Shown in pieces: positions 1-64,000 of a stretch of 64,000 bases of DNA. Each line of letters begins with the position of its first letter. The stretch's first letter is position 1. Under the pieces are notes generated by a model that was given only the letters and a program-made list of their open reading frames with translations, did no database searches and was not told the origin of the DNA. Origin of the DNA: Cyanobacteriota bacterium (lineage in GTDB: Bacteria > Cyanobacteriota > Cyanobacteriia > PCC-6307 > Cyanobiaceae); contig JBJOMY010000006.1 of assembly GCA_046052125.1 (NCBI GenBank), positions 32,001 to 96,000 of the forward strand, written 5' to 3'. Made by a program: the position numbers and the translations under genes.

Positions 1-134
1 AGTTGCGGGTGCTGCACTCCAGGGAGGGGCTGAGCGGCGCGGCTCACCAAGGTGAGGCTGTGACCGGCCTCAAGAAGGGTGGGCACCAGGGCACGGCCCA
101 CGAAGCCACTGCAACCCACCAACAGAATCCGCAC
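1..134 (-). CDS. TIGR01777-family NAD-dependent epimerase/oxidoreductase, N-terminal part (runs off window start)
   Basis: Manual translation from GTG at 134: MRILLVGCSGFVGRALVPTLLEAGHSLTLVSR, a Rossmann GxSGFVG motif; not in the ORF track. Confidence 0.75.
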   Translation of the reverse strand, partial: MRILLVGCSGFVGRALVPTLLEAGHSLTLVSRAAQPLPGVQHPQ

Positions 135-255
135 GCGCTCAGCATCAGCTCTGCGGCCAACGCTAGGGATGGGAATGGCACCCAGGTGGCAGCGCTGGTG
201 AGGAACCGAAGTTCACAACAGGGCTCTAGCCTGCCCCCAACACACCCGAAGTGCC

Positions 256-507
256 ATGGCTGAAACGCCCGCGGCAGCACCCGAAGCCGCCCCCAAAAGC
301 CCGATCAAGAAGGGGAGCCTGGTGAAGGTGAACCGACAGGCCTACAACGCCAGCCTTGAAGCCCAGGCCAGCGATGGCGCGGCGCCCGACTATCTGTTCG
401 ACGGCCCGGCCGAGGTGTTGGTGATCAAGGGCGACTACGCCCAGCTGCGCTTCCGCCGCCCAGTGCCCGATGTGTGGCTGCGGGCGGACCAGCTGCAGGC
501 GTTCTAG
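256..507 (+). CDS. ndhO: NAD(P)H-quinone oxidoreductase (NDH-1) subunit O
   Basis: IKKGSLVKVNR...SLEAQASD...PDYLF.GP.EVL..KGDYAQLRFR.PVPDVWLR matches NdhO. Confidence 0.9.
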   Translation: MAETPAAAPEAAPKSPIKKGSLVKVNRQAYNASLEAQASDGAAPDYLFDGPAEVLVIKGDYAQLRFRRPVPDVWLRADQLQAF

Positions 508-1208
508 ATCTCGAGCCGGCGACGCTCCTCATGCAAACGGCTGCGGCGCTGCTTGGCCTCACGCAGCATTTCGCGGCCGTCGCGCAGGTATCCGTCCACA
601 TAGCCCATGGTGTAGCGCTCCAGCTCGGTGAGCGCGTCCTGCACTTGGGATAGGCAGTGATAGAGGCTCAGGCTGAAGCCATGCGCTGAAGCAGGTGCAG
701 CCAGGGAGCGGTAGAGCGCTTCCACCTTCTCCATCCGGGCCTGGCTTTGCTCGAGGAAGGCGCAGAAGCTTTCCATGAGCTCGTCGTCGTAAGGATCCGC
801 GGAGAGGGCCCTCAGCTGGGCGGGGAAAGGATTGATCACCTGCGCCAGCAAACGATCAATCGGTGCGTACACCTGCTGCAGCCAGGCCACCAGCTGGGCA
901 TCACCGCGGGCTGCTTCGGCGGTGGCGGTGCGCGCCGCACGGCCGGCCGCAGCGGAACGTGCCGTTGTTGAGCGGGTTGGGTCAACGCGGCCGACTTGAT
1001 ACAGGCGATCGTGCTCAGCGCGGCGCTGGGCATCGCCGAGCACCTCCCAGGCTGCGTTGAGCTCGAGGATCCGATGCTCATCGCCACCAGCGTCCGGGTG
1101 GTGCTGTTTCACGAGAGCGCGGTACGCCGCCTTCAGCTCTGCGGCACTCGCTGAGCTGGCCACACCGAGCACCGTGTAGGGGTCGGGGGCGGACTGTGGC
1201 GAGATCAC
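504..1208 (-). CDS. J-domain (DnaJ-type) protein
   Basis: DPYTVLGV...LKAAYRALVKQHHPD...LNAAWEVL J-domain with HPD motif; start uncertain (GTG 1208 chosen). Confidence 0.85.
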   Translation of the reverse strand: MISPQSAPDPYTVLGVASSASAAELKAAYRALVKQHHPDAGGDEHRILELNAAWEVLGDAQRRAEHDRLYQVGRVDPTRSTTARSAAAGRAARTATAEAARGDAQLVAWLQQVYAPIDRLLAQVINPFPAQLRALSADPYDDELMESFCAFLEQSQARMEKVEALYRSLAAPASAHGFSLSLYHCLSQVQDALTELERYTMGYVDGYLRDGREMLREAKQRRSRLHEERRRLEI

Positions 1209-1271
1209 GCGCTCCGGCAGCGGCTGCAGACCATCTTCATCGTTGGACCATCGATGGCTGCGGAGGAACAC

Positions 1272-1299
1272 AAAAAAGCCCCCCGCACAAGCGGGAGGC
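1272..1299 (-). terminator. Rho-independent terminator of porin 1
   Basis: Minus strand GCCTCCCGC-TTGT-GCGGGGGGC-TTTTTT. Confidence 0.8.
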
Positions 1300-1363
1300 C
1301 AAGGAGTTTTGGTGTGTGAGTAAGCGCGAGGTGCGCGTGTGAGGAGTGCTTCAGATCCGAGGA
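1272..1363 (-). ncRNA. Candidate 3'UTR-derived Yfr1-like sRNA of porin 1
   Basis: Exact ACTCCTCACAC (1347-1337) and variant ACTCACACAC (1321-1312) between stop codon and terminator; expression not shown. Confidence 0.45.
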
Positions 1364-2953
1364 TCAGAAGCGGAAGGTGGTTTGCACCAGGTAGCCGAAG
1401 CTGTTGAAGGTGTTGCCGTTACCGGTGAATTCACCCTGGGGACGCGACAGCCAGAAGATGGCCGGGGTCACAGCGATGTTGTCGCTGACCTGGAACTTGT
1501 AGAACCATTCCCAGGCGTAGTTGCCATCGGCAGGGGTGTTATCAGTGCCGCCGGTCACAAAGGTGGGCTGACCCACAGCCATGCCGAGCACGTTGCCCTT
1601 CACGAAGGCATCCTTCCAGTTCAGACCCACCATCCAGGACTGGGTGGTGAGGTTCACATCGGTGGAATCGGTGCGGCTACCGCCCACATTGCTGGAGGTA
1701 CCAATACCCCAACCAGCGCTGATGGAAGGCATCCAACCGCTCTGGAGAGGCTGCCAGTAGCCAGCCAGGTTGAAGGCGTTGGTGCCATTGTAGCCGGTCG
1801 ACACGGCAGAGCGAGCGAAGGGGGTGCCGCCTACGCTCACGCCGCGGTTGTCATAGGTGTACAGACCGGTGAGGTTCCAGTTCTTGCCGGTGTAGGCCAG
1901 CTGAACAGAGCCGGAGGCAGCAGAGTTGCCGTTGGCGATACCACCAGCCTCGGGGCTGCCTACATCACCGTTGCCGGCCACGTAGTTAGCGCCAAAGCTG
2001 AAGCCTTTCTTACCTTCTTTCCACCAGAAACCAGCACCGGCACCGAGCACCTGGCTGTTGGCCTGAGGACCACCAGCGAACTGGAAGATCTTCAGGATCT
2101 TGTCACCGGTGTAGACCGAAGGCCACACGGCGAACATGTCGTCCTGACGGACCCGGGGGCCAGCCACGATTGTGACGTTCTTACCAACGGGGAACTTGTA
2201 GTAGAGGCGATTGATCGCTACGACATCGCCGCCGTCAGCATTGCCCAGGTTCTCCTGGAAAGCAGCGTCCAGCTGAGAGAGGCGGGTGGGTTCAGCACCA
2301 AAGGCAGAGTCGCTGAAGTTACCAGCGCGCAGCTGGGTACGGAGCAAATCCTTACCGGTGAAGCTGGTGTCGAAGTTCAGGCGAACGTCGTAGTTGAAGC
2401 TCAGCGCATTGCGCAGGGCGTACTCCTTACCAGCCGCGTTGGTGTAGGTGTTGTTGTCGGTGACCTGCGAACCACCAAAGGTCTGACCGCCCAGCACCCA
2501 GCGAGTGTCGGCGCGCAGTTTGGTGGTGGTGGAGAACTGGGTGGCTTCCAGCTCGCCCACTTTGGCCTCGAGGCCATCCACGCGACCCTTCAGAACGGCA
2601 AGTTCCTTTTCGAACTCGGCCATCAGGCGCTTCAGCTCGTCGGTCACTTCAGTGATCCGGTCGAGGCAAGCGTTCAGCAGTGCGGCCGCTTCATAGCGGG
2701 TCATCGCACGCTCACCGCGGTAGGTGCCGTTGGGGTAGCCAGCGACACAGCCGTAGCGCTCGATCAGGTTGCTCAGTGCCTGGTAAGCCCAGTCGGTGGG
2801 CTTCACATCGGAGAACTGGGTGATCGAAGTCACCTGCTCCTCAGAGCCGTACTGACTCACGCCAGCGATGTTCAGGTCAGCGGCAGATGCAGCCACAGGA
2901 GCCATCAGGCCCAGGGCAGCAGGTGCCAGAAGAAGCTTCTGGAACAGTTTCAT
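1364..2953 (-). CDS. Cyanobacterial outer-membrane porin (SLH domain + OprB-type barrel, Som/iron-uptake-porin family), copy 1
   Basis: Signal peptide MKLFQKLLLAPAALG, SLH motif FSDVKPTDWAYQAL..LIERYGCVAGYP, coiled coil, FSTTTKL, C-terminal Phe (TTFRF). Confidence 0.92.
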   Translation of the reverse strand: MKLFQKLLLAPAALGLMAPVAASAADLNIAGVSQYGSEEQVTSITQFSDVKPTDWAYQALSNLIERYGCVAGYPNGTYRGERAMTRYEAAALLNACLDRITEVTDELKRLMAEFEKELAVLKGRVDGLEAKVGELEATQFSTTTKLRADTRWVLGGQTFGGSQVTDNNTYTNAAGKEYALRNALSFNYDVRLNFDTSFTGKDLLRTQLRAGNFSDSAFGAEPTRLSQLDAAFQENLGNADGGDVVAINRLYYKFPVGKNVTIVAGPRVRQDDMFAVWPSVYTGDKILKIFQFAGGPQANSQVLGAGAGFWWKEGKKGFSFGANYVAGNGDVGSPEAGGIANGNSAASGSVQLAYTGKNWNLTGLYTYDNRGVSVGGTPFARSAVSTGYNGTNAFNLAGYWQPLQSGWMPSISAGWGIGTSSNVGGSRTDSTDVNLTTQSWMVGLNWKDAFVKGNVLGMAVGQPTFVTGGTDNTPADGNYAWEWFYKFQVSDNIAVTPAIFWLSRPQGEFTGNGNTFNSFGYLVQTTFRF

Positions 2954-2965
2954 GGTCCTCACACC
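2954..2965 (-). promoter_or_regulatory. Yfr1-type sRNA target site over porin 1 RBS
   Basis: mRNA reads GGUGUGAGGACC-AUG; GUGUGAGGA is complementary to the Yfr1 seed UCCUCACAC. Confidence 0.65.
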
Positions 2966-3075
2966 AATTGAGGGAATCCCACAAGGGGATAAGTCAACTT
3001 ATCGCGCCGCAATAGCGCGGCACCTCGCAACAGCTACGGGCGGGTGTAGCGCAGAGCACACCGCAGAAAAGCAAT

Positions 3076-3101
3076 AAAAAACCCGCGACTGAAGCCGCGG
3101 G
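3076..3101 (-). terminator. Rho-independent terminator of porin 2
   Basis: Minus strand CCCGCGGC-TTCA-GTCGCGGG-TTTTTT. Confidence 0.8.
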
Positions 3102-3203
3102 CAGAGAGAGGACAAACGAGGTGTGGTGAGGAGACCAATTCAGGGGAAACTCTGAGGTATGAGGAGAGAGTTTCCCGACCGGATTGGCTTTTAGATCAAG
3201 AGA
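3076..3203 (-). ncRNA. Candidate 3'UTR-derived Yfr1-like sRNA of porin 2
   Basis: Hairpin GGGAAACTCT-[CTCCTCATACCTC]-AGAGTTTCCC (3176-3144), then CTCCTCACCACAC (3133-3121), then terminator. Confidence 0.45.
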
Positions 3204-4808
3204 TCAGAACTTGAAGGTGGTCTTGATCAGGCCGCCGAAGTTGGTGACGGACTTGTCCTGGGACAGGCCCTTACCGACTTGACCATCAAGCTGGCTGAGG
3301 TAGAAGATCGCGGGGGTCACGCTGATGTTGTCGGTGACCTGGAACTTGTACCACCACTCCCAGGCGTAGTTGCCGTCGTTGGGGGTGTTGTTGGAGTTGT
3401 CGTTGTAGCGGGTCACGAAGGTGGCCTGACCAACGGCCATACCCAGGGCATTGCCCTTGATGAAGGCGTCATCCCACTGCAGACCCACGTACCAGGACTG
3501 GGACTGAGGACCGTCGAAACCGAAAGCATCATCCTGGCCGTTATAGCCGTTGATGCCCCAGCCGGTGCTGATGGAGGGAACCCAGCCGCTGGTGGAAGGC
3601 TGCCAGTAGCCGCTCACACCGAAGGAGTTGGTGCTGTTGGCAGCAGCGCCCAGGAACTGGTTCAGGATGGTGCCGTTACCAGAGGCAACGCCATTGCTGT
3701 AGTTGTAAGCAAAGGCGATACCAGCGTTATCGCCGGCGTAGCCGAGCTGAGCGGTGAAGGTCTCCTGGGATCCGGAGGTACCAATACCGCCGACTTCAGG
3801 TGCGCCCACGTCACCGTTAGCAGCCACGTAGTTGAGGCTGAAGCTGAAGCCGTTCTTCTCGTACCACACACCGGCACCTGCACCCAGGTTCAGGTTGTAG
3901 GTACCAGGAGCACCGGCGTAGGTGAAGATGTCGAGGACGGTGTCAGCGGGATACACGCTGGGCCACATGGCCAGCATGTCGTCCTGACGAACCTTGGCGC
4001 CCACGGTGACGGTGATGTTGTCACCAACAGGGAACTGATAGAAGAGGCGGTTGATGGCCACCACGTCGCCGCCATCAGCGTTGCCCATCTCTTCCTGGAA
4101 GGCCACTTCCAGGTTGTTCAGAGCAGAGACACCGCCCACTGCGCCATCGGTGCTGCCATAAGCAGTTGCACTACCGAAAGCGGAATCGGCAAAGTTACCG
4201 GCACGCAGAGTGGTGCGCAGCAGGTCCTTACCGGTGAAGCTGGTGTCGAAGTTCAGGCGAACGTCGTAGTTGAAGGTGGTTGCACCCTCATCAGCCTTGT
4301 AGGCGTTAGCGAGAGTGGTGTTGCTGCCGCCGAAGCTGTTAGCGCCGAGCACGAAGGTGGCGATGCCCTTCAGCTTGGTGGTGGTGGAGAACTGAGTGGC
4401 TTCCAGCTCACCCACTTTGGCCTCGAGGCCATCCACGCGGCCCTTCAGAACGGCGAGTTCCTTTTCGAACTCCTTCATCAGGCGCTTCAGCTCGTCGGTC
4501 ACTTCGGTGATCCGGTCGAGGCAGGCGTTCAGCAGTGCGGCCGCTTCATAGCGGGTCATCGCACGCTCACCGCGGTAGGTGCCGTTGGGGTAGCCAGCGA
4601 CGCAGCCGTAGCGCTCGATCAGGTTGCTCAGCGCCTGGTAAGCCCAGTCGGTGGGCTTCACATCGGAGAACTGGGTGATCGAAGTCACCTGCTCCTCAGA
4701 GCCGTACTGGCTGACGCCAGCGATGTTCAGGTCAGCGGCAGACGCAGCCACAGGAGCCATCAGGCCCAGGGCAGCAGGTGCCAGAAGAAGCTTCTGGAAC
4801 AGTTTCAT
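3204..4808 (-). CDS. Cyanobacterial outer-membrane porin (SLH + OprB-type barrel), copy 2
   Basis: Same architecture as copy 1; ATG at 4808 preceded by GAGGA; ends TTFKF. Confidence 0.92.
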   Translation of the reverse strand: MKLFQKLLLAPAALGLMAPVAASAADLNIAGVSQYGSEEQVTSITQFSDVKPTDWAYQALSNLIERYGCVAGYPNGTYRGERAMTRYEAAALLNACLDRITEVTDELKRLMKEFEKELAVLKGRVDGLEAKVGELEATQFSTTTKLKGIATFVLGANSFGGSNTTLANAYKADEGATTFNYDVRLNFDTSFTGKDLLRTTLRAGNFADSAFGSATAYGSTDGAVGGVSALNNLEVAFQEEMGNADGGDVVAINRLFYQFPVGDNITVTVGAKVRQDDMLAMWPSVYPADTVLDIFTYAGAPGTYNLNLGAGAGVWYEKNGFSFSLNYVAANGDVGAPEVGGIGTSGSQETFTAQLGYAGDNAGIAFAYNYSNGVASGNGTILNQFLGAAANSTNSFGVSGYWQPSTSGWVPSISTGWGINGYNGQDDAFGFDGPQSQSWYVGLQWDDAFIKGNALGMAVGQATFVTRYNDNSNNTPNDGNYAWEWWYKFQVTDNISVTPAIFYLSQLDGQVGKGLSQDKSVTNFGGLIKTTFKF

Positions 4809-4820
4809 GGTCCTCACACC
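4809..4820 (-). promoter_or_regulatory. Yfr1-type sRNA target site over porin 2 RBS
   Basis: Same GGUGUGAGGACC-AUG leader as porin 1. Confidence 0.65.
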
Positions 4821-4913
4821 AAAAGAGGAATTGGGCGCAATGCGCCGTGTGGCCATCTTGCAGGCCATGCCAGAGGCAACACAGAGAACCTGTGCCACAA
4901 ACCGCAATGGCAT

Positions 4914-4927
4914 GTAGCGATCGATAC
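4914..4927. promoter_or_regulatory. Possible NtcA-binding site
   Basis: GTA-GCGATCGA-TAC fits GTA-N8-TAC, in the divergent intergenic region between porin 2 and the GT-C gene. Confidence 0.4.
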
Positions 4928-4989
4928 CCGGAAGCTGCGCGGCCTCCTTCGCCCAGACTTGCCTTCTTCTCTCCGAGCGGCGGCTGCCC

Positions 4990-7032
4990 GTGTTGAAGCG
5001 ATCGCCCTGGCTGTGGTGGCTGGTGCTCCTGGGGATCTGGCTGCTGGCCAGCGCCGCAGATCACACCTGGCTCCAGGTGGACCAGCGCCTGCCGGCCTGG
5101 GATCAGGCCGACTATCTCAATAGCGCCATTGATCACGGCCGAGCCCTGGGGCTGCTGCGCGGCGGCAGCTGGCCGGGCTGGCAAGGTCTGCTGGATCTCT
5201 CTCCCAAGATTCCGCCCCTCTCCTCGCTGGTGAGCGGCACGGTGATGGCGGTGACCGGTGAAGACGCCGATGCGGCCAGCTGGGCACTGAGCCTCTGGCA
5301 TGGCTTGCTGCTGCTGGTGGTAGCCCTCTGGGGCCGGCAACTACTCACGCCGGGCTTTGGGCTGCTCGCGGCAACCCTGGTGGCCCTGGCGCCAGCGCTG
5401 AGCGGCCTGCGGGTGGATTTCACCCTCGACATGCCCCTCACCGCCAGCTGCAGCCTGGCCCTGTGGCTGCTCTGGCGCTGGCAGCGCCCGCTGCACGGCG
5501 GCCGCTGGAGCCAAGCCCTGGCCGCTGGGGCCGCCGTTGCCGCGGCCCTCTTGATCAAGCAGAGCGCCCTGCTCGTGCTGGCCTTACCAGCGCTTTGGAG
5601 CTTTGGCCAAGCCCAGGCGCTTCCGCGCAGGCGCTGGCAGGCCTGGGCCGCACTAGCGCTGGTGTTGGCCCTGCTGCTGCCCTGGCTGCATCACAACTGG
5701 ATAACCACCTTGGGCGGCACGGAACGAGCCGTGATCACCTCCGGCGCCGATGAGGGCGATCCAGGCAGCCTCGATCCCCGGAGCCTGATCTGGTACCCGC
5801 GGCTCTGGGGCCAACAGCTGGGCGCCGCCACGCTGGCGGCTGGGCTGGCGGGCCTGGCCCTGTTGGGCTGGGAGCACCGCGGCCGCTGGCGGCAGCGCTG
5901 GCCCGCCGGCTGGGCCTGGCTGCTCGGTGTGGCGATCAGCGGCTGGCTCAGCACCAGCCTCAGCCCCAACAAAGACGAGCGCTACATCGCGCCAGTGCTT
6001 CCTTTATTAGTTCTGTTGCTCACGCGCGGCTGGTGGGCCCTGGGCAGCTGGATCGCCCAGCGCGGCGATGGGCGCTGGGCAGGGGGCGCCCTGGCGCTCG
6101 GATTAGCGAGCGCCGCTGGGATCAATGCCGGCGCCAGCCTCGCTCAGCTCGATCGCCAGCCCCCTTCGAGCGTGGTGGAGGCCATGGGCAGCCTGCGCCA
6201 GAGGGTGGGGAACGAACCCGCCACCCTGCTGATCACCGCCAGCAGCCCCGATCTCAACGAGCACACCCTCACGCTGTTGGGCCGCCAGCAAGGCGGGCAG
6301 ATCCTGGTGCGGCGGCTGGGGCGCAACCCCGGCTCTCAGGAGCTGGCCCTGGATCAGGGCCGTTGGTGGCTAATCGCCAGCGGCGACCAGGGCACTACCC
6401 GTCCATCAGCTCGGGCCCTGAGCCGAGCCGTGCGCCGCGATGGCCGCTACGAGCGGGTGCAGATCTGGCCGTGGAGCAAGCAACGCCAGCTCGAGCTCTG
6501 GCGCCGTAAACCCTCCGCGCCTGAGCCCCAGAGCTTCCAGCAGGGCTTCATCCGCCTGGCGCGGGGGATGGAACAGGGCCCCCGCGGGTTGCAGTCCGTG
6601 TTTGCCGCCATCGGCCCCTGGCATCTGCTCGATCCCCGCTTCAGCTACCAGCAAGACGTGCAGCGCTGGGCCAACGCCCAACTGCAACGCAACCCGAGTG
6701 ATCGCGATGCCCTCTGGAGCCTGGCCCTGGTGGCCGTGCTCCAAAACCGAGCCCAGCAGGCTGACCAGTGGTTTGCCCGGCTGGAGCAGGTGGAAGGCAG
6801 CGGCCACTGGGCTAGTGCCTACCGGAGCGTGGTGCAACTGGCGGGCTGGAACAGCTGCGGCGCGGCCCGCGTGGCTGAAACCACCAGCGCTGATCCCGCC
6901 ACCGGCTCAGTGCTCACGGCCCTGCGCGACCTCAGCCGCAGCCTCTGCTTCGACCCGCGAGGCCCCGCGGCACTGCAGCGCAGCCTGCCCGCAGCCATCA
7001 ACACCGTTAACAGCGGCCTCAAGCAACCGTGA
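4990..7032 (+). CDS. Lipid-carrier-dependent glycosyltransferase (GT-C fold, GT39/ArnT/PMT-like) with C-terminal helical-repeat-like extension
   Basis: Multi-TM; PAWDQADY in first loop, KIPPL, D(M)PLTA, LIKQS, NKDERY motifs. Confidence 0.75.
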   Translation: MLKRSPWLWWLVLLGIWLLASAADHTWLQVDQRLPAWDQADYLNSAIDHGRALGLLRGGSWPGWQGLLDLSPKIPPLSSLVSGTVMAVTGEDADAASWALSLWHGLLLLVVALWGRQLLTPGFGLLAATLVALAPALSGLRVDFTLDMPLTASCSLALWLLWRWQRPLHGGRWSQALAAGAAVAAALLIKQSALLVLALPALWSFGQAQALPRRRWQAWAALALVLALLLPWLHHNWITTLGGTERAVITSGADEGDPGSLDPRSLIWYPRLWGQQLGAATLAAGLAGLALLGWEHRGRWRQRWPAGWAWLLGVAISGWLSTSLSPNKDERYIAPVLPLLVLLLTRGWWALGSWIAQRGDGRWAGGALALGLASAAGINAGASLAQLDRQPPSSVVEAMGSLRQRVGNEPATLLITASSPDLNEHTLTLLGRQQGGQILVRRLGRNPGSQELALDQGRWWLIASGDQGTTRPSARALSRAVRRDGRYERVQIWPWSKQRQLELWRRKPSAPEPQSFQQGFIRLARGMEQGPRGLQSVFAAIGPWHLLDPRFSYQQDVQRWANAQLQRNPSDRDALWSLALVAVLQNRAQQADQWFARLEQVEGSGHWASAYRSVVQLAGWNSCGAARVAETTSADPATGSVLTALRDLSRSLCFDPRGPAALQRSLPAAINTVNSGLKQP

Positions 7033-8636
7033 ACAAGCCACTCACCCCCGAGCAACGGGTCTGGCTGGCCGCCGGGGTGTTCACCCTGGTGGGCTGGATC
7101 CTGCAGTGGTGGAGGCTGCACAGCCTGGCGGCCACCATGGATCAGGGCATCCTGTTTCAGGTGCTCTGGAACGGCCTGAGCGGCCACCCGTTCGAAAGCA
7201 CCCTCTCGTCGCAGCTCTCCACCAACGTGGTGCATGGGGGCGCTCTGCCGGCCATCGGCTATCACCGCCTGGGCCAACACTTCACACCCACTCTGGCGCT
7301 GTGGATCCCGCTGGTGGCGCTCCTGGGCAAGTGGGCGCTGCCGATGCTTCAGGTGGCCTTGATCGCAGCCGCCGGCCTGGTGCTGCACCGCATCGCCCGG
7401 CTGCGGCTGGAGCCGGATCTGGCCGCGATGATCGGCCTGGCCTTCTTCGGGGCCAACGCCGTGATCGGCCCTGCCCTGGGCAATTTCACCGATCTCAGCC
7501 AGCTGCCGCTGTGCGTGTTTGTGCTGCTGCTGGGATTGTTGGAGCGGCGCCTGGCCTTGATCCTTCCGGCGGCGCTGCTCCTACCGCTGATCCGGGAAGA
7601 CACCGGTGTGGTGCTGGTGGGAATCGGCCTGTGGCTGTTGGTGCGTGATCGCAGCCGCTGGCCCCTGGCCGCAGCCCTGATCGCCTACGGCGGCGGCTGG
7701 GTTGTGCTGGTCACGAACGTGTTGATGCCGCTGTTCAGCCAGGACAACTCGCGGCGATTCATGGTGGAGAACTTCGGCCAATACCTGCAGGGGCAGGAAC
7801 AGGCCAGCAGCCTCGAGGTGGCCGCGCTGGCCCTGCGTCAACCCTTGGTGCTGCTCCAGGAGCTGCTGAACCCGCCACGCCAAACGCTCCTCTATCTGGC
7901 CGGGCAGGGCCTGCCGCTGCTGTTCATCCCCTGGATCGCTCTCGACAGCTGGCTGCTGATGGGTTTGCCGCTGTTAGGGCTGCTCCTGGCCCAGGGATCG
8001 AACAATCCCCTTTCCATCAACATCCGCTACACCTATTTGGTGGTTCCTGGGTTGTTTGTAGGCGCCACGCTTTGGTGGCAGCGCCATCAACAACTGTTCG
8101 CCTCACGGCGTCTCAGGCGGGTGTGGGCTGGCTGCATTGTGCTCTCGCTGCTGTTCACCTTGGGCAGCAACCCCAATCGCAGCCTCTCCTGGCTCATGCC
8201 AGACAGCATCCAGCCGCTGGTTTATCGCAACCCGGCGCGGCAGTGGCAACACGCGCAGCAGGCCCATGCGGCCCTTGGACTGATCCCCGCTGATGCAAGC
8301 GTGGCTGCGGGCAGTCAGCTGATCCCCCACCTGGCGGCGCGGCAGGTTCTGGTGCGCTTCCCCGACCATCTGGGCTATCAAACCCGTGATGGCCAGGCCT
8401 TACCGGTGGACTGGATCGCCGTGGATCTCGACCACCAGATCCGCTACGCCAAGGCCTTCCCTCAGGAGCAAAAAGCGCTCAAGAAAACCATGCGGCTGCT
8501 GAACACCCTCAGCCGAAACGATTACCGCGTGCAGCAGGTGAGCGATGGCGTGGTGCTGCTGCAGCGCGACGGGGCTCTCAATCCCCAGGCTCAACAGCAG
8601 CTGGATCAGTTGCTGGAGACCGCGAAGCAGCGCTGA
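7029..8636 (+). CDS. DUF2079-family membrane protein (putative GT-C glycosyltransferase)
   Basis: MDQGILFQVLWN, LGQHFTP, IREDTG, IRYTY, ASV.A..QLIPHLAAR; overlaps upstream stop (GTGA). Confidence 0.75.
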   Translation: MNKPLTPEQRVWLAAGVFTLVGWILQWWRLHSLAATMDQGILFQVLWNGLSGHPFESTLSSQLSTNVVHGGALPAIGYHRLGQHFTPTLALWIPLVALLGKWALPMLQVALIAAAGLVLHRIARLRLEPDLAAMIGLAFFGANAVIGPALGNFTDLSQLPLCVFVLLLGLLERRLALILPAALLLPLIREDTGVVLVGIGLWLLVRDRSRWPLAAALIAYGGGWVVLVTNVLMPLFSQDNSRRFMVENFGQYLQGQEQASSLEVAALALRQPLVLLQELLNPPRQTLLYLAGQGLPLLFIPWIALDSWLLMGLPLLGLLLAQGSNNPLSINIRYTYLVVPGLFVGATLWWQRHQQLFASRRLRRVWAGCIVLSLLFTLGSNPNRSLSWLMPDSIQPLVYRNPARQWQHAQQAHAALGLIPADASVAAGSQLIPHLAARQVLVRFPDHLGYQTRDGQALPVDWIAVDLDHQIRYAKAFPQEQKALKKTMRLLNTLSRNDYRVQQVSDGVVLLQRDGALNPQAQQQLDQLLETAKQR

Positions 8637-9288
8637 ATGCCCAGTAGCGGGTGTGCAGAAACAGCCCCACCGACATCAGCACTTCGATGCCCTCCTGGTC
8701 GTTGCGAATGCGCTCGGCGTGGCTGATCCAGCTGAGATCGAAATAGGTGTAAAACAGCGCCACGATCAGGAAATAGAGGCTGTAGCGGCGGGCGGGCCAA
8801 GCCTCAATCCGCGGCATCCAACGCCAGCCGGCAAAGCCAAAGAACAAGCCCGCAGCGATAAACGACACGTGCAAGTAGTTCTGCACCGCCGGCAAGTTGT
8901 GGATATTGGTTTCCTTCTGGGCATTCACCTCACGCAACGCTTCCACACCCCAGCCATGGATGCGCTCACCCCAGCTGATCTCTTCTGAGGCCACATAGAA
9001 CAGAAACAGCGTGAGCAACAGCCACGCCAGGAACTGCAGCGAACGCCACTGCCGGCGGCGCAGCCACAGCACCCGCAAACTGCAAACGCAGGAACCGGCA
9101 TAGGCCGCAAACTGCAGCCACTCGGCCGGTCCGTCCTCGCCCGTGGTCCAGGCTTCGAACACCCCGAAGGGCAGGAAATACACCAGCCCGTAGAGCACCA
9201 GCATGTAAATCAGGGGTGCCAGATCCACCGCCGGGGTGAGGCTGCCCCAGGCGGTGTGGATCGTGCGCGGCTGCCGCTCCGTGCTCAT
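8578..9288 (-). CDS. Conserved hypothetical multi-pass membrane protein
   Basis: About 6 hydrophobic segments with polar motifs GEDGPAEWLQ, EEISWGER, ETNIHN. Confidence 0.7.
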   Translation of the reverse strand: MSTERQPRTIHTAWGSLTPAVDLAPLIYMLVLYGLVYFLPFGVFEAWTTGEDGPAEWLQFAAYAGSCVCSLRVLWLRRRQWRSLQFLAWLLLTLFLFYVASEEISWGERIHGWGVEALREVNAQKETNIHNLPAVQNYLHVSFIAAGLFFGFAGWRWMPRIEAWPARRYSLYFLIVALFYTYFDLSWISHAERIRNDQEGIEVLMSVGLFLHTRYWAFSAASRSPATDPAAVEPGD

Positions 9289-9385
9289 GCAACGCCTCAA
9301 CCTTTCCGGAACCTTAAGGCTGCGTTAACAGCGCAGATGCTTTGCTGATTCACAGCACTCGCGCCCGGTCGATCGGGCTTGCCGG

Positions 9386-10381
9386 ATGACCAGCCCCCCG
9401 AGCGCCGCACCAACGCAGAGCCTCTGGGTAGTGGCCGCCTGCTTTAACGAGGCGGCAGGCATTCGGGCCTTCATTGCAGCGATCGAGGCGCTGGGGCTGG
9501 TGGAGCGGCTGCTACTGATCGACGACGGCTCCCGTGATCAGACCGCAGCGGTGGTGCGGGCCGAAATTGAAGCCAGGCGCGCCCACCCCCAGGCCCTCTC
9601 CCTCAGCCTGATCGAGCTCACCCGCAATTTCGGCAAGGAGGCGGCGATGCTCGCCGGCCTCGATCAGGCCCGCGACCGCTGCGACGCGGTGGTATTGATC
9701 GATGCCGACCTGCAACACCCCCCGGAGCTGATTCCCGAGATGGTGCGGCGCTGGCAGGAGGGGGCCGAGATGGTGACCGCCATCCGCAGCGCCGAGGATC
9801 AGGAATCACCCCTGAAGATCATCAGCGCAACGGGGTTTTATCGCCTGTTCAACCGCCTCACCGATTCGGTGCAACTGGTGGATGGTGCCGGCGATTTCCG
9901 CCTGCTCAGTCAGCCGGTGGTGCGGGCCCTCACCGACATGCGCGAAGGCACTCGCTTCTCCAAGGCGCTCTTTCCCTGGACCGGCTTTCGCAGCGTGGAC
10001 ATCAGCTACGACCGGCCCGAGCGCAGCAGTGGTGCCACCACCTGGAACATGCGCCGGCTGGTGAGCTACGCCCTCGATGGCATCTTCAGCTTCTCGGTTC
10101 TACCGCTGCGGATCTGGATCGGCGTGGGCACCGTGATCTCGCTGATCAGCCTGGTGTACGCCCTGGTGCTCGTGATCAGCACCCTGCAGCACGGCATCGA
10201 TGTGCCTGGCTACGCCTCCTTGATCGTGGCGGTGCTGTTTCTGGGGGGCGTGCAGCTGATCGGGATCGGCATCCTCGGCGAATACATCGGCCGCATCTTT
10301 GAGGAGAGCAAGCGACGGCCGCCCTACCTGGTGCGCCGCATCAGCGCCTCGGCCTCCCGCTCCCGCCAAGGCGAGGCATAA
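9386..10381 (+). CDS. GT2 polyprenyl-phosphate glycosyltransferase (GtrB/ArnC-like)
   Basis: FNE, IDDGSRD, RNFGKEAAMLAG, IDADLQHPPELI, GDFRL, two C-terminal TMs, GEYIGRIF. Confidence 0.9.
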   Translation: MTSPPSAAPTQSLWVVAACFNEAAGIRAFIAAIEALGLVERLLLIDDGSRDQTAAVVRAEIEARRAHPQALSLSLIELTRNFGKEAAMLAGLDQARDRCDAVVLIDADLQHPPELIPEMVRRWQEGAEMVTAIRSAEDQESPLKIISATGFYRLFNRLTDSVQLVDGAGDFRLLSQPVVRALTDMREGTRFSKALFPWTGFRSVDISYDRPERSSGATTWNMRRLVSYALDGIFSFSVLPLRIWIGVGTVISLISLVYALVLVISTLQHGIDVPGYASLIVAVLFLGGVQLIGIGILGEYIGRIFEESKRRPPYLVRRISASASRSRQGEA

Positions 10382-11616
10382 AAACTGCGCGACAGCGGAT
10401 AGGCGGCGAGCTCCGGTGCATCGGCTGGGCAGCCCTCAGCGGGATGGGCCAGCACCAGCCCGCCCCGCGCGCCAAGTCTCCGACTGGCCGCAGCCAGAAC
10501 GGCTACGTCCATCAGGCCGGTGAACAGCACGCCAGAGAAGCCGCTATTGGTGGCGATGCCGCGGCGGGCGAGCTCCTGGGCCCGGCCACTGTTGAGCATC
10601 CGCAGCAGCAGCCATTTGATCGGGCCCAGGCTCCGCAAACTGCCCCACCAAGTCGCCAGCGGGATGCCTCGCCACAGCCAGGGCTCCTGCAAGGTGCGGA
10701 TCCACACAGGCCTCAGCGCCGAAGGTAGCTCCCGCACTTGCTCCCAAACCAAGGGGGTCAGGTGCACATGCTGATGCCCATCCAAAGCCAGGGGCCGGCC
10801 AGGGAACAGCTCCTGAAAGCGCCGCACTTGGGCCTGAAGTTCACAGCTCAGCTGGCGAGCCAGCCGCCGCCGAAGCGACCACCAGGGCGGCAGGCAGCCG
10901 AGCAGCAGCAGGCGCCCAAAGCTCAAGGCCAATCGGCCCTCGGAATCCAGGAGATCAGGCACCTCCAAAGGATCCGTGGCAGGAAGCCCTTCACTGAGGC
11001 ACAGATGCAGGGCCACCTCTAAGCCGGACCGAAGCGCGCAGGCTCCGGCAGCCGCCTCTGCCGCCGGAGCCGCCACCAACACGCTGGCGGAATCCAAGGC
11101 TCCGGCGTCATGGAGGCGCAGGATCGTGGCATTCACCGCCGGATGCAGGCCCAGGTCGTCGGCGTGAAAACGCAGGGGAGGCACCGCTGGATCGGGGTTG
11201 AGTTCGGCAGGGGCCGCCTGGCGCTCGCGGCGGCCACGGCTATGGCGCGCTGCCAAAGACCAAATCAGATAGTTGATGGCCGTGGGAGTGAACACCATCA
11301 GGGCGGTCCCTGCGGCGGTGAGCGCCCAGCGGCCCAGCAAGCCAGGCAACAGCAGACTCACCAACACATTGAGGCTGATCTGAATGAACAGCCAGCGCCG
11401 CGGAAAGGGTGCACCACCGGTGTGCTCCCGGAACGTGAATAGCGCATGGGCCAGATAGCCCCAACACGAGGCCAAGAGGAAGCCCGCGAGGTTGGCGAGA
11501 GCCAGCGACCACCCCCAGCGTTCACCCCCCAGCAGCACAAGCGCATGGATAGCGGCGGCCACCCCACCAACGCCGCCGTAACGGATCAGCTCAGCCAGCC
11601 TTGCCGGAACACCCAC
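10324..11616 (-). CDS. Fusion of GtrA-like flippase domain and YdjC/ChbG-family carbohydrate deacetylase
   Basis: N-terminus RYGGVG...ANLAGF...YLAHALFTF (GtrA, 4 TM); C-terminus HADDLG, LHLCLSEG, LDGHQHVH, LAHP (YdjC). Confidence 0.8.
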   Translation of the reverse strand: MGVPARLAELIRYGGVGGVAAAIHALVLLGGERWGWSLALANLAGFLLASCWGYLAHALFTFREHTGGAPFPRRWLFIQISLNVLVSLLLPGLLGRWALTAAGTALMVFTPTAINYLIWSLAARHSRGRRERQAAPAELNPDPAVPPLRFHADDLGLHPAVNATILRLHDAGALDSASVLVAAPAAEAAAGACALRSGLEVALHLCLSEGLPATDPLEVPDLLDSEGRLALSFGRLLLLGCLPPWWSLRRRLARQLSCELQAQVRRFQELFPGRPLALDGHQHVHLTPLVWEQVRELPSALRPVWIRTLQEPWLWRGIPLATWWGSLRSLGPIKWLLLRMLNSGRAQELARRGIATNSGFSGVLFTGLMDVAVLAAASRRLGARGGLVLAHPAEGCPADAPELAAYPLSRSFYASPWREREAEALMRRTR

Positions 11617-11644
11617 AGCCGCTCATGGCCAGCGCCGGCAGCCT

Positions 11645-13087
11645 ATGGGAAGCTCGGCCTCTGAGCATCGATTCATGCAGGAGAGCCAAAGCCTTCCCCC
11701 GCGCAATCTCCTCCTCACCAGTGGGGTGATTGCGCTGCTGTTTTGGGCTTGCGCTGCAGCTCGGCATGCCCTGCTGCAAAGCAACGCCTACGACCTTGGC
11801 CTGTTCGACCAATGGATCTGGCTGCTGAGCCGCGGCCTACCGCCTCTCTCCTCGATGGAGGGGGTGCATTTGTTGGCCGATCACGGCGCCTGGATGCTCT
11901 ACGGCGCAGCACTGCCCTATCGCCTGCTCGGGAGTGTGCAGTGGTTGCTCGCCAGCCAGGCCGCAGCATTGAGCTTCACTGCCCTGCCGCTGTGGTGGGT
12001 GGGCCGTCAGGCAGGCCTGAGTCCGCGGCTCTGCTGGCTGGTCTGCGGCCTGTGGTGGCTGCAGCCGGTGGTCTTCAACGCCAACCTCTTTGATTTTCAC
12101 CCGGAGGTGTGGGTGATGCCGGCCCTGGCCGGCTGCTACTGGGCCAGCCGCGCCGAGCGGCCCTGGCTGTGGTTTGCCCTGCTGCTGCTGCTGCTCGGTA
12201 GCCGCGACGGGCTGGTGCTGGTGGTGGCGGGACTGGGCCTCGAGCAGGGGCTGCGCCGCCGTTGGATCTGGGCCGGCGCCGCCCTCGGCCTGGCGCTGGG
12301 GTGGCTCGCCCTGCTGAATCGCTGGCTCTATCCCCTGCTCAAGGGAAGCGATGCGGGCCCGAAGGCAGCGGGAGCTTTGTTTTCTTACCTGGGCGACAGC
12401 CTGGATGTGGTGCTGGTGAATCTGATCACCCGGCCGGATCTGGTGATCCAGCACGTGGATTGGGCCGGTGGGCTCGTGTATCTGCTGCTGATCAGCGTGG
12501 CCGTGGCGCCGTTCTGGAGAAAGTCCTCACTGCCAGTGCTGCTGGGGGCCCTGCCGCTGGTGCTCGTGAACGTGCTCTCGGAGGAGGCGCCGCAGCGCAC
12601 GCTGGTGCATCACTACAGCCTGCCGGTGGCCGTGATTGTGGTGGTGGCGGCCATCGATGGCCTGGCGCTGCAGCCTCGACAGCCGGTGCCCTGGCGGCGC
12701 TTCGCCTGGAGTGCCCTCTGCTGGGCGGCCCTGGCCAAACCCTGGTTCTTCACCGGGCCCTATCTGGAGCGGGTGGATCAGCTGCCGGCCGTGCAGGAGG
12801 CCATCGCCGCCGTATCGGCCGAAGCGCGCCTGAGCACCACCAGCTATCTCGTGCCGCAGTTGAGCCAACGCAGCCAGGTGAGCTTTCCCCGCACCCGGCG
12901 CGACAAGACCCGCCTTGAGCAACTCGATGCGCTGCTGCTCAATCCGCGTGACCCCGGCTGGGGCTCCTCACGCCAGCGTCAACTGCAACTGCTGCGGCAG
13001 GCCCGAGCCGCCGGTTGGACCTGTCAGCGCTGGGACAATGGCCTCGAGCTCTGCCAGAAAAACGATGCCCCCGGAGAGCGCAGCTAA
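11645..13087 (+). CDS. DUF2079-family membrane protein (second paralog)
   Basis: AYDLGLFDQW, LADHGA, FDFHPE, HHYSLP, TTSYLVPQLSQR; start may be ATG 11675. Confidence 0.78.
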   Translation: MGSSASEHRFMQESQSLPPRNLLLTSGVIALLFWACAAARHALLQSNAYDLGLFDQWIWLLSRGLPPLSSMEGVHLLADHGAWMLYGAALPYRLLGSVQWLLASQAAALSFTALPLWWVGRQAGLSPRLCWLVCGLWWLQPVVFNANLFDFHPEVWVMPALAGCYWASRAERPWLWFALLLLLLGSRDGLVLVVAGLGLEQGLRRRWIWAGAALGLALGWLALLNRWLYPLLKGSDAGPKAAGALFSYLGDSLDVVLVNLITRPDLVIQHVDWAGGLVYLLLISVAVAPFWRKSSLPVLLGALPLVLVNVLSEEAPQRTLVHHYSLPVAVIVVVAAIDGLALQPRQPVPWRRFAWSALCWAALAKPWFFTGPYLERVDQLPAVQEAIAAVSAEARLSTTSYLVPQLSQRSQVSFPRTRRDKTRLEQLDALLLNPRDPGWGSSRQRQLQLLRQARAAGWTCQRWDNGLELCQKNDAPGERS

Positions 13088-13328
13088 TGCTGGCTCTCCG
13101 GGGGCTCTCGCCGGGTCCGCTATGGCGCGGAACCGATTGATCTAGGAATCAGGCGCCGTAATCAGCCGGCGTTCTCCGCGATCAGCAGACCCTGCATGGA
13201 ACAACTGTGACTCACGTGCACCTCCTCCTTGGGGGATTGATGTCAACCGGCGATGCATTCGGCACCTGCGAAGCGCGAACGCTGCACAGAAGCCACATCA
13301 CTGCTGACGGAACTCGCACACACTAACG

Positions 13329-13356
13329 AAAAAGCCCCGCCGGAGCGGGGCTTTTT
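13329..13356. terminator. Bidirectional Rho-independent terminator downstream of psaL
   Basis: AAAAA-GCCCCGC-CGGA-GCGGGGC-TTTTT. Confidence 0.85.
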
Positions 13357-13392
13357 GCAATCGAACCAGCGAAGGCGCGAGTTGGGCTGATC

Positions 13393-13884
13393 TCAGCCGA
13401 CGCTCCAGACGCCACCGGCGATCTTCACCAGGGGAGACACGATGGTGGTGCCGGCGAGGAACCAGGCGAAAGCTGCGCCGCCGCAACCGCCGAGCCAGAA
13501 GCCGCTGGCGAACTCAGCCCAGCCAGCCTTGGTGAACAGATCGGCAGGGGGGTTGTCGATGGTGGCGTCAGCGGGCTGCACGTTGGGGCCGCGACCAGCG
13601 GTGCCGTAGATCGAGAGGCACACGGTGAGGATCGACACCAGACCCACAGCCGCCAGCAGACCGGCGGTGCTGGCGTATTCAGTGGCGCGCAGCGGGCCAG
13701 TGATGGCGAAGGGGCCGTAAAGGAAGAAGCCATGGGCCATTCCCACTTCCAAACCGCGACGGTTGGGGGAGAGGGAGGGGCGGTAGGCCGGCAGCGCGTT
13801 CAGAAAAGCGCGGCTGAAGTAGCTGCTGTTAACAGGGGTGGCCAGATTGCCGACGCAGGGGTCGGCGACAGGGGTCACGGTCAT
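13393..13884 (-). CDS. psaL: Photosystem I subunit XI
   Basis: [11 protein letters not shown]...[27 protein letters not shown]...GPLR. Confidence 0.97.
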
Positions 13885-13926
13885 CGGTGCAATGAAGGTG
13901 GTTGGCTGAGATGAAGCGGCGACGGC

Positions 13927-14043
13927 TCAGTCGCGGGCTTCGATCACGTTGAACAGCAGGGCCATGGCCACCGCAGGACCCAGGATCCCGACAATGGGCA
14001 CGAACACCGAGGGCATCCAGGCGGCGACGAAGTCTCCGGTCAT
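13927..14043 (-). CDS. psaI: Photosystem I subunit VIII
   Basis: Manual translation MTGDFVAAWMPSVFVPIVGILGPAVAMALLFNVIEARD, directly upstream of psaL. Confidence 0.95.
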   Translation of the reverse strand: MTGDFVAAWMPSVFVPIVGILGPAVAMALLFNVIEARD

Positions 14044-14138
14044 CAGCGTGGGCCAATACAGCTACCGTTCGGCAGTGTAAGGAGCCCGTTCGGAACTGCT
14101 TTCAAGCGGCGGAAGGGGCGACATAAAAGTTCAGACCC

Positions 14139-14621
14139 ATGACTCAGGCCCTCTCCGGAGCAGCAATCGCCGCCGTGATCGCGGCCTGCTGGCTGTTAGG
14201 CCGGCGGCGGCCCACGATCCTGAAATCCACCGATGCCTCAGCGGTGGCGGCACTCAACCGCAGCCGGATGGAACTGGTGCTCCCGAAGGACACCCAGGAC
14301 TCAACGCCCGAAGCCGACGCTCCCGTCCTCGACTCTCGGGTTTTGCCCGCGCCCGCTGATCTGCGCGGCCGGCGGCAGCTGTTCGCCCAGCTGGAGCAGC
14401 AATTTCAAGCCGGTGGTGAGCAGCGGGTGCAGGCGCTGGCGGTGTGCAGCGCCTGGCGCCACCGCGATGCCCTACCGCTGATCCGCCGCGGCCTACGCGA
14501 CAGCGACTGCCAGGTGGCGGCTCTCGCCGCTGAAGCCATGGCCCATTTCCGGGGCCGCAGCGCTGCAGCGCCTCAGCCTGCCCCCGCCAAAGCACCGCGC
14601 AACGTTTCGCGCACCCGGTAG
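14139..14621 (+). CDS. Membrane-anchored HEAT-repeat-like hypothetical protein
   Basis: N-terminal TM; ALPLIRRGLRDSDCQVAALAAEAM resembles a HEAT/PBS repeat. Confidence 0.65.
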   Translation: MTQALSGAAIAAVIAACWLLGRRRPTILKSTDASAVAALNRSRMELVLPKDTQDSTPEADAPVLDSRVLPAPADLRGRRQLFAQLEQQFQAGGEQRVQALAVCSAWRHRDALPLIRRGLRDSDCQVAALAAEAMAHFRGRSAAAPQPAPAKAPRNVSRTR

Positions 14622-15559
14622 ATGGGCCGGCCCTGGCTCTCGTGATAGGTGCGCATCTGCAGCTCGGCCAGCAGGCCAAAGCAGAACAACTGCACCCCAG
14701 CGATTAAAGCGAGCACGGCCACCAACAGCAGCGGCCGATCACCGATCTCCGCCCCCATCAGCTTCTCCACCAGTAGGTAGGCGCTGAGCACCGCGCCCAG
14801 GGCGATCCCCACCAGGCCGCCGAAGCCGAACACGTACATCGGCCGGGTGAGGAAGCGCTTCATGAACCACACGGTGAGCAGATCCATCAGCACCCGGAAG
14901 GTGCGGTCGATGCCGTACTTGCTCTGCCCGAACTGGCGGGCGTTGTGGTTCACCTTCACCTCGCTGATCCGGGCTCCCTCGATGAAGGCCAGGGCCGGCA
15001 GGAAGCGATGCAGCTCGCCGTAGAGGTTCATGTCTTCCACCAGCTCGCGGCGATAAGCCTTGAGGGAACAGCCGTAGTCGTGCAGCTGCACACCCGTGAC
15101 CCGGGCGATCAGACGGTTGGCGATCTTGCTCGGCAGCAGGCGGCTCACGGCGTTGTCCTGGCGTTGATGGCGCCAACCGCTCACCAGGTCGTAGCCCTGC
15201 TCCAGCTGCTCCAGCAGCATCGGGATATCAGCAGGATCGTTCTGCAGATCGCCATCGAGGGTCACGATCACCTCGCCGCGACTGGCATCGAAACCGGCCG
15301 ACATTGCTGGGGTCTGGCCGTAATTGCGGCGCAGCAGCACCGCCACCAGCTCAGGCGTCTGGGCCGCCAATTGCTTCAACACCGCTGCGGTGCCATCGCT
15401 GGAGCCGTCGTCCACCAGCACCAGCTCAAACGGTCGCCCCAACGGCCGCAGGGCCGCCAGCAGCCGCTCCACCAACAGCGGCAGGCTCTCCTCCTCATTG
15501 AACAGAGGCACCACGATCGAGAGCTGCGGCGCAGCGAGGCAGTCGGCGCTAACGCTCAC
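14573..15559 (-). CDS. GT2 glycosyltransferase (ArnC/DPM1-like)
   Basis: LSIVVPLFNEEE, VDDGSSD, RRNYGQT, LDGDLQNDPADIP, HDYGCSLKAYR, GELHRF; start approximate. Confidence 0.9.
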   Translation of the reverse strand: MSVSADCLAAPQLSIVVPLFNEEESLPLLVERLLAALRPLGRPFELVLVDDGSSDGTAAVLKQLAAQTPELVAVLLRRNYGQTPAMSAGFDASRGEVIVTLDGDLQNDPADIPMLLEQLEQGYDLVSGWRHQRQDNAVSRLLPSKIANRLIARVTGVQLHDYGCSLKAYRRELVEDMNLYGELHRFLPALAFIEGARISEVKVNHNARQFGQSKYGIDRTFRVLMDLLTVWFMKRFLTRPMYVFGFGGLVGIALGAVLSAYLLVEKLMGAEIGDRPLLLVAVLALIAGVQLFCFGLLAELQMRTYHESQGRPIYRVRETLRGALAGAG

Positions 15560-15611
15560 GGGATCGGGCTTCCACTGGCCAGAACCGTAGGTGAACGCAC
15601 CCAAAAGCCGA

Positions 15612-16364
15612 TTAAGGAAGGCTGCTGCCGTCGTGGCAACGCACCACCCGGCCGCCGCCGCGCAGCTCACGCCGGTAGTGCACGCCCACCGGATCCTGCA
15701 GCTGCAGATCCAGGCCATCGATGCCGATGCCATTGCGGCCGCACTCCCGGCCGGAGCTGTGGAGGTAGCGCCCTGCACCCACGTAGAGCCCCACATGGGT
15801 GCAGCGCTGCGGACGCCCGAAGAAGATCAGATCGCCGGGCCTGAGCAGGCTGTAGCAACCCGGCTGCACCGCCACCGGCTGGCAGAAGCGCTCCTGCTGG
15901 TAGGCATCGCGGGGAAGCCAGATGCCCGCACTGGCAAAAGCGGCCTGCACCAGGCCTGAGCAATCGAAATCGGGGCCGAGCGTTCCACCCCACAAATACT
16001 GATTGGGCTGCTGGCGTGCCCGCTCGGCAAAGGCGAGCACCGCGGGCAGCGCTCTGCTGATCTGCGCGGCATCGAGCAGCAAGGGCTGGGGGGGCCGGCA
16101 GGCGCGGGCGTGGCCCAAGAGCTGGCGGGGGTTCACCCAGCCGGGATAGCCGTCTTCCAGCAGCCGCACCCGCAAGCGTGAAGCGCCGGGCTGCAAGCCA
16201 TCCACCACCGTGAAACAGCGGCCGGCAGCTGCCTGGGTGGCCAAGCCGGGACCAGACCAATGGCTGGTGAGATCTAGCGGAGCCGTGAGGCGCCAGCTGC
16301 TGCCGGGCTGAAGCAGCTCCAGCGCCACCGGTGTGCCCTCAGCCAACCTGCCTAATCTCGCCAT
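15612..16364 (-). CDS. NlpC/P60 (C40) cell-wall peptidase
   Basis: YLWGG...DCSGLVQ...LPRDAYQQ...GDLIFF...HVGLY...YLHSSG. Confidence 0.9.
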   Translation of the reverse strand: MARLGRLAEGTPVALELLQPGSSWRLTAPLDLTSHWSGPGLATQAAAGRCFTVVDGLQPGASRLRVRLLEDGYPGWVNPRQLLGHARACRPPQPLLLDAAQISRALPAVLAFAERARQQPNQYLWGGTLGPDFDCSGLVQAAFASAGIWLPRDAYQQERFCQPVAVQPGCYSLLRPGDLIFFGRPQRCTHVGLYVGAGRYLHSSGRECGRNGIGIDGLDLQLQDPVGVHYRRELRGGGRVVRCHDGSSLP

Positions 16365-16381
16365 TACCCCCTTTGGCTGCG

Positions 16382-17308
16382 ATGGCGTTCTACTGCCCGG
16401 ATGGGGCGATGGCCCAACAGCTGGAGGCCACCATCGCGGCGCTGGCGGCGGAAGGACGGCCCGGCCTCCACGAGCAGCTGTCGATCACCTGGCTGCGCTA
16501 CGGCAGCTCCCTGATCGACAGCGCTTCCTCCCGCAGCGATCTGGCCAGCTTCTGGGCCGAGCCGCCCCGCGGCACCAGTTGGCAGGGGAGCCAGCCGCGC
16601 TATCCCGCCAGCGTGGTGAAGCTGCTGTATCTGGTAGCGGCTGAAGCCTGGCTGCAGCGCCAGCTCCTCGACGACACCGCGGAGCTGCGGCGTGCCCTGG
16701 CGGACATGATCCGCGACTCCAGCAACGACGCCACTGGGCTGGTGGTGGATCTGCTCACCGGCACCACCAGCGGCCCAGACCTCCCCGGCGAGGCCTTTGA
16801 GCGCTGGGCGCTGCAACGGCAGCTGGTGAACCAGTGGTGTGAGCAGCTGGCCTGGCCCGAGTGGAGCGGCGGCAATGCCTGCCAGAAAACCTGGGGCGAC
16901 GGCCCCTACGGCCGGGAACGCGCCTTCTACGGCGCCGAGCTGGAGAACCGCAACCGCCTCAGCAGCGATTTCTGCGCCCGTTTGCTGCACGCGGTGATCG
17001 CCGGAGCGCTGGTGTCGCCGCCGGCATGCGGCCGCATGCGCGAGCTGCTGGCGCGCAGCCTCGATCCGGCGGAACGGGCTGCCGATCCGGAGAACCAGGT
17101 GGATGGCTTCCTCGGGGCCGCCCTACCGGCCGAGGCCAGGTTGTGGAGCAAGGCGGGCTGGATGAGCCAAGCCCGCCACGATGCGGCCTACATCGAAGCG
17201 GAAGGTCACCCCCCCACCCTGCTGGTGGTGTTCAGCGAGGGGCGCGCACGGGCTACCGATGAACAGCTCCTACCGGAGCTCTGTGCCCGCTTAATGGCCG
17301 AGCGCTGA
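16382..17308 (+). CDS. Serine hydrolase, class A beta-lactamase-like
   Basis: YPASVVKL (SxxK), SSNDAT (SxN), SKAG (KxG), HDAAY. Confidence 0.85.
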   Translation: MAFYCPDGAMAQQLEATIAALAAEGRPGLHEQLSITWLRYGSSLIDSASSRSDLASFWAEPPRGTSWQGSQPRYPASVVKLLYLVAAEAWLQRQLLDDTAELRRALADMIRDSSNDATGLVVDLLTGTTSGPDLPGEAFERWALQRQLVNQWCEQLAWPEWSGGNACQKTWGDGPYGRERAFYGAELENRNRLSSDFCARLLHAVIAGALVSPPACGRMRELLARSLDPAERAADPENQVDGFLGAALPAEARLWSKAGWMSQARHDAAYIEAEGHPPTLLVVFSEGRARATDEQLLPELCARLMAER

Positions 17309-17320
17309 ACAGTACGCATC

Positions 17321-17348
17321 AAAAAGCCCCCTGTTCAGGGGGCTTTTT
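17321..17348. terminator. Bidirectional Rho-independent terminator
   Basis: AAAAA-GCCCCCTG-TT-CAGGGGGC-TTTTT between convergent hydrolase and tRNA-Ser. Confidence 0.85.
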
Positions 17349-17369
17349 GATCAGGAATCACACCTGGAA

Positions 17370-17458
17370 CGGAGAGGGAGGGATTCGAACCCTCGACAGA
17401 AGTTGCCTCCTGTAACTCCTTAGCAGGGAGCCGCTTTCAACCACTCAGCCACCTCTCC
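17370..17458 (-). tRNA. tRNA-Ser(GCT)
   Basis: GGAGAGGTGGCTGAGTGGTTGAAAGCGGCTCCCT-GCT-AAGGAG, long variable arm, GGTTCGAATCC T-loop. Confidence 0.97.
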
Positions 17459-17476
17459 AGCGGCCAGCAGAGCTTA

Positions 17477-18667
17477 TCAGCCGCCCGGCCGTGAGGCGGG
17501 CAGGCGCGGCAATCGATGCTTGAAACCGCAGAGGATCTCCCAGGGGATCGTGCCGCAGGGTTCACTCCAAGCCAGCGGATCAATGCGCTCGTCACCATCG
17601 CTCCCCAGCAATGTCACCACACTGCCCTGATCCAACTCCGGGGCATCGGTGGCATCGAGCACCAGCTGATCCATGGTGATCGCCCCCACCTGGGGAATGC
17701 GCCGGCCCTGATGCAGCACCTGCAACCGATTGGAGAGCAGGCGCGGCACGCCATCGGCGTAACCGATGCTCACCACCGCCAAGCGACTGGGACGCTGGGT
17801 GGTGAAGCGATGCCCGTAGCTCACGCCCACCCCGGCAGGCACCTCGCGGATCAGGCTCACCCGGGCCCGCACCTGCATGGCCGGCTGCAGCTCGAGGCCA
17901 CCGCCGAGATGCGCGGCCGGGCGATGGCCGTAGAGGGCGAGGCCCACCCGCACCATGTCGTAGTGGAGCTGGGGGGTGCGCAGGGTGCCGGCGGAGTTGG
18001 CGAGGTGGCGACAGCCGCTGAGCAGGCCACCCAACTGCAGGGCGCTGAGCACCTCGTCAAAGCGCTGCTGCTGCTGGCGAGTAAGGGGATCTAAACCCGC
18101 ACCCGGAGCATCGGCATCCGCCAGATGGGAGTACACGCCCGCCAGCTCCACCGCTTCCAGCGCGCCGATCGCCTCCACCAACCGCGGGCCGTCCTGCCAG
18201 GGGGCACCCAGCCGGGCCATGCCGGTGTCGAGCTTGAGCTGCACCGCCATCGGCCGGCCGCTGCCCGTGGCCAGGTTCTGGCAGAGCAGCGCCTCACGCA
18301 TGCCGCTGAGGGTGGGCATCAACTGCCAGTGCAGGCAGGCCCGCAGTTCATCGGGCTGGGTGAGATTGCCCAGCACCAGCACCGGTTGGCGCAGACCGGC
18401 CTGGCGCAGCTCCACCCCCTCGTGCAGGGTGGCTACCCCGAAACAGCTGGCCCCACCTGCGGCGGCGGCGCGGGCCACCGGCACGGCTCCATGGCCATAG
18501 CCATCGGCCTTCACCACCGCCATCAGGCTGCAGCCAGCCGCCAGGGAACGCCTCAGGCTGCGGGCGTTGGCCTGCACCGCCGCTTCGCACACCTCAACCC
18601 AGGCCCGCTGGCGCGGGTGCGGCCAGGGTTCACCCGAGGGACTGATGGCGGGGGAGGCTTCTCTCAT
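17477..18667 (-). CDS. alr: Alanine racemase
   Basis: AVVKADGYGHG PLP site, KLDTGM.RLG, HLANSA, VRVGLALYG, GYADG. Confidence 0.97.
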   Translation of the reverse strand: MREASPAISPSGEPWPHPRQRAWVEVCEAAVQANARSLRRSLAAGCSLMAVVKADGYGHGAVPVARAAAAGGASCFGVATLHEGVELRQAGLRQPVLVLGNLTQPDELRACLHWQLMPTLSGMREALLCQNLATGSGRPMAVQLKLDTGMARLGAPWQDGPRLVEAIGALEAVELAGVYSHLADADAPGAGLDPLTRQQQQRFDEVLSALQLGGLLSGCRHLANSAGTLRTPQLHYDMVRVGLALYGHRPAAHLGGGLELQPAMQVRARVSLIREVPAGVGVSYGHRFTTQRPSRLAVVSIGYADGVPRLLSNRLQVLHQGRRIPQVGAITMDQLVLDATDAPELDQGSVVTLLGSDGDERIDPLAWSEPCGTIPWEILCGFKHRLPRLPASRPGG

Positions 18668-18769
18668 CCACCTGGAAGATCTGCAGAGCGTAAGCGGGAC
18701 TGCACGACGCCACTGGACGTTCCCCCTAGCATGGCGAGCAAATCACGGGCTGCCAGGGGAACCACTCCC

Positions 18770-19294
18770 ATGGGCCACGTTCTCGTTCTCAACGCCTCCT
18801 ACGAGCCGCTGAACGTCACCAGCTGGCGGCGCGCCACGGTGATGGTGCTCAAGGGCAAGGCCGAAGGGCTGGAACATGCCACGGATCTGCAGCTGCGCCC
18901 CGGGCTGCATCGCCCCACGGTGATCCGGCTACGCCAGTTCGTGCGCGTGCCGTTCCGGGCGCTACCGCTGACGCGCCGCAACCTGTTCCATCGCGACGGC
19001 CATTGCTGCCAATACTGCGGCAGCCAGAGCGAGCGGCTCTCGATTGACCACGTGATCCCACGCAGCCGCGGCGGCGATCACAGCTGGGACAACGTGACCA
19101 CCGCTTGCCTGCGCTGCAATGTTCACAAGGGCAATCGCACCCCGCGGGAAGCCGGGATGGTGCTGCTCCACCAACCCCGCCGCCCCCTGAGCGGACCGCT
19201 GTTTGAAGCCCAGCGTCAGATGGCCAGCGGCCAGCACAGCGAATGGGCGAAGTACGTGCAGGGCTGGGACGACAACGGCCTAGCCGCCGCCTGA
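18770..19294 (+). CDS. HNH endonuclease (McrA-like, [11 protein letters not shown] type)
   Basis: [10 protein letters not shown]...[31 protein letters not shown]. Confidence 0.9.
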
Positions 19295-20383
19295 CGCCTG
19301 CTCCGCCAGTTCCTCGAGCTGGCGCCGCTGATCCGCCGACACGCAAGCGCCGATCAGTTCCGCCAGCTGCCCCTGCAGCACCGGCTCCAAGGAGAAGTTG
19401 CGGCCCAGGCGGTGATCGGTGGTGCGGTTGTCTTTGTAGTTGTAGGTGCGGATTTTCTCGCTGCGATCACCCGTGCCCACCTGAGCAAGGCGGGCGGAGC
19501 GTTCCTCGGCGTTGGCCGCCGCCAGCTCGCGCTCATACAGCTTGGCCCGCAGGATCTCCAGGGCCCGCTCGCGGTTTTGGAGCTGCGAGCGCTCCTGGGT
19601 GCAGAACACGCGGATGCCCGTGGGTTTGTGGAGCAGATCCACCGCGGTTTCCACCTTGTTCACGTTCTGGCCGCCGGCGCCACCGGAGCGGGCGGTGCTG
19701 ATCTCGAGGTCGCCCGGATCGATCTGCACCTCCACCGGATCCGCCTCTGGCATCACCGCCACGGTGGCAGTGGAGGTGTGCACGCGTCCCTGGGATTCGG
19801 TGGCCGGCACCCGCTGCACGCGATGCACGCCAGCCTCAAACTTCAGCTGGCTGAACACACCCTCACCTTTGATCGCCAGGATCAGTTCCTTGTAACCGCC
19901 CAGCTCCGCCTCGGAGGCGCTCACCGGCATCACCTTCCAGCCCACACTCTGGGCGTAGCGCTCGTACATCCGCGCTAGATCGCCGGCCCACAAAGCCGCT
20001 TCATCCCCACCGGCACCAGCACGGATCTCCAGCATCACGCTGCGTTCATCGCGCGGATCGCGGGGCAGCAACGCGAGGGTGAGCTGCTCCTCGAGGGCGC
20101 CGATCCGGGCGGCCAACTCGGCCAGCTCCTCCTGAGCCAGGGCCTCGAGTTCGAGATCGCCGCGGCTTTCGCGCAACAGTTCCCGCGCCTGCTGCTCCTG
20201 GTGGCGCAGACGCTCCAACTCCGCATACCCCGTCACCAGGGGCTCGAGCCGCGCCCGCTCTCGGGCAATCGGTTCCAGCTGCGCCGGGTTGGCTGCCACA
20301 TCGGGATCGGCGAGCTGACGCTCGAGGGTCTCGAAGGTGGTGCGGGCCGTTTCGAGGCGCTCGCTCAGGAAGGAAGCATCCAT
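19280..20383 (-). CDS. prfA: Peptide chain release factor 1
   Basis: GGQ motif, VQRVPATE (PxT), [11 protein letters not shown]. Confidence 0.97.
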
Positions 20384-20424
20384 GGCGTCAGGGGAGCTGC
20401 ATCAGGCAACGGTGGACGGGCAGC

Positions 20425-20455
20425 AAAAAGCCGGATGCCCAGGAGCATCCGGCTT
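20425..20455 (-). terminator. Rho-independent terminator after rpmE
   Basis: Minus strand AAGCCGGATGC-loop-GCATCCGGCTTTTT. Confidence 0.8.
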
Positions 20456-20486
20456 GGGACGTAATGGGTTGCCTGAAGGCAGCCAA

Positions 20487-20744
20487 TCAGGCTTTGGCTG
20501 CAGCGTCTTTGGTGTCGCTGCCCTGGGCATCGGAAGCACCGGCCATGCCGTACTTGCGCATGAAGCGGTCCACACGACCCTCGGTGTCGAGGATCTTCTG
20601 GGTGCCGGTATAGAAGGGATGGTTGCCACTCCACACATCCACGTGGAGTTCGGGCGAGGTGGAGCCGGTGGTCATCACCACCTCTCCATTGCAGATCACC
20701 TTGGCATCGGGATACCAGGTGGGATGGATTTCGGCCTTCGGCAT
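20487..20744 (-). CDS. rpmE: 50S ribosomal protein L31
   Basis: IHP.WY...VDVWSGNHPFYTG.QKILDTEGRVDRF. Confidence 0.97.
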   Translation of the reverse strand: MPKAEIHPTWYPDAKVICNGEVVMTTGSTSPELHVDVWSGNHPFYTGTQKILDTEGRVDRFMRKYGMAGASDAQGSDTKDAAAKA

Positions 20745-20776
20745 AACGAATACAGAGCTGAGGTGCGGAAGCTGAA

Positions 20777-21178
20777 TCAGCGCTTGGAGAACTGAGGAGC
20801 CTTACGGGCTTTCTTCAGGCCGTACTTACGACGCTCCTTGGCGCGGGGGTCGCGGCTGAGGTGACCTTCAGTCTTCAGGGGCTTGCGGTTCTCCGGGGAG
20901 AGCTCACACAGCGCACGCGCTGCACCCTGCTTGATGGCATCAGCCTGGCCGGTGAGACCGCCGCCGCGCACGTTCACGAGGATGTCGTACTCGCTGGCCA
21001 GACCCAGGGTCTGAAGAGGAGCAGTCACCGCCGCCATGTAAACGGGGTTGTAGTTCAGGTAGTTGTCACCGGGACGACCGTTGATGGTGACGGTGCCGGT
21101 GCCGGGGACCACACGCACGCGAGCAACGGCGGTCTTGCGGCGGCCAGTTCCCCAGTAAACGACTTTGTTGGTGCTCAT
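20777..21178 (-). CDS. rpsI: 30S ribosomal protein S9
   Basis: [12 protein letters not shown]...[19 protein letters not shown]. Confidence 0.98.
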
Positions 21179-21627
21179 TGGGCGGAAGCGGCGGGATCGA
21201 GGGCGAGGGCCTTGGGCTGCTGGGCGGCGTGGGGATGCTCAGCACCCTTGTACACCTTCAGCTTGCGGAACAGCTGACGACCGAGGGCGTTGTGGGGGAG
21301 CATGCCCTTCACAGCCTTCTCGATGATCCGCTCAGGAATGCGGGCCTGCAGCGCAGCGAAGCTCTCCGTCTTCATGCCGCCGGGACGGCCAGAGTGACGG
21401 CGATAGACCTTCTGGGTGAACTTGTTACCGCTCACCTTCACCTTGTCGGCATTGATCACGACGACGAAGTCGCCAGCGTCAATGTGAGGGGCGAAGTTGG
21501 GGTTGTTCTTACCCCGAAGCACCGATGCCACTTCGCTGGCGAGACGGCCGAGGGTCTGGTTCTCAGCATCCACCAGATACCACTGGCGACTGGAGGGATC
21601 CTGAGGGGGAACGAGAGTCTTGTTCAT
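21175..21627 (-). CDS. rplM: 50S ribosomal protein L13
   Basis: [14 protein letters not shown]...GDFVVVINA...AVKGMLP...HPHAAQ. Confidence 0.98.
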
Positions 21628-21804
21628 CGCACCGGCGGGCCGGATCGGTAAAGCTCCACTGCTCAGCGAGTGAGCAAGGGGCGGGACAGGGTGTCTGGAC
21701 GGAAGGTCTGGACTGGGACGGCAGGGCGTCCGATCACTCGGACGACTGAAGCTCGTGGAGCGACCCTACCTCGCCGCCTGACCAGCCCCATCTCAGGAGC
21801 TTGT

Positions 21805-22659
21805 TCAAGCGCGGGGCGGGGAGTCTGAACACTCCAGCAAATACCGCGGTTGGCAATCATACCAGGCGGCTTCAGGGAACATGGGTTCCGGGTAGCCCAC
21901 CCGCAGCAGGCAAAGCCCCTGCGGAGGCGCCGCCTCCTTCACCTCCTCACGGGCACCGCTGCGCCAGCGCCGGGCAAAGCTCTCGAGGCTGAGGCGCCTC
22001 TCCGCCACCGCCACCAGCTGCCCCATCACCAACCGCACCATGCCGTAGAGAAAGCCGCTGGCCTGCAATTCCACCTCGATGAGATCGCCGCGGCGTTCCA
22101 CCTGCACCTCCTGCAGGGTGGTGCGGGAGTGGGAGCGGGCACTGCCTGCCCGCTCAAAGGCCGCGAAGTCGTGCTCCCCGAGCATGCCTTCCAGCGCCTC
22201 GCGCATCAGCCCTTCATCCAGCCTCAGCTGGTAGCGGTGCCAGCTCCAGGGGGCCAGAAACAGATTGGGAATCCGGGCGTTGTAGATGGTGTAGCGATAG
22301 CGCCGGTAGCTAGCGCTGAAGCAGGCGTGCCACTCGGCCGGCACCTCCACGCCCGCCCGAACGCGGATCGTGGGCGGAAGACGGCCATTGAGGGCCGCGG
22401 GCCAGCGCTGGGCAGGGATCGGCCCCATGGCATCGAAATGGGCCACCTGGCCGGCCGCATGCACGCCGGTATCGGTGCGTCCAGCGGCGTGCAGGCGCAC
22501 CGGCCGGCCTGGATCCAGTGCCGCGATCGCCGCCTCCAGGGTCTCCTGCACGCTTGGATCCCGGGGCTGCCGCTGCCAGCCGCAGAAGCCAGAGCCGTCG
22601 TATTGCAGGCAGAGAGCAATGCGACGCGATCCAGGGGTGGCAACAGGGTGATCAGCCAT
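21805..22659 (-). CDS. truA: tRNA pseudouridine(38-40) synthase
   Basis: [37 protein letters not shown]. Confidence 0.97.
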
Positions 22660-22734
22660 GGCACAACGGCGCCCACAACAAAGCCGCGCCGGCCCTAAGG
22701 CCCTGCGCGGCAGGCTGCAACTGCAGGTGAACGA

Positions 22735-23085
22735 TCAGACGAGCTCGATGATCGCCATCTCGGCGTGGTCACCGCGGCGGGGCACGGTGCGGATGATGCG
22801 GGTGTAACCGCCGTTGCGATCGCCGTAACGCTCCTGGGCCTTGTCGAACAGGGCGTGAACGAGCTGCTTGTCGTAGATGTAGCCGATGGCGCGGCGACGG
22901 GCAGCGAGGCTGCCGTCCTTGGCCAGGGTGATCATGCGCTCGGCTTCATCGCGCAGGGCCTTGGCACGGGCCTTGGTGGTGGTGAGGCGACCTTCGCGAA
23001 TCAGCTGCGTGGTGAGGGCGCGCAGCATGGCTTTGCGTTGGTCGGCGGGGCGTCCCAGCTTGGGAACTCGGCACTGGTGGCGCAT
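22735..23085 (-). CDS. rplQ: 50S ribosomal protein L17
   Basis: MRHQ...KLGR...TTKARAK...RNGGYTRI...RRGD. Confidence 0.98.
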
Positions 23086-23135
23086 GACGGTTGCGGAGGG
23101 TAAGCGTTAACGGGTAGGGGGAAACTCGCGCTGAA

Positions 23136-24074
23136 TCAGGCGCTGGTGCGGCTCTGGGGCAGGGAGATGCCGATGCGCTCAAGCGCCTCGATCACCTCAT
23201 CGGCCGACTTGGAACCGAAGTTCTTGATCTCCAGCAGATCTTCGTAGCTGAAGCCCATCAGGTCGGACACGGAGTTGACCTGGGCGCGCTTGAGGCAGTT
23301 GTAAGCACGAACCGAGAGGTTGAGCTCCTCGAGAGGAATCTGCGCCTCGGCGGAGGGCTCGGGCTCCAGGCCGGGCTCATCCACCATGGTGAGGCTGGCC
23401 AGGGGCTGGAACAGCGCAATCAGCTGATTGGCTGCCTGGGCCATGGCGTCGTCAGGGGTGACCGAACCATCGGTTTCGATCTCCAGGCGCAGGCGCTCAC
23501 GGGCCGAACCGCCTTCGCCCACAGCGGTTTCATCCACGCTGTAGTTCACGCGGCGCACGGGCATGAACACGGCGTCGATCTGCAGGAGATCGATGGCGCT
23601 GGTGTCTTCGGTGCGGCGATCCACAGGGCGATAGCCTACGCCGCGCTCTACATGCACCTCAAGCTCGAGGCTGTAGCCATCAGCCACGGTGGCGATCGGA
23701 CGGTCGCCGTCGATCACGGTGACCTGCGAGGAGAACTGCAGGTCGGAGGCGGTCACGGTGCAAGGGCCGTTGGCCACCAGACGACCGATTTCCAGCTCGC
23801 GAGTGCGGCTGCTGACGGCGACGTCCTTGCAGTTGAGCAGGATGTCGAGAACGTCTTCACGCACACCGGGGACGGTGGCGTATTCGTGGTTCACGCCGGC
23901 GATGCGCACGGCGGTGATGGCGCTGCCCTCGAGGGCTCCCATCAGCACGCGGCGCAGGGAGTTGCCGAGGGTGATGGCCTGACCCCGCTCAAGGGGTCCG
24001 ATCACAAAGACGCCGGTCTGGGAGCGGTCGTCGGCGATCTGGTGTTCAACCCGATCGATCTGATACTGCAACAC
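23136..24074 (-). CDS. rpoA: RNA polymerase alpha subunit
   Basis: [48 protein letters not shown] start at 24074. Confidence 0.98.
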
Positions 24075-24131
24075 GGTCTGAAGCTCGAAAGAAGAGGAGG
24101 AGCCCCCTCTGGGGCGAGGCAAGGCGTCGGA

Positions 24132-24524
24132 TCAGACCCGGCGACGCTTGGAACGACGGCAGCCGTTGTGGGGCAGTGGGGTGACGTCGCGGATCAGGGT
24201 GATCTCCAGACCGGCCACCTGCAGGGCACGGATCGCCGTTTCACGGCCGGAACCAGGACCGCGCACCAGCACCTCGATCTGGCGCATCCCCTGCTCAAGG
24301 GCGCGACGGGCGGCTGCTTCTGCGGCGGTTTGGGCGGCGAAGGGGGTGCCTTTGCGGGCGCCCTTGAAACCACTGGCTCCAGCGGAGCTCCAGGAGATCA
24401 CTTCACCGGCGGTGTCGGTGATCGAAACGATCGTGTTGTTGAAGGTGCTCTGAATGTGCGCCACACCGTTGGGCACATTGCGCTTCGTCTTCTTCGCGCC
24501 GGATTTCTTGGCGGGCTTGGCCAT
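24132..24524 (-). CDS. rpsK: 30S ribosomal protein S11
   Basis: [12 protein letters not shown]...[11 protein letters not shown]. Confidence 0.98.
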
Positions 24525-24654
24525 GGTTTAGAGCCCTGCAGGAGCAGGGAGGTGATCAGTGAACTGAGGGGGGCATCCTGGTGACGGCCGTTCCCTATGG
24601 GGAACGCTCGGCAGGAGCAATGGGGATGGCCGAAGGCCAGAAGCAGGTCAGGCC

Positions 24655-25020
24655 TTACTTCTTCTTACCGGCAACGGTCTTACGAGCGCCGCGGCGGGTA
24701 CGGGCATTGGTGCGGGTGCGCTGACCACGCACGGGCAGGCCCACGCGATGGCGACGACCACGGACGCAGCCGATGTCTTGGAGGCGCTTCATCGCCATGC
24801 CCTCTTGGCGACGCAGGTCGCCTTCGAGGGTGTAGCCCTCAGCGGCGCCGCGCAGCTTCTGCACGTCGGCGTCGTCGAGGTCCTTGACGCGGGTATCAGG
24901 GTTAACCCCGGTTTTGGCCAGGATTTTCTTGGCCGTGGTCAGGCCAATCCCGTACACGTAGGTGAGGGCGATTTCGATCCTCTTGTCGCGAGGAATATCA
25001 ACGCCGGCAATCCGAGCCAC
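24655..25020 (-). CDS. rpsM: 30S ribosomal protein S13
   Basis: [10 protein letters not shown]...[15 protein letters not shown]. Confidence 0.98.
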
Positions 25021-25135
25021 AGAAACTAACGATTGGGGTGAGCAGGGGAGAAGTTCTCAGGCGGCAGCGCACTGGCGGCGGCCCAGGAACTTGAAAGGTT
25101 TGGCCCTAGGGCCGTGGACAAGGCTCAGCCGGGGA

Positions 25136-25249
25136 TCAACCCTGGCGCTGCTTGTGCTTGGGGTTGGCGCAGATCACCATCACCCGGCCGTGGCGACGAA
25201 TCACACGGCACTTGTCGCACATTTTCTTGACCGAGGCACGCACCTTCAT
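25136..25249 (-). CDS. rpmJ: 50S ribosomal protein L36
   Basis: Manual translation [37 protein letters not shown]. Confidence 0.98.
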
Positions 25250-25295
25250 GGGAGCGGTCTCTCCAATTTTGCAAACGCTGACCCTACCACAGGGG

Positions 25296-25844
25296 TCAAC
25301 CCAGCAAGCTGGCAATCCGCGCCCCGATCTCCTCGACCGTGCCAGCGGCTTCCACAGGCGCCAGCAGGTTGCGCTCGCGGTAGTAAGCGATCAGCGGCTC
25401 GGTCTGCTGGCGGTACACCTCAAGGCGATGGCGAATCACCTCCTCGTTGTCATCAGCGCGGCCGCGGGAGAGCAGACGCTGCACGAGCACGGCGTCGTCC
25501 AGCTCCATAAGCACAACCAGCTCAATCTGCTGGCCGAGCTCATCGAGCAGCTGGGCCAAGGCATCGGCCTGAGCCACGTTGCGGGGGAAGCCATCGAGCA
25601 GCCAGCCGCCGCTGTGGGCCTGAAGACGGCTGCGCACGATCGCCAGCACGAGGGCATCGCTCACGAGCTCGCCGCGCGCCATCACGGCCTCGGCTTCCTT
25701 GCCGAGCTCGCTGCCGGCGGCCACTTCGGCACGCAGCAGATCACCGGTGGAGAGGTGGAGCAGATTCTGAGTTTCGGCGAGTCGCTGGGCCTGGGTGCCC
25801 TTACCAGCCCCGGGGGGGCCGAGGAAGAGAAGACGTTGCTTCAT
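25296..25844 (-). CDS. adk: Adenylate kinase (short form)
   Basis: [31 protein letters not shown]. Confidence 0.97.
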
Positions 25845-25919
25845 GACGGAAACGCGTAACGGATGGGCGGTACGGGACGAACAATCAACCGATCAACAAG
25901 ACCACAAGGGGGGCCAGGG

Positions 25920-27236
25920 TCACTGGCGCACCATGCCCTCGTAGCGCTGCGAGATCACGGCGGTTTGCAGCTGCTTAGCGGTTTGGATGGCCACACCCAC
26001 CAGGATCAGCAGGCTGGTGGCGCCGAGGCCCTGGAAGGTTTTCACCTGCGTGGCCGACTCCACCGCCGAGGGAATGATTGCCACGGCCCCAAGGAAGAGG
26101 GCACCCAGCAGGGTCAGACGGTTCTGCACTCCGCTGAGGTAGCTGGCGGTGGCGGAGCCGGGGCGGACACCGGGGATGGCGACGCCGGTGCGCTTGAGGT
26201 TCGTGGCCACATCCACGGGGTTGATCGTGAGCGTGGCGTAGAAGAACGAGAAGCCGATGATCAGGCCGAAGAACAGCAGCGCATACACCCAGGGGGTGCC
26301 GCTGTTGGGGCTCAGGGCGGCCGCGATATTGATCAGCCAAGGCTGCTTGGTGATGTTGGCAATGGTGAGCGGCAGGAACACCACGGCCGAAGCAAAGATG
26401 ATCGGCATCACGCCGCCGGCGTTGAGCTTGAGCGGCAGGTAGCTCTGGCGAGCCGAAAGGCTGGCGCCTCCCACTTGCCGCTTCGCACTCACGATGGGGA
26501 TGCGGCGATTGCCTTCTTCCACACACACGATCCCAACGATCGTGACCAGGAACACCGCCACCAGCACCACGATGCCGCCAACAGTGCTGCGGTCGCCGCT
26601 CTGGGCCAGCTCGATCGTGGAGCCAAGGGCCCGGGGCAGGGTGGCCACGATGTTGAGGTAGATCACCAGGGAGGCGCCCTGGCCAATGCCCCGCTCGGTG
26701 ATCACCTCACTGATCCACATCACCACCATCGAGCCGGTCACGAGCGCAACGGCGGTTTGCAGCACAAACACCAGCTCGGAGGTTCCGGCTATGGCGTAGG
26801 GCCGCAGGATCAGGGCAAACACCACGCTCTGCAGGATGCCCCAGCCGAGGGCCACATAGCGGGTGAACTGAGCGATCTTGCGCCGGCCGGCCTCACCCTC
26901 GTTCTTCTGGAGATCCTCCAGCTGCGGCAATGCCGAGGTGAGCAGCTGCAGGATGATCGAGGCGTTGATGAAGGGCAGAATTCCCAGACCGAACACACCG
27001 AGGGTGGAGATGCCACCGCCGGTGAAGATGTCGAGGAAGCCGATCAGCTGACCACCGCGGGCGATGAAGTCCTGGAAGGCCACCCGGTCGATTCCAGGCA
27101 CGGGGATATAGATCCCCAGGCGCACCAGCAGCAACAGGCCCAGGGTGATCAACACCCGATTGCGCAGATCCTTGGCCTGGATCAGCTGCGTGAGGATTTC
27201 ACCGGCACTGGGGTTGCGACCCCGGCTGACGAGCAT
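25920..27236 (-). CDS. secY: Preprotein translocase subunit SecY
   Basis: LGILPFINASII, ITERGIGQG.SL, AGGVMPIIFA, IPGVRPG. Confidence 0.98.
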   Translation of the reverse strand: MLVSRGRNPSAGEILTQLIQAKDLRNRVLITLGLLLLVRLGIYIPVPGIDRVAFQDFIARGGQLIGFLDIFTGGGISTLGVFGLGILPFINASIILQLLTSALPQLEDLQKNEGEAGRRKIAQFTRYVALGWGILQSVVFALILRPYAIAGTSELVFVLQTAVALVTGSMVVMWISEVITERGIGQGASLVIYLNIVATLPRALGSTIELAQSGDRSTVGGIVVLVAVFLVTIVGIVCVEEGNRRIPIVSAKRQVGGASLSARQSYLPLKLNAGGVMPIIFASAVVFLPLTIANITKQPWLINIAAALSPNSGTPWVYALLFFGLIIGFSFFYATLTINPVDVATNLKRTGVAIPGVRPGSATASYLSGVQNRLTLLGALFLGAVAIIPSAVESATQVKTFQGLGATSLLILVGVAIQTAKQLQTAVISQRYEGMVRQ

Positions 27237-27340
27237 GACGGGCGTGCGGAGGAGAAGAACAAAAAACCGCCTGGAGAAGCCGGGAGGCTCCGCCAGGCGG
27301 CACCGACGCTAATGGGTCGGGGTCAGAACCAAGCCGAGGC

Positions 27341-27793
27341 TCAGATCTCTTCGCAGGTGCCACCTGCAGCCTCGATTTTCTCGCGGGCGCTGGCGGTGAA
27401 GGCAGCGGCCTGAACGGTGAGCTTCACCTTCAGGTCGCCATTGCCGAGCACCTTCAGGGGGTGCTTGGGGCTGGTCACGAGGCCGTCCTTCACGAGGGTG
27501 TCGATATTGACGGTGCTGCCGGCCTTGAGGTCGGCGAGCTTGGCCACGTTGATCACCGTGTAGTTCTTGGGGTTGATCACGGTGAAGTGCTTGAGCTTCG
27601 GCACCCGGCGGTAGAGGGGCATCTGACCACCTTCGAAGCCGGGACGGGTGGGACGACCCGAGCGGGACTTCTGACCGCGCATACCGAAACCGCAGCTGGC
27701 GCCTTGGCCGGCGGCGATGCCGCGGCCCTTACGGAGCTTGCGGCGACGGGCTCCTTTCTGGGGAGCCAGGGACTGGAGATTGAGCGACGTCAT
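27341..27793 (-). CDS. rplO: 50S ribosomal protein L15
   Basis: GRG...GQKSRSG...[15 protein letters not shown]. Confidence 0.98.
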
Positions 27794-27801
27794 GGCGGTC
27801 C

Positions 27802-28449
27802 TCAGGAGTAGATCTGCTCAAGGGAGATGCCACGCTCCTTGGCGGTCTCCTTGTGGGTGCGCAGGCCAGCCAGGGCATCCATGGCGGCGCGGGCGTTGTT
27901 GAGGGGGGTCTTCGAACCGAGGCGCTTGGCCAGCACGTTCTTGATGCCGGCGAGCTCCAGCACCGTGCGGATCGAACCACCCGCGATCACACCGGTACCC
28001 GGGGCGGCAGGACGGATCAGCACGCTGGCGGCGCCGTCGCGACCATTGCCCAGGGTGGGGATCGAAGAGTGACGGGTGAGAGGCACCTTCACCAGGTGCT
28101 TCTTGCCATCGGCCACGCCCTTGCGGACGGCGCCGATCACATCGCCGGCCTTGCCGACGCCCACGCCCACCTGGCCCTTCTCGTTGCCGACGACAACGAT
28201 GGCCCGGAAGCTCATCTTCTTACCGCCTTTCACGGTCTTGGAGACGCGGCGAATCTGCACCACGCGCTCTTGCCATTCGGAGTCACGCTCCTGGCCACGG
28301 CGGTTGTCGCGGCCCCGGCCGCCGCCGCGGCGGTCGCCCTTGCCATCGCCACGGCCACCGCGACGCTCCTGCTGACCTTCGGCGGCAGCGGGAACATCAG
28401 CAGCGCCCGGAACGGCGTTGGACTGGATCTGGTCGTTGGTTTCGGTCAT
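27802..28449 (-). CDS. rpsE: 30S ribosomal protein S5
   Basis: [24 protein letters not shown]-rich N-terminal extension. Confidence 0.98.
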
Positions 28450-28463
28450 GGTGAGAGCAGGGA

Positions 28464-28829
28464 TCAGAACTGAAGGCCCGCTTCCCGGGCGGCGTCAGCC
28501 AAGGCCTTAACGCGGCCGTGGTACAGGTTGCCGCCTCGATCGAAGACCACCTGTTGAATGCCCTTGGCAAGGGCACGCTTGGCGACCAACTGACCAACGG
28601 CGACGGAAGCATCGCAGGTGGCAGCGGCCGAGACGCTGGTGCGCAGCTCCTTATCGATGGTCGACGCAGAGCAGAGGGTGCTCTGGGCGTCGTCGTCGAT
28701 GAGCTGTGCGTAGATGTGATTGTTGGAGCGGAACACGGCCAGGCGCGGACGCGCGGCAGTGCCGGTGAGATTGCGACGCAGACGCCGGTGGCGTTTCTGG
28801 GTCTGCTGCTTGCGGGACAGTGTGGACAT
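28464..28829 (-). CDS. rplR: 50S ribosomal protein L18
   Basis: [15 protein letters not shown]...FDRGG..YHGRV. Confidence 0.98.
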
Positions 28830-28861
28830 GGCAGTACAGGGTAACGACGCTCAGGCAGACC

Positions 28862-29401
28862 TCATTTCTTACCGGTCTTACCGGCCTTGCGCAGGATGCG
28901 TTCGCCCTCGTACTTGATGCCCTTGCCCTTGTAGGGCTCAGGCGGACGAATGGCGCGAACCTTGGCTGCTTCGTTGCCCACCAGTTCCTTGTCGGCACCG
29001 GAAACGAGCACGGTGGTGTTGCCGTCAACGGCAAAGGTGACGCCATCGGGAGGCACCATTTCGACCTGGTGGCTGTAGCCAGCGCTCACCACCAGCTTTT
29101 TGCCCTGAACGGCAGCGCGGTAACCCACGCCAACGATCTCGAGCTTGCGGGTGTAACCCTTGCTCACCCCTTCGACCATGTTGGCGACGAGGGTGCGGCA
29201 GAGGCCGTGGCGCTCGCGGGAGCGGCGGTTGTCGCTGGCGGGGCTCACCACGAGGGTGGTGCCGTCCTGGGCGATGGTCACACCGTCAGGGAGAGTGCGG
29301 CTCAGTTCACCTTTGGGGCCTTTGACTTTGACGTCGAGGCCGCTGAGGGTGACAGTGACGCCGCCCGGCACGGGAATCGGCGCTTTACCAATACGAGACA
29401 T
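28862..29401 (-). CDS. rplF: 50S ribosomal protein L6
   Basis: MSRIGK.P...[11 protein letters not shown]. Confidence 0.98.
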
Positions 29402-29417
29402 GGATCAATCTCCCTGA

Positions 29418-29819
29418 TCAGTAGACGTAAGCGAGCACTTCGCCGCCGACGCCCTGCTTGCGGGCATCGCGGTCGCTCATCACACCTTTGGAGGTGGAGA
29501 TGATGGCCACGCCGAGACCGCCCAGCACCTTGGGCAGCTGGCGGGTGTTCTTGTAAATGCGCAGACCGGGCTTGCTCACGCGCTGCACGGTGCGAATCAG
29601 CGGCTGACGGTGCTTACCGCTGTACTTGAGTTCGAGCACAAGGTGCTTCTCAACGCCTTCACCGGCTTCGGTGATTTCGGAGATGAAGCCCTCCTGCTGC
29701 AGCACCCTGGCGATGCTGCGTGCCATGCGGGATGCAGGCACCTTGGTGGATTGGTGACGCTTCTCACTCGCATTGCGAATGCGGGTGAGCATGTCGGAAA
29801 TTGGGTCGTGATTGGCCAT
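29418..29819 (-). CDS. rpsH: 30S ribosomal protein S8
   Basis: [13 protein letters not shown]...SKPGLRIY...STSKGVM. Confidence 0.98.
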
Positions 29820-29838
29820 GGTCGGGTCCGAAGAGGGC

Positions 29839-30378
29839 TCAGTTACTGCGGAACGGCATTCCCATCTCGCGGAGGAGGGCCCGGCCCTCTTCGTCGTTAC
29901 GGGCAGTGGTCACGATGGTGATGTCCATGCCCCGGATGGCATCGATCTTGTCGAAGGAGATTTCAGGGAAAATGATCTGCTCCTTCACCCCAAGGGTGTA
30001 GTTGCCACGACCGTCAAAGCTCTTGTCGCTCACGCCGCGGAAGTCGCGGATGCGAGGCAGAGCCAGGTGGATCAGACGCTCGAGGAACGCATACATGCGG
30101 TCGCCACGCAGGGTGACGGCCACACCGATCGGCATGCCCTGACGGATCTTGAAGCCGGCGATGGCTTTCTTGGCGCGGGTCACCATCACTTTTTGACCAG
30201 TGATCGTGGCCAGCTCCTCGATGGAGGCCTCGAGGGCCTTGGCATTTTGGGCGGCTTCACCGAGGCCCCGGTTGACGGTCACTTTGACCAGCTTGGGGAC
30301 TTCGTGGATGTTCGAGAGATTGAGATCCTTCAGCAGCTTGGGCTGGATCTTCTCCCGATAGTTCTGTTTAAGGGACAT
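29839..30378 (-). CDS. rplE: 50S ribosomal protein L5
   Basis: ITGQK...LPRIRDFRG...FDGRGNY...IFPEI. Confidence 0.98.
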
Positions 30379-30444
30379 GACGGGGGACAGGGGTTGCGCT
30401 TCTGGACGTGGTCAGAAGGCGGACAAGGTTGATAGAGATGGAGA

Positions 30445-30801
30445 TCAGTCGAGGATCTCGCCGGTTTTCTTGAGGCGGCGCTTCTTGGTGCCGTCTTTTT
30501 CCACCACGATCTCGACGCGGCTAGCCACGTTCTTGGAGGTGGAGTACAGCATCACGTTGGAGGCGTGCAGGGACGCTTCTTCAGTCACGATGCGGCCGGT
30601 CTCGCCCTCTTGGGTGGGCTTGACGTGGCGGGTGCGCAGGTTCACGCCCTGCACCACCACACGGTTTTCGTAGGGAAGGGTGCGCAGGACCTCGCCGGTC
30701 TTGCCCTTGTCCTTACCGCTGATCACCTGAACGGTGTCGCCCTTCTTGATGCGCATCTTGGTGCGCACCTGAACCTTGGCTTTAGGGGTGGCAGTCGCCA
30801 T
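30445..30801 (-). CDS. rplX: 50S ribosomal protein L24
   Basis: [20 protein letters not shown] motif, HASNV. Confidence 0.98.
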
Positions 30802-30802
30802 C

Positions 30803-31168
30803 TCAGATCACCTCCGGAGCGAGGGACACGATCTTGGTGAAGTTGCGGTCGCGCAGTTCGCGCGCCACGGGACCGAAGACGCGGGTGCCCTTGGGGTTGT
30901 TGTCGTTGCCGAGGATCACGGCAGCGTTGTCGTCGAAACGGATCGAGTTGCCGTTCACGCGACGCAGGGTGGCTTTGGTGCGCACCACCACAGCCTTCAC
31001 CACATCGGACTTCTTCACGCCCATGTTGGGCATGGCGTCCTTCACGGCGGCCACGATCACATCGCCCACGTGGGCGTATCGACGGTTGGTGCCCAGCACG
31101 CGGATGCACTGGATGCGCTTGGCGCCGCTGTTATCAGCGACGTTGAGGAACGTTTCCTGTTGAATCAT
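30803..31168 (-). CDS. rplN: 50S ribosomal protein L14
   Basis: MIQ...VADNSGAK...FDDNAAV...[12 protein letters not shown]. Confidence 0.98.
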
Positions 31169-31180
31169 CGGGAGATCTCC

Positions 31181-31432
31181 TCAGCTGGCGCTGCTGGTGT
31201 TCAGCACCTCGGCCACGGCCCAGCGCTTGGTGCGGCTGAGGGGACGAGTTTCAGTGATGCGGACGCGGTCTCCCACCTTGCAGGTGTTCTCCTCATCGTG
31301 CGCCTTGTAGCGCTTGGTGCGGCTCACCGTCTTTTGATAGATGGGGTGAGGGAAGCGGTTCTCCACCGCCACCACCACGGTTTTGTCCATCTTGTCGCTG
31401 ACGACGGTGCCGACCCTTTCCTTGGTTGCCAT
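31181..31432 (-). CDS. rpsQ: 30S ribosomal protein S17
   Basis: [14 protein letters not shown]...[11 protein letters not shown]. Confidence 0.98.
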
Positions 31433-31449
31433 AACGGTTACTTAGGGGA

Positions 31450-31659
31450 TCAGGAAGCGGCGGAGCGCTGGCGCTCCGTTTGCACCGTCAGCAGCTGGGC
31501 CAGCTTGATGCGGGCGGCCTTGAAGCGGTGCGGTTGCTCGAGACGGCGGGTGGCCTGCTCGAAGCGAAGGGTGAACAGCTCGCGACGGGTGTCGTCGATC
31601 TGAGTGGTGATGTCGCCGTCGGACAGCTTGCGCACCTCGGCGATGTCGGGACGTGCCAT
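31450..31659 (-). CDS. rpmC: 50S ribosomal protein L29
   Basis: ELF.LRF.QAT..LEQPHRF; lies between rplP and rpsQ. Confidence 0.96.
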
Positions 31660-31661
31660 GG

Positions 31662-32123
31662 TCAGGACTCCACGGTGGTGGCCGCAACGGCAGCCTGGGC
31701 AGCTTCCTGATCCGCCAGGGACAGGAACTTGGTTTTCACGGGCAGCTTGTACTGCGCCAGGCGCATGGCCTCTTTGGCGATCTCGGGGGTGATATCGGCA
31801 CCGCCCATCTCAAAAAGGATGCGGCCGGGCTTGATCACAGCTACCCAGAACTCAGGGTTGCCCTTACCGGAACCCATTCGGGTTTCGGCGGGGCGCATGG
31901 TCACCGGCTTGTCGGGGAAGATCCGGATCCAGATCTTTCCGCCCCGCTTGACGTAGCGGGTCATGGCACGACGACTGGCCTCAATCTGACGGGAGGTGAT
32001 CCACCCGCACTCTTGGGCCTGCAGAGCGAACTCACCGAAGGCGATGGTGTTGCCACGGGTGGCGACACCGCGCATGCGGCCGCGCTGCTGCTTACGGAAT
32101 TTGACGCGTCTTGGACTCAGCAT
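31662..32123 (-). CDS. rplP: 50S ribosomal protein L16
   Basis: [14 protein letters not shown]...RMGSGKG. Confidence 0.98.
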
Positions 32124-32139
32124 GGTTCAGGCCTCCTGA

Positions 32140-32868
32140 TCACTCTTCGTTCGAACGGTCTTCGAACTGTTGGGGCCGGCGGCTGGCACGGCGCTTCGGC
32201 GCAGCACCCACGGGCACCTTGTCCTGGCTACCGGGCAGCACTTCACCCTTGAACACCCACACCTTGATTCCCAGCACCCCGTAGGTGGTGGTGGCCACCT
32301 TGGTGGCGTAATCGATGTCGGCGCGGAGGGTGTGCAGAGGCACGCGGCCTTCGCGGGTCCACTCGGTGCGGGCGATCTCGGCGCCGTTGAGGCGGCCGCT
32401 CACCTGGAGCTTCATGCCAAGCACTCCGGCGCGCTGGGCACGCTGGATGGCCATGCGCATCACGCGGCGGAAGGCCACGCGCTTCTCGAGCTGTTGGGCG
32501 ATGTACTCAGCCAGCAGGTAGGCATCGGCGTCGACGCGCTCCACTTCCACCACGTTGATCCGCACCTGACGGGCGGAGTCACCAATGGTTTTCTGGATAC
32601 CGGCACGGAGGTCCTCGATGCCGCTGCCCTGACGGCCAACGAGCACACCGGGGCGAGCGGTTTTGAGTTCCACCTCGAGCTGATCAGCCTTGCGGGCGAT
32701 CACCACGTCGCTGATGCCAGCGGCGCTGTACTTCTTGTGGATGAACTTGCGGATCCGATCGTCTTCTTGAAGAAGCGTCGGGTAGGTCTTGCTGGGGGCG
32801 TACCAGCGGGACCGGTGCTCCTGGGTGATCCCCAGGCGCAGGCCGGTTGGATGGATCTTGTGTCCCAT
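32140..32868 (-). CDS. rpsC: 30S ribosomal protein S3
   Basis: [13 protein letters not shown]...[12 protein letters not shown]...[14 protein letters not shown]. Confidence 0.98.
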
Positions 32869-32887
32869 CGGTCGGTGTCCTCGGGGG

Positions 32888-33241
32888 TCAGGCGGCAGGA
32901 GCCACAGCAATGCTGATGTGGCAGGTCTTTTTCTGGATCGCGTAGGCGCGACCCTGGGCGCGGGGACGAAAACGCTTCATCACCGGACCCATGTCCGCCG
33001 TAGCGGAGGAGATCACGAGAGAAGCGGGGTCGAGCCCCAGGTTGTGCTCGGCGTTGGCCACCGCACTGCGCAGCACCTTGGTGATCGGGCCGGTGGAGCG
33101 GTAGGGCATGAACTCGAGCATGATCAGCGCGTCGCGATAGCTGCGACCGCGGATCTGATCGAGCACCCGGCGCACCTTGGACACGGAGCCGCGGATGTAG
33201 CGACCGTGTGCCTGGGCAGTGGTGGATGTGGTGTTAGCCAT
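32888..33241 (-). CDS. rplV: 50S ribosomal protein L22
   Basis: [11 protein letters not shown]...SAVANAEHN...RPRAQGRA. Confidence 0.98.
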
Positions 33242-33245
33242 GTCC

Positions 33246-33521
33246 TCAGCGGCCTCCTTTCTTGTCCTTGATGTGGCCGCGGAAGTTGCGCGTGGGCGCA
33301 AATTCCCCGAGCTTGTGGCCCACCATTTGCTCCGTCACGTAGACGGGCACGTGGGCCTTGCCGTTGTGCACGGCAATGGTGTGGCCGATCATCATCGGCA
33401 GGATGGTGGAAGCACGTGACCAGGTTTTGATCACGGACTTGTCATCGGCTGCGTTCTGCTTTTCAACCTTGCGCAGAAGGCTGTCGGCAATGAACGGACC
33501 TTTTTTGAGTGAGCGTCCCAT
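33246..33521 (-). CDS. rpsS: 30S ribosomal protein S19
   Basis: RSLKKGPF...TWSRASTI...[11 protein letters not shown]. Confidence 0.98.
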
Positions 33522-33556
33522 AGCGGTTTAAACGAACAGCAAAGCGGTGAGTTGGA

Positions 33557-34420
33557 TCACGAATCGCGTCCGCCGCGGCTCCGCTTGGAGGTGCGACGAC
33601 GTTTCCGGAGCACAAACCGATTGCTGGGTTTGTTCCGCTTGCGGGTCTTGAGACCCAGGGCCGGTTTGCCCCAGGGGGTGACAGGGCCGGAGCGACCGAT
33701 CGGAGCGCGACCCTCGCCACCACCGTGGGGGTGATCGCAGGGGTTCATCACGCTGCCTCGGACCTGCGGGCGACGACCCAGCCAGCGGCGACGACCGGCC
33801 TTACCCAGGCTGGTGTTGCGCACTTCAGAGTTGCCCACTTCGCCGAGGGTGGCGTAGCACTCACGGCGCACCAGGCGCACCTCGGTGGAGGGCAGCTTGA
33901 GGGCGACGTAATCGCCTTCTTTCGCCATCACCTGGGCACTGGCGCCAGCGGTGCGGACCATCTGGCCGCCGCGACCGGCATACAGCTCAACGCAGTGAAC
34001 GCTGGAGCCGAGGGGGATCGCCGAGAGCGGCAGGGCGTTGCCGTCCTCGATCGGTGCATCGGGGCCCGACACCACGGTGGAGCCCACCGCCACACCAGCC
34101 GGAGCCAGGATGTAGCGCTTCTCGCCATCGGCGTAGAAGAGCAGCGCCAGACGGGCGTTGCGGTGCGGGTCGTAGTGAATGGCGGCCACCTTGGCGACCA
34201 CACCGTGCTTATCGCGGCGGAAGTCGACCAGGCGGTAGAGGCGCTTGTGGCCACCGCCGCGGTGACGGCAGGTGATCACACCGCGGTTGTTGCGGCCTTT
34301 GCGCTGGTGCTTGGCCACCACCAGGCCCCGTTCGCGACCGCGGCCGGTGACTTCTGCGAAGTCGCTGGCGACACGGGTGCGGGTGCCGGGGGTGATGGGG
34401 CGGTACTTACGGATTCCCAT
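33557..34420 (-). CDS. rplB: 50S ribosomal protein L2
   Basis: [17 protein letters not shown]...[13 protein letters not shown]. Confidence 0.98.
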
Positions 34421-34435
34421 GATTCGTTAAACCCC

Positions 34436-34738
34436 TCAGGCTTCAGGGAAGAGCTGGATGGCGTTGCCATCGGCAAGGCGCACCACGGCCTTCTTCACCT
34501 GGGCACGCTTGCCGGCGAAACGACCCACGCGACGAGTGCGACGCGGGGGATTCATGGTGCTCACACCAACGACCTTCACGTCGAACAGTTGCTCGACGGC
34601 AGCCTTGATGTCGGGCTTGGCAGCCCGGTGGTCCACCTCGAAGGTGTACTGGTTCTGTTCGATGGCCCGGGTGGCCTTCTCGGTGATCAGCGGCCGGCGG
34701 ATCACATCCGCCAGACGACCGTTAAAACGTTCAGTCAT
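34436..34738 (-). CDS. rplW: 50S ribosomal protein L23
   Basis: RPLITEKA...YTFEVD...K.AVE.LF.VKV...KKAVV.L. Confidence 0.98.
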
Positions 34739-35366
34739 CGCCGTAGACCTCCTGAATCTTCGCGAGCGCTTCCTCGCTCACCACCAGGGCGTTGGCGTGG
34801 AGCAGATCGAACACGTTGAGCTGATCAGCGGCGATCAGCTTCACCTTTTCAAGGTTGCGCACCGAGCGGCGCACCACCTCGCTGGGGGTATCCAGCACCA
34901 CCAGCACCTTGGCGCCATCGGCGATGCCGAAGCGGCTCAGAGCAGCGGTGATTTCCTTGGTCTTGGGAGTATCCAGACCAGCGGCGAATCCCTTCACCAC
35001 AGTGATGTCGCCAGCGCGGCTCATCAGAGCGGTGCGCAGAGCGAGACGACGCTCCTTGCGGTTCATCGCCAGGTTGTAGGTGCGGGGCTTAGGCCCGAAC
35101 ACCACGCCACCACCGGGACGGAGGGGGGTGCGGATCGAACCCTGACGGGCGCGACCGGTGCCCTTCTGCTTGTAGGGCTTGCGGCCGCCACCGGCCACCT
35201 CAGCACGGGTGAGGGTGCTGGCGGTGCCCTGACGGGCGTGGGCCAGCTGACGCACCACGGCGCGATGCACCAGGTCGTTAGCGGTCGTTTCCTTGGCGAC
35301 CTTCAGCTCAAGGCTGGCCTTGCCGGCCTCCTTGCCCTGCCAGTCGCGAACAACACAGTTAGCCAT
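34731..35366 (-). CDS. rplD: 50S ribosomal protein L4
   Basis: RQGT...[25 protein letters not shown]. Confidence 0.98.
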
Positions 35367-35377
35367 TTCTGTCCTCC

Positions 35378-36025
35378 TCAGTTCGCGGCTTTAGCGCCCA
35401 CCCGCTTGGCGGGGAGGATGTTCAGCAGGGCACCGGGCTTACCGGGTACCGAGCCTTTCACCACGAGCAGGTTGCGCTCGTGATCCACCTTCAGGATCAC
35501 GAGGCCGCGGGTGGTGATTTGCTTGCCGCCGTAGCGACCAGCCATGCGCTTGCCGGGATAGACGCGGCCCGGGGTGGTGCCGGCGCCGGTGGAACCCGGT
35601 TCGCGGTGGTTCTTCGAACCGTGGGTCATGGGGCCGCGGCTGAAGCCGTGACGCTTCTGATAGCCAGCGAAACCACGACCAATGGTGTCGCCGCTCACAT
35701 CGACCTTCTGGCCCGCCTCAAAGGCGGCCACGGTGATTGCGCTACCGAGCTCAAGACCGTCGACGGAATCGACGCGGTACTCCTTGAGGTGGCGCAGAGG
35801 CTCGCTGCCGGACTTGGCCAGGTGACCCTTGGCCGGCTTGTTAACGAGCTTCTCGCGGATGTCACCGAAGCCCAGCTGGACGGCGGTGTAGCCGTCGGTG
35901 CTGTCGGTTTTGAGTTGGGTGATACGGCAGGGACCCGCCTCGATCACGGTGACCGGGATGGATCTGCCTTCGTCGTCGAAGAACTGGGACATGCCCAGTT
36001 TCTTCCCAAGAATGCCGATGGACAT
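35378..36025 (-). CDS. rplC: 50S ribosomal protein L3
   Basis: [11 protein letters not shown]...DGY.AVQLG...GRV.PGKRMAG. Confidence 0.98.
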
Positions 36026-36424
36026 AAGTAGGGAGAAACGCCAGCAGGACCACCACTCCTCTGGAGTGGCGTGGCTGAATCGGTTGCGCAGTTGGCCGGA
36101 TCGGCTGGGCTGCGTCCGGAGCGAACCGGGGAGCAGCGCGGAGATTCGGTTGGGCTAGCAGCGTCGAAACAGCGTGGGCTGGGACTTGCTGGGGCAGAGG
36201 GAGCAGAGCTCACTCACCAGATTCAGCAGTTTCCCGGCAGCTCGTGAGAGCCGCACAGGCCCGGGAAGGCCACCACCACTGGTGACCTTTGTGCAGTGCG
36301 CTGGAGGCCCGGCTAGCGGACGGGCACAGTTGCAATTGCACAAGCAAAAATGGTATCTCAACGCCCGACACCCCCCTGATTCGGCGCCGTCCTGCCAGAC
36401 TCGCCCTCAGCATTCAGCCCCTCC

Positions 36425-36892
36425 ATGCCCCTGCTGCTCACCGGCCGCGGTTTCCGCCAGGAGCTCGAGCGGGCTGGGGCACTCGCGCTCTACGCGCCGC
36501 TTGAGGGAGGAGCCGAAACGCGTCTGCTGCGCCGGATGCGCGCTGCAGGCTATCGGGCACAGATCACCTCAGCCCGTGGCCTCGGCGATCCAGAAGCGTT
36601 TCTGCTCCAGCAACACGGCGTGCGGCCTCCCCACCTGGGGCACCAAAGCGTGGGCCGAGGTGCCGCCGTGGGCGAGGTGCAGATGGCAGCTCCCCAACTG
36701 GGACATCTATTTGACGGCGATGCACCGGTGCTGCTCTGGCTTCTGGAAGGCCAGGTGCTCTCCAAAGCTGAGCTCAGCTCCCTGCTGGAACTCACCAAGC
36801 GCGAACCCCGCCTGAAGCTCGTGGTGGAGCTGGGCGGTTCCCGGGCCCTGCGCTGGCAGCCTCTGGCTTCGGTGCTCGCCCAGGCCGCTTGA
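36425..36892 (+). CDS. ndhN: NDH-1 subunit N
   Basis: [13 protein letters not shown]...[13 protein letters not shown]...HGVRPPHLG. Confidence 0.95.
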
Positions 36893-37935
36893 GCGCCAGC
36901 GCGGCTCCTGAAGCCGCGCTGGCGGCGGGCCGCTGGGTGAAGTTGATTTGCGGCGCGGGCAACCAGGATCTGGCCGCGATCGAAGACCTCTGCGCCGTGT
37001 ACAGCCTTGCCGGCGTGCACTGCATCGATGTAGCGGCGGATGCGGCTGTGGCCTCCGCAGCCCGGCGCGGCATGGCCTGGGCCGAGGAACGGGGTGCGGA
37101 GCGGCCCTGGCTGATGCTCAGCCTCAGCGATGGAGCCGACCCCCACTTCCGCAAAGCGGCCTTTGATCCCGAGCGCTGCCCCCCCGATTGCCCGCGGCCC
37201 TGCCAGCGCGTGTGCCCGGCCCGGGCGATCGGTGCCAGCGGCGGCGTTCTGTCCGAGCGCTGCTACGGCTGCGGCCGCTGCCTACCCGCCTGCCCCCTGG
37301 GGCTGATTGAGGAGCAGCAGGTGCTCCTCAGCGCCGCTGCCGTGCCTGAGCTGCTGCAAGGGGTGCAGCCCGATGCCGTGGAGCTACACACCCAAGCCGG
37401 CCGGCAGAGCGCCTTCGCCGAACGGCTGCATCAAGTGCTGGCCAGCGGCGTGGCGCTCAAACGCCTGGCGGTGAGCTGTGGCCTGGAGCGCGGCGCCTGT
37501 GCCAAAGGCTCCCGCTCACAAGAGCTGAACAGCCCGTTGAGCACCCGTGAGCTGGCGGCTGAGCTGTGGCAGCGCTTCAGCGCCGTGCGCCAGGCCGGGC
37601 TGCGACCGCTCTGGCAGTTGGATGGCCGGCCGATGAGTGGCGATGTGGGTGCCGGCACCGCGCACTCAGCGGTGAAATTGCTGGAGGCGATCCGCCCCTG
37701 GGCCCCCCCTGGCCCCCTGCAGCTCGCGGGTGGCACCAATGCCACCACTGCAACGCTGCTGCGCCCCGACAGCGGAGCCGCCGGTGTGGCCTTTGGCGGC
37801 ATGGCGCGCAACCTGCTGCAACCGCTGCTCCAGAGCGCCGAAGCGCGCCAACGAGCGCTACGCGATTGCCCGGATCTGCTCGATCAAGCGCTGAGCAGCG
37901 TTCAAGCCTTGCTGGCTCCCTGGCAGACGCGCTGA
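36889..37935 (+). CDS. ldpA: Light-dependent period protein A (Fe-S circadian input protein)
   Basis: [29 protein letters not shown] and [27 protein letters not shown]. Confidence 0.92.
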
Positions 37936-37987
37936 TGGCTAGAACGCGTGTTCAGGAGTTACGGCCCGGCTGCCGGCTCCCCCCTCC

Positions 37988-39643
<1,656 letters not shown>

Positions 39644-39755
39644 GGCTGTTTCAGCGGTGAGTTTCCGCCCTGACATTGACGAAGGTCGGCCCGCTGTGGG
39701 TAACTATCTGAGTGCTCGCACAGCGGTGCTTCGGCGCCTGATCTGAGCAGCTCGT

Positions 39756-39827
39756 TGGGCCGTCGCCAAGTGGTAAGGCAGCGGGTTTTGGTCCCGCCAT
39801 TCCTAGGTTCGAATCCTAGCGGCCCAG
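39756..39827 (+). tRNA. tRNA-Gln(TTG)
   Basis: TGGGCCGTCGCCAAGTGGTAAGGCAGCGGGTT-TTG-GTCCCGCCATTCCTAGGTTCGAATCCTAGCGGCCCAG. Confidence 0.97.
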
Positions 39828-39848
39828 TTTTCATCACCCCCACCAGCC

Positions 39849-40601
39849 ATGGCTAACGCGCCACTGCTGGTGTTTGATTTCGACGGCGTGCTGGTCGACG
39901 GCATGGCCGAGTACTGGTGGAGCGCACGCCGCGCCGCCTTGAGCCTGCGCCCCGAGCGGCAGCTACCGGAGCAGGCACCAGCGGGCTTCAGCCAACTGCG
40001 GCCCCTCATCCACAAGGGCTGGGAGATGGTGCTGGCCGCCCTGGAGCTCTCCCGAGCTGACCTGGAACTCAGCGATTACATCGCCCATTACGACGACCAT
40101 CTGCACACCGCCCTGAACCGCTGGCAACTCGCGCCGGCCGCCCTGCAGACCTGCCTGGAGCAGCTCCGCAGCGATGCGATCCGGGAAGCCCCCCAGGCCT
40201 GGCTGGCGCTGCATCGGCCCTACCCGGGGGTGATCGAACGCCTGCAGGCCCTCACGGCGGAGCGCACTCCCTGGCGGGTGCTCACCACCAAAGGCGGCAG
40301 CTTTGCCCGTGAGCTGCTTCAGGCGTATGGCCTCGAGCCCGAAGCCGTGGATGGCCATGAGCAGGGCAGCAAGCCCGAGGTGCTTCTGGAACTCAGCCGC
40401 AGCCAGCCACGACCGCTCTGGTTTATCGAAGATCGCCGGCCCACCCTGGAAAGCGTGCGCGACACAGCGGGGCTGGAGAAGGTGCGCTGCTTCCTGGTGT
40501 CGTGGGGCTACCTGGCACCGGGCGACCGGGTCGATCTACCGGAGGGCATCGCCCTGCTGAAGCCGGAGCAGTTCGCCCAGCCCCTGACACGCTGGCCCTG
40601 A
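39849..40601 (+). CDS. HAD-superfamily hydrolase
   Basis: VFDFDGVLVD motif I, VLTTK, K.E, FIEDR, WGY. Confidence 0.88.
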   Translation: MANAPLLVFDFDGVLVDGMAEYWWSARRAALSLRPERQLPEQAPAGFSQLRPLIHKGWEMVLAALELSRADLELSDYIAHYDDHLHTALNRWQLAPAALQTCLEQLRSDAIREAPQAWLALHRPYPGVIERLQALTAERTPWRVLTTKGGSFARELLQAYGLEPEAVDGHEQGSKPEVLLELSRSQPRPLWFIEDRRPTLESVRDTAGLEKVRCFLVSWGYLAPGDRVDLPEGIALLKPEQFAQPLTRWP

Positions 40602-40609
40602 TCCGCTAG

Positions 40610-40623
40610 CGTACGCCTGTACT
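40610..40623. promoter_or_regulatory. Cyanobacterial-type LexA (SOS) box upstream of recA
   Basis: CGTACGCCTGTACT fits the GTAC-N4-GTAC cyanobacterial LexA consensus, about 135 nt before the recA ATG. Confidence 0.65.
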
Positions 40624-40757
40624 ACAGCCAGGTTGAGCCGGCAGCGGTGAAACATCTGGCGCCTGCGGTGGCACTTCTTTTGATGAGGTCGCCCAGGATG
40701 AGTCCGGTTCCGCCGGCTCCCTGCACCGCGGCCTGCTCCCATCGCTGATTCGCAGAC

Positions 40758-41897
40758 ATGCCTGCCGACACCAAAGCAAGCGCCGCCTCCAACGGCAGCA
40801 ACGCCCCCAGCACCACCAACCCCGAACGCGACAAGGCCCTGGGCCTGGTGCTCAATCAGATCGAGCGCAACTTCGGCAAGGGCTCGATCATGCGCCTGGG
40901 CGATGCGTCGCGAATGCGCATCGAAACCAGCCCCACGGGCGCCCTCACGCTAGATCTAGCCCTGGGCGGCGGCTACCCCAAGGGCCGCGTGGTGGAGATC
41001 TATGGCCCGGAGAGCTCGGGTAAAACCACGCTCACCCTGCATGCCATCGCCGAGGTGCAGCGCCGCGGTGGTGTGGCCGCCTTCGTGGACGCCGAGCATG
41101 CCCTCGATCCGGTGTATGCCGCGGCCCTCGGCGTGGACATTGAAAACCTGCTGGTCTCGCAGCCGGACACCGGCGAGATGGCTCTGGAGATCGTGGACCA
41201 GCTGGTGCGTTCCGCCGCGGTGGACATCGTGGTGGTCGACTCCGTGGCCGCTCTCACCCCCCGGGCGGAGATCGAAGGGGAGATGGGCGATCTGGCCGTG
41301 GGCAGTCAGGCGCGCCTGATGAGCCAGGCGATGCGCAAGATCACCGGCAATATCGGCAAATCAGGCTGCACGGTGATCTTCCTCAACCAGCTGCGCCAAA
41401 AGATCGGCGTGACCTACGGCAACCCGGAAACCACCACCGGCGGTAACGCGCTGAAGTTCTATGCCTCGGTGCGCCTCGACATCCGCCGCATCCAGACCCT
41501 CAAGCGCGGCACCGAGGAATACGGCATCCGCGCCAAGGTGAAGGTGGCCAAAAACAAAGTGGCGCCACCGTTCCGCATCGCCGAGTTCGACATCCTGTTT
41601 GGCCGTGGCATCAGCACCGTGGGCTGCCTGCTCGACCTGGCCGAAGAGAACGGCGTGGTGGTGCGTAAAGGCGCCTGGTACAGCTACGAGGGCGACAACA
41701 TCGGCCAGGGCCGCGACAACACGATCACCTGGCTGGAGCAGAACCCGGAGCCCAAAGAGCGGATCGAGCTGCAGGTGCGCGAGAAGCTGAGCGAAACCAG
41801 CGACTCACTCAAGCCTGTGGCTGCCGCTGCCGCCCGCCTCGCGGCCGCCGGCTCGGCTGCAGCCACCAGCGACGAGGCCGTGCCCGCCGCCAGCTGA
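40758..41897 (+). CDS. recA: Recombinase A
   Basis: [36 protein letters not shown]; no intein. Confidence 0.99.
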
Positions 41898-41909
41898 TTC
41901 GTAGCCAGT

Positions 41910-41940
41910 AAAAAGCCCCCGCCTTGAGGCGGGGGCTTTT
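41910..41940. terminator. Bidirectional Rho-independent terminator after recA
   Basis: AAAAA-GCCCCCGCC-TTGA-GGCGGGGGC-TTTT. Confidence 0.85.
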
Positions 41941-41958
41941 AGGAAAGTAAAATCGCTC

Positions 41959-42297
41959 TCAGGCCTTCAGAGCTGAAGAAGGGAGCGCCTCACGCGCATG
42001 CAAGGCAGAGGCAACGCGCTCGAGCTCCTGGATGGCTTCAGCGCCTTCAAACTTCACCAGCTCGTGGCCGTTGCGCGACTCGACCCAGCTGATGCCGTAG
42101 TCGGAGACCAGGAAACGAACCATGTGGCCGTCGCCGAGATCGGCCACAAACGAAGCACCGTGGCCGTCACGATCATCGCCGCACACGTAGCAAGTAGCGG
42201 CAAATCCCTGCTGCTGCAGACCATCAGCAAGAGCCCGCAGGCTCATCACCAGGTCTTCAACAACCGACCGGTAGTGCTCAGCAAGACGCGCAAACAT
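41959..42297 (-). CDS. Conserved cyanobacterial protein, DUF1815-like
   Basis: MF.RLAEHYR.VV.DLVMSL.ALA...CYVC...RFLVSDYGISW.E. Confidence 0.75.
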   Translation of the reverse strand: MFARLAEHYRSVVEDLVMSLRALADGLQQQGFAATCYVCGDDRDGHGASFVADLGDGHMVRFLVSDYGISWVESRNGHELVKFEGAEAIQELERVASALHAREALPSSALKA

Positions 42298-42390
42298 GGG
42301 CGCAGAGCATTGGATGCGCCCACTCTAAGGTTTTCTTCAGGATTGCGTGAGTAGAAATACTCTTCCCTCCTGGCCGGTGCCGATTCGCGT

Positions 42391-42636
42391 TCAGCCGTCC
42401 GCGAGGCTCCACCAGCCTGCTGCAGGGCCGATGAAGCGCACGATCACCCAGAACAGCACCAGAGCGCCAATGCCGATCCAGGCTCCACGGGTGGTGAGCT
42501 GCACAAATTGCTCTCCCTGACGCTGGGTCAGCGGCAACCAGGGCGCCAGCCGAGGGGAGGTGTCAACGGGCTTCGCCTTGGCGGGTTTGGGGCGCGCAGG
42601 CAATCCCTGTTCAGCGCGGCGTTTGGCCTCTCCCAT
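42391..42636 (-). CDS. Small cyanobacterial membrane protein, DUF2839-like
   Basis: MGEAKRR...WLPLT...TTRGAWIGIG...RFIGP..GWW. Confidence 0.8.
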   Translation of the reverse strand: MGEAKRRAEQGLPARPKPAKAKPVDTSPRLAPWLPLTQRQGEQFVQLTTRGAWIGIGALVLFWVIVRFIGPAAGWWSLADG

Positions 42637-42672
42637 CGAGCCCGTTCACAACAGCAGCCCAGGGTAGTGGCC

Positions 42673-44106
42673 TTAATCAGGTCGCAAACGGGTCAGGGCT
42701 ACCCAGGGCTGCAAGGCCTCAAGCACCGTGCGGCCCCAGCCGCGGCGGCGCATGCGCCCATCCAGCACCGCCAGGCGACCGCTGTTGCGGCGCACACCAG
42801 CCACGGCCAGCTGTAGCCGCTGCAGAGCATCCGGCAGCAGTAGCTCCCGGAACCAATCACGACCCTGAAGCCGCAAGGCGCCCACCCGGGCAGCTGTGAG
42901 CGGATCTTCCAGGCTGGCGATCGGCAGGGTGGCCGCCACCAATTGCGAAGGCAGCGGCAAGCGCGACTGATGCTCCAGCCACCAGCTCCAGCTGCAGCAG
43001 ATCACGCCATTGCTCTCCGGTGCGGTGAGTTGATGCCCCACCCGCGAACCAAATTCGGCGGCCAAGCCACTGGTGAGGCTCAGCCGTAGATCCTCGTCGT
43101 CAAGCAGCACCACCGTGAGGCCGCTCTGGCCCAGCACCAACCGGCGGCATTGATCGAGCAGATGGGTGGCGTAGTGGGGTGCGTTGGGCAGGGGCTGACC
43201 CTGGGGGGCAAAAAGGGGCAGGGGGTCGAGCAATGGGGGATCGGCGAGGCTCAACTCCACCTGCGGGGTAAAGCCCAGCACCGGCCCCTGGGCCTGCAGC
43301 CAGGGACCCACCAGCACCACACCGCGCCCGTGCAACAGGCCAGGCAGTTCCGCCAGGGGCTGCAGTGGTTGGCGGTGCCACTGCCACTGCAGCAGCGTGG
43401 CGTTGATCTGGGCCCAGCTGGTCCAGCCATCCCCGGCGCTGGCCATCCATTGCGGCCACGGCTCCGGCAGCGGCCCGAGCACCGCCAGCAACTGACGCAG
43501 CGGTGCCTCCTCCTCGGGCGCAATGCCCACCTGCTGCAGCGGGCCGCAGGGGCGCGCCAACAGGCGACGACTCAGCCGCTCGTGCAGCTGCAGCAAGCTG
43601 GCCGAGGCAGCCGGAAGGCTGCGGCGCAGCTGCTCCCAATGGGCCGTGTCGATCACCACAGCGAGGGATTCCCTCAGCCGCGGCTCCAGCAGCTCCCCCT
43701 CAGGCACCACCAGCTGGTGATCGGCCAGGGTTCCATCACGCCAGGCCTGAACGAGCTGCTCATGCTGCAGCAACCAGAGCTGGCCCGCCGGCGGAGCCTG
43801 GGGACCCTCCCAGCAAGCGAGCCGCAGACCCACCGCCTCAAGCCGGGGTAGCTCCACCTGCAGCAAGCGCTGGCGCAGCGCCGCACTCACCACCATCGCC
43901 ACCGGCTGCTCATGCAGTGCCAAGGGCACAAGCAACCCAAGCAACCAGCTGGGATCACTGCCGGGCGCCAGGCGCACGAGGGTTTGATCCGACCGCCGCA
44001 GGCTGCGGGCCACCAGCCGGCTCAAGGTGAGGTGGTGGGGCCAGCGGGCTTCACCGGCCTGTTGGAGCAAGGCCTTGAGTTGGTGGTGGGCCCGTGCTTC
44101 CAGCAT
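42673..44106 (-). CDS. Degenerate DinG-like helicase-domain protein
   Basis: MLEARAH..L...WPHHLTLSRLVARSL N-terminus; LP..S.EDP...RLQ.AV..VRR..G...VLDGR...WG C-terminus. Confidence 0.7.
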   Translation of the reverse strand: MLEARAHHQLKALLQQAGEARWPHHLTLSRLVARSLRRSDQTLVRLAPGSDPSWLLGLLVPLALHEQPVAMVVSAALRQRLLQVELPRLEAVGLRLACWEGPQAPPAGQLWLLQHEQLVQAWRDGTLADHQLVVPEGELLEPRLRESLAVVIDTAHWEQLRRSLPAASASLLQLHERLSRRLLARPCGPLQQVGIAPEEEAPLRQLLAVLGPLPEPWPQWMASAGDGWTSWAQINATLLQWQWHRQPLQPLAELPGLLHGRGVVLVGPWLQAQGPVLGFTPQVELSLADPPLLDPLPLFAPQGQPLPNAPHYATHLLDQCRRLVLGQSGLTVVLLDDEDLRLSLTSGLAAEFGSRVGHQLTAPESNGVICCSWSWWLEHQSRLPLPSQLVAATLPIASLEDPLTAARVGALRLQGRDWFRELLLPDALQRLQLAVAGVRRNSGRLAVLDGRMRRRGWGRTVLEALQPWVALTRLRPD

Positions 44107-44147
44107 CGTGAAATCGTAGGAAGCTGGCCTGAAGGCACTGTTCAGAG

Positions 44148-45038
44148 ATGACATCCAGCCAAGGGCCGTCGTCCCCGGCCGTGAATGCCTTGAGCGGGCA
44201 AGCGGTGGGCATCGTGGGGCTCGGCCTGATCGGTGGATCGCTGGGGCTGGATCTGCAGGCCGCGGGTGTGGAGGTGCGTGCTCTGGTGCACCGCGACAGC
44301 ACCGCCCAACGGGCCCGTGAGCGCCGGCTGGCCCAGCACATCGACACCGATCCCGGCGTCTTGGAGGGCTGTGGCCTGATCGTGCTGGCCCTGCCTCTGG
44401 ATCGCCTCCTCGATCCACCGAACACCCTGCTGGCCGCGCTGCCGACCGATGCTGTGATCACCGATGTGGGATCCGTGAAGCAACCGGTGCTGGAGCGATG
44501 GGAGCCGCTGCACCGCCGCTTCGTGGCCAGCCACCCCATGGCGGGCACCGCAGAAGCCGGGGTGGAGGCCGGCATCCGGGGGTTATTCGCCGGACGGCCC
44601 TGGGTGGCCACACCAACCCCGGGCACTGATCCAATCGCCCTTGCCGCTGTAGAGGAGCTAGCCGCTCTGGTGCAGGCGCAATGGCTCACCTGCGAAGCCG
44701 CTGCCCATGACCAGGCCGTGGCTCTGATCTCCCATATGCCGGTGTTGGTGAGTGCGGCACTGCTGGAGGCGGCGGATCTGGGCGGCAGTGCCGCAGGAGC
44801 CGATGCCTTGGTGCGCCAGCTGGCCTCCAGCGGATTTGCCGACACCAGCCGCATCGGCGGCGGCAACCCGGAGCTCGGCACCCTGATGGCGCGTTGCAAC
44901 CGAGACGCAGTGCGTGAAGCACTGCACAACTACCGCAACCAGCTCGAGCAGCTGGAAGCCCTGGTGGATCAGCAGCAGTGGCAGGAGCTGGAGGGGCGGC
45001 TGCAGCGCTGCCAGGCGCTGCGGCCCGATTTCCTGTGA
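44148..45038 (+). CDS. tyrA: Prephenate/arogenate dehydrogenase
   Basis: GIVGLGLIGGSLG, TDVGSVK, SHPMAG, HDQAVALISH.P, SGFADTSRI. Confidence 0.93.
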   Translation: MTSSQGPSSPAVNALSGQAVGIVGLGLIGGSLGLDLQAAGVEVRALVHRDSTAQRARERRLAQHIDTDPGVLEGCGLIVLALPLDRLLDPPNTLLAALPTDAVITDVGSVKQPVLERWEPLHRRFVASHPMAGTAEAGVEAGIRGLFAGRPWVATPTPGTDPIALAAVEELAALVQAQWLTCEAAAHDQAVALISHMPVLVSAALLEAADLGGSAAGADALVRQLASSGFADTSRIGGGNPELGTLMARCNRDAVREALHNYRNQLEQLEALVDQQQWQELEGRLQRCQALRPDFL

Positions 45039-45047
45039 AGCCGGCGG

Positions 45048-46550
45048 CTAAGACGCCAGCTGCAGGTTGCGGCCGGCAGCGGCGAGCAGCTGCCGGCAAG
45101 CGGTGAAGGCCGAGAGGCTCACCCCTGCAGTGCCTTCACCGGGGTAGATGGCATCACCGCAGAGCCAAAGGCCTGGCAGAGGAGTGCGGCTGGCCAGCCC
45201 AAAGGGACCGAAGCGGCTCGGGTGCTGCCCCAGACCACCGACGAACCCAAACGGCCGGCCCGTCCAACCAGCAAAGCCCCGCGGCGTGGCCAACTCCACG
45301 TGGAGGTAATCGGAAGCGTTCACGCCCAGCAATCGCTCCAGGCCGGCTTGGATCCCTGCCAAAGCCTCTTGCTTGCGCTGCTGGTAATCCAACTCCGCTA
45401 GGTCAAACCAGGGCCGGGCCGGCGTGAACACGCTGGCGATCACGGTGGCCTGCCCTGCAGGAGCGCGGCCATCGCCCTCCGCGCTGATCGACACGAACAG
45501 GTTGCCTGGCTCACTCCACTCGAGCTGGGCGTGCAGGCCCAGGTGCCGCGGCAGTCGCTCGCGGGCCACAGCTCCGTAAAGCACCAGGGCTCCGGAGGGG
45601 TCTGGAAACCCTGCGATCCGGCGGCCATAGGGCTCGGGCAAGGTCTCTCCCAGCAGCTCCGGCAACAGTTGGGGCGGCAGGGTGTTCACCACCTGCTTGG
45701 CCTCAAGCGCAAACGGCCGCTGGCCTGGTCCCACGCCCTCCAAGTGCCAACCCTTGCCGGCCGGGCGCAGCGCTTGCAGGCGGTGCCGAAGCCGCAGCCT
45801 CCCGCCGGCCTGCGCCAGCGCCTGCTCCAGCGCCTGGCTCAACTGCTGCATGGAACCGTGCAAGTGCCAGAGGCCCAGGGGCTCCTGCGCCATCGCCAGC
45901 ACCGTGGCGCCGTAGAGGGCGGCTGTGCGATCGGCAGGCTCCTGGGAATAGAGCTTGAGCTGCAGATCCAGAAAGCGCCGGAGGCGCTGATCGGCGCCGC
46001 AGCGGGTGAGCTGCAACAGATCAGCGATGCTGGCGCCCACGAGCACACCACTGATCAACGTGGATGGATCCACCGCCCCAAGCAGCTGGCGGAGATCCCA
46101 GAGCGTGCGTGGGGGCAGCACAGGGTCACGGCCGGCGAAAGCCCAGTTGCTGCGATGGAGCCAGGCGCACAGCTGCCAGAAGCGCTCGCTGCCCGGGAAC
46201 TGGCACTGGCGCTCCTGCTGCCAGCGCTGAGGGTCCCGCCAGAGGTGAATGGGCTCCGTTTCCCCTGCCAGCTGCACACTGCAGCCCGGATTGAGAGGGG
46301 TGGCCTCTGGCAGCGGCAGGTTGAAGTGATGGAAGAGGCGCTGGTGGATCCCGCCCGGCTCGAATCCCGCCACCTGGGTGGCGCCCACATCGAAGGTGTA
46401 AGGCCCGCGACGGAACGTGCCCGCGCAACCACCGCTCTGGCTGTGGGCCTCAAGCAGCTCCACATCCAGGCCCTCGGCGGCCAGCAGGGCTGCGGAAGTG
46501 AGGCCGGCGATGCCGCCTCCCACCACCGCCACATCACAACGGCTCAACAT
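45048..46550 (-). CDS. crtD: Carotenoid C-3',4' desaturase-like FAD oxidoreductase (CrtI/CrtD family)
   Basis: VVGGGIAGL, GGCAGTF.R..Y.FDVGATQVAG, GLWHL.GSMQ, LCGD.IYPGEGTAGV. Confidence 0.75.
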   Translation of the reverse strand: MLSRCDVAVVGGGIAGLTSAALLAAEGLDVELLEAHSQSGGCAGTFRRGPYTFDVGATQVAGFEPGGIHQRLFHHFNLPLPEATPLNPGCSVQLAGETEPIHLWRDPQRWQQERQCQFPGSERFWQLCAWLHRSNWAFAGRDPVLPPRTLWDLRQLLGAVDPSTLISGVLVGASIADLLQLTRCGADQRLRRFLDLQLKLYSQEPADRTAALYGATVLAMAQEPLGLWHLHGSMQQLSQALEQALAQAGGRLRLRHRLQALRPAGKGWHLEGVGPGQRPFALEAKQVVNTLPPQLLPELLGETLPEPYGRRIAGFPDPSGALVLYGAVARERLPRHLGLHAQLEWSEPGNLFVSISAEGDGRAPAGQATVIASVFTPARPWFDLAELDYQQRKQEALAGIQAGLERLLGVNASDYLHVELATPRGFAGWTGRPFGFVGGLGQHPSRFGPFGLASRTPLPGLWLCGDAIYPGEGTAGVSLSAFTACRQLLAAAGRNLQLAS

Positions 46551-46599
46551 GCCGGCATGCTGGCAGCGCCTCAAGCGCCGGCGTGAGTCGGGAGTCGCC

Positions 46600-47502
46600 A
46601 TGCAGCAGCCCGTGATGGCGCGCTGGCTCGCCCAGCAGGGGATGGAGCTGGTGAGCATGCAGCCCGTGGGTGGTGGCTGCATTCACCGCGCCTGGCAGCT
46701 GGAGCTGAGGAATGGATCCCGCCGCTTCGCCAAAACCAACCATGCATCCCTGCTGCCTGTCTTGGCAGCCGAAGCGGATGGTCTAGAGGCCCTGGCTGCC
46801 GCCGCCGAGACCGGAGCCGCCAGCGGCCCCACCCCCACCATTCCCCAGATGCTTGGGCTGGCGGAACTGGAGGGTGAGGCGGTGCTGCTGCTGAGCTGGC
46901 TGGAGTTGGGGCCCGGTAGCCCCCAGGGCTGGCAGGAGCTGGGAGCGGGCCTGGCCAGGCTGCATCGCGGCAGCCTCACGGCCGGTGAGCGCCGCTTCGG
47001 CTGGCCTTCCAACAACTTCATCGGTTCAGGACACCAAGCCAACAGCTGGCAGAGCAGCTGGGGAGCCTTCTGGCGCGACCAGCGACTGGGGGTCCAGCTA
47101 CGGCAAGCCGAAGCGGCAGGGCGAGCACTCCCTCAGGCACAAAGGCTGTTGGAGCTGGTGCCCGAGTGGCTCAGCCAGCATCAACCCGACGCCTGCTTAG
47201 TGCATGGCGATCTGTGGAGCGGCAACGCATCCCTGCTCAGGGGGGGCGGTTCAGCCCTGTTCGATCCAGCGGTGTACCGGGGCGACCGCGAAGTGGATCT
47301 GGCCATGGCCCGATTGTTTGGTGGCTTTCCGGCCCCCTTCTTCGAGGGCTACACGCAGGAGTGGCCCCTGCCGGAGGACCACCGGAAGCGGGTGGATCTC
47401 TACAACCTGTATCACCTGCTCAATCACGCCAATCTCTTTGGCGGGAGCTACTGGCACCAAAGCGCCGCCAGCATCCAGGCACTGCTGCGCACCTGGGGCT
47501 GA
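46600..47502 (+). CDS. Fructosamine kinase family protein
   Basis: VGGGCIH, EADGL, FGW..NNFIG, LVHGDLWSGN, FDPA.Y.GDREVDLAM. Confidence 0.92.
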   Translation: MQQPVMARWLAQQGMELVSMQPVGGGCIHRAWQLELRNGSRRFAKTNHASLLPVLAAEADGLEALAAAAETGAASGPTPTIPQMLGLAELEGEAVLLLSWLELGPGSPQGWQELGAGLARLHRGSLTAGERRFGWPSNNFIGSGHQANSWQSSWGAFWRDQRLGVQLRQAEAAGRALPQAQRLLELVPEWLSQHQPDACLVHGDLWSGNASLLRGGGSALFDPAVYRGDREVDLAMARLFGGFPAPFFEGYTQEWPLPEDHRKRVDLYNLYHLLNHANLFGGSYWHQSAASIQALLRTWG

Positions 47503-47538
47503 CGGCGCTCTGGGGAGGGATCCATCAGATCCCAACCT

Positions 47539-47904
47539 TTAGCCGAGGTATTCCTTGCGAAGGCTCTGAACTTTGGTGATCACGGCGGTGCGCTTGTCGC
47601 TGGTGGTGAGGTTCTGCCAGCTCCACTGACCGACCACCACAAGACCCAGCAGCTCGAGCAGACCAGGCACCACCGGCAGCAGGTTGATGGTGTCGATCAC
47701 GCCCTTAATCAGCACCTGGGCAACGATCACCACCACCAGAACGCCAACGCCCTTGCCGATGCGGCCCATCTGGCTCCAATCGACCTTGTCGAGCGTTTCG
47801 TTCACCTTGCTGAGCACCTCGCTGTAGCGCTCGCTGAAGCTCACGCCGGCCTCTTCAGCCGCAGTGCTGGTCTGATCCTGGGGATCAGAGGTCTCGACGG
47901 TCAT
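47539..47904 (-). CDS. CAAD-domain thylakoid curvature protein (CurT/CURT1-like)
   Basis: Two TMs with ID.IN.LP.VPGLLEL.G and amphipathic termini. Confidence 0.8.
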   Translation of the reverse strand: MTVETSDPQDQTSTAAEEAGVSFSERYSEVLSKVNETLDKVDWSQMGRIGKGVGVLVVVIVAQVLIKGVIDTINLLPVVPGLLELLGLVVVGQWSWQNLTTSDKRTAVITKVQSLRKEYLG

Positions 47905-47945
47905 CAGAGGGAACGTGAATTATTGATTCGCCATAAGGTATCTGG

Positions 47946-48443
47946 GTGACTGCACCAACGCCAGCGCGCCTGCAGCTCGATGGGCATTGCCTGATCGTTC
48001 TGGAGCGCACGCTGCTGGCGGCGGCACCGGATGAAGGTTGCGCCCTGCTGATGGGGAGGCGCCAGGGTTCGAGCCTGTTGTTGCGGGCCATCTGGCCCTG
48101 CCGCAACAGCTGGCAGCCGGCTGAAGAACGGCCCCAGCGCTTTCGCCTCGACCCGCGCGAACAGCTGTTGGCGCAGCGCTGGGGCCGCAGCCGCGGGCTG
48201 CTGGTGATTGGCGCGGCCCACAGCCACCCGAGCAGCGAAGCCGTGCCATCCACCACCGACCGGCAGCTCTGCGTCGGCCCCACCTTGATGCTGATCCGCA
48301 GCGGCCTTCACCACGGCCTGCCCGCCCTGCGCGCCTGGTGGATTCCCGACAGCGCGGGGGATGAGGAACCGTCTGCCCGCCCCGCTGAACTGCCGATCGA
48401 ACTGCTGCCCGAGGCGCCGCGGACCGAGCGTTTGGGAGAGTAG
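47946..48443 (+). CDS. JAB/MPN (M67) metallopeptidase
   Basis: PDEGCALL.G and JAMM motif HSHP....PS.TD. Confidence 0.85.
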   Translation: MTAPTPARLQLDGHCLIVLERTLLAAAPDEGCALLMGRRQGSSLLLRAIWPCRNSWQPAEERPQRFRLDPREQLLAQRWGRSRGLLVIGAAHSHPSSEAVPSTTDRQLCVGPTLMLIRSGLHHGLPALRAWWIPDSAGDEEPSARPAELPIELLPEAPRTERLGE

Positions 48444-48470
48444 GGGGCTGGACAGCATTTCGCTCGCCCC

Positions 48471-49643
48471 ATGCTTCCCCCCGACACCACCGGCATCGCG
48501 CTCAGCCCCGATGAGGTGGCCCGCTTTGCGCGCCACCTGATCCTGCCGGAGGTGGGCATGGAGGGGCAGAAGCGCCTCAAGGCCTCCTCGGTGCTGTGCG
48601 TGGGCACCGGCGGCCTTGGCTCACCGCTGCTGCTCTATCTGGCGGCCGCCGGCGTAGGCCGCATCGGCATCGTGGATTTCGATGTGGTGGATCACTCCAA
48701 CCTGCAGCGGCAGGTGATCCACGGCACCAGCTGGGTGGGCAAGCCGAAGATCGAATCGGCCAAGGCGCGCATCCTCGAGATCAACCCCCACTGCCAGGTG
48801 GATCTCTACGAAACGGCGCTCACCAGCGAGAACGCCCTGGAGATCGTCCGCCCCTACGACATCGTCTGCGACGGCACCGACAACTTCCCCACCCGCTACC
48901 TGGTGAACGACGCCTGCGTGCTGCTGGGCAAGCCCAACGTGTACGGCTCGATCTTCCGGTTTGAGGGCCAGGCCACGGTGTTCAACCTCGACGCCGAAAG
49001 CCCCAACTACCGCGACCTGTTCCCCGAGCCACCGCCGCCGGGCATGGTTCCTTCCTGCGCCGAAGGCGGCGTGGTGGGCGTGCTGCCCGGAATCATCGGC
49101 GTAATCCAGGCCACCGAAGCCGTGAAGATCATCACCGGCATCGGCACCACCCTCAGCGGCCGCCTGCTGCTGTTTGATGCCCTGGGCATGAAGTTCCGCG
49201 AGCTCAAACTGCGGCCCAACCCCGAGCGCCCGGTGATCGACAAACTGATCGACTACCAGGAGTTCTGTGGCGTGGGGGGCACAGCCCCCGGGCAGGAAGA
49301 AGCCGGCGCCGTGGAGAGCATCAGCGTGAGCGAGCTGAAGACCCTGCTCGATGGCGACACCTCCGGGATGGTGCTGATCGACGTACGCAATCCGCCCGAA
49401 GCGGAGATCGCCGTGATCCCTGGCGCTGAGCTGATCCCCCTCGATCAGATCGAGAACGGCACCGCTGTGGAGCGGATCAAGCAACTTGCCGCCGGCAAAA
49501 CGCTCTATGCCCACTGCAAACTGGGCGGCCGCAGCGCCAAGGCCCTGATCGCCCTGAAACGCCACGGCATCGAGGGCATCAACGTGGCCGGCGGCATCGA
49601 CGCCTGGAGCCAGGACGTGGATCCGAGCGTGCCGCGCTACTGA
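48471..49643 (+). CDS. moeB: MoeB/MoeZ E1-like adenylyltransferase with C-terminal rhodanese
   Basis: RHLIL.EVG..GQ, GTGGLG, SNLQRQ, DGTDNFPTRY, SCAEGGV; rhodanese DVR...HCKLGGRS. Confidence 0.92.
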   Translation: MLPPDTTGIALSPDEVARFARHLILPEVGMEGQKRLKASSVLCVGTGGLGSPLLLYLAAAGVGRIGIVDFDVVDHSNLQRQVIHGTSWVGKPKIESAKARILEINPHCQVDLYETALTSENALEIVRPYDIVCDGTDNFPTRYLVNDACVLLGKPNVYGSIFRFEGQATVFNLDAESPNYRDLFPEPPPPGMVPSCAEGGVVGVLPGIIGVIQATEAVKIITGIGTTLSGRLLLFDALGMKFRELKLRPNPERPVIDKLIDYQEFCGVGGTAPGQEEAGAVESISVSELKTLLDGDTSGMVLIDVRNPPEAEIAVIPGAELIPLDQIENGTAVERIKQLAAGKTLYAHCKLGGRSAKALIALKRHGIEGINVAGGIDAWSQDVDPSVPRY

Positions 49644-49666
49644 GCGCGATCGATCAAGCCGCATGC

Positions 49667-49691
49667 GCCCGGGCTCAGACCCGGGCTTTTT
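49667..49691 (+). terminator. Rho-independent terminator after moeB
   Basis: GCCCGGG-CTCAGA-CCCGGGC-TTTTT. Confidence 0.75.
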
Positions 49692-49700
49692 GCTGGCAGC

Positions 49701-50906
49701 TCAGTAATCCACACCGCGCTTGAGATCCACGCCGCGCTCGGCGTAGTGCTTGTGGCACACCATCTCTGAGTGCACCGAAGCCAGATCGAAGTAGGCGGGT
49801 GGGTTCTTGCAGCGGCCCGTGAGGATCACCTCGGTTTCGGAGGGCTTGCGCAGCAGGGTCTGCACGATCGGCTCCACCGGCAGCAGCTCGAGATCCACGG
49901 TGGGGTTGATCTCATCGAGGATCACCGTTTTGTAGAGGCCGCTGGAGATGGCGGCGCGGGCGATCTCCCAGGCCCGCTCGGCTTCCACGTAATCGATCGG
50001 CTGCTGCTGGCCGCGCCACACGATCGCGTCGCGGCCGGAGCGCAGGTGATCCACCAGGTGGGGATAGCTCTCGCGCAGGGCAGCGATCGCCGCATCTTCG
50101 GTGTAACCGCTGCCGCCCTTGAGCCACTGCAGGATCAACACCCGATGGCTCTTGTCTTGGGAGATGCCGCGGCCGATGGCCTGGAGAGCCTTGCCTAGGG
50201 CGCTGGTGGATTTGCCCTTGCCCTCTCCGGTGTACACCTCGATGCCATCCAGGCCGGCCGCGGGCAGCTCATCGAGGCCGGGATCCAGCTCCGACACAGC
50301 ATCGCGGCGGCGGTGAGCACGCATCTCCGAGTGGAGATCGGCGATCTGAACCAGGGAGCGGGGCGCACCACGGCCGGTCACGATCACCTCCATGCCAGCG
50401 GGCTTGGCCGCCAGGGTGCGCACCACCTCCTCGGTATCAAGCAGCCCCAGATCCAGCACCGGATTGAGCTCATCGAGCACCACCACCGAATAGAGCTCGC
50501 TGGCGATGGCGCCTTTGGCGATCGTCCAACCGCGCTGGGCCTCCTGGATGTCGACGCGGGTGACCTCGTTTGCGCCGAAAAACTCGCCACGGCCAGTGCG
50601 CACCTGATCGATCAGGTGGGGGAAGCCTTGTTGCAGCGCCTCGATGGCGGCGTCTTCGTCGTAGGAGCGGCCGGGGCCCTTGAGGAAACGCAGCAACAGC
50701 ACCCGGGTCTGCTTCTGCTCGCAGATGCCCAAACCGATGGTGCGCAGCACCACCCCGAGGGCTGCCTGGCTCTTGCCCTTGCCGTCGCCGTCATACACAT
50801 GCAGCTGGCCGTGGCTGCGCTCGCTGCTGCCGGCTGCTGTGCGAATGCCGATGCCCCGGCCCGTGCCGCGGCTGGTTGTGGTGGCGGAGGTTGCCTGCGG
50901 GGCCAT
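49701..50906 (-). CDS. cobO: Cob(I)alamin adenosyltransferase (CobO/BtuR family), two-domain form
   Basis: Two P-loops (VYDGDGKGKS, VYTGEGKGKST), two LDE.N and V.TGR motifs. Confidence 0.85.
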   Translation of the reverse strand: MAPQATSATTTSRGTGRGIGIRTAAGSSERSHGQLHVYDGDGKGKSQAALGVVLRTIGLGICEQKQTRVLLLRFLKGPGRSYDEDAAIEALQQGFPHLIDQVRTGRGEFFGANEVTRVDIQEAQRGWTIAKGAIASELYSVVVLDELNPVLDLGLLDTEEVVRTLAAKPAGMEVIVTGRGAPRSLVQIADLHSEMRAHRRRDAVSELDPGLDELPAAGLDGIEVYTGEGKGKSTSALGKALQAIGRGISQDKSHRVLILQWLKGGSGYTEDAAIAALRESYPHLVDHLRSGRDAIVWRGQQQPIDYVEAERAWEIARAAISSGLYKTVILDEINPTVDLELLPVEPIVQTLLRKPSETEVILTGRCKNPPAYFDLASVHSEMVCHKHYAERGVDLKRGVDY

Positions 50907-50976
50907 GGCCAAGCCACTTACCGTCGGACTCTAACGACGGCTTCCGGAAGGCCATCGACCGCGGTTTGCAGCGCTG

Positions 50977-51861
50977 ATGCCGGCACAGTCCAGCCTCCAA
51001 CCCAGCGGCCTCCATCCCACGGTGGAGACCTTGGAGCCGGCCCTGCAGGCCGCCCTCACGGAGTTGCGCCGCTCCATCGCCGCACACCCTGCGGTGCTGG
51101 TGGCGTACTCCGGCGGCGTGGACAGCGCCCTGGTGGCGGCCATCGCCGCCGAGCAATTGGGGGAGCAGGCCATTGCCGTGACGGGCGTGTCGCCAGCGCT
51201 CGCCCCACACCTGCGCGAGGAAGCCCGGCAGCAAGCCGCCTGGATGGGCATCCGCCAACGCGAACTTCCCACCGCCGAACTCAACGACCCCGCCTACAGC
51301 AGCAATCCCAGCGATCGCTGCTACGCCTGCAAACGGGAACTCCACAGCCTGCTCGCCCAGCTCTTAGAGGAGAGCGACACGGCCGCTGCCGTGGTGCTCG
51401 ATGGCGTGAACCACGACGATCTCGGCGATCACCGCCCTGGTATCCGCGCCGCTCAAGAGCGCGGCGTTCGTTCGCCTTTGGCGGATCTCGGCATCAGCAA
51501 AGCCGGCGTGCGCGGCATCTCCCGGGCCCTGGGCTTCCCCTGGTGGGATAAGCCTGCCCAGCCCTGCCTGGCCTCCCGCTTTCCCTACGGCGAAGCGATC
51601 AGCGCGGAGCGGCTCCAACGCGTGGCCAGCGGCGAAGCCTGGTTGCGGCAGCAGGGGTTTCGTGAGCTGCGGGTGCGCAGCCAGGGGGAATCGGCGCGCA
51701 TTGAGCTGCCCCCCGATCAACTCACAGCCCTACTGGAGCCTGCGCTGCGAGAAGCCCTCGTAGCGGCCTTCCTGGATCTGGGCTTCACGGCGGTGAGCCT
51801 TGATCTAGAGGGGCTGGTGAGCGGCAAGCTCAACCGCGGGCTTCAGCGGCCAGACGCGTAA
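50977..51861 (+). CDS. larE: LarE-family ATP-dependent sulfur transferase
   Basis: PP-loop AYSGGVDS, N...RCYACK, DG.N.DD..D.RPG, PCLASR, RVR. Confidence 0.88.
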   Translation: MPAQSSLQPSGLHPTVETLEPALQAALTELRRSIAAHPAVLVAYSGGVDSALVAAIAAEQLGEQAIAVTGVSPALAPHLREEARQQAAWMGIRQRELPTAELNDPAYSSNPSDRCYACKRELHSLLAQLLEESDTAAAVVLDGVNHDDLGDHRPGIRAAQERGVRSPLADLGISKAGVRGISRALGFPWWDKPAQPCLASRFPYGEAISAERLQRVASGEAWLRQQGFRELRVRSQGESARIELPPDQLTALLEPALREALVAAFLDLGFTAVSLDLEGLVSGKLNRGLQRPDA

Positions 51862-51889
51862 AAAAGCCCTCTCCTAGGCGGGAGAGGGC
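51860..51889 (-). terminator. Rho-independent terminator after speD
   Basis: Minus strand GCCCTCTCC-loop-GGAGAGGGC-TTTTTT. Confidence 0.75.
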
Positions 51890-51913
51890 GAAGGGATCAG
51901 AACCCGAGGCCGA

Positions 51914-52390
51914 TCAAGCGGCGGTGAGGGCGGGTTCGCGCTCAGCACCTGCCACCGACCCGGGGGTCTCGCGGCGGAAGCTCTTGAGCTTGTAGTTGCC
52001 GGCGTCGAGCTCCTCGCTGAGCACGATGCAGGCCCGCTCCGGCATGGTGTGGTCACCACAGGTGAACACATCCACAGCAGCGTAGCCCGATTCGGGCCAG
52101 GTGTGGATCGAGATATGGGATTCGGCCAATAGAGCCAGCCCCGTCACACCCTGGGGGTCGAACCGGTGGGTGATCAGATTCAGGAGAGTGGCGCCAGCAC
52201 GCTTCGCAGCGGTGGTGATGGCGTTCCTGAGGAAAGCCTCGTCGTCGAGCTTGGCGGAATCGCAGTTGTACAGCTCGAGAATGCAGTGTTTACCCACCAT
52301 CTCGGTGGCACTGGGTGCTTGGGGGCTCGCGGAGAACGTCTCAGCTCCGGTCCATCCCGGGTTGGGGTGGAGGCAGGCCGCTTGGGTCAT
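51914..52390 (-). CDS. speD: S-adenosylmethionine decarboxylase proenzyme (pyruvoyl-dependent)
   Basis: GKH...[33 protein letters not shown]. Confidence 0.9.
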
Positions 52391-52417
52391 CAGATCCCGG
52401 CAAAACAGCCGTTCACC

Positions 52418-53527
52418 TTACTGGCCAGTCAGCAGGCGCCCTGCCTCAACGGTCACCACCTGCGAGCGCTCGTGCCAGCCGCCACTGAACGCCCCCAGGT
52501 GGGTGGCACTCACCAGGCACTGGTGGCCCTCGCCCACGGCCTCCAGCAACAGCTGCTGACGGCCGGGATCCAGTTCAGCGAGCACGTCATCGAGCAGCAG
52601 CAGCGGCGGCTCTCCCCAGAGCTGGCGCACCAGCTCAAGCTCCGCCAACTTCAACGCGAGCACGAGGGTGCGCTGCTGGCCGGCGGATCCGTAGCGCCGC
52701 GCCGGCTGACCGCCCAGCTCGAGGGCCACCTCATCGCGGTGGGGGCCCACGCTGCACTGCCCCAGCCGCAGTTCCTCCGGGCGCTGCAGCCACAACTGCT
52801 CCAGCAGGGCATCACGCCAGGGCCCCTCGGCCTCCTCGCCCTCAAGCACGCTGCCGGGCTGGTAGCGCAATTGCAGCTGCTCCCTGCCCCCACTGAGCCG
52901 CTCCTGCCACACGGCCGCCAGGGGCTCCAGGCGGCCGAGCGCGCGAAGCCGGCGCCGATGCAAGCGGGTGCCGATCAACGCCATCTGCTGATCAAAGGCC
53001 TCCAGCAGGCCATCGAGCTGGCCTTGGCCCAGGCCGCGCCGCAGGAGCTGGGAGCGCTGGCGGAGCAGCCGCCCATAGCGGCTCAACAACTCGGCGTACA
53101 CCGGCTCCAGCTGGAGCACCACCCGATCCAGCCACTGGCGCCGCAGCGCCGGCTCCCCGCGCACCAATTCGAGATCCAGGGCGCTGAAGCCCACGCAGCG
53201 CAGGGGGCCGATCAGCTCGTGCTGCCGCTCGAGCAGCTTGCCGTTGCGGCGGGCCAAGCGTCCGCCCTGGCGCCGCAACTCCAACTCCAAACGATCACCA
53301 CCAGCGCTGTCAGCAGCCATCCAGCTCTGGCGCTCACCCCGGCGGATCAGATCCCGATCGGCGCTGCAGCGATGGGAGCGCAGGCTGCCGAGCAGCTCCA
53401 CCGCCTCGAGCAGGTTGGATTTGCCCTCCCCGTTGCGGCCGATCACCAGCAGCCGCGGGGCCTCCAGCTCGAGGGTCAGCGCCTCGATATTGCGGAACTG
53501 GCGCAGCTCCAGGCGATGCAGCCGAAT
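52418..53527 (-). CDS. recF: DNA replication/repair protein RecF (probable non-canonical ATT start)
   Basis: (I/M)[12 protein letters not shown], Walker [34 protein letters not shown]. Confidence 0.93.
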
Positions 53528-53582
53528 GGGTCTGGGGCGCTCTGACGGCTAAGGTAAGGCCCGTGAGGGGCTGCTCCCGTGA

Positions 53583-53656
53583 GGGCATGTAGCTCAGTTG
53601 GATAGAGCATCAGATTCCGGTTCTGAGTGTCGGGGGTTCGAGTCCCTCCATGCTCG
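53583..53656 (+). tRNA. tRNA-Arg(CCG)
   Basis: GGGCATGTAGCTCAGTTGGATAGAGCATCAGATT-CCG-GTTCTGAGTGTCGGGGGTTCGAGTCCCTCCATGCTCG. Confidence 0.97.
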
Positions 53657-53685
53657 TGGCTCAGGAAGCGGCACACCCTCGTGAG

Positions 53686-53710
53686 AGCCCTGCTTCGGCG
53701 GGGCTTTTTT
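53686..53710 (+). terminator. Rho-independent terminator after tRNA-Arg
   Basis: AGCCCTGC-TTCG-GCGGGGCT-TTTTT. Confidence 0.8.
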
Positions 53711-53755
53711 GTGCGCCGGCGTCGTATCGCATCGCGATCGCTGGCGGAGGCTGGT

Positions 53756-54226
53756 TCAGAGGCTGAGGCCCATGGCCCGGATCCCGCCTGGATCCACCAC
53801 AAAGCCATGGCGCTTGAGCGCTTCCTGAGCCATCGGCGTCGCCGCCACCGAGATGCTGCAGCCGCTCAACTCCCGCTTCAACCGGTGAAGCGTGGTGTAC
53901 ACCAGCACGATCATCAACTGCTCCTGCTGGGGGTCGGCAGGGTGAGCCGTGAGGTCCCAGAGATTGGCATTCAGGGCCAGGTCGCTGGTGACGCGCACAA
54001 ATCCCACCAGCGCACCAGCGGGATTGCGAACACTGAGCTGCCAGGCGCTGCGCTGCAGGGCCGCCTCGATCCGCTCAAGCGGCCGCGCGGGATCACCGCA
54101 GGCCACCAACAGCGCATCAAGCTCCTGGGCAGAAGGCCATTGCTCGCTCGAGAGGCTGTAGCCGGCCGGCAGGGGTGGCGGCTGGGGCTGGGAGCGGAAG
54201 GGGATCAGCAGGGAATCCAGCACCAC
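53756..54226 (-). CDS. GNAT-family N-acetyltransferase-like protein
   Basis: ALQRS...LVGFVRVTSD.ALNANLWDL...GF.VDP.GIRAM. Confidence 0.75.
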   Translation of the reverse strand: MVLDSLLIPFRSQPQPPPLPAGYSLSSEQWPSAQELDALLVACGDPARPLERIEAALQRSAWQLSVRNPAGALVGFVRVTSDLALNANLWDLTAHPADPQQEQLMIVLVYTTLHRLKRELSGCSISVAATPMAQEALKRHGFVVDPGGIRAMGLSL

Positions 54227-54234
54227 GAGCCCCC

Positions 54235-57200
54235 TCAGCCCGTGTTGCGCATGCCGGCGGCGATGCCATTGATGGTGAGCAGCGCTCCCCGCAGCAGTTC
54301 GCTGCGGCTGTAGGTGCGTCCATCGTCGCTAGCGGCCGCCTCGCTCATGGGGGGCTGGCGGTTCTGATCACGCAAGCGCCGCAGCAGCGCCACCTGCAGG
54401 TAGCCGAGGGGAATGATCGTGCGGTTGCGCAACTCCACCGAGAGCTGCAGACCAGGATCTCCATCGAGCAAGCGCTGGTGACCCGTGATCGCCAGCACTA
54501 GATCGCGGGTGAGCACAAATTCCTTGGCGATCACCGCAAAGATCGCTTCAAACGCATCCCGCAACTCCGGACGCCCCAGCGAGCGCACGTAGTGGTGGGC
54601 CAGATCGAGGTCCACCTTGGAGAGGGTCATCTCCACCTTGGAGATGAGCATGCGGAAGAAGGGCCAGCGCTGATAGAGCTGCTGGAACAGCTCCAGCTGA
54701 GCCGGATCGGCATCGAGCTCCTCCTGCAGGGCTGCGCCCACACCGAACCAGCTGGGGAGCAGGAAGCGGCTCTGGGTCCAGCCGAACACCCAGGGGATAG
54801 CGCGGAGGCTGGAGAGGTCTTTAGCCCCACTCTTACGGCGGGCGGGGCGGCTGGAGATCTGCAGCTTGCTGATCTCCTCGATCGGGGTGCACTGCTGGAA
54901 GAAGGCCACCAGATCGGGGTTGTCGTGCACCAGAGCGCGGTAGTGGCTGCGCGATGAGGCCGCCAAGCGCGCCATCAGCTCGTTCCAGCTGGGGGTGTCA
55001 TCCACGTGGCTGGTGATCAGGCTGTTCTGAATCACAGCAGTGGACACCGTTTCCAGGTTGAACAGCGCCAGCTCGGGCAGGGAGTATTTGGAGGCCAGCA
55101 CCTCGCCCTGCTCGGTGATCTTGATGCGGCCGTTGAGGGTGCCACTGGGCTGAGCCAGGATCGCCTGATAGGCCGGGCCGCCACCGCGACCCACCGAGCC
55201 GCCGCGGCCGTGGAAGATGCGCAGGGCCACGCCATGGCGGGTGGCGAGCTGCTGCAGGGCGATCTGGGCCTGGTGGATCTCCCAGTTGCTCGAGAGGAAG
55301 CCGGAATCCTTATTGCTGTCGGAGTAGCCGAGCATCAGCTCCTGCAGGGGCTTACCCGTGGGGCTGGTGCTGGCGATCAGCTGGCGATAGAAGGGCTCGC
55401 TGAACAGGCGCTCCATCACCGCCGGCGCGGCCTTGAGGTCTTCCACCGTTTCAAACAGCGGCACCACCAACAGGTTGGAGCGCTGGGCCATCGGATCCAC
55501 CAGGCCGGCCTCCTTCGCCAGCACCAGCACCTCCAACAGATCAGACACCGTGTGACTCATCGAGATCACATAGGTGCGGCAGATGCGGCTGCCGAACTCC
55601 TGCTGAAGGCGGTGCACCACCCGCAGCACATCAAACGTTTCGGCCGTGGGAGCACTCCACTCCACTGAAGCCGGGATCAGGGGCCGGCGGGTTTGCAGTT
55701 CGGTGAACAGCCACTCCACCTTCTGCGCCTCATCCATCTCGGCGTAGGGGATGGGCAGCTGGAGATAGCGACTCAGTTCATCGAGGGCATCGCTGTGGCG
55801 CGTGCTCTCCTGGCGGATGTCGAGGCTGGCCAGACAGAAGGCGAAGGTGTGCACCTGGGCGATCAGGTTGTCCAGGGGCTCACAGCTCAGGCCTGTGCCC
55901 TGGAGGCTGTCGTTGATCAGCTCCAGATCGTTGCGGAACTCGGTGACCGTGGCGTAGTGCAGATCAGGGGCCGGAGCCGCCACCAGTGATCCCTGGCCGA
56001 AGGCCGGCAGGGCCGGGCGCGTTTCACCTGGGGATTCCCAGCCGGCACTAGCCAGCTGCTGATTGCGCTGATGAGTGAGCTTGAGGCGCTCCAGCACGTA
56101 GCTGAGCTTGAGGCGGTAAGGCTCCAGGCGGTAGCGGGCCGCGCGCTCCTCGTAGATCTCCGGGAAGCGCAGCCGATCCATCTCCAGCGACTCGAGCAAC
56201 GGCGCGCTCACCTGGCTCCACTGCATCGAGATGCTGAGCTGATCGCGCAGATCAGCTACCGCCGCCAGATAGCGCTCAAGCATCAGCTGGCGCTGATAGC
56301 AAGCGGTACGCCAGGTGATGTCTGGTGTGACCGAGGGGTTGCCATCACGATCGGAGCCCACCCAGGAGCCGAAGGTGCAGAAGGCGTCGCTCGGTGGCGC
56401 CACATCCGGATAGCTGGCCGTGAGGGCGTTGCGGATGCGTTGGCGCAGCTGCGGCATCGCGCCGAAGAGCACCTGCTGGAAATAGTGGAGGGCGTAATCC
56501 ACCTCATCCAGCACCGAAGGCTTGAACTGGTGCAGTTCATCGGTGCGCCACCACAGGCGGATCTCCTCCTCCAGCTGCAGCCTCAGGTTCTGGTGGTCGT
56601 TGAGATTGGAGGGCTGACTCTGCTGCAGCTGCTGGATCAGGGCCGCCACCCGCCGCTGCTTGTGGCGCACGGTGTGGCGAACGATCTCGGTGGGATGCGC
56701 CGTGAACACCAAGCGGATATCGAGCTCCTGCAGCAGCTGCTCGATCTGAGCGGGTGGCACCCCCAGGGAGCGAAGGCGGGTAAACAGCTCGCGGAACGTG
56801 GCCGGCTCGGTCTGGCTGGCGAGGGGCGGGACGAAGGGATCGTTGAGATCCTGGGGGTGGTGGGCCTGGAGGCTGGCGAGATAACTGTCTTCCTCGATGT
56901 GCTGCTCGAGGATGTTCACCAGCTGGAAATAGAGCGAGAAGGCCCTTGCAGCGGCGATCGCTTCCGCGAGATCCATCTCCCGGATCAGCTGCACGATCTC
57001 GGCAGTGGCCTGGGCCGAGGCGGCATCGGCGGCCGCACCATCCACGGTGCGGCTGAGATCCTTCAACCGCAGCAACCGCTCGGCCTGGTGCGGCGGGCAT
57101 TCACTGCGCAGCACCGTCTGCCAGAGGTCTTCCACCAGCTCCAGCCGTTCATCCAGCAGGCGGGTGACCCGGGGCTCAGCCGCAACAGCAGAGGCGTCGT

Positions 57201-57258
57201 TGGCGGCGAGGGTGAGCCCCATGGAACGTGGCGAGGCGGACGTGCGGTCCATGATCAT
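54235..57258 (-). CDS. ppc: Phosphoenolpyruvate carboxylase
   Basis: [52 protein letters not shown]; start could be 57252 or 57222. Confidence 0.98.
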
Positions 57259-58412
57259 CCCAAAGCGGCCGCGTCATCTGTCGCAAGCAACGCCGTGAGC
57301 TGGAGTTCACTGCGCTCCATCTCGCGGGCGCCTTCGGCAATCAAGGCGCCAACAGCCGTGCCACCGGCATGGGATTCCAACCATTGCTGAGCCTGGTTGC
57401 CCTGCTGCAGCACGGTCTGCAGCGGGGCTAGCCAACGGTCCAAACCAAGCTCCTGAGTCAAAGGCGCCATGCCGTCCAGCTCGGCGGCCAGCCACTGGCG
57501 CGCCTGCACTGGCTCACCCGTGCGCCAGTGGCGAAGCACAGCATCCAGGCTGCTGCGGGCCGCGGCCTGGTCATTGGCATCGGCCAGCTCCGCCAGCTGC
57601 TCAAGGCTGAGCTGGCTGGCGCGCTGCGGATCGTGGAGCTCGGGCTCCCGCAACAACTGCTGAATGCGCGCCTCAGCGAAGGCGGTGACCGCCAGCAGCA
57701 CCAATGGATCGGTGATCAGATCACAGATGCGGATCTCAAGGCGATTGAGATCGTGGGGGCGGTTATCACCGTTGGGCCGCACAGAGGTCCAGAGGTGACG
57801 CACGTTCTGCATCGTGCCGAGCTGGAGTTGTTGCTCCACCCAGTCGATGTAATGGCGGTGACTTTCAAACAGCGGCACCGCCAGGGGCGTGAGCGGGAAC
57901 TGCAGCCAGCGCTGGGAATGGGCGCCTGTGCTGGCACCATCGAGGAAGGGTGAACTGGCGCTGATCGCCAGGAGCAGCGCCGCCTCAGAACGCACCAAAC
58001 GGCAGGCGGCGAACAGCGCCTCCATATCGGTGAGACCCAGGTTGATATGCACGCTGGCCGTCACCACCCGGGTGCCGTAGGTGGCCTCGATGTAGCCGTG
58101 GTACGGGTTGTCGGGATTGGAGCGCTCAAACCGGTGGCTATCGCCGGTGCTGAGCGTGCTGCCGGGCAGAAGGGTGAGCTCGCGCCCCTGAAGCCAGTGG
58201 CGCAGGCGCCGCCGCGGCTCGAGCAGCAGCTCCAACTGCTCGCGGTACGACGCAGCCGGCGCCGTGGTGTATTCGAGATTGCGGCAGTCGGGCTCGGTCA
58301 CGAACCCATCGAGAGCGGCGGCGGCCTCAGCGGAGCAGCCCACCACGGTGCCGTCAGCCCGGCCGGTGTAGAGCTCCACCTCAAAGCCCTTGAGCATCAG
58401 GGAGCCGCTCAT
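57255..58412 (-). CDS. gshA: Glutamate--cysteine ligase (cyanobacterial GCS2 type)
   Basis: [45 protein letters not shown]. Confidence 0.85.
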
Positions 58413-59929
58413 GCCAGACACGCCAGTGCCTTGAGCATGCCGCGCGCCTTGTTGAGGGTTTCCTGGAACTCCGAAGCAGGCACCGAATCCGCCACCAGAC
58501 CAGCTCCAGCCTGCACCTGCACCCGCCAGCCGCCTGCGGCCTCAGGCAGCACCACCATCGTGCGAATCGTGATGGCGGTGTTGAGTGCACCGCTGAGATC
58601 CATGGCGCCGTACACGCCCGAGTAGGGCCCGCGGGCATCGGGCTCCAGGGCGTTGATCAACTGCATGGCACGGATCTTGGGGGCACCGCTCACGGTGCCG
58701 GCGGGGAAGGAGGCCATCAGTAGATCCCACACGTCGCGCTGCGGATCGAGCAAACCCTCCACTTCGCTCACGATGTGCATCACATGCGAATAGCGCTCGA
58801 TCACCATCAGCTCGCTCACACTCACGCTGCCGGGCTGGCAAACGCGACCGAGATCGTTGCGCCCCAGATCAACCAGCATCACGTGTTCAGCCCGCTCCTT
58901 GGGATCAGCGAGTAGATCCGCTTCCAGCGCCTGATCTTCCGCGGCATCGGCGCCCCGGGGCCGGGTGCCGGCGATGGGCCGCAGCGAGGCCTTCACCCGG
59001 CCGCTGCCATCAGCCATCGGCTCGGCTTTCACCATCACCTCAGGGCTAGAGCCGATCAGATGCCAGCCGCCGAAATTAAAGAACGCCATGTAGGGCGATG
59101 GATTCACCATGCGCAGGCTGCGGTAGAGCTCAAACGGCTCCCGCTGCACGTGGGTTTCCAGTCGCTGGCTGATCACCAGCTGAAACACATCACCAGCGGC
59201 AATGTGTTCCTTAGCGGTGAGCACCGCCGCCTCGAATTCCTCGCGGCTGCGGTTGCTGGTGGTGGGCAAATCCACGCTGGGCGATTCCTGCCAATCGAGC
59301 GGCGTCAGCCCCGGTGGCAGCGGCGCATGCATCCGCCGCTCCAGGCCATCCAGCCTCGCCAGGGCTGCGTCGTAGGCGGCGGAAGGATCAGCGCCGGCAC
59401 TGCAGTCGGCGTAGGCAACGGCGGTGATCTGCCGCTTCACCTGATCGAACACCAGCAGGCTGTCGGCCAGCATCCAGCACCCATCAGGAGGCCCCTGGGG
59501 ATCGGTGGGATGCACGGGAACGCTGGGCTCAATCCAGCGGATCAGTTCGTAGCCCCAGAAGCCAAACAGCTGCCCCACCGGCGGCAGGCCGGGAATGGTG
59601 GAGGCGCTGTAGGGCTGCAAGGCCTCACGCAGCAAATCAAAGGGGTTGCCCTGCAGCTGGTTGCGGCGACCATCGCGCCAACACTGTTCAGCGTGATCGC
59701 CACGCACGGTGAGCGTCCACAACGGATCGCTCACCACAAAGCTCCAGCGACCGATGCGCTCGCCGCCTTCCACCGATTCGAGCAGCACGCCGTGCTCGCT
59801 GCCAGCGCCCACTTTCAGCCAGGTGGTGAGCGGTGTTTCCAAATCCGCCGGCCAGGTGCGCCAGATGGGGATGTAGCTGCTGCCCGCCTCAGCCTGGGCC
59901 AGAACAGTGGCGCGGTCGGGAGATGGCAT
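58409..59929 (-). CDS. trpE: Anthranilate synthase component I
   Basis: DLETP, LLESVEGG, NPSPYM, SSPE, RPIAGTR, KERAEH.MLVDLGRND, GTVSGAPK, QAGAG. Confidence 0.95.
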   Translation of the reverse strand: MPSPDRATVLAQAEAGSSYIPIWRTWPADLETPLTTWLKVGAGSEHGVLLESVEGGERIGRWSFVVSDPLWTLTVRGDHAEQCWRDGRRNQLQGNPFDLLREALQPYSASTIPGLPPVGQLFGFWGYELIRWIEPSVPVHPTDPQGPPDGCWMLADSLLVFDQVKRQITAVAYADCSAGADPSAAYDAALARLDGLERRMHAPLPPGLTPLDWQESPSVDLPTTSNRSREEFEAAVLTAKEHIAAGDVFQLVISQRLETHVQREPFELYRSLRMVNPSPYMAFFNFGGWHLIGSSPEVMVKAEPMADGSGRVKASLRPIAGTRPRGADAAEDQALEADLLADPKERAEHVMLVDLGRNDLGRVCQPGSVSVSELMVIERYSHVMHIVSEVEGLLDPQRDVWDLLMASFPAGTVSGAPKIRAMQLINALEPDARGPYSGVYGAMDLSGALNTAITIRTMVVLPEAAGGWRVQVQAGAGLVADSVPASEFQETLNKARGMLKALACLA

Positions 59930-59947
59930 CACGTGGGGCGTGCAGGC

Positions 59948-59972
59948 AAAAAAAACGGGGCGCCTGGCCCCG
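59948..59972 (-). terminator. Rho-independent terminator after psaD
   Basis: Minus strand CGGGGC-CAGGC-GCCCCG-TTTTTTTT. Confidence 0.7.
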
Positions 59973-60026
59973 CCTTTATAGAGGTTGATCGCCCTGCCTC
60001 AGGCTGTGGGGCAGGGGATGCAGCGA

Positions 60027-60449
60027 TCAGGAATCGAAGGTGTTCTTGCCGGTGAACTTGATGCTGGCGGGGTTGCCGTTCTGGCCGATACGGCGAGCGT
60101 TGTGACCCACCATCACGCGACCTTCGTTCACTTTCTCGGGGAACACACCATCTTTGGGGTGCAGGAACTCGGTGTCGCCGCCGGGGAAGATCCGGTAGAT
60201 CTTGTAATCCTCGATGCGGGGCTTGAACTTGGTGCGCAGCTGGGTGCCGAGGGCCAGGCACTGCTCTTTGCGGGCGAAATACATGATGTTTTCGCCCTCG
60301 TTCATGTGAGCGGCACCACCGGTGGGCAGCTCAAACGCCTGAACCTTGCTGCTGGTCCAGGTGATCGCGTACTTCTCTTCGGTTTCAGCGGCGTTGAGCA
60401 GACCGCCTGTGCTGCCGATGTACTTCGGGAGTTGACCGCTCAATGTCAT
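60027..60449 (-). CDS. psaD: Photosystem I subunit II
   Basis: [19 protein letters not shown]...[10 protein letters not shown]...[13 protein letters not shown]. Confidence 0.98.
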
Positions 60450-60570
60450 GGCTGTTCCGGAGAGGGGAGTCGGCGGACCGCAGACCGTTTCGTCCGGAAG
60501 CTAGCACCGTGTTTTGGGCCCAACAGCCTGCAGCAGCAGGGTCTTCACACCAGTCAACAAACCCGGGCGA

Positions 60571-61941
60571 TCAGCTGCTGGCCACAGGGAAAAAGACCGT
60601 GAGATCGTTGCCGGCTCGCTCGGCCAGGCGCCCCCCCAGGCTGTGGAACAGCCGCTGGGTGGCCTGACGGCTCAGCTGCAGGCTGCCAGTGCCGGGATTC
60701 CAGCTGAGCACTGGGCCCACCCGTTCCGCGCCGTCGGCTTCCCCCGGCTCGGCAAGCACGGCTTCGGTGGCACTGAAACGCAGCTTCAGGCGTGCTCCGG
60801 CGGGCCTGAGGCTGAGCTGCACCACCGCCCCCGCCGGCAATCCACGGCTGAAGCGATCCACCAGCCCGCCCAACACGGTTTCCAGACGAGCCGGATCGCT
60901 CAGCACAGGCGGCAGATCCGGGCTGAAGCTGAGCTCAATCGCCAGACTCCGGCGCAGCAGCTGCTGCCTCCAGGCCGGCTCCAACTGTTGCAACAGGCGG
61001 GCCAGGTCGGTGCGGGCCAGCGCCTGGGCCTCGCCCTGAGGCTGCCGCTGCAGTTCTGCCGCCAGGAAGATCAAGCCAAAGCGATCGATCTGCTCGCTGC
61101 ACTCCCCATCGATCTGCTGCAGCCTCTGGCGCACCAGCTCGGGCAAATCGCTGCGGCGCAGGAGCGAACGGATCAAGGTGCGAATCGTGGCCAGCGGCGT
61201 GCGCACCTCATGGGTGAGGGCCTCCAACAGGGCCAGCTCACTACTGGGGCTGCTGGAGGCCCCACTCGCCGCCGCGGGGCTGCGATGCACCAGGGGCTGA
61301 AGCGTGAGGCTGGGGGCCATGGCCGCCAGGCGCTCCGCCAGCCGGGGCCAGAAGCGTTGAGCCAGCTGCTCATCACTCTGCAGCGGCCCCAGGGCCTGAA
61401 TTGCCTGGCGCAGCCGCTGGCCCTGCTGGTGGTCGCTGCCCTGCAGGCGTTCATCCAGCAGGCTCAAGGCCGCTGAGAGGGTGGGTGGATCAAAGCGCAC
61501 CACCAAGTGCCGCTGGCCGGGTTCCCCCAGCAACGCCATCGCCACCTGCAGGCGCGGCGTGATCAGCAGTAGCAGCGGGTCGGTGCCATCACCTTCCAAC
61601 AGCGGCAACCGCTCAAAACCGCCGGCGGTGGCCGCGCCCCCGGCCGTCACCCCGGGCGGCAGCAGCGGCGCACTGGCCTGCAGCAAATCCCCCAGCTCCG
61701 GTGGCGCCCACACCCAGCCCTGAAGCTGTTGCAGCAAAGCCGGCTCGTAGAGGGCTGGCAGGGGTGCCGCCAGCCACACACCGTTCTGCACCCCCAGGGG
61801 CAACAAAAAGTCTTCTTGGAGCGTGGCCAAGGCGGCCCACCACTGGCGGCGCACGCTGTCGTCATCGCTGCAGCCAACCGGCACACCCTCAGCGAGCCGC
61901 TGGCGCAGCTGCTCGAGGCTCACCGGCGGCGGGGCCGTCAC
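60571..61941 (-). CDS. Sensor histidine kinase, Hik2/CSK-like
   Basis: H-box LTHEVRTPLATIRTLIRSLL, IDGECSEQIDRF, W.P.TGSL.LS..AT..LF..LGG; start approximate. Confidence 0.8.
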   Translation of the reverse strand: MTAPPPVSLEQLRQRLAEGVPVGCSDDDSVRRQWWAALATLQEDFLLPLGVQNGVWLAAPLPALYEPALLQQLQGWVWAPPELGDLLQASAPLLPPGVTAGGAATAGGFERLPLLEGDGTDPLLLLITPRLQVAMALLGEPGQRHLVVRFDPPTLSAALSLLDERLQGSDHQQGQRLRQAIQALGPLQSDEQLAQRFWPRLAERLAAMAPSLTLQPLVHRSPAAASGASSSPSSELALLEALTHEVRTPLATIRTLIRSLLRRSDLPELVRQRLQQIDGECSEQIDRFGLIFLAAELQRQPQGEAQALARTDLARLLQQLEPAWRQQLLRRSLAIELSFSPDLPPVLSDPARLETVLGGLVDRFSRGLPAGAVVQLSLRPAGARLKLRFSATEAVLAEPGEADGAERVGPVLSWNPGTGSLQLSRQATQRLFHSLGGRLAERAGNDLTVFFPVASS

Positions 61942-63224
61942 CAGCGGGTGACTCCCTGGCCGCCGCGGCGCGCCACCGAGGCGCACAAGCCCAGGGCGAT
62001 GAAGTTCACCAACATCGCTGAGCGCCCGTAGCTGAGCCAGGGCAACGGAATGCCGGTAATCGGTCCGAGGCCGATGGTCATGTTGATGTTCACCACCACC
62101 TGGAACATCACCATCGCGCCCACGCCCACCACCACCAGCGACTCCACATCACTGCGGGCCTTGCCGGCGATCTGCAGCAACCGCCAGATCCACACCACAA
62201 AGCCCACCACCGCCAGCACCGAACCCACAAATCCCATCTCCTCGCCGAGGGCGCTGAAGATGAAATCGGTGTGCTGCTCGGGGATGAAGCGCAGCAGGGT
62301 GAGGTGCCCCTGCATCAAGCCGGTGCCAAACCAGCCACCGGAGCCGATGCCCACCGTGCTCTGCAGCAGGTGGTAACCGCCGCCGAGGGGGTCCTTGTTG
62401 GGATCTAGGAACAGCGTGAGGCGATCGCGCTGGTGGGGCTGGAGGAAGTTGTTCCACAGCCAGGGGGTGGCCACAGCGAAGAGCCCCTGCACCGCCAGCA
62501 CCAGCGACAGGCCAGCGCGCTTCCAGGGCAGGCTCTTCCACGCCAGCACACCCATCGCCGGGATCCAGGCCAGCAGCAACCAGGGGAACACACCGGCCAC
62601 GATCGCGGTGATCACCGGCGAGAGGAACAGCACCACCCAGCTGCCGGGCATCCCCGACCAAAACATCATCACCAGCAGCACGGAACCGAACACCAGCGAG
62701 GTGCCCAGATCGGGCTGCACGAGCACCAACAACCACGGGAAGCTGATGATCGCCACCGGCCGCACCAGATCCACCGGCCGCTCCACAGGATGCCTGGAGA
62801 GCACCCGCGCCAGCAGCAGGATCGCCCCCAACTTGGCGAACTCAGACGGCTGCACGTTGAAGCCGGCGATATTGATCCAGCTCTGGGCGCCGAGGGCACT
62901 CACGCCGATCACCCGCACCGCAATCAGGCTCGCCACCGTGACGCCATAGATCACCCAGGGCCAGCGGGTGATGCTCTCCACCGGGATGCGGGCGAGCACC
63001 AGAGCGATCCCCATGCCCACGGCAGCGGTAACCCAGTGCTGATACCAATCGGCGTAATCCGCCTGGCGCTGGGTGCTGGCGATCAGGATCCCCGCCACGA
63101 AGATCATCGCCAGGGGAATCCACCAGAGCAGCTTGTCGACGCGGTCGACCCAGCGGCGATGCCGCGAGCCCCCAGCCGCAAATACCGATCTGCGGCGCAG
63201 GCCCCAGAGCCCCAGCAGGGTCAT
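61938..63224 (-). CDS. rodA: Rod shape-determining protein RodA (SEDS)
   Basis: GAQSWI...QPSEFAK, QPDLGT, GY.L.QS...IGSGG, PEQHTDFIF, TGIPLP.LSYG. Confidence 0.93.
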   Translation of the reverse strand: MTLLGLWGLRRRSVFAAGGSRHRRWVDRVDKLLWWIPLAMIFVAGILIASTQRQADYADWYQHWVTAAVGMGIALVLARIPVESITRWPWVIYGVTVASLIAVRVIGVSALGAQSWINIAGFNVQPSEFAKLGAILLLARVLSRHPVERPVDLVRPVAIISFPWLLVLVQPDLGTSLVFGSVLLVMMFWSGMPGSWVVLFLSPVITAIVAGVFPWLLLAWIPAMGVLAWKSLPWKRAGLSLVLAVQGLFAVATPWLWNNFLQPHQRDRLTLFLDPNKDPLGGGYHLLQSTVGIGSGGWFGTGLMQGHLTLLRFIPEQHTDFIFSALGEEMGFVGSVLAVVGFVVWIWRLLQIAGKARSDVESLVVVGVGAMVMFQVVVNINMTIGLGPITGIPLPWLSYGRSAMLVNFIALGLCASVARRGGQGVTRW

Positions 63225-64000
63225 GCGGCGGCCACCAGCGGCAGCCTGGCCGCGAGCTCACGGAAGGCCTGAGCTGTGAGCGAATCCGGCGCGCTCAACA
63301 CCGCCGGGCGCCCGCCATCCCCGCCCTGCACCACCGCCAGCTCCATCGGCAGTTGGGCGAGCAGCGGCACCTCGCTCTCGCTGGCCAGCTGAGCGCCGCC
63401 ACCGGCGCCAAACAGCTCGTAACGCTTCTCAGGAGCGTCGGGCGGGATGAAGGCCGTCATGTTCTCCACCACGCCCAGCACCGGCACGCCCAGCTGCTGG
63501 AACATCGCCAGACCCCGGCGGGCATCCTGCAGCGACACCATCTGCGGGGTGGTGACGATGATCACGCCAGCCATCGGCACCGCCTGGGCCAGGCTGAGCT
63601 GGGCATCGCCGGTGCCAGGGGGTAGATCCACCACGAGCACATCGCGCTCACCCCACTCCACCTGATAGAGGAATTGGCGAATGATGCCGTTGAGCATCGG
63701 CCCCCGCCAGATCACGGGCTGATGGGCATCGATCAACAGCCCCATCGACACCATCGCGATGCCGCAGCTCTCCAGGGGGGTGAGGATCTGCTCGTTGCCG
63801 CTGCCGCGCACCTGAGGGGTCTGGTCGGCCACCCCCAACATCGTGGGGGCGTTGGGTCCATAGATATCCGCATCGAGCAGACCCACCCGCAGGCCGGAGG
63901 CCGCCAGGGCGCAGGCCAGGTTCACGGCCACGGTGCTCTTGCCCACACCGCCCTTGCCGCTGCTCACGGCGATCACCTGCTTCACGCCAGGGATCGGCTG
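63221..64000 (-). CDS. mrp: Mrp/ApbC/NBP35 Fe-S cluster carrier ATPase (5' end beyond window)
   Basis: SSGKGGVGKST, DADIYGP, WRGPM, DLPPGTGD, VTTPQ, GVVENM. Confidence 0.93.
   Translation of the reverse strand, partial: QPIPGVKQVIAVSSGKGGVGKSTVAVNLACALAASGLRVGLLDADIYGPNAPTMLGVADQTPQVRGSGNEQILTPLESCGIAMVSMGLLIDAHQPVIWRGPMLNGIIRQFLYQVEWGERDVLVVDLPPGTGDAQLSLAQAVPMAGVIIVTTPQMVSLQDARRGLAMFQQLGVPVLGVVENMTAFIPPDAPEKRYELFGAGGGAQLASESEVPLLAQLPMELAVVQGGDGGRPAVLSAPDSLTAQAFRELAARLPLVAAA

Follow-up and report, generated by a model that had tools for sequence, protein, structure and literature searches.

Introduction

The cyanobacterial small RNA Yfr1 is reported to pair with som porin leaders at the ribosome-binding site and so repress them; the validated targets of Yfr1 are described as porin leaders with a GUGUGAGGA box (PMC2796815). 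A second RNA, Yfr2, is reported to bind both Yfr1 and Yfr10, and to relieve the repression of porin leaders by Yfr1 (PMC6778093). In the Yfr10/Yfr12/Yfr18 class, whose loci vary, a hairpin loop holds the same undecanucleotide (PMC2518516, PMC6778093); the accounts of these Yfr10-class sRNAs (RF02362; Steglich, 2008, PMC2518516; Lambrecht, 2019, PMC6778093) describe poor conservation of sequence and synteny beyond the motif. Elsewhere in the bacteria, OppZ and CarZ of Vibrio cholerae are described as autoregulatory 3'UTR-derived sRNAs (Hoyos, 2020, PMC7398697); pairing between 5' and 3'UTRs is reported for the icaR mRNA of Staphylococcus aureus (PMC3868564), with a comparable case in the hbs mRNA of B. 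subtilis (PMC5737220); and IpeX, from the E. coli prophage DLP12, is reported to have ompC as a target (PMC3333887).

A preliminary description of the locus considered here proposed that two porin mRNAs carry both a Yfr1-type seed in the 3'UTR and its target in the leader, as a candidate self-contained feedback circuit. Its background agrees with published accounts of the Yfr1 seed, of som porin repression at the ribosome-binding site, and of targets in the cell wall and outer membrane (PMC2796815, PMC6778093, PMC6974561, PMC2190773), but it missed the Yfr10/Yfr12/Yfr18 class, which are the closest known relatives of these elements. No paper placing a Yfr1-type motif in porin 3'UTRs was found in a literature search. 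As detailed below, the interpretation as a whole is partly supported.

The porin pair and its untranslated regions

The window, i.e., the whole 64-kb stretch of DNA analyzed, contains two porin genes on its minus strand (Table 1). Both products have an N-terminal SLH domain and an OprB beta-barrel above the curated Pfam cut-offs (for porin 2, OprB at 1.1e-11 and SLH at 2.9e-09), as in cyanobacterial SLH-OprB porins of the som type. The elements of the preliminary description are all there: a leader box before each AUG, two CU-rich copies in each 3'UTR ahead of a terminator, and every named sequence on the minus strand. The leader box of porin 2 overlaps the Shine-Dalgarno sequence GAGG, and is a predicted Yfr1 docking site. 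Upstream of it is a hairpin, GGCGCAUUGCGCC, which by direct reading recurs in many orthologous porin leaders. Within the window, GGTGTGAGGA is found twice against 0.13 expected, and CTCCTCAYAC twice against 0.22 expected; in neither case did any of 100 shuffles reach two.

Table 1. Features of the porin pair, in window coordinates.
Feature	Position	Strand	Details
Porin 1 intrinsic terminator	1271..1300	-	10-bp stem, T tract
Porin 1 3'UTR, second motif copy ACUCACACACC / ACTCACACAC	1311..1321 / 1312..1321	-	sequence read; fold
Small hairpin GCGCACCUCGCGC, between porin 1 motif copies	1324..1336	-	fold
Porin 1 3'UTR, exact Yfr1 undecanucleotide ACUCCUCACAC (= ACTCCTCACAC)	1337..1347	-	16 nt past stop codon
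Porin 1 CDS, downstream gene	1364..2953	-	529 aa; stop TGA 1366..1364; SLH + OprB
Porin 1 leader box GGUGUGAGGACC (= GGTGTGAGGACC)	2954..2965	-	abuts ATG; sequence read
Porin 2 intrinsic terminator	3074..3102	-	9-bp stem, T tract
Porin 2 3'UTR, second motif copy CUCCUCACCACAC (= CTCCTCACCACAC)	3121..3133	-	single-stranded; one inserted C vs motif
Porin 2 3'UTR hairpin	3144..3176	-	10-bp stem + 13-nt loop; fold + model R1
Porin 2 3'UTR, motif CUCCUCAUAC (= CTCCTCATAC)	3157..3166	-	within 13-nt hairpin loop; sequence read; fold
Porin 2 CDS, upstream gene	3204..4808	-	534 aa; stop TGA 3206..3204; SLH + OprB
Porin 2 leader box GGUGUGAGGACC (= GGTGTGAGGACC)	4809..4820	-	abuts ATG; sequence read
5'UTR hairpin GGCGCAUUGCGCC, 5' of porin 2 leader box	4834..4846	-	read directly from leaders

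The elements lie 16–85 nt past the porin stop codons. One of the four motif copies, in porin 1, is the exact 11-mer, and the other three are variants. Fold predictions give mean unpaired probabilities of 0.78 for the exact copy and 0.99 for the second porin 1 copy, and the small hairpin between them is kept in 5/5 aligned genus relatives. Porin 2 has a Yfr10-type layout, whose hairpin scores 17.7 bits (E 0.13; L007:1440-1468, or 3146-3174 of the window) against the covariance model R1 described below; its C-to-U variant retains pairing to G as a wobble, and 12 of the 13 genus relatives that were aligned keep the two-copy arrangement. Neither porin has a terminator between stop codon and motifs: there is one per gene, 3' of the motifs, with calls at 1300..1277 and 3102..3081, so the seed is necessarily part of every full-length porin transcript. 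Public metatranscriptome contigs, which cannot show ends, leave 1200-1326 and 2978-3104 uncovered.

"Self-contained" is too strong a term for any such circuit: a canonical Yfr1, homologues of Yfr2, and further RNAs bearing the motif are also encoded in this genome. The 2.64-Mb genome has six occurrences of the exact ACUCCUCACAC, against two of a reversed control. One of the six, on contig C5, is the canonical Yfr1, which scores 63.8 bits against RF01116 and is located 67 nt past a guaB-like ORF (named from its C-terminal peptide); a Cyano-1 match is on contig C2. Yfr1 itself shows no variation in 18/18 genomes checked. The published WH8102 probe for the Yfr10 class maps to a stand-alone RNA, some 210 nt behind a sigma-factor gene.

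The porin elements themselves are not recognized by the Rfam families. A search of the whole window at gathering thresholds returned only three tRNAs, with no Yfr2 beside the porin elements, and RF01116 had no match at E<=10 in positions 1000-5200; on 19 related porin loci its best scores were 23.9 and 22.5 bits, against a gathering score of 38. RF02362 (gathering score 43 bits) matched neither this region of the window nor the 19 loci, whereas genuine Yfr10 genes score 53.9–59.8 bits.

Conservation among related porin genes

Conservation of the motif in orthologous porin 3'UTRs, on which the preliminary description had staked its proposal, was examined in 125 complete porin genes, drawn from 122 loci and the window, and the outcome clearly favors that proposal. 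The leader box is found in 79 of the 125, and in 23 of 27 porin genes from other cyanobacterial families. Exact CTCACAC within 150 nt past the stop codon is found in 41 of the 79 genes with a box and in 0 of the 46 without, a contrast resting on few independent events, since the association is phylogenetically clustered. The motif occurs in 12/24 genera, 33/67 genomes sampled, and two separate porin paralogue clades; the genes with neither box nor motif belong mostly to one paralogue clade.

Among high-GC porin genes, exact CTCACAC follows 41/73 with the leader box and 0/41 without it (150 nt after the stop codon), with 46 copies in 10,950 nt of leader-box 3' regions; the coding sequences of the same porins (118,308 nt) have none, nor does the antisense strand, and in 500 dinucleotide shuffles of the set the mean number of genes with the motif was 1.64 and the maximum 7. 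The arrangement is real, and far beyond chance. Because it is conserved in many related genomes, porin messages probably help limit porin synthesis.

The module is nonetheless dispensable: the exact motif is missing from 32 of the 73 leader-bearing high-GC porins, the two porins most similar to porin 1 (86–88% identity) have lost both copies, and none of 11 low-GC, Prochlorococcus-like porins has it. In one genus of another cyanobacterial family, a hairpin, a single-stranded CCUCACAC, and a terminator follow a leader-bearing porin (2/27 genes). Among one-mismatch variants of the motif, 12 are wobble-compatible (C>U or A>G, including CUCAUAC in the window) and six are transversions, four of which fall at terminal motif positions.

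Structure of the 3'UTR elements

The motif has a mean unpaired probability of 0.78–1.0 in 42 of 43 scored copies (the exception being the second copy of one locus, L008, at 0.31), as against 0.40–0.68 for whole UTRs. Two layouts are seen: a covarying hairpin that presents the motif in its apical loop, as in Yfr10, and a single-stranded motif ahead of the terminator, as in Yfr1. The first accounts for 27 of 46 copies, with 18 distinct inner stems. In the model-fitted alignment, 97.2% of cells are paired and all seven pairs include compensatory changes; covariation scores 1.08, compared with 0.25 for shuffles (0/500 reach 1.08) and 0.06–0.20 with the partners slid. The downstream-type UTRs have the Yfr1-like order of small hairpin, unpaired seed, and terminator, with the motif starting 12–30 nt past the stop codon and 52–64 nt separating that codon from the T tract.

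Covariance model R1 was trained on seven porin-UTR hairpins and used to search 151 whole genomes (E<=0.05). It returned 36 matches: 24 in the ~100 nt that follow a porin gene, among them 17 outside the training set; one more probably behind a porin gene; and four that are Rfam-confirmed Yfr10 genes adjoining Yfr2/Cyano-1, in four Prochlorococcus-like genomes.

Pairing partners and possible functions

On balance, we think it probable that these porin 3'UTRs carry an mRNA-embedded Yfr1/Yfr10-type seed, which would take part in the Yfr1–Yfr2–porin-leader pairing network known from Yfr1 and Yfr10 and impose negative feedback. The conserved, structured module displays the seed, (C/U)CCUCACAC(A), in a hairpin loop or as a single strand before the only terminator of the mRNA, and the seed is unpaired in the predicted folds. 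We infer that it base-pairs in trans, either within the mRNA or as a terminator-protected 3' fragment, and that it could have two kinds of partner: the GUGUGAGGA box covering the Shine-Dalgarno sequence of porin leaders, and the complementary 5' motif of Yfr2-family sRNAs. With the first, additional porin mRNA would bring more seed, which would directly occlude more of the ribosome-binding sites of porin messages and lower porin translation; with the second, more seed would titrate Yfr2, leaving more Yfr1 free and again lowering porin translation. The two routes would have the same sign, giving a dosage-dependent negative feedback common to the porin paralogues, and their chances seem to us roughly even.

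UCCUCACAC is complementary to GUGUGAGGA, but the core is invariant on both leader and 3' sides, so it is uninformative as to covariation between a leader and its own 3' motif. The base immediately 5' of the core would pair with the Yfr2 of the same genome in 32 of 39 elements (28 Watson-Crick, 4 G-U), as against 22 of 39 for its own leader. This one flanking base thus appears to track the Yfr2 variant of the genome better than it does the leader, which, drawn from about four genera, is only suggestive, but it lends some support to the earlier idea that the transcripts titrate RNAs complementary to Yfr1. Whole-sequence duplex energies do not separate real UTRs from shuffles (z of -1.3 to +0.2 for UTR-leader pairs).

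A broader version, which we consider doubtful although worth stating, is that porin mRNA tails co-evolve with Yfr2 and make up the part of a three-way RNA network that is carried on messengers. They would be competing endogenous RNAs, sequestering sRNAs of the Yfr2 family; few mRNAs in these cells are more abundant than those of the porins. If the idea holds, the level of free Yfr1 would be set by porin mRNA, the whole Yfr1 regulon (envelope, carbon, and nitrogen genes) would be coupled to porin transcription, and a bacterial mRNA would be serving as a sponge for a sponge.

Alternatively, the 3'UTR seed could fold onto the Shine-Dalgarno box of the same molecule, in a closed loop that limits re-initiation or marks the mRNA for a double-strand nuclease, cf. 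icaR. Box and motif are on one transcript, complementary over 8–9 nt including GAGG, and the motif is found solely on box-bearing genes. Complementarity to the leader ends there, however: the leader-matching flank GUCC, which would extend pairing to the GACC of the leader, is found in 0/46 copies, an A faces the leader in 16/20 cases where it has G before the core, the adjacent position mismatches the leader in 17/39 elements, and no covariation was found between flanks of leaders and of their own 3' motifs. The 5'-to-3' intramolecular pairing offered in the preliminary description therefore finds no support as a specific cis interaction; and since free-standing sRNAs work with this same seed shown in a loop, a cis tether is unnecessary. 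We regard this loop as unlikely.

It is also quite unlikely, in our view, that the elements are separate small-RNA genes, i.e., paralogues of Yfr1/Yfr10 that are transcribed from promoters of their own within the last part of the porin coding sequence and are functionally apart from the porin mRNA, even though the downstream-type UTRs have a Yfr1-like layout and length, the Rfam Yfr1 model has weak sub-threshold matches on two UTRs, and free-standing seed RNAs occur in the same genomes. The start of the downstream-type motif so soon after the stop codon leaves no intergenic room for a promoter, and no sigma-70-like promoter was found within 1100-5100 (a weak test for cyanobacteria). With no terminator 5' of the motif, it is part of the porin mRNA whether or not there is a separate sRNA gene; and in 12 genera it holds its place immediately after the porin stop codon, whereas other seed RNAs vary in location. 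Finally, the hairpins might have no seed function at all: they could serve in stability or termination, or bind a protein, and the CU-rich loop would be conserved on that account rather than for RNA-RNA pairing. A T tract follows the motif hairpin in several genomes (L019, L063, L015), so that it could be a terminator there, and cyanobacterial RNA-binding proteins are poorly known. What makes this very unlikely is that the conserved 7–8 nt are the exact Yfr1/Yfr10 seed core, in a loop or single strand and outside the stems; that variants are biased to wobble-compatible transitions; that the neighboring base follows the Yfr2 variant; and that the motif is confined to genes with a complementary leader box.

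Comparison with known systems

The Yfr10 class shares with the porin elements a motif in the apical loop of a stem, as in the porin 2 hairpin (3144..3176), and a tolerance of C-to-U variants (CAUAUAC as described for Yfr12, CUCAUAC in the window); moreover, R1, trained on porin-UTR hairpins alone, retrieves genuine Yfr10 in four Prochlorococcus-like genomes. The members so far described are free-standing, however, and often directly upstream of a Yfr2 homologue, as in high-light Prochlorococcus, while the porin elements are inside a porin 3'UTR, have their terminator in common with the mRNA, fall below the RF02362 score, and have no adjacent Yfr2. With Yfr1 (RF01116) the seed is identical, exact ACUCCUCACAC in porin 1 and predicted to be unpaired there (mean probability 0.78), and the downstream-type UTRs match its hairpin, unpaired seed, and terminator in layout and length; but Yfr1 has a single, free-standing gene, of the guaB-trxA neighborhood, which in this genome follows a guaB-like ORF, and the porin elements sit behind porin stop codons and score below the Rfam cut-off.

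Outside the cyanobacteria, the resemblances are of arrangement. IpeX, which originates behind nmpC, is likewise an RNA tied to the 3' end of a porin gene and is described as repressing other porin mRNAs, but it is unrelated in organism and sequence, and is phage-borne, with host porins rather than its own gene as targets. The icaR mRNA, as described, and the porin mRNAs each have a C-rich motif in the 3'UTR that is complementary to their own Shine-Dalgarno region; for the porins, no own-leader covariation was seen, and their motif is also found in free-standing RNAs. OppZ and CarZ match in logic: the porin element, like them, lies in a 3'UTR and uses the terminator of the mRNA, and a 3'-end regulatory RNA pairing with its own transcript in negative feedback, as described in Vibrio, is what is predicted for the porins. 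The Vibrio target site is inside the same operon and operon-specific. The porin seed, in contrast, is a copy of that of a global sRNA, and should in principle reach paralogous porins, other Yfr1 targets, and Yfr2.

Porin Leaders and 3′ Ends

Both SLH/OprB porin genes of the window, porin 2 upstream and porin 1 downstream in a tandem minus-strand pair, have GGUGUGAGGACC directly before the start codon (two matches in the whole window vs. 0.13 expected). Behind each stop codon are two copies of a CU-rich, Yfr1-type seed, followed by a terminator (see the table). The preliminary description had claimed both the shared leaders and the paired copies with their terminators, and these are borne out in every particular.

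Features of the porin region in the window
Feature	Position	Strand	Source
Porin 2 gene, SLH domain and OprB barrel	4808..3204	minus	Pfam
Porin 1 gene, SLH domain and OprB barrel	2953..1364	minus	Pfam
DnaJ-domain gene, downstream of porin 1	1271..507	minus	Pfam
Leader box GGUGUGAGGACC before porin 2 start codon	4820..4809	minus	
Leader box GGUGUGAGGACC before porin 1 start codon	2965..2954	minus	
Leader regions with upstream CCUC word	4821-4832 and 2966-2975	minus	
Porin-2 3′UTR 10-bp hairpin, 13-nt loop displaying CUCCUCAUAC	3176..3144	minus	
Porin-2 3′UTR single-stranded copy CUCCUCACCACAC	3133..3121	minus	
Porin-2 terminator	3102..3081	minus	
Porin-1 3′UTR copy 1, ACUCCUCACAC, then small hairpin	1347..1337	minus	
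Porin-1 3′UTR copy 2, ACUCACACACC	1321..1311	minus	
Porin-1 terminator	1300..1277	minus	

In many porin leaders the GAGG of the leader box is preceded, at a distance of 8-10 nt, by a CCUC word (UUCCUCUUUUGGUGUGAGGA, CCCUCAAUUGGUGUGAGGA) that could hide the Shine-Dalgarno sequence in a small hairpin; upstream-type porin leaders have a GGCGCAUUGCGCC hairpin in common. GATC words are frequent in the first 22 nt after porin TGA stops, both in the window (3203-3182, 1363-1342) and in relatives, often as TGATC..TGATC: among UTRs that bear the motif 17 of 41 have them, against 7 of 32 with the leader box only and 4 of the 41 others. Common descent could explain these words, as could a site for processing or methylation.

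Twenty public RNA datasets matched, all of them metatranscriptome contigs, which cannot show transcript ends; four were compared. Contigs cover both porin coding sequences, with 1200-1326 and 2978-3104 uncovered; one 93-nt contig on 3130-3222 has just 16 letters on the coding side, and the stop codon was not counted as bridged.

Conservation and Phylogenetic Distribution

Porin loci came from a 151-genome family search (30 loci), five low-GC genomes, and 80 further regions, all picked from the 150 best-scoring family-search matches, which rank above 368 weaker ones; with window porin 1 added and one contig-edge gene dropped, the sample comprised 125 complete porin genes. Among the matches listed, GTGTGAG occurs within 45 nt of the start in 79 of these genes, and the exact seed core, CTCACAC, follows the stop by no more than 150 nt in 41 of the 79 box-bearing vs. 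none of the 46 boxless porins; for the 114 high-GC genes listed, the figures are 41 of 73 vs. 0 of 41. Of the 24 genera and 67 genomes represented among the same listed matches, 12 and 33, respectively, have the exact word, and variants are recognizable in many of the 32 leader-bearing high-GC genes that lack it. The 3′UTRs of the 73 leader-bearing high-GC genes, 10,950 nt in all, contain 46 copies, vs. none in the 118,308 nt of the same genes' coding sequences; the reversed word CACACTC occurs six times in these UTRs, the 8-mer CCTCACAC is absent from their antisense strand, and 500 dinucleotide shuffles gave a mean of 1.64 and a maximum of seven motif-bearing genes. A chance origin is excluded for practical purposes. 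The motif, which the preliminary description had suggested looking for in orthologous porin 3′UTRs, is thus conserved there; that description knew of no account of the arrangement, and a literature search, with image-only supplements outside its scope, likewise found the motif in porin 3′UTRs nowhere described.

Low-GC, Prochlorococcus-like porins keep the leader box in 6 of 11 cases, and none of the 11 has the exact 3′ motif. Among 27 porin genes from other cyanobacterial families, 23 have the leader box and two the 3′ motif, both from one genus and again laid out as a hairpin, single-stranded CCUCACAC, and a terminator. The porin of genus g72, from another family (loci L154, L169), has the leader GGGUGUGAGGAUC and, behind the gene, a hairpin, single-stranded CAU(A/C)CCUCACACUAAACACGAGCAA, and a terminator, possibly an independent occurrence of this layout.

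A FastTree phylogeny of the 125 proteins has three high-GC clades. In the upstream-type clade, 29 genes have both box and motif, 11 the box alone, and three neither; the downstream-type clade, beside which window porin 1 branches, has 11 with both and seven with box only; and the third is nearly always without either (38 neither, six box only). The 41-vs.-0 contrast is therefore clustered on the tree, with few independent events behind it; a better sign of selection is that the motif has lasted in two paralog clades and many genera amid otherwise unalignable UTRs. Both copies have been lost in the closest porin 1 relatives (86-88% identity). In aligned UTRs from the genus, the porin-2 layout, with one copy in a loop and another single-stranded, is found in 12 of 13, and the porin-1 layout (CACUCCUCAC(A/G)CGC, hairpin, ACUCACACACCAAAA, terminator) in all five.

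Structure and Specificity of the 3′ Module

In RNAfold ensembles, the mean unpaired probability of the motif is 0.78-1.0 for 42 of 43 copies scored, with 0.40-0.68 for whole UTRs; the exception is the second copy of locus L008 (0.31). Twenty-seven of the 46 copies are in apical loops of 10-17 nt on stems of 6-14 bp, and the other 19 are mostly single-stranded, with a small hairpin before and a terminator after. The stems vary freely: there are 18 distinct inner six-base arms among the 27, and most positions show all four kinds of Watson-Crick pair. A covariance model, R1, was trained on seven porin-tail hairpins, and 44 matches were realigned to it. In this alignment 97.2% of cells pair, seven of seven pairs show two-sided changes, and the covariation score is 1.08 vs. 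0.25 for shuffled alignments (0 of 500 reach 1.08) and 0.06-0.20 with slid partners, figures that are flattered because the alignment was fitted to R1 and the training rows were included; the raw stem table, free of model fitting, shows the same free variation with pairing.

Over 151 whole genomes, R1 gave 36 matches at E<=0.05. Twenty-four are by coordinates within ~100 nt downstream of a porin gene (17 outside the training set), and one further match, in genome G145, is probably likewise behind a porin. Four are genuine Yfr10 genes of low-GC genomes (53.9-59.8 bits with the Rfam Yfr10 model, RF02362), each adjoining Cyano-1/Yfr2; two are genus-specific copies resembling the contig C1 hairpins described below; and five are elsewhere, two of which resemble free-standing RNAs with loop seed and terminator. 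Loci L140 (genome G131) and L143 (G045) each have a ACUCCUCACACA-loop hairpin with a separate terminator hairpin directly after, and look like free-standing Yfr10-like sRNA genes outside RF02362. High-GC genomes that have a match mostly have just one genome-wide, and it follows a porin gene. For the porin-2 hairpin of the window itself the score is low (17.7 bits, E 0.13) because its loop has a C-to-U variant.

Other Occurrences in the Genome

The source genome (G000, 2.64 Mb, ~65% G+C; the window is G000:C6:32001-96000) has a canonical Yfr1 on contig C5 (63.8 bits with the Yfr1 model, RF01116), 67 nt behind a guaB-like ORF, and a Yfr2/Cyano-1 homolog on contig C2. Contig C1 carries three near-identical copies of a ACUCCUCACAC-loop hairpin (164464, 618749, 716343; loci L001-L003, L184), each followed after ~35 nt by a short conserved ORF of 33 aa (MAAFSMFFCDQERCRIQPVRAMDPEHAI...) that matches nothing in Pfam; G069, from the same genus, has the unit twice, in one case close to a glutamine-II riboswitch, and the unit matches no Rfam family.

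Motif and terminator are combined at two further sites. At G000:C4:319229 (L183/L185), a YkuD L,D-transpeptidase gene is followed, 105 nt on, by an element of ~110-130 nt whose end consists of single-stranded CCUCACAC and a terminator; the element is present in five of five genus genomes and 0 of 21 other orthologue loci among the 26 loci listed (30 fetched), with a Yfr2-like GGUGUGAGG sequence downstream in two of the genus genomes. It was considered as a second 3′UTR module and rejected, being genus-restricted and free-standing in appearance; it probably represents the free-standing Yfr10-like sRNA of this genus. At G000:C1:266578 (L182), a gene for a secreted alpha/beta-hydrolase (Abhydrolase_1, weak DUF1400 match) is followed after 55 nt by a hairpin, single-stranded CCUCACAC, and a terminator, and has a Yfr2-like sequence just upstream of it on the opposite strand.

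A third porin paralog (G000:C4:255628-257142, ~42-47% identity) has neither leader box nor 3′ motif; near it, a truncated SLH fragment precedes, in an in-frame fusion, a P-loop GTPase-like ORF (GFLGAGKTTLLNHIL). Genome-wide, there are 189 copies of CTCACAC vs. 160 of CACACTC, 152 of CTCTCAC, 377 of CACTCAC, and 892 of CACCCTC, and no enrichment of CTCACAC in hairpin loops was found across G000: the motif signal is confined to a few loci and is not a property of the genome.

Relation to Known RNA Families

Few sRNA networks are widely conserved in cyanobacteria; that of Yfr1, Yfr2, and Yfr10 is one. By base-pairing at the ribosome-binding site, Yfr1 is reported to keep the som porins PMM1119 and PMM1121 from being translated (PMC2796815), and its predicted targets in Nostoc include porins and cell-wall enzymes (PMC6974561). 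Yfr10, Yfr12, and Yfr18 are described as bearing the same undecanucleotide, in a hairpin loop in Yfr10 and with the variant CAUAUAC in Yfr12; their genes adjoin those of the Yfr2 family, whose 5′ ends are complementary (PMC2518516). Yfr2 is reported to bind Yfr1 and Yfr10 and to relieve Yfr1 repression of a porin leader, and “Yfr10-like” RNAs to be variable in position and structure (PMC6778093).

By the curated models, the porin-tail elements are not Yfr1 or Yfr10 members. Neither RF01116 nor RF02362 matches the window's porin region at E<=10, and in 19 related porin loci the best Yfr1-model scores were 23.9 and 22.5 bits vs. a cut-off of 38, with nothing from the Yfr10 model. The best Rfam matches in the window's porin region (mir-43_2, ylbH, suhB/mmgR) were rejected as chance-level noise. 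A conjectured placement of the WH8102 “Yfr10-like” Northern probe behind a porin gene proved wrong: it belongs to a stand-alone RNA behind a sigma-factor gene, with one exact site in a 401-genome family scan and matches only to unrelated bacteria in a genome-contig scan.

Possible Partners and Mechanism

The porin-tail elements are on an mRNA, conserved, structured, and predicted to be accessible, and their seed is that of a characterized sRNA class for which exactly these leaders are among the validated targets. The favored reading, held with moderate confidence, is that they pair in trans with porin leaders and/or Yfr2. They would do so either within the mRNA or as a terminator-protected 3′ fragment, and by either route porin mRNA abundance would lower porin translation, a negative feedback.

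The core does not vary on either side, which leaves the flanks to distinguish between partners. A GUCC flank, matching the GACC of the leader, is found in 0 of 46 copies, and the Yfr1-like CUCC, matching the GGAG of Yfr2, in 16 of 46; where the leader has G before the core, the base opposite is A in 16 of 20 cases. Yfr2 5′ ends were fetched from 34 genomes and Yfr1 was checked in 18. In four genera GAGGGG replaces GAGGAG in Yfr2, the 5′ motif being GUGUGAGGGG rather than GUGUGAGGAG (L246, L270, L274, L272, L269, L271, L273, L275, L276); Yfr1, unchanged in 18 of 18 genomes, is still ACUCCUCACAC, so that this pair becomes a G-U wobble. Porin-tail loops carry the matching C in three of the four genera. 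The base 5′ of CCUCACA, in UTR/Yfr2 combinations, is U/A in 18 elements, C/G in 10, C/A in seven, and U/G in four, and is compatible with the same-genome Yfr2 in 32 of 39 elements and with the element's own leader in 22 of 39. The C/G cases come from four genera, so the association is suggestive, short of proof, of Yfr2 as the partner.

The seed might instead fold back in cis on the leader of its own mRNA. That leader is compatible at the flanking base in the 22 elements just counted; covariation between own leader and own 3′ motif was looked for and none was found, and cis folding is considered unlikely. Separate sRNA genes behind the porins are less likely still. Free-standing relatives do occur, as probably at the YkuD-linked site; in the window, there is no terminator between stop codon and motifs for either porin, so that full-length porin mRNAs necessarily carry the motifs, and a scan of 1100-5100 gave no sigma-70-like promoter, a weak test for cyanobacteria. 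Least probable is a role that does not involve pairing. Duplex energies computed over whole sequences, for leaders paired with UTRs, with Yfr1, or with a Yfr10-like RNA, failed to tell real partners from shuffled ones, by a method uninformative in GC-rich RNA without accessibility terms (genuine Yfr1 gave z of -0.1 and -2.7); one-mismatch core variants include 12 wobble-compatible transitions vs. six transversions (four at terminal positions), a bias that fits a pairing constraint against a G/U-rich partner.

Significance and Precedents

This is a real, well-conserved RNA element, a Yfr1/Yfr10-class seed within the 3′UTR of Yfr1-targeted mRNAs. The classic Yfr1 targets, porin mRNAs, themselves hold the Yfr1 seed in a conserved and structured 3′UTR module, an mRNA-borne addition to the network. 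Trans pairing would place the outer-membrane proteins that are most abundant in freshwater, brackish, and marine picocyanobacteria under dosage feedback, a concrete, testable case of bacterial 3′UTR autoregulation or RNA competition outside the enterobacterial Hfq setting. The loop-displayed YCCUCACACA hairpin behind porin genes also defines an RNA motif so far absent from Rfam.

The porin-tail elements have the same seed and the same mode of display as the Yfr1/Yfr10 class, but belong to an mRNA. For the proposed logic there are precedents, among them IpeX, a porin-linked RNA by origin. Autoregulation from 3′UTRs is reported for OppZ and CarZ of Vibrio (PMC7398697), pairing of a 3′UTR with its own Shine-Dalgarno region for icaR mRNA (PMC3868564), and repression of ompC for IpeX (PMC3333887); ApcZ is described as a cyanobacterial sRNA derived from a 3′ end (PMC8136909).
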